From a virus, in IMG/VR virus record IMGVR_UViG_3300024346_001088: a stretch of 14,577 nucleotides of DNA, one strand, 5' to 3'. The stretch's first letter is position 1. Each line of letters starts with the position of its first letter. The notes below the pieces were generated by a model. It ran no database searches and was not told where the DNA came from. It saw only the letters and a list, made by a program, of their open reading frames with translations. This document shows, in pieces, positions 1 to 14,577 of the stretch. Position numbers and translations under genes: made by a program.

Positions 1-24
1 ATATGCAAACGAAATGCCCCCGAA
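1..24. repeat. Terminal direct repeat, copy 1 (identical to 14554-14577); signature of circular closure or terminal redundancy
   Basis: ATATGCAAACGAAATGCCCCCGAA occurs at 1-24 and again at 14554-14577 (checked base by base). Implied unit length is 14,553 bp. Confidence 0.9.
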
Positions 25-1468
25 CCCCATCCATCATTTTGTCGCCACCAGCCAAGATCAGCCTGAACCAGCGCCAACTGGCCATGACCAGCCGAGACTG
101 GAAACGATCATCCCAGATCATGCCGGCTCACTAGCTGGGCTTGTGGGGGACATGGCTAAGAAGGTGCTGCAGATTGATTTGATGCCTTGGCAAATACATG
201 CTCTTGAAGGGATGCTGGCGGTTGACGCTGATAACAAGTTTGTGCATCGCTCAAGCCTTGTTTCGGTCGCGCGTCAGAACGGTAAGACAACAATCATCCA
301 AGCGCTCATTCTGTTTTGGCTTGTGGAGATGCCCAAGATTCGAGGCGGTAAACAGACCGTCGTATCGGGCGCGCACCGATTGGATTTGGCGTGCTTGTTG
401 TTTGATGATTTGGCACCAATTCTTGAGGAGTACTACGGCGCAAAGATCGTCAAGTCGTACGGCCGTTATCAAGCGACAATGCCAGACGGCAGCAAGTGGT
501 GGGTCAAAGCTTTAAAGCCAAACCAAGGTCACGGCATGAGCATTGACCTAGTGATTGTTGACGAGTTGTTTGACGTCAACCCCGACTCGGTTGAAGGCGG
601 TTTGCTACCGGCACAGCGCGCACGAAAAAATCCGTTGGCGTGTTTCTTCTCTACCGCTGGCACGGAAGAATCGGTGCTGTTTCAGCGTTGGCGTGAGGCA
701 GGTATTCGAGCCATTGACAAAGGCGAACCGTCAACGATGTACATGGCCGAATGGTCGCCTGACCCGAGCCTTGACCCTTTGCATCCTGCGTCATGGGCGT
801 GGGGTAACCCTGCGCTTGGTCACACGTTGGACATGGACACCATTAGGCAAGAGTCAACGAACCCTGATCGCGCGTCGTTCTTGCGCGCATCCCTCAACCT
901 TTGGGTGAGTGTTGTTCGCGGTTGGATTGAGCCAGGGCGTTGGCCGTCCTTGGAATACACAGGGGACATCCCTAGCGGTGGCGTCGTGGCGATCGAGTCT
1001 TCGCTGGACGATTCCCGATATAGCGCGACTAGATGCGTTAACTTGTCGGACGGTCGGGTGCTTGTCACCGTCGCATTCATTGCCGAGTCAATCACAGAGC
1101 TGTGGGACAACGTGCAAGAACTCGCCAAAGACCCGACAATCAAATTTGCGTTGTCGCCGACCGTGGACGCAACCTGCCCACCAAACATTGAGCGCCGCCG
1201 AGTTGTCGTTGGTTATGCAGAACTTGGACGGTTTACACCGCTCGCCAAAAACATGATTGCCGAAGCGCGATTGTTACACACGGGAGAAAAACTGTTAGCC
1301 GAACATGTTCAGCGCGCGGTTGCGGTACGCACGGATAACACCATAGTTTTGTCCAGTAAACGGAGTCCAGGGCCTATTGAATTAGCGCGAACAATGGTCT
1401 GGGGAATTGGCATGTGTGCTCGTCCAATTAGCAGCGGAAAACCCATGCTTGTCTCGGTAAATAACTAA
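14..1468 (+). CDS. terL: Terminase large subunit (HK97/lambda-type ATPase-nuclease)
   Basis: 484-codon ORF with Walker A-like VARQNGKTT and Walker B-like DLVIVDELF, an LMPWQ..ALEGML N-terminal motif, and the portal gene directly downstream. ATG 14 has no SD and is in frame with the upstream HNH ORF once the ends are joined. An alternative internal start at ATG 152 (MAKKVLQ) follows GGGGGA at 145-150. Confidence 0.85.
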   Translation: MPPNPIHHFVATSQDQPEPAPTGHDQPRLETIIPDHAGSLAGLVGDMAKKVLQIDLMPWQIHALEGMLAVDADNKFVHRSSLVSVARQNGKTTIIQALILFWLVEMPKIRGGKQTVVSGAHRLDLACLLFDDLAPILEEYYGAKIVKSYGRYQATMPDGSKWWVKALKPNQGHGMSIDLVIVDELFDVNPDSVEGGLLPAQRARKNPLACFFSTAGTEESVLFQRWREAGIRAIDKGEPSTMYMAEWSPDPSLDPLHPASWAWGNPALGHTLDMDTIRQESTNPDRASFLRASLNLWVSVVRGWIEPGRWPSLEYTGDIPSGGVVAIESSLDDSRYSATRCVNLSDGRVLVTVAFIAESITELWDNVQELAKDPTIKFALSPTVDATCPPNIERRRVVVGYAELGRFTPLAKNMIAEARLLHTGEKLLAEHVQRAVAVRTDNTIVLSSKRSPGPIELARTMVWGIGMCARPISSGKPMLVSVNN

Positions 1469-1527
1469 GATGAGCGCGGCGACCGCACGTTCTTGCCTTT
1501 TGTCGGAATCGGATAAGTCTCGTGCGG

Positions 1528-1545
1528 TTGCCACTTATATGGCAA
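1528..1545 (+). promoter_or_regulatory. Inverted repeat TTGCCA-cttata-TGGCAA just upstream of the portal SD
   Basis: Perfect 6-bp arms. An additional 8-bp long-range complement pairs ACCGCACG (1482-1489) with CGTGCGGT (1521-1528) in the 86-nt terminase-portal spacer. Confidence 0.3.
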
Positions 1546-1554
1546 AGTAGGAAC

Positions 1555-2679
1555 ATGGCTTTATTCGGCAAACCAAAAACATCAGCAATTAGCGTCCCTG
1601 CAAAGGTGACAGCTGCGACTGGTTTTGCTCCTGGCTATTCGTCGTCAAATGTTGGCGTCAACATGATTGGCCAGTACTACACCTACCGCGAAGGTGAAGC
1701 GCGCAACCAAGCAATCAGCGTCCCAACAATTAACCGCGCGCGCGACCTTATGGCGTCAGTCATTGGCTCGATGCCATTGCGAATGTACAACGAAGTTTGG
1801 GATGCCAACGAAGAAGAAATGACAAAGGTTTATATTGAGCCACGTTCTTGGATTCGCAGACCAGACCCAAATGTAAGTTTTCAGTTTCTTATGTCATGGA
1901 CGCTGGACGATCTGATGATGTTCGGTCGGGCTTTCTGGTACATCACGGAGAGGTATGCTTCGGGCCATCCCGCTGCGTTTACTCGACTGCCTGCAGGCTC
2001 AATTACAACCACCGACATGGCTGGCCCCGTTTGGTTTGCTCCATCAAAGCAAGTGTATTTTCAAGGCGGAGAAATTGACCCAACAAACCTTGTGCAATTC
2101 TTGTCGCCCGCACAAGGTCTAATCTATTCTGCACCTGGCGCAATTGAAACCGCACTCAAATTAGAAGCTGCGCGCAATCGCAACGCATCGTCAAGCATTC
2201 CTGCCGGCATCTTGCGTCAGACCGAAAACTCAGAGCCCCTGGATGCACAAAGTCTCAGCGATTTGGCAGCCCAGTTCAATGCGGCGCGTGCCTCGAATCA
2301 AACTGCTGCTTTGAATCAGTACTTGACTTACACAGAAACAAACGCAACGCCTGACAAAATGTTGCTCATTGAAGCATCGCAATATCAATCTTTGGAAATG
2401 GCGCGCATTGCGAACGTGCCACCGTATTTGGTCGGCGTTGCTACTGGCGCTTACTCATACCAATCGTCGCAACAGGCGCGCGCAGACCTTTACTTGTTTG
2501 GCGTGAAGTTGTATGCCGATGCAATTGCTGGCGCTTTGTCAATGGACAACGTGCTACCGCGCGGTACATATGTCGAGTTTGATGCTGACGAATACCTAGA
2601 AGAAAACTTCATGGCCGACAGCATGGACGACCGAGAAACAGTTATAGAAGAAAACACACAAGAGGAGATTGCATCATGA
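1555..2679 (+). CDS. Portal protein (HK97 family)
   Basis: Sits between the terminase and the protease-capsid gene. Portal-like motifs: MPLRMYNE, RPDPNVSFQFLMSWTLDDLMMFGRAFWYI, LEMARIANVPPYLVG. ATG 1555 is preferred to the ORF-track GTG 1522 because AGTAGGA (1546-1552) lies just upstream. Confidence 0.8.
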   Translation: MALFGKPKTSAISVPAKVTAATGFAPGYSSSNVGVNMIGQYYTYREGEARNQAISVPTINRARDLMASVIGSMPLRMYNEVWDANEEEMTKVYIEPRSWIRRPDPNVSFQFLMSWTLDDLMMFGRAFWYITERYASGHPAAFTRLPAGSITTTDMAGPVWFAPSKQVYFQGGEIDPTNLVQFLSPAQGLIYSAPGAIETALKLEAARNRNASSSIPAGILRQTENSEPLDAQSLSDLAAQFNAARASNQTAALNQYLTYTETNATPDKMLLIEASQYQSLEMARIANVPPYLVGVATGAYSYQSSQQARADLYLFGVKLYADAIAGALSMDNVLPRGTYVEFDADEYLEENFMADSMDDRETVIEENTQEEIAS

Positions 2680-4271
2680 TCAAATTGATTGCAGGAGAAT
2701 TCACACTTGACGCCGCCAAAGGCGACGCACCACGACGCACGATCAGCGGAACCGCAGTTCCCTACAACGTGCCGGCAACAGTTTCGGACGGCACAGCTGT
2801 GATCTTCCGTCCAGGCTCATTGCCAATCGAGGGCAAAGCACCACGCCTGTTTATGTACCACGACGCAAGCATGCCAGTTGGTGTTGTGACCGAGCGCGTA
2901 GATACCGAACAGGGAATGATGTTTAGCGCCAAGATCAGCGCAACCAGCCTTGGCAACGACGCTTTGGTTATGGCTCAAGACGGCACAATTGATCAAGTTT
3001 CGGTTGGCGTAAATCCCGTCAAGTTCTCATACGACGAAGCAGGAACCATGATTATCGAAGCAGCGGATTGGACAGAGTTGTCACTCGTTCCGATCGGCGC
3101 ATTCGGTGACATGGCCAACATTGCCAGCGTCGCAGCGAGTATCCACCAAGAGCCAGAACAAGTAGTGTTAAATGAAGAAGTAGTCCCAGAACAGGAGATA
3201 GAACCCATGTCAGAAGTAACCGCACCAGCAGTTGAGGCAACAATCCCAACCGCGCCAATTTTTGCACAGGCTAAAAAAGAGTTTGTATTGCCAAGCGCTG
3301 GCGAATACATGGCCGCTTACCACATCGGTGGCGACACGTTCTCAAACATCAACAAGGCTGTTGCTGAATACACAGCATCAAAGAAGACCGCATTGCAGGC
3401 AGCTGCAGGTGACGTGCTTACCACCGATACACCTGGTCTTTTGCCAGTTCCAGTTCTTGGGCCATTGGTTCAAGACCTCAATTTCATTCGTCCAGTAGTC
3501 GAAGCATTGGGCGCACGCGCTTATCCAGACGGTGGTGCATCAAAGACGTTCATCCGTCCAACGATTACCACGCACACCAGCGTTGGTACGCAGTCGAGCG
3601 AATTGTCAGCTGCATCTGCAACAACCATGGTCATTGCTTCAAACTCAATCAGCAAGACCACGCTTGCCGGTCAAGTAACCCTGTCTGTACAGGACATTGA
3701 CTTCACCTCACCTGCAGCAATGCAGTTGATTTTGAACGACCTCATGGGCGAATACATGATTGCATCAGACAACTTCGCAGCAGACAACTTGCTTACCGCA
3801 GCAACATCGTCTGGCGTATGGGACTTGACCGTTGCAGACTTGCTCAAGTCGGTTTACGACTCCGCAGTTGACATCAGCAATGGTCGCAACTTCACACCAA
3901 CCCACATGTTCGTCAGCCCAGACGTATGGGGACAACTTGGACAGCTCGCAGACACAACTGGCCGTCCAGTATTCCCATTCATCGGCGCAGGCCTCACCGG
4001 TCAGAACGCACTCGGTGGTGGAAACGCAACATCATGGAACGGCAACCCGCTCGGTCTGCAATTAGTAGTTGACAGCAACTTCGCAGCCAAGACCATGATC
4101 ATCACCCGCGTAGGTCAAGGTTCAGGCGACGCATTCGAGTTCTACGAATCAATCCGTGGCTTGATGAGCGTTGAAGTACCTGCAACCCTTGGTCGCACAA
4201 TGTCATTCCACGGATACGTCAGCACCTTTGCTGCAATCGGTGGCATGATCCGCAAGATCACCCAGGCTTAG
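2676..4271 (+). CDS. Prohead (capsid maturation) protease fused to HK97-fold major capsid protein
   Basis: The N-terminal ~155 aa resemble the HK97 prohead protease family (S78/U35): ISGTAVPYN, MYHDASMPVG, DQVSVG. An acidic/Pro-rich linker follows. The C-terminal ~350 aa look like an HK97-type capsid protein (GLLPVPVLGPLV, SKTTLAGQVTLSVQDID, GNPLGLQLVVDSN). SD GAGGAG at 2662-2667; ATGA overlap with the portal stop. Confidence 0.8.
   Translation: MIKLIAGEFTLDAAKGDAPRRTISGTAVPYNVPATVSDGTAVIFRPGSLPIEGKAPRLFMYHDASMPVGVVTERVDTEQGMMFSAKISATSLGNDALVMAQDGTIDQVSVGVNPVKFSYDEAGTMIIEAADWTELSLVPIGAFGDMANIASVAASIHQEPEQVVLNEEVVPEQEIEPMSEVTAPAVEATIPTAPIFAQAKKEFVLPSAGEYMAAYHIGGDTFSNINKAVAEYTASKKTALQAAAGDVLTTDTPGLLPVPVLGPLVQDLNFIRPVVEALGARAYPDGGASKTFIRPTITTHTSVGTQSSELSAASATTMVIASNSISKTTLAGQVTLSVQDIDFTSPAAMQLILNDLMGEYMIASDNFAADNLLTAATSSGVWDLTVADLLKSVYDSAVDISNGRNFTPTHMFVSPDVWGQLGQLADTTGRPVFPFIGAGLTGQNALGGGNATSWNGNPLGLQLVVDSNFAAKTMIITRVGQGSGDAFEFYESIRGLMSVEVPATLGRTMSFHGYVSTFAAIGGMIRKITQA
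3207..4271 (+). CDS. Possible nested in-frame product: major capsid protein without the protease domain (354 aa)
   Basis: In-frame ATG at 3207 (codon 178 of the fusion) is preceded by AGGAG at 3193-3197 with a 9-nt spacer. It lies exactly at the protease/linker boundary. Confidence 0.4.
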   Translation: MSEVTAPAVEATIPTAPIFAQAKKEFVLPSAGEYMAAYHIGGDTFSNINKAVAEYTASKKTALQAAAGDVLTTDTPGLLPVPVLGPLVQDLNFIRPVVEALGARAYPDGGASKTFIRPTITTHTSVGTQSSELSAASATTMVIASNSISKTTLAGQVTLSVQDIDFTSPAAMQLILNDLMGEYMIASDNFAADNLLTAATSSGVWDLTVADLLKSVYDSAVDISNGRNFTPTHMFVSPDVWGQLGQLADTTGRPVFPFIGAGLTGQNALGGGNATSWNGNPLGLQLVVDSNFAAKTMIITRVGQGSGDAFEFYESIRGLMSVEVPATLGRTMSFHGYVSTFAAIGGMIRKITQA

Positions 4272-4277
4272 TAGAAA

Positions 4278-4292
4278 GGCGGCTTAACCGCC
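4278..4292 (+). promoter_or_regulatory. Small GC hairpin (GGCGG-CTTAA-CCGCC) abutting the start codon of the next gene
   Basis: 5-bp stem and 5-nt loop between the capsid stop (4269-4271) and ATG 4293. The 5' arm overlaps the only purine-rich SD-like element (GAAAGG, 4274-4279). Confidence 0.3.
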
Positions 4293-4925
4293 ATGGCTAC
4301 TTACACAGTTACTAACAAGTACCTGATTGACAACTTTGCCGTACTGCAACTCTTGACCCCCAGCGAGATTGCAGTCGGCAGTTCAATCACGGTCGCTGGA
4401 GTTGACGCAACATTCAACGGCACATACACCGTGCGCGCATTGCCACAGTATTTGTTTATTGGCATTGATACCGAAGGCGATCTGCTTTACGACTATCAGG
4501 TGCCAATCGCCGATCAGGTGCTCTACGCCAAGACCGCAAGCGATGTTGAGCGTGTCGCCGCGTCTGGCACCGTTGCCTATGATCCTGTTTGCACATGGGT
4601 GACGGCCGCGCAAGTCATGTCTTACCTTGGCATCACCATTGCCAACCCGTCAGACGATTACACATTGCTTACGCAGTCGGTATCGGCTGGCAACCAGTTT
4701 TGTTATCGCAGAAGGCAGGAGTCCTCGTATATCGACTCCCTAACGACCTCACCAGGCGGTGACGTCACATTGGGCACCCTGATGTATTGCGCCGCTCTAT
4801 GGCGCTCTAGGGGCTCAATAGAGGCAACGTACGCCACGTTTGACGGCATGGGCTCGGCACCACAGCAAAGCCTTACCCCGATCGTCAAGCAGCTGCTTGG
4901 CATCCCACGTCCAGCGGTTGCCTAA
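4293..4925 (+). CDS. Head-tail adaptor/connector (gp6-like C-terminal half) with an extra ~100-aa N-terminal domain
   Basis: First gene after the capsid gene. The C-terminal half (AAQVMSYLGITIANPSDDYTLLTQSVSAGNQFCYRR) resembles the gp6-like head-tail connector pattern. The N-terminal beta-rich part (ITVAGVDATFNGTYTV) has no assignment. Confidence 0.5.
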   Translation: MATYTVTNKYLIDNFAVLQLLTPSEIAVGSSITVAGVDATFNGTYTVRALPQYLFIGIDTEGDLLYDYQVPIADQVLYAKTASDVERVAASGTVAYDPVCTWVTAAQVMSYLGITIANPSDDYTLLTQSVSAGNQFCYRRRQESSYIDSLTTSPGGDVTLGTLMYCAALWRSRGSIEATYATFDGMGSAPQQSLTPIVKQLLGIPRPAVA

Positions 4926-5287
4926 TGTCGTACACCGACCTGTTCAACGAAGCGATTGATGACGTCACCGCGACGCTAACCGCTGTATCTGGGCTCCGTG
5001 TAATAAATGATGCAACCAAACTTGTCCCTAACTCGGTCTATTTAGACGCGCCGAACTTCACCACGTTTGCTGGCAACGGCAACATTGTGCGCCTTGAGTT
5101 CCCGATTAAGGTCATTGGCTCTGGTCCTGCAGGTCTGCCGGTGCTCCGCTCAATCTTGAGCATTGTTGCAAGTGTGCTTAATTCGCCGATCATTGTTATG
5201 GCTGGCCGTCCGTCAAGCCTTGAGATTGGTGGCGCGTTGTATCCGTGTTATGACCTTGATTGCGCTATCCAAGCCCAGACCGCATAA
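4925..5287 (+). CDS. Neck or tail-terminator-like virion protein (assigned by position)
   Basis: 120 aa with a TAATG overlap to the upstream gene. It lies between the adaptor and the major tail protein, and its size and pattern loosely fit tail terminator/head-tail joining proteins. Confidence 0.4.
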   Translation: MSYTDLFNEAIDDVTATLTAVSGLRVINDATKLVPNSVYLDAPNFTTFAGNGNIVRLEFPIKVIGSGPAGLPVLRSILSIVASVLNSPIIVMAGRPSSLEIGGALYPCYDLDCAIQAQTA

Positions 5288-5343
5288 TCCACTACTACCG
5301 AATATAAATCATCTACTATCAGATCAGAACTTAAGGAGCAAAC

Positions 5344-5772
5344 ATGCCAGCATCAACTTACCTCTCGAATCCAACCGTTAAAGTCGGCGCCGCAATCGGC
5401 TCCATTGTTGACATCACCGACCAGGTGAGCGCGGCAACATTGACCGTGACTGCAGAAGCACTCGAAGACACCGCATTCGGTCAGACTTCGCGCACCATGA
5501 CTGCTGGCCTGTTCAGCAACTCATTGACCTTGACGGTCTATGCCAGTTATGCAGCCAGCGAGTCCTACGCGGTTTTGTCACCACTCCTAGGCACAAAGTG
5601 CACAATCAAAGTAAACCCAACCAGCGCAGCAGACAGCGCAACTAACCCTGGCTTTATTTTGACCGACACCTACTTGGCCAGCATTCCAGTTGTAAACACG
5701 TCGCTTGGCGAGTTGAGCACCTATGAAATTGAGTTTCAGGGTGGCGTGTACAGCGTAGATACAACCGCATAA
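5344..5772 (+). CDS. Major tail (tube) protein
   Basis: 142 aa with a strong SD (AAGGAG, 5333-5338) after an AT-rich spacer. It lies directly upstream of the chaperone/frameshift gene pair. Beta-rich Thr/Ser/Ala composition with an EDTAFGQTSR motif typical of siphovirus tube proteins. Confidence 0.65.
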   Translation: MPASTYLSNPTVKVGAAIGSIVDITDQVSAATLTVTAEALEDTAFGQTSRTMTAGLFSNSLTLTVYASYAASESYAVLSPLLGTKCTIKVNPTSAADSATNPGFILTDTYLASIPVVNTSLGELSTYEIEFQGGVYSVDTTA

Positions 5773-5802
5773 TCAACGGCTCCAAGCCGACATAGGAGAC
5801 AC

Positions 5803-6102
5803 ATGAAGATCAAGTTGCAGTTAAAGCGCACCCCCGACAGCGCACCAGAGTTCTATTACACAAACCTGTTTGTGGTCACGGAATGGGAACGACTTGAACG
5901 TCGCAACGTTCAACAGCTTTCCGCAAACCCGTTGTATTCGGATTACGCCTGCTGGATGCACACAATCTTAAAGATTAAAGGCGAACAAGTCGGTGACAAC
6001 TGGCGCGAATGGCTAAGCAAAAACCCTGACATCGACATCTTGCCGGTACTGGACGAGACAGACCCAAACCCTACGGACGCGGCACCTACCGCCGCCAACT
6101 AG
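5803..6102 (+). CDS. Tail assembly chaperone (gpG-like, zero-frame product)
   Basis: 99 aa and acidic. SD AGGAG at 5794-5798. It lies downstream of the tail tube gene and contains the slippery heptamer near its 3' end. Confidence 0.6.
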   Translation: MKIKLQLKRTPDSAPEFYYTNLFVVTEWERLERRNVQQLSANPLYSDYACWMHTILKIKGEQVGDNWREWLSKNPDIDILPVLDETDPNPTDAAPTAAN

Positions 6103-6212
6103 CAGAGGTACTGGTCGCGGTCGGTTGGTGGCCTAGCGACATTGCGTTTGACTCACGAGACTTGATAACGGTCATTAAAGTGCTTAACGAGGCAAACAAA
6201 AAACGGAGATAA
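5803..6212 (+). CDS. Tail assembly chaperone, -1 frameshift product (gpGT-like, ~136 aa)
   Basis: The -1 frame is open from 6030 to TAA 6210-6212. After slipping at 6063-6069 it encodes PYGRGTYRRQLAEVLVAVGWWPSDIAFDSRDLITVIKVLNEANKKRR. It ends 1 nt before the next gene start (GTG 6214). Confidence 0.5.
6063..6069 (+). promoter_or_regulatory. Canonical -1 programmed frameshift heptamer C_CCA_AAC (X_XXY_YYZ)
   Basis: Zero-frame codons are gaC CCA AAC. The heptamer is in the correct phase, 33 nt before the zero-frame stop, with an open -1 frame downstream. Confidence 0.5.
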
Positions 6213-6213
6213 C

Positions 6214-6726
6214 GTGGCGGAAGTATCAGCAAAGATTGAGGTCGTCGGGCTGAAAGAAGCCTTGAAGACGCTCAACAAAATTGACAAATCTTTGCGCCGT
6301 GAAATCACCAAAGATTACAAGAAGATCGTTCAGCCTGTTATTGACGACGCTAACAAACTTGTGCCCTCGAATGTCCCGCTATCTGGTATGGCCCGCAATT
6401 GGAGTACTCGATCAGGGTTCAAAATGTTGCCGTGGATACCAGGCATGAAACAGAAGATTGCTGCCAAAATCAACACGCGAAACATCAAGGAATACGGCGG
6501 AAACAAGTCAAATGTTGGCACGTTTGTTATTCAATGGCAGGGCGCTACTGGCACCATGTTTGACACGTCAATGGCAGGCTCGCTTGGGCGCGCGTTGACT
6601 TCCCGTTATGGCAGTCGTTCGCGAGTAATGTGGAAAGCGTACGAGCAACGCCAAAACGATGTCATGTCCGAAATGGAGCAGTTGGTGAAGCGCGTCATGA
6701 GCGAAGCGAATAGAGAGACTGCATAA
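6214..6726 (+). CDS. HK97 gp10-like (tail completion/neck) protein, in an unusual position between chaperone and tape measure
   Basis: 170 aa. GTG start with GGAGA at 6205-6209. The N-terminus (AKIEVVGLKEALKTLNKIDKSLRREITKDYKKIVQPVIDDANKLVP) matches the characteristic HK97 gp10-family opening pattern. Confidence 0.4.
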   Translation: MAEVSAKIEVVGLKEALKTLNKIDKSLRREITKDYKKIVQPVIDDANKLVPSNVPLSGMARNWSTRSGFKMLPWIPGMKQKIAAKINTRNIKEYGGNKSNVGTFVIQWQGATGTMFDTSMAGSLGRALTSRYGSRSRVMWKAYEQRQNDVMSEMEQLVKRVMSEANRETA

Positions 6727-8042
6727 TGGCAATCAATATCCCGATCATTAGCGAGTTTGACGGCACAGGGGTAAAGAAGGCTGTCAAGCAATTCCAGCAA
6801 CTTGAGACCGTCGGCGAGAAGGCACAGTTTGCGATTAAGAAGGCGGCGATTCCTGCAGCTGCCGCGCTCGGCGGTTTGGCTGTTGCCTTGGGCGATGCCA
6901 CACGCGCTGCAATGGAAGACCAGCAAGAGCAGGCCGCGCTTGCGCTCACCTTGCAGAATGTGACGGGCGCTGGCGCTGCACAGACCGCTCAGGTTGAGAA
7001 GCAGATCAGCGCTATGAGTCGAGCGTCTGGTGTTGCTGATACCGAATATCGCAAAGCGTTAGAAGCGCTTGTTCGCGGTACCAAAGATGTTGGCATTGCC
7101 ATGAACGACATGAACCTTGTCATGGACATCAGCACAGCCACCGGCACAGATTCGGCCACGGTTGCTGATGCGCTTGCCAATGCAGACCATGGCAACTTTA
7201 AGGCGCTCCGATCATTAAGCCCAGAAATGTCAACCATGATTAAAGAAGGCGCAAGCCTCAACGAAATCATGGACGTGCTTGGTGGAACATTTGGCGGCGC
7301 TACGGCAAAGAACGCTGAAACCGCTGCAGGGAAAATGGCAATCCTTAAGAACTCCATTGGCGAAACAAAAGAGTCAATCGGTGCAGCGCTGTTGCCCGTG
7401 CTTGAAGCCGTCCTGCCTGTGCTCAACAAGTTTGCCGCATGGGCTCAAGACAACCCACAAGCATTCTTGGCTATCGCTGGCGCTATCGGTCTAGTCGCAG
7501 CTGCAATCGTCGCCACAAACATTGCCATGGCCATGAACCCATTTACCCTGATCGCTGCAGGCGTCGCGCTACTGGTCGCCGCGCTAGTCGTCGCATACAA
7601 CAAGTTTGACTGGTTTAAGACTGGCGTTAACGCAATCATCAACGGCATCCTCGGCGCATTCGAGTCGGTAGTCAACGGTGCAATCATGATGGTTAACGGC
7701 ATTATTCGCGCCTACAACGCCATTCCAATTGCGCCAGACATCAACACCATTGCCCACGTCAACCTGCCAAGGATTGGCGGAGATTCGGCTACACAAGCCG
7801 CAAGTCGCATGAACTTACCGCGCATGGCCGAAGGTGGAATTGTCAGCTCCCCTACTCTTGCGTTAATCGGCGAAGCAGGCCCAGAAGCCGTGGTGCCATT
7901 AGACCGCATGAATACTGGCGGGGGAGTGACCATAAACGTCACAGGCGGCCTTGCTACCAGCGCCGAAATCGGTGAATCGGTCGTTAACGCTTTGCGCGCC
8001 TATTCCCGTTCCGCTGGGCCGTTGCAGTTACAGGTGGCGTAA
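6726..8042 (+). CDS. Tape measure protein
   Basis: 438 aa, Ala-rich and helical. Central hydrophobic block AFLAIAGAIGLVAAAIVATNIAMAMNPFTLIAAGVALLVAALVVAY. C-terminal GGIVSSPTLALIGEAGPEAVVPL motif is common in tape measure proteins. TAATG overlaps at both ends. Confidence 0.85.
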   Translation: MAINIPIISEFDGTGVKKAVKQFQQLETVGEKAQFAIKKAAIPAAAALGGLAVALGDATRAAMEDQQEQAALALTLQNVTGAGAAQTAQVEKQISAMSRASGVADTEYRKALEALVRGTKDVGIAMNDMNLVMDISTATGTDSATVADALANADHGNFKALRSLSPEMSTMIKEGASLNEIMDVLGGTFGGATAKNAETAAGKMAILKNSIGETKESIGAALLPVLEAVLPVLNKFAAWAQDNPQAFLAIAGAIGLVAAAIVATNIAMAMNPFTLIAAGVALLVAALVVAYNKFDWFKTGVNAIINGILGAFESVVNGAIMMVNGIIRAYNAIPIAPDINTIAHVNLPRIGGDSATQAASRMNLPRMAEGGIVSSPTLALIGEAGPEAVVPLDRMNTGGGVTINVTGGLATSAEIGESVVNALRAYSRSAGPLQLQVA

Positions 8043-9331
8043 TGCCGGGCACAGCTGTTGTTGATTCAGGTAATTATGACTTGCAGATCGCCACAGGGTT
8101 TTTGCAAGATTCGTTTATTCTTGACGATGCTGTAAAAGGCGTACTTAATAACACCGAATACGTGCTGGACGGCACCACCGAGTTTGCCGATGTGATGGAC
8201 TCGGTAACAAACGTCAATGTGCGGCGCGGTCGCCGTGACGTGGGCGATCAGTTCAGCGCTGGCACAATGACATTCACCATTCAAGACGTGGACGGCATTT
8301 TTAACCCGTTTGATGAAAACAGCCCGTATTACGACACCGCCGAATCAAAACCTGGGCTTGCCCCATTGCGCGAAGTGCGACTAATCCGATACAGCTCAAC
8401 CGATGTGCCAGAGTCAATCTTTTCTGGGTATGTCGTCAATTTTGACTACAATTTCGGGCTTGGAACTTTAGACACGGTTACCGTGTATTGCGCTGACCAG
8501 TTTTACCTGCTCGCGCAAACCTATCTAAACGCTCTAAACGTCACGCCAGAAACATCAGGTGAACGCATAGAAACCATTCTTGATTTGCCAGAAGTTGATT
8601 TCCCAGCAGGCTCTCGAGACATCTCCACAGGCACCGTAAACCTTGGCCATGACAGCGCATACAACATTCCGGCAGGAACAAACGTGCTGCAATACATAAC
8701 GCAGATTAATGAAACTGCCGAGTTTGGGCGTGTGTTTATGTCGAGGGCTGGCGTGTTTACGTTTCAAGATCGCATTGGCGTCACGTTGAGTGCGCCTGTT
8801 GCAGAGTTTAAGGATGACGGTACGGGCTACAAGTTTGATGGCGTGGGCATTTCGTTTGAGGCTGACTCCGTAATTAACAGATCGGTTGTCACAGGTTTAG
8901 ACGGTGACACTTACACAGCAACTGACTCAACTTCAATTGCCACATATTTCATTCAAACGTCAAGCATCACAAACAGCCTGTTACACGACGCAGGCGAGAT
9001 TCAGACCGCAGCAGAATACCTGCTAAACCCAGAACCCGAAGCCCGTTACACATCCGTGGCAACAAAATATCTCATGCTGACTACAGCCCAAAAAGACACC
9101 CTGGCAACCTTAGACATTGGCGACACAATCAGCGTAGAAAAGACGTTTCCTAGCGGTGCCGGCACTACCCAGTTGGCGCAAGAGCTATCAGTTGAGGGCA
9201 TTGAGCATCGTCTGGATTTCAGCACAGGTCATAGTGTTCTTTACAGCACCGCGCCAACCACAATTGTGTTTGAGCTAATTCTTGACGACGCGGTGTATGG
9301 CACACTCGATACCCAAAATGTTTTAGGATAA
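8042..9331 (+). CDS. Minor tail protein, distal tail (Dit)-like
   Basis: 429 aa, immediately after the tape measure. The N-terminal pattern (FILDDAVKGVLN..VNVRRGRRDVGDQFSAGTMTFTIQDVDGIFNPFD..LREVRLI) is typical of siphovirus distal tail proteins. Confidence 0.55.
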   Translation: MPGTAVVDSGNYDLQIATGFLQDSFILDDAVKGVLNNTEYVLDGTTEFADVMDSVTNVNVRRGRRDVGDQFSAGTMTFTIQDVDGIFNPFDENSPYYDTAESKPGLAPLREVRLIRYSSTDVPESIFSGYVVNFDYNFGLGTLDTVTVYCADQFYLLAQTYLNALNVTPETSGERIETILDLPEVDFPAGSRDISTGTVNLGHDSAYNIPAGTNVLQYITQINETAEFGRVFMSRAGVFTFQDRIGVTLSAPVAEFKDDGTGYKFDGVGISFEADSVINRSVVTGLDGDTYTATDSTSIATYFIQTSSITNSLLHDAGEIQTAAEYLLNPEPEARYTSVATKYLMLTTAQKDTLATLDIGDTISVEKTFPSGAGTTQLAQELSVEGIEHRLDFSTGHSVLYSTAPTTIVFELILDDAVYGTLDTQNVLG

Positions 9332-9340
9332 GGAGCACTT

Positions 9341-9859
9341 ATGGCTACACCAACCACACTTCCAGCAACCTTCGTTGCCGGCAATGTTTTGACCGCTGCA
9401 CAGATGAACAACCTGCGTGGCGCGTTTCGTGTTTTGCAAATTGTGCAAGCAACCAAAGCAAATACGTTCAGTACGACCAGTTCAACCTATGTTGACGTAA
9501 CCGACCTAAGCGTGACGATTACACCATCGGCTACAAGTAGCACAATTTTGGTTTTTATGTCCGTACAAACCGCAGCAACAACTGGTGACGCAGTAGTCAG
9601 AGTTGTGCGCGGCGCAACCGCAATTGCAGTTGGTACAGGTGGCTCTGGTTATAACGGAACAGGCATGGCATCGTCTAGTTACCCAAACGCAATGTTTACG
9701 GTTGGAACGACATTCAACGACAGTCCAGCGACAACATCAGCAACAACGTACAAGGTACAAATGCAAGCAAACAGCGGTACAGCAGTTGTAAACCGTCGAG
9801 GTTTTGATACGGCATACGGCGGATTTAGTTCCATTACTGTTATGGAGATAAGCGCATGA
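9341..9859 (+). CDS. Minor tail protein / candidate receptor-binding protein
   Basis: 172 aa with SD AGGAG at 9331-9335. The N-terminal FVAGNVLTAAQMNNLRG motif recalls tail-fibre N-termini. The remainder is a Thr/Ser/Ala/Gly-rich beta-type domain. Confidence 0.5.
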   Translation: MATPTTLPATFVAGNVLTAAQMNNLRGAFRVLQIVQATKANTFSTTSSTYVDVTDLSVTITPSATSSTILVFMSVQTAATTGDAVVRVVRGATAIAVGTGGSGYNGTGMASSSYPNAMFTVGTTFNDSPATTSATTYKVQMQANSGTAVVNRRGFDTAYGGFSSITVMEISA

Positions 9860-10179
9860 TTGATTACGCACTAATACTCAATGCCAATTATCCCGGCACA
9901 CAATGGTCGCTTGACGGCGAAACTTATGACGGTCTTACATGGTTAGACGAAACACCTAAACCATCGCAAGCCGAACTAGACGCTGCATGGCCTCAAGTTG
10001 ATTACAACAATCAAATTGCTGCCGTAGAAACTACCCGTCGCATACAATACGAAGCTCAATCAGACGGACTTTTCTTTGAATGGCAACGAGGAACAAACAC
10101 CAAAGAAGCATGGGAAGCAGCAGTTCAAGCAATCAAAGACGCAAACCCATACCCACCTGCACCAACTAAGAAAAAGTAG
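9856..10179 (+). CDS. XkdW-like small tail-associated protein (hypothetical)
   Basis: 107 aa with an ATGA overlap. The pattern WSLDGETYDGLTWLDETPKPSQAELDAAW resembles XkdW-type proteins, which are encoded next to tail-fibre genes. Confidence 0.35.
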   Translation: MIDYALILNANYPGTQWSLDGETYDGLTWLDETPKPSQAELDAAWPQVDYNNQIAAVETTRRIQYEAQSDGLFFEWQRGTNTKEAWEAAVQAIKDANPYPPAPTKKK

Positions 10180-10340
10180 TGCGCTGGCGTTACCTCATTG
10201 GCTACGGCGCGCTAATTGCAGTCGTTTTGTGGGGATGTTCTGGTTGCGCTGACCGTGAGCGAGTAAATTGCCAACGCGCAGGATCTAAAGCAGTAACCAT
10301 GACAAGCGACATACAGATCCGGACGGGACGCTGTGCCTAA
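10179..10340 (+). CDS. Small membrane or lipoprotein-like protein (53 aa; absent from the ORF track)
   Basis: The GTG start overlaps the upstream stop (TAGTG) and the 3' end overlaps the next gene by 8 nt. Translation: MRWRYLIGYGALIAVVLWGCSGCADRERVNCQRAGSKAVTMTSDIQIRTGRCA, i.e. a basic N-terminus, a hydrophobic helix and an L-W-G-C lipobox-like site. Confidence 0.4.
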   Translation: MRWRYLIGYGALIAVVLWGCSGCADRERVNCQRAGSKAVTMTSDIQIRTGRCA

Positions 10341-10596
10341 ATACACAAACGATGAAATCAAAGCGCGCCTAATCCTTATCGTGGGCATTGGTCTAACGCT
10401 CGCATTTGTTGGCTCAATCTTTACGTTGCTTTACGGCCTGCTGTTCGTTACCCAGCCACTCGAGCAAGCCCCAAACGATGCAGAAGCATTTTCGGTGCTC
10501 AACCCAATGCTGATGACACTCTCTGGCGGTCTAATAGGCTTACTTGCATCCAACGGACTGAAAAACAAAACGAAAGGCAAAGACGATGAAGACTAA
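10333..10596 (+). CDS. Holin-like membrane protein (two hydrophobic segments, charged C-terminus)
   Basis: 87 aa. Hydrophobic segments LILIVGIGLTLAFVGSIFTLLYGLLFV and LNPMLMTLSGGLIGLLAS. C-terminal tail KNKTKGKDDED. Lies upstream of the endolysin. Confidence 0.5.
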   Translation: MPKYTNDEIKARLILIVGIGLTLAFVGSIFTLLYGLLFVTQPLEQAPNDAEAFSVLNPMLMTLSGGLIGLLASNGLKNKTKGKDDED

Positions 10597-10780
10597 AGAC
10601 AAAGCCCTATTAGCGTCCTACGGTCGCTCAATTCTCGCAGCCGTTATCGCCGTCTATTCAACTGGCAACACCGACCCAGCCGACCTAGGCAAAGCCGCAT
10701 TAGCCGCGCTAGTGCCAGTTCTTATTCGATACGTGAACCCTAAAGATTTGGCGTTCGGTCGTGGCAACAGCCAAAACTAA
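10586..10780 (+). CDS. Holin (r1t-like pattern)
   Basis: 64 aa with two amphipathic/hydrophobic helices (SILAAVIAVYS and AALAALVPVLIRY). Directly precedes and overlaps the endolysin gene. Confidence 0.55.
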   Translation: MKTKDKALLASYGRSILAAVIAVYSTGNTDPADLGKAALAALVPVLIRYVNPKDLAFGRGNSQN

Positions 10781-11282
10781 CCCCAACGCAAGGCCATACA
10801 CAGGCAACAGCGACGGCGCATCCGCTGGCCCCCGTGCCGGCATGAACGAATGGATAAAGCAAGCGCTCGTTTTATCTAATGGCGCGCTTTGGAATAACGG
10901 GTCTTGGGGTGTGCGAGACATGCGCGGTAGCGCTGGAACATTGTCTGTTCATGCCACGGGCAGAGCTGTTGACTTGTCTTATCGCAAATCAGAGCGACAT
11001 GAAAACGCCAGTCGTAAAGGCGCGTTGGAATTTATTGACATTGTGGTGGCTAATGCAAACACGCTTGGCGTGGAGTGCGTCCTCGACTATTTTCCTGCAC
11101 CGTATGGTCGCGCATGGCGATGTGACAGACAGGCTTGGAAGAAATACAGCAAGCCAACAATTCACGGCGCACCAGGTGGCGACTGGTTCCATATTGAGAT
11201 CACGCCACAGGCCGCCGATTCGGTGATCTTTGTTAAAGCCGCATTTTTAAAGGTGTTCGGGGAAATCCCACCTAAAGCTTGA
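10761..11282 (+). CDS. Endolysin, LAS-superfamily zinc peptidase (M15 / VanY-like)
   Basis: SVHATGRAVDL (S-x-H-x2-G-x-A-x-D) and DWFHIE (metal-ligand His) motifs. No signal peptide. The start is uncertain: GTG 10761 overlaps the holin by 20 nt, and ATG 10842 is the alternative. Confidence 0.8.
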   Translation: MATAKTNPNARPYTGNSDGASAGPRAGMNEWIKQALVLSNGALWNNGSWGVRDMRGSAGTLSVHATGRAVDLSYRKSERHENASRKGALEFIDIVVANANTLGVECVLDYFPAPYGRAWRCDRQAWKKYSKPTIHGAPGGDWFHIEITPQAADSVIFVKAAFLKVFGEIPPKA

Positions 11283-11322
11283 TCTATGTTCTAGGGTCGG
11301 AGTACCGACAAAAGGACAGGCA

Positions 11323-11499
11323 ATGACTGAACCGCAGATCGTTGATTACAGCGTCTATACAGGAGTGATGGACAACGGCCAAGAAATCTTGGTGCAGATA
11401 TTTACCAGCCCAGAGTCGGGCAAGTTCCTACTGGGACAAATCGCATTCAGAACGGCAACCTCATCATGGGGTCAGCCCATACCTTTGGAGAAACGATGA
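11323..11499 (+). CDS. Hypothetical 58-aa protein, translationally coupled to the transglycosylase gene (absent from the ORF track)
   Basis: ATG 11323 with AAGGA at 11312-11316. Translation: MTEPQIVDYSVYTGVMDNGQEILVQIFTSPESGKFLLGQIAFRTATSSWGQPIPLEKR. Its stop forms an ATGA overlap with ATG 11496. Confidence 0.5.
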   Translation: MTEPQIVDYSVYTGVMDNGQEILVQIFTSPESGKFLLGQIAFRTATSSWGQPIPLEKR

Positions 11500-11999
11500 A
11501 CTACTTTGCAGAAAAAATCATAGGGCTAGTACTTTGTACCGTCTTCGGCTTTACGGTCGCTGTAGGCGCTCCTGATGCGTCTGGTAGCCCGTCTGGGACT
11601 ATTGCCCTAGCGCCATATTTGCTAGAACCAAGCACTACCACGTCGAGCACGTCGTCCACGATTTACATTGACCCTTACACGTCAGCTTGTCAACAGTTCA
11701 GCGCGCTTGCTGTAAACCTCGGTTGGCCTGCCGATCAGCGCACCGTGCTCGAATCAATCATGCAACGCGAATCCAACTGCACACCAAACGCATTCAACAG
11801 CAAAGACCCAAACGGTGGCAGTCGCGGGCTAATGCAGATCAATGGATTTTGGACACCCTGGTTAACCGAGCGCGGCATCATCAGCCAGGTGGATGATCTG
11901 TTACAGGCTCAAACTAATCTGCTTGCAGCATTAGCAATTTACAACTACGGGGTCGAGCGTCACGGTTACGGCTGGGGCCCATGGAGCGCAACAAAATGA
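11496..11999 (+). CDS. Secreted or membrane-anchored lytic transglycosylase (SLT domain)
   Basis: All three family-1 SLT motifs are present: QRES (catalytic Glu-Ser), GLMQI and AIYNYG. The N-terminus MNYFAEKIIGLVLCTVFGFTVAVGA-PD looks like a Sec signal peptide or signal anchor. ATG 11496 is preferred to the ORF-track start at 11466 because of the ATGA coupling. Confidence 0.8.
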   Translation: MNYFAEKIIGLVLCTVFGFTVAVGAPDASGSPSGTIALAPYLLEPSTTTSSTSSTIYIDPYTSACQQFSALAVNLGWPADQRTVLESIMQRESNCTPNAFNSKDPNGGSRGLMQINGFWTPWLTERGIISQVDDLLQAQTNLLAALAIYNYGVERHGYGWGPWSATK

Positions 12000-12259
12000 G
12001 CGAAGGCGTGTCATACAACCAAGGCGAATTAACAGAAGAAACACGCAAAATGGTGTTGGAATCGTCAGCAATGGCAAACCACACCATGGCGATGTTTGGG
12101 CTTATTGACGACATCATGGCAATCAGCAAAAACCCACACGCAAGCATCATCCAGCGTTTAAAAACTATGAAGAACCAATTGTCACTAGAAGACCCTATGC
12201 CACTCTACGATGTGACTACACTTGACCTAGCAATAAAAGCATTACAAGCACATTCCTAA
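11996..12259 (+). CDS. Hypothetical protein (87 aa)
   Basis: ATGA overlap with the SLT gene stop, so ATG 11996 is preferred to the track start at 11981. Helical and Met-rich, with no recognisable motif. Confidence 0.6.
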   Translation: MSEGVSYNQGELTEETRKMVLESSAMANHTMAMFGLIDDIMAISKNPHASIIQRLKTMKNQLSLEDPMPLYDVTTLDLAIKALQAHS

Positions 12260-12283
12260 ACCGACTAAAAGGAGATTCCGACC

Positions 12284-12532
12284 ATGGGTAGATCATTAAA
12301 CGGCGTTAACGCAATTGAAGAAGCAGAACGTCAAACACCAATAGAGATACTTAATTCCGAAAAAATAACTTTGACCGTTGTTGAAGTTGCAAAAGTGTTA
12401 AATGTTTCTAAAGGAACAATTTACAAAAACATTCGAGAAACTGGCTTTGCTGCAGAAGGTTTGCCAGCAATTCAAGTTTGTGGCTCGTATCGTGTATCAG
12501 CATTCTTGCTTCGTAAATGGCTTGGTTTGTAA
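12284..12532 (+). CDS. Helix-turn-helix DNA-binding protein (MerR/excisionase-type HTH)
   Basis: LTVVEVAKVLNVSKGTIYKNIRETG ... YRVSAFLLRKWL is the classic Xis/MerR-like HTH pattern. Strong SD AAGGAG at 12269-12274. Markedly AT-rich. Confidence 0.75.
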   Translation: MGRSLNGVNAIEEAERQTPIEILNSEKITLTVVEVAKVLNVSKGTIYKNIRETGFAAEGLPAIQVCGSYRVSAFLLRKWLGL

Positions 12533-12924
12533 TGAAAACCTGCACGATTTGCAAAGGCTCAATCGCCTACCCAGAGATCACAGGCAAAACACACTTTGTT
12601 TGTGACGGCCGTGTACCGGCAAGAAAACCGTTTGCTGTTGGCATGGCATTATCGCAAGCAAGCGCAGACACTAAATGGACGCCAGAAGAACAACGCAAAG
12701 TTGATGCTGCAATTGTGCACGTTGCGCGCGCTAAAGGGTTCTTTACATCTGACGACATTTGGCAACACCTGGGCGACCAATTCCCCGTTACCAAGGGCAT
12801 CGCAGGACGGTTAAACGCAGCTGCGCGTCGTGGCATTATCCGCAACACAGGTGAACTGGCATACGCACAGCGCGGTGGCGCACATGACCATGCACAACGT
12901 CTAAGCGTTTGGGCAGGCATCTAA
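12532..12924 (+). CDS. Zinc-ribbon protein with a possible winged-helix C-terminal domain (hypothetical DNA-binding)
   Basis: TAATG overlap, so ATG 12532 is preferred to the track start at 12517. The N-terminus reads C-T-I-C ... H-F-V-C. The C-terminal segment FFTSDDIWQHLG..GIAGRLNAAARRGIIRNTGE resembles a wHTH recognition unit. Confidence 0.45.
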   Translation: MKTCTICKGSIAYPEITGKTHFVCDGRVPARKPFAVGMALSQASADTKWTPEEQRKVDAAIVHVARAKGFFTSDDIWQHLGDQFPVTKGIAGRLNAAARRGIIRNTGELAYAQRGGAHDHAQRLSVWAGI

Positions 12925-13469
12925 TGGGCTTTGACCTAAGCAACTACGAAACCGTAGAAACACGCCTAGCGCGATTCTGGGAGCAGTACCCAGACGGTCG
13001 CGTTGAAACAACGCTGATGAACTATGACGGCGATTCCTGCATTGTTCGCACAGTCGTTTGGAAACATCGAGACGATGCAAACCCAACCGCAACGGGATAC
13101 GCGCACGAAATACACACAGACCGCGGGGTCAATATGACCAGCTTCATCGAAAATTGTGAGACGTCCAGTTTGGGACGCTGTTTGAGCAACATGGGCTTGG
13201 CAAAACAAGGCGCTAGACCGTCGCGTGAAGAAATGCAAAAAGTCGAGCGTCTAGGCGGCGCACCGCAAGCAACTGGCAAAACGCACACACCCTCTGGCGC
13301 GTTTGCCACGCCTAAGCAGATTGGCTATATCAAGAAACTGGCTAAAGATGCCGGCATGGACGATCTTCGACTGTTGGAGTTAATCCAGCGCGAACTGAAC
13401 AGCGATGAAGCCGTGTTAGAGCTGTTGAAATCACATGAAGCAAGCAGAATCATTGAGGTACTGAAATGA
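12924..13469 (+). CDS. Possible Rad52-superfamily single-strand annealing / DNA-binding protein
   Basis: TAATG overlap, so ATG 12924 is preferred to the track start at 12909. The core motif NMTSFIENCETSSLGRCLSNMGLA resembles the conserved (E..eT.a.gRaL...Gi) helix of phage annealase-like proteins. The C-terminal helical domain is ATPKQIGYIKKLAKD...SHEASRIIEVLK. Confidence 0.35.
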   Translation: MGFDLSNYETVETRLARFWEQYPDGRVETTLMNYDGDSCIVRTVVWKHRDDANPTATGYAHEIHTDRGVNMTSFIENCETSSLGRCLSNMGLAKQGARPSREEMQKVERLGGAPQATGKTHTPSGAFATPKQIGYIKKLAKDAGMDDLRLLELIQRELNSDEAVLELLKSHEASRIIEVLK

Positions 13470-13612
13470 CACTAGAAGAATTGATTACAAACATCGAGCG
13501 CCTGCAGGCCGTGTATAACAGCATGGTTGACCCTGAACAGCACGAAGCAAGGCAATACGTGCGTTGGGCAATCAAGCACCTTGCAGACAAGACGTACATG
13601 GCTGCGCTGTAA
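13466..13612 (+). CDS. Hypothetical 48-aa helical protein (absent from the ORF track)
   Basis: ATGA overlap upstream and TAATG overlap downstream. Translation: MTLEELITNIERLQAVYNSMVDPEQHEARQYVRWAIKHLADKTYMAAL. Confidence 0.5.
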   Translation: MTLEELITNIERLQAVYNSMVDPEQHEARQYVRWAIKHLADKTYMAAL

Positions 13613-13956
13613 TGAAACTTGACCCAAAGATCAGCGAAGCCGACTTCAAGGATGTCGTGATTAGCATTGCCAAGCGTTACGGCTGGCTGATTCACCATGA
13701 TCTGCCGGCACAAAATAGTCGAGGGCGCTGGGCTACACATGTGCAGGGTGATGTGGGTTTTCCTGATTTGTTCATGGTGCACCCATTCCAAGGCGGTCGG
13801 CCGTTGGTCATTGAGTTGAAGGCAGAAAAGGGCAAGACAACACCTGGGCAAAAGGTTTGGTTGAAAGCGTGTGAGTTGGCTGGATGTCATGCAGCGGTAT
13901 GGAAACCAAGTGACATGGAGTACATTCTCTACACCTTGAGCAACCCAAGAATGTAA
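13612..13956 (+). CDS. VRR-NUC domain nuclease (PD-(D/E)xK fold)
   Basis: GFPDLFMV ... LVIELKAEKGKTTPGQKVWL ... AGCHAAVW matches the VRR-NUC D...ExK core followed by the Q..W motif. ATG 13612 is preferred to the track start at 13564 because of the TAATG coupling. Confidence 0.8.
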   Translation: MKLDPKISEADFKDVVISIAKRYGWLIHHDLPAQNSRGRWATHVQGDVGFPDLFMVHPFQGGRPLVIELKAEKGKTTPGQKVWLKACELAGCHAAVWKPSDMEYILYTLSNPRM

Positions 13957-13969
13957 ACAATCGGCTAGT
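13953..13969 (+). repeat. Imperfect direct repeat, copy A (GTAAACA-ATCGGCT-AGT)
   Basis: Matches 14083-14102 (GTAAACAtaATCGGCTtAGT) apart from two small insertions. In both copies the TAA is a stop codon. Confidence 0.6.
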
Positions 13970-14082
13970 AGCACGACCTAAGCCATTCGCACGGCAGTTG
14001 GTGACACACGGAAACGTGGGTAGATCGGCGCGCCCCGAATCATGCAAGACGAAATGAAACGGGCAAAGCGTCGAGGCGAGCC

Positions 14083-14102
14083 GTAAACATAATCGGCTTA
14101 GT
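14083..14102 (+). repeat. Imperfect direct repeat, copy B
   Basis: See copy A; the copies are spaced ~130 bp apart. Confidence 0.6.
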
Positions 14103-14204
14103 GAGTGCAAAGGGAACCAGGTTGGGCAATCTGGTGGGTGGAGCATTCACACATCTCTTGACCTGCCAGATGACATACAGTTAACAAACAAAGAAAGCAC
14201 CGAC

Positions 14205-14291
14205 ATGAACCCGACAACAAACACAACTCACATCAACCGAGGACAAGGCGCGCAAGCGCCGCGTCAGCGCAAGCGAAGCGCGCGAGCATGA
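14205..14291 (+). CDS. Possible 28-codon upstream ORF / leader peptide coupled to the HNH start
   Basis: Translation: MNPTTNTTHINRGQGAQAPRQRKRSARA. Its stop TGA (14289-14291) overlaps the HNH ATG (14288-14290) as ATGA, the same coupling device used elsewhere in the genome. The SD is weak. Confidence 0.25.
   Translation: MNPTTNTTHINRGQGAQAPRQRKRSARA
14247..14260 (+). promoter_or_regulatory. GC hairpin with GNRA-type loop (GGCGC-GCAA-GCGCC) in the leader of the HNH-terminase gene
   Basis: 5 G:C pairs and a GCAA loop. GCGCAAGCG recurs at 14250-14258 and 14267-14275. A second GCGC/GCGC stem lies at 14267-14281, just before the start codon. Confidence 0.3.
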
Positions 14292-14577
14292 CACGCAAAC
14301 TAACCGAACACGACACAGCGATTTACAAACAGGCACGCGCTGAACTCCTGCGCGACCAACCGTTATGTCATTGGTGCAAGAAGAATCCTGCTTGCGAGTT
14401 AGATCATCTCGTTGAGAGTGACAAAGGTGGCACGCTCGAAGATGGCTACGTCGCAGCATGCAAGAGTTGCAACTCTGCAAGAGGGGCGTCTTATCGCAAT
14501 CGCAAACTCGCAAACGCAAAACAAAATCGCGAGAAAGCAATTAACGATTTTTTATATGCAAACGAAATGCCCCCGAA
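14288..14577 (+). CDS. HNH endonuclease (open at the window end; continues in frame into terL after circular closure)
   Basis: Translation: MTRKLTEHDTAIYKQARAELLRDQPLCHWCKKNPACELDHLVESDKGGTLEDGYVAACKSCNSARGASYRNRKLANAKQNREKAINDFLYANEMPP. It has the CxxC ... DH ... CxxCN beta-beta-alpha-Me signature. No stop codon occurs before 14577. No ATG, GTG or TTG is available upstream in this frame back to TGA 14171-14173. Confidence 0.85.
   Translation, partial: MTRKLTEHDTAIYKQARAELLRDQPLCHWCKKNPACELDHLVESDKGGTLEDGYVAACKSCNSARGASYRNRKLANAKQNREKAINDFLYANEMPP
14554..14577. repeat. Terminal direct repeat, copy 2 (identical to 1-24)
   Basis: Same 24-mer as the window start. It lies inside the open reading frame that links HNH to the terminase. 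Confidence 0.9.

Follow-up and report, generated by a model that had tools for sequence, protein, structure and literature searches.

The window analysed here (the whole stretch of viral DNA, 14,577 nt) raises the question of whether an HNH endonuclease and a large terminase subunit (TerL), which stand at its opposite ends, are one gene and one protein, and where the ends of the packaged genome would then lie. The reading that we favour, and hold to be probable, is a single-chain enzyme in the order HNH, tether and TerL, with the cos site in the DNA that encodes its own tether, the gene being split in the virion and rejoined thereafter. The window as a whole is best explained as the complete genome of a small HK97-like cos siphovirus. 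It belongs to a large uncultured family whose habitat is probably freshwater and whose hosts are probably actinobacteria.

The reading frame across the closure of the genome

The terminal 24 nt are identical at the two ends (ATATGCAAACGAAATGCCCCCGAA), an exact match as first described, and there is no longer terminal repeat. Joining the overlap, in which nt 14554-14577 are a copy of nt 1-24, gives a circle of 14,553 bp. On this circle a frame is open from ATG 14288, the first start after an upstream in-frame stop (ending at 14173), through the stop at 1466-1468, and encodes 577 aa, or about 64 kDa. The HNH ORF is thus in frame with the large terminase across the closure, as the initial annotation had proposed, and ATG 14567 (the same base as ATG 14) is indeed codon 94. 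The ORF has two parts in the window's numbering:

14288..14577, + strand: 5′ part of the fusion ORF; HNH domain at residues 1-89 (nt 14288-14554), then the first part of the linker
1..1468, + strand: 3′ part of the fusion ORF, from the remainder of the linker through the ATPase and RNase H-like nuclease domains of TerL; stop at 1466-1468

The tryptic peptide predicted from the sequence to span the HNH/TerL junction is AINDFLYANEMPPNPIHHFVATSQDQPEPAPTGHDQPR.

A stop codon or a frameshift at the true junction would speak against such a gene. Neither was found, and many contigs from other samples read through in frame; the uninterrupted gene in these contigs rules out an assembly artefact or frameshift. 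Of 46 dereplicated related lineages, 45 keep the coding frame open over the 150 nt surrounding the junction, whereas stops interrupt each of the two remaining frames in 44 lineages, which argues that the open frame is not due to chance. The 46th lineage has the conserved DNA motif in a different codon phase, its ORF intact nonetheless.

The architecture is widespread. A search found 555 homologues, mostly of 573-593 aa, and many of them match the Pfam HNH and TerL_nuclease domains together, the combination for which a search had been suggested. At 48-97% identity there are hundreds of metagenomic homologues, each a single ORF of 555-747 aa in which an N-terminal HNH precedes an HK97-type TerL. 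Wherever a fetched locus holds both domains they lie in a single ORF (94 of 94), and the HNH is thus not a free-standing small protein. When clusters at 50% identity are considered, about 40 of their 150 best representatives are full-length fusions, and the best structural matches in BFVD are fused proteins at 20-36% identity. Four UniProt entries from uncultured Caudovirales (A0A6J5QKN4 (CAB4180194.1), A0A6J5T5X6, A0A6J5RK67 and A0A6J5QUV0), family members or structural relatives of the window's protein, are fused too, but are labelled merely “HNHc domain containing protein” or “Terminase large subunit.” Shorter homologues (418-512 aa) are not unfused TerL proteins: they are downstream-start calls inside a longer open frame (L001, L003). 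Other short ones are truncated at contig starts (L170-L173) or have a start in assembly junk (P0181).

No close cultured relative was found: in a tblastn comparison of the fusion with 50,697 phage records the matches were to TerL only, at 26-28% identity, and none of these records covers at least 80% of the fusion. The HNH-plus-linker part as a separate query had no match among the phage records. A full-text literature search found no published account of an HNH-TerL fusion, or of a gene that contains cos. Judged by these sequence comparisons, the fusion is a conserved architecture and not an assembly accident, and its translation as one 577-aa chain is predicted from that conservation.

The AF2 model of the 577-aa product has a mean pLDDT of 83, with residues 91-115 disordered (pLDDT <50). 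The linker was at first put at about 45 aa; its disordered part has only about 25 residues, and the remainder is a conserved, confidently folded N-terminal element of TerL (QPExAxxGHDQPRLET), which includes the following:

92..106, + strand: PRLET beta-strand element, N-terminus of the TerL module; P120 and R121 invariant

The TerL of HK97 has an extra beta-strand packing on the nuclease hairpin, which pac-type terminases lack (PMC9410871). The length of the linker differs among relatives by whole codons only. Going by the codons, the cos DNA described below itself fixes part of the Pro-rich linker (CCC CCG AAC CCC = PPNP).

Could the two domains share an ORF and still work as separate proteins? 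The S78 prohead protease, or one of host origin, could cut the linker after translation, or TerL could have an internal start, the fusion serving for equal expression in a compact genome. We consider this rather unlikely, although the modelled linker is disordered and exposed at residues 91-115, the genome already has a processed protease-capsid polyprotein (PMC7302621), and HNH and TerL are separate proteins in all studied systems (PMC13595911). In the window's phage, Met139 (ATG 152) also has GGGGGA upstream, and nested products from ATG 14 or ATG 152 had been suggested. However, neither Met94 nor Met139 is conserved in relatives, and no conserved internal start codon was found in the alignment of relatives or in the 46 lineages at the junction; the suggestion of nested products is thus not supported. 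A start at Met139 would moreover strip off the conserved PRLET element, a further point against it. The linker shows no evident conserved protease site, and the cos DNA largely fixes its sequence. Variants with linkers of 110-270 aa (P0165, P0183) still have one ORF, which argues for selection for co-translation, a selection that later cleavage would be compatible with.

Genome ends and the candidate cos site

The evidence on termini comes from assembled contig ends, as distinct from raw reads or virion DNA: at least 35 independent metagenome contigs begin or end at 18/19 or 29/30, 11 nt apart. Starts fall at the position equivalent to 30 (23 contigs) or at 19 (7 contigs), and ends fall at 18 (12 contigs), within 1 nt of 18 (three) or at 29 (1). 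A contig of 14,496 nt (L037, L113) has its first base at 19 and its last at 18. Three contigs of a distant clade, each from a different sample, share a start, and the TerL frame is open to the contig end. We infer nicks at 18/19 on one strand and at 29/30 on the other. The elements around these positions are (no strand assigned):

19..29: CCCGAACCCCA, candidate cos core and cohesive-end sequence, in linker codons 95-99 (PPNPI)
14546..14556: conserved T-tract, GATTTTTTATA, encoding DFLY and preceding the first nick by about 16-26 nt
59..73: conserved element downstream of cos, CAGCCTGAACCAGCG; encodes QPEPA; candidate terminase-binding element

The core 11-mer, CCCGA(A/G)CCCCA, lies within codons of the disordered linker and is conserved at a frequency of at least 0.9 at every position, third codon positions included. 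In lineage L164 the same 11-mer is present in another codon phase. A partial second copy of the core is found at nt 14572-14577. The T-tract is likewise conserved across lineages (frequency at least 0.9), while the approximately 14 nt between it and cos vary freely. The QPEPA-coding element is kept at the nucleotide level across clades, most third codon positions too, and is a candidate for terminase binding.

Cleavage would most likely leave an 11-nt overhang, CCCGA(A/G)CCCCA, of the 3′ type. The polarity is suggested by the majority of contigs, which are without the 11-mer at both ends, and by analogy with the cluster EE phages. A minority of contigs keep the 11-mer at an end, some after a few non-native bases, a pattern that the mere trimming of a 3′ overhang would not produce. 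The 24-nt repeat is ruled out as a cohesive end or a direct terminal repeat, since the recurrent ends flank the 11-mer; this 11-mer overlaps the repeat only partly, which marks the repeat as an assembly overlap.

Physical ends at the closure point had been foreseen as a possible refutation, the two ORFs then never being contiguous. The ends do appear to lie there, at the nicks given above, but they do not undo the gene: cohesive ends rejoin, contigs read through, and the frame is under selection. Many contigs run uninterrupted through cos, and many assemblies close there as circles or concatemers.

It could be argued that the recurrent ends are assembly artefacts, caused by breaks of the graph in hypervariable or low-coverage DNA, that the true ends are elsewhere or permuted, and that the gene is never split. 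The segments flanking the 11-mer are indeed hypervariable between strains, L039 and L089 are chimeric at the cos position, and the circles and concatemers across cos would also fit. Breaks from strain variation, however, should scatter with k-mer size instead of recurring at one pair of nucleotides, 11 nt apart, in clades whose flanks differ. The missing 11-mer also resembles the overhang-type ends of cultured relatives, which have the same flanking layout, and an HK97-type TerL together with a packaging HNH is a hallmark of cos phages (PMC3592412, PMC9410871). An artefactual origin of the ends is in our view quite improbable.

The two predicted nuclease domains and the search for a small terminase

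A cos site within the fusion gene, as preferred here, would lie directly 3′ of the HNH domain. The motif reported in the ORF from 14288 is present in full:

14366..14473, + strand: HNH catalytic and zinc-binding motif; CHWC 14366-14377 (residues 27-30), DH 14402-14407 (residues 39-40), CKSCN 14459-14473 (residues 58-62)

C27, C30, D39, H40, C61 and N62 are invariant in 27 sequences of 48-88% identity. The Pfam HNH match is weak (residues 27-66, E 0.008, under the gathering threshold), PHROG HNH families match down to E 9e-9, and the profile matches the solved HNH endonucleases 4h9d (E 1e-8) and 5h0m. In the AF2 model a beta-beta-alpha core is followed by a long basic helix (residues 59-89), and from its sequence the core would be of the beta-beta-alpha-metal type, with a catalytic His and metal/zinc ligands. 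In the window's subclade the middle Asn of the motif is Gly (EDGYV vs. the consensus DNLV); this and the Pfam score under the gathering threshold make HNH activity in the window's own phage less certain.

The domain sits directly 5′ of the candidate cos and of TerL, in a genome with HK97-type portal, protease and capsid, and is, by profile comparison, homologous to the packaging HNH that is the last gene beside cos in cultured small actinophages. That it is instead a selfish homing endonuclease fused to TerL, with no packaging role, is very improbable. Phages commonly have free-standing HNH homing endonucleases, often near terminase genes (PMC10448857), but a mobile element should be sporadic, whereas this HNH holds the same position with invariant zinc and catalytic residues through a family of 20-97% identity. 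It also has a homologue in the cos-adjacent HNH of Decurro (hhalign probability 96.4), and it abuts the candidate cos like packaging HNH genes.

Returning to the HNH as part of the packaging enzyme, its partner is a TerL. Residues 86-566 match phrog_9 (terminase large subunit, E 1e-50), and the best Foldseek match in the PDB is the TerL of HK97 (gp2, 6z6d, E 6e-22), the closest solved structure, in keeping with the earlier reading of an HK97-type terminase. Its catalytic features are:

185..667, + strand: ATPase motifs; Q motif PWQ 185-193, Walker A RQNGKT 272-289, Walker B DE 560-565, C-motif STAGTE 650-667
995..1381, + strand: putative nuclease acidic triad, by alignment; E421 995-997, D478 1166-1168, E549 1379-1381

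All four ATPase motifs are invariant or nearly so in the alignment of relatives, as in an ASCE ATPase. The Pfam TerL_nuclease match (E 4e-7) is above the cut-off. E421 never varies, position 478 is occupied by D or E, and at least 90% of sequences have E549. The putative nuclease acids, as placed by alignment, are E/D/E here vs. D/D/D in HK97, where the catalytic residues are D302, D388 and D471 (PMC9410871). The GRID motif of HK97 aligns with GPIE.

A recognisable small terminase (TerS) is missing, as had been noticed from the outset. There is no ORF between cos and TerL, and when 21 of the 22 other main + strand ORFs (all but a 53-aa ORF at 10179-10340) were scanned with Pfam and PHROG, the sole match to a TerS family was a marginal one (phrog_2538, E 0.0098), in an 82-aa HTH_17 protein at 12284-12532. 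One of the small ORFs, for instance that of this HTH_17 protein, may encode a TerS too divergent for recognition. Elsewhere in the genome, the portal is a PF04860 match, and the capsid is encoded as a fusion with an S78 protease.

Upstream of the fusion gene is a long gap:

13957..14287, + strand: non-coding region of 331 nt, between the VRR-NUC gene and the fusion ORF

The promoter or leader of the operon for packaging and structure is probably located in this region. In all four relatives compared (L001, L003, L162, L164) the fusion gene follows a gap of about 270-400 nt, and VRR-NUC is the preceding gene in two of them. The 331 nt have conserved blocks, a small GC hairpin and a weak consensus fold only; no Rfam family or tRNA, and no convincing sigma-70 promoter or terminator, was found there. 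A 28-codon ORF at 14206-14292, which overlaps the HNH start (ATGA), was rejected as a gene: it is not conserved, its start being ATA or CTG in L001 and L003.

A proposed mechanism and its relation to known systems

In the mechanism that we propose, the packaging enzyme would be one polypeptide, made of a gp74-type HNH (residues 1-89), a tether of about 25 residues, the TerL ATPase and an RNase H-like nuclease. Virion DNA would carry the HNH half of the gene at its right end and the TerL half at its left end. After injection, the cohesive ends would anneal and be ligated, restoring the gene, which would be expressed from circular or concatemeric DNA. As the cos cut site is inside the gene, only in such DNA would the gene be whole. 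The enzyme would then cut concatemers at cos, that is, inside its own gene. The HNH and the TerL nuclease would each nick one strand, about one helical turn apart, and the tether would allow the HNH to reach the cos site. One strand per nuclease domain is suggested by the cos core not being palindromic. We infer both the allotment of the strands to the domains and the recognition of cos without TerS.

A bolder version is a TerS-free, single-polypeptide cos terminase, in which the HNH and its basic helix would do both cos recognition and one of the nicks, and in which the enzyme's own gene would be cut at each packaging and rebuilt when the ends rejoin. This we put forward as a tentative idea, on the doubtful side.

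A natural and widespread single-chain HNH-TerL would allow a direct test of whether the HNH nicks one strand and TerL the other: one protein has two separable active sites (H40 vs. E421/E549), and the cos core is short and asymmetric, with predicted nick positions. It would imply that no recognisable TerS may be needed for a complete cos packaging enzyme to work, and that cos can sit in essential coding sequence, where peptide and DNA signal are constrained jointly. If true, a terminase made only from joined DNA would have a built-in link between the supply of substrate and that of enzyme. There is also a practical consequence. Gene callers and linear genome records split or truncate the fusion gene, and hundreds of database entries are truncated “terminase” fragments.

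By analogy, the enzyme is best explained as a covalent version of the partnership between gp74 and TerL in HK97. The window shares with HK97 the TerL, portal, protease and capsid types, a small beta-beta-alpha-metal HNH adjoining the terminase on the circular map, and probably the cos life style. In HK97, gp74 is essential in vivo and merely stimulatory in vitro. It binds TerL and promotes cos cleavage (PMC9410871, PMC13595911). The 3′ overhang of HK97, for which PMC9410871 gives 10 nt and, in a different passage, 12 nt, is similar in length to the 11 nt proposed here. In HK97, however, gp74 is separate, TerS (gp1) is between cos and terL, and cos is intergenic, whereas in the window HNH and TerL are one ORF, TerS is undetectable and the candidate cos is within the ORF. 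Unlike in HK97 gp74, the last metal ligand of the window's HNH is Asn (an HNN-type motif).

Other cos-adjacent HNH nucleases or nickases are those of Geobacillus GVE2 (5h0m), Staphylococcus phi12/SaPIbov5, Skunavirus (HrdP) and Bacillus phage gamma (N.phiGamma); they adjoin terminase genes and are needed for efficient cos processing (PMC3592412, PMC12967558). These are free-standing proteins that act with TerS and TerL, and none has been reported as a domain of TerL.

The comparable cultured phages are small actinophages, namely BonaeVitae (Microbacterium cluster EE), Decurro (Arthrobacter cluster AN) and Curtobacterium phage Root. They have genomes of 15-17 kb, a protease-capsid fusion gene, only a “terminase” annotated, and the HNH as the last gene, at the right end. 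Their ends are laid out as here: T-tract, ACCCCGC(G)CC.., TC.TTTT. In Decurro the equivalent T-tract is just ahead of the right end, and the HNH ORF ends in ...AFFK and a stop. The terminase of Decurro matches the window's TerL with an hhalign probability of 99.4, although identity of TerL between the window and the small actinophages is only about 26-28%. Cluster EE phages carry 3′ overhangs (PMC9670927, PMC9671004). In EE and AN phages the HNH ORF stops 27-67 nt short of the genome end, whereas the window's frame runs on; they also have 2-3 small ORFs between cos and the terminase gene, where the window has none. PHROGs class these small ORFs, in BonaeVitae, Decurro and Root alike, as of “unknown function.” An HNH gene left unannotated in Root appears to continue around the genome ends; its ORF crosses the end and stops 34 codons later, whereas that of the window continues into TerL.

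A reading frame across the closure point

The window (14,577 nt, 51% G+C) begins and ends with the same 24 nt; a longer terminal repeat is absent, and the sequence therefore closes into a circle of 14,553 bp. The initial annotation had described an HNH endonuclease ORF that starts at ATG 14288 and stays open across the closure into the large terminase (TerL), and everything it described is present in the sequence. The preceding in-frame stop ends at 14173 and is followed by no start codon before ATG 14288; on the circle the frame remains open until the stop at 1466-1468.

The fusion ORF and the domains of its product
14288-14577 joined to 1-1468, + strand: HNH-TerL fusion ORF on the circularised sequence, 577 aa
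Residues ~11-82: HNH domain (Pfam and PHROGs)
Residues 86-566: phrog_9, terminase large subunit (PHROG match, E 1e-50)
Residues ~172-313: TerL ATPase (Pfam and PHROGs)
Residues ~446-556: TerL nuclease (Pfam and PHROGs)

The HNH signature (CHWC...DH...CKSCN) lies within residues 27-62. In the family alignment the four zinc-site cysteines, D39-H40 and N62 are invariant, and the TerL Q motif, Walker A, Walker B and STAGTE are invariant or nearly so. The conserved acids E421, D/E478 and E549 align with the HK97 nuclease triad and, placed by alignment only, are the putative TerL triad. In an AF2 model (mean pLDDT 83, pTM 0.70) a long basic helix (residues 59-89) follows the beta-beta-alpha core of the HNH domain; residues 91-115 are disordered, and TerL is folded with confidence from about residue 120 onward. 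The model's top PDB match is HK97 TerL (6z6d, E 6e-22), and the family profile also matches solved HNH endonucleases. The window's subclade carries Gly in place of the central Asn of the H-N-H motif (window 14438-14446, residues 51-53, DGY; consensus DNLV vs EDGYV, ADGLV and DEGYV); the zinc and catalytic residues are all invariant.

A search of 5.8 billion proteins returned 555 homologues, most of them 573-593 aa long with 97-100% query coverage and 48-94% identity. Pfam HNH and TerL_nuclease co-occur in many of these homologues, on contigs where the gene lies away from the contig end. Both domains share one ORF in all 94 of the 94 fetched loci that hold them. Of 1.84 billion cluster representatives, a search with the family profile recovered 316 at E 1e-30 or better; among the best 150 of these, about 40 are full-length fusions (555-747 aa), some with linkers of 110-270 residues. 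The top Foldseek matches among predicted viral structures are also fused proteins (36%, 29% and 20% identity), labelled only 'HNHc domain containing protein' or 'Terminase large subunit'. Of 46 dereplicated lineages, 45 keep the coding frame open through the 150 nt that surround the junction; each alternative frame contains a stop in 44 of them. By these comparisons, the fused ORF is real and conserved in the family. Internal TerL starts had been proposed at ATG 14 (Met94) and ATG 152 (Met139), but neither is conserved in relatives and there is therefore no conserved route to TerL alone.

Candidates for an unfused TerL were all rejected. The 512-aa P0118 is an additional gene call within an ORF of 593 aa; the 503-aa P0096 has an HNH domain upstream in frame with no intervening stop; other short homologues are cut by contig starts. 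The distant members P0183 (747 aa) and P0165 (637 aa) are both still single ORFs. In one, the linker measures ~110 residues and is rich in Pro, Thr, Lys and Arg; in the other, HNH and TerL lie ~270 residues apart, and this stretch contains an additional Cys-rich (zinc-ribbon-like) segment.

Probable genome ends inside the gene

Contig termini were surveyed in IMG/VR contigs from many different metagenomes. In the window's clade, 18 contigs start exactly at the equivalent of window 30 (TCCATCATTTTG...), as do five of a clade at 66% identity at the homologous nucleotide. Seven more contigs begin 11 nt upstream of position 30, at CCCGAGCCCCA. Twelve contigs stop exactly at window 18 (...GATGCC), three more within 1 nt of it, and one at 29. 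A single 14,496-nt contig (L037 and L113) begins at 19 and has its last base at 18. Three contigs of a distant clade, each from a different sample, begin at one common nucleotide, and in them the TerL frame stays open right up to the contig end. The ends thus recur at a pair of nucleotides with an 11-nt spacing although the flanks differ between clades, a pattern that points to physical termini and not to breaks in the assembly graph. The 11-mer between the two positions is absent from both ends in most contigs, as expected when end repair removes a 3' overhang; a minority keep it, which such removal would not predict. The contig ends, together with analogy to cultured phages, suggest both the termini and this overhang polarity.

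The inferred cos core and its flanks
14546-14556: T-tract, conserved, upstream of the 11-mer
19-29: 11-mer cos core, CCCGAACCCCA, every position conserved, including third codon positions
59-73: CAGCCTGAAC(C/T)(A/G)GCG, conserved, downstream of the 11-mer

Codons beside the 11-mer vary freely. In L164:4247-5989, a locus of the P0056 clade, a cos-like motif (CCCCCGAGCCCC, within CATAGCCCCCGAGCCCCTCGC) lies in a different codon phase and encodes SPRAPR vs PPSPI elsewhere. Third-position conservation and this other phase argue that the constraint falls on the DNA of the motif rather than on its peptide, L164 being the direct evidence.

Several contigs are irregular at this site. Six (L020, L038, L064, L065, L080, L082) start at the first base of the 11-mer after 1-8 non-native purine-rich bases (GGGGGA, GGAGGA, GGAGAAA, GAAG, AGAAGTGA), perhaps an artefact of library preparation or assembly where ends are single-stranded. 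Two are chimeric exactly at cos: in L089 (3' end of IMGVR_UViG_3300007734_000782) one strain's right end runs into the left end of a different clade, and in L039:1-660 the left end is fused to unrelated sequence. Both fit assembly joining of free ends or of annealed cohesive ends of co-occurring strains. L162/L163 (JGI 3300036770 Ga0310126_0002890, 26,422 nt) holds ~1.9 tandem genome copies with the fusion gene intact twice, a concatemer-like assembly reading through cos.

Genome context and the upstream region

All genes of the window are on the + strand.

Gene order in the window
14288-14577 joined to 1-1468, +: HNH-TerL gene, first
+: portal (PF04860)
2676-4271, +: S78 protease-major capsid fusion, 531 aa (phrog_2263, E 2e-87)
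+: head-tail connector, major tail, tape measure and tail proteins
+: M15-peptidase-like ORF (weak, E 0.0046, below the Pfam cut-off), grouped with an SLT lysozyme-like protein
12284-12532, +: HTH_17 (MerR/excisionase-like) protein, 82 aa
+: two proteins of unknown function
13564-13956, +: VRR-NUC nuclease, last gene
13957-14287: non-coding region, 331 nt, upstream of the fusion gene

This layout is that of small-genome actinophages, for which a protease-capsid fusion is also typical (PMC7302621). The window yielded no tRNA or Rfam matches, and no integrase was found in this genome carrying an HTH_17 protein. That protein matches a small-terminase PHROG marginally (phrog_2538, E 0.0098) and is the only candidate, a weak one, for a hidden TerS.

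The upstream region was compared across window 13957-14287, L001:1364-1640, L164:3917-4250, L003:333-675 and L162:9602-10004. Blocks GACCTAAGCC, CAGTTGGTGACAC, GGGTAGA, GGGGCAT and AACAAAC are conserved across clades, and a small GC hairpin at ~14247-14260 (GGCGC-GCAA-GCGCC) recurs as CCGC-GCNA-GCGG in L164 and L003. The consensus fold is weak, and the region has no Rfam match; it may serve as promoter or leader, or as a site for terminase binding. A 28-codon ORF (14206-14292, MNPTTNTTHINRGQGAQAPRQRKRSARA) that overlaps the HNH start codon as ATGA is kept in close relatives. Its start is ATA or CTG in L001 and L003, which makes conservation as a coding ORF unlikely; at the DNA level the motif GAAC(C/A)CGACA is conserved here.

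A possible mechanism and the cultured relatives

Joining of the cohesive ends after injection would restore the fusion gene, and cos would then be crossed by the late transcript and the ribosome alike. A single polypeptide would hold both nucleases, which differ in kind. The cos core is not palindromic, as would suit two unlike active sites that nick one strand apiece at a spacing of about one helical turn, the model proposed for free-standing HNH and TerL (PMC12967558). HK97 gp74 binds TerL and stimulates cos cleavage; in vivo it is essential, whereas in vitro it does no more than stimulate (PMC9410871, PMC13595911). A covalent tether may free this partnership from concentration dependence. 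Recognition of cos without TerS might be provided by the HNH domain and its basic helix, by the conserved flanking DNA elements, or by a small DNA-binding protein that has escaped recognition, for instance the HTH_17 protein.

The closest cultured TerL and capsid matches are from Arthrobacter, Microbacterium, Mycobacterium, Gordonia and Curtobacterium phages, at only 26-33% identity. From these affinities and the G+C content, our guess for the host is freshwater Actinobacteria. HNH is the last gene both in Microbacterium phage BonaeVitae (cluster EE), ending 67 nt before the right end, and in Arthrobacter phage Decurro (cluster AN), ending 27 nt before it; at the left end, two to three small ORFs, lost in the fusion family, precede the terminase gene. 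Decurro TerL and HNH are homologous to the corresponding parts of the fusion (hhalign probabilities 99.4 and 96.4). Cluster EE phages have 3' single-stranded overhangs (PMC9670927, PMC9671004).

End sequences (right / left)
BonaeVitae: ...GACACCCCGCCCCA / GTCTTCATTTTCACC
Decurro: ...GCGTTTTTTAAGTAG...GACACCCCGCGCCACC / CCGATCTTTTTT
Fusion family: GATTTTTTATA...GCCCCCGAGCCCCA / TCCATCATTTTG

The end layout of the fusion family agrees with that of these relatives. Curtobacterium phage Root (L166, PQ868947.1) has an unannotated HNH ORF (~14838-15138 joined to 1-102) that is still open at the right end, runs on for 34 codons at the left end and terminates just at gene 1. This looks like a cos-spanning gene of a cultured phage that was overlooked owing to the linear record. 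The layouts therefore appear as a three-step series: the ORF stops before cos (Decurro, BonaeVitae), crosses it (Root), or crosses it into TerL (fusion family).

In full-text literature searches and in the relevant papers, neither an HNH-TerL fusion nor a cos site within a gene was found described, and a July 2026 review still gives gp74 as a separate accessory factor. Fusion proteins are already in databases, without comment on the fusion; UniProt A0A6J5QKN4 is a member of the family. We rate the fusion as a variant of the HK97-type HNH-assisted cos terminase.
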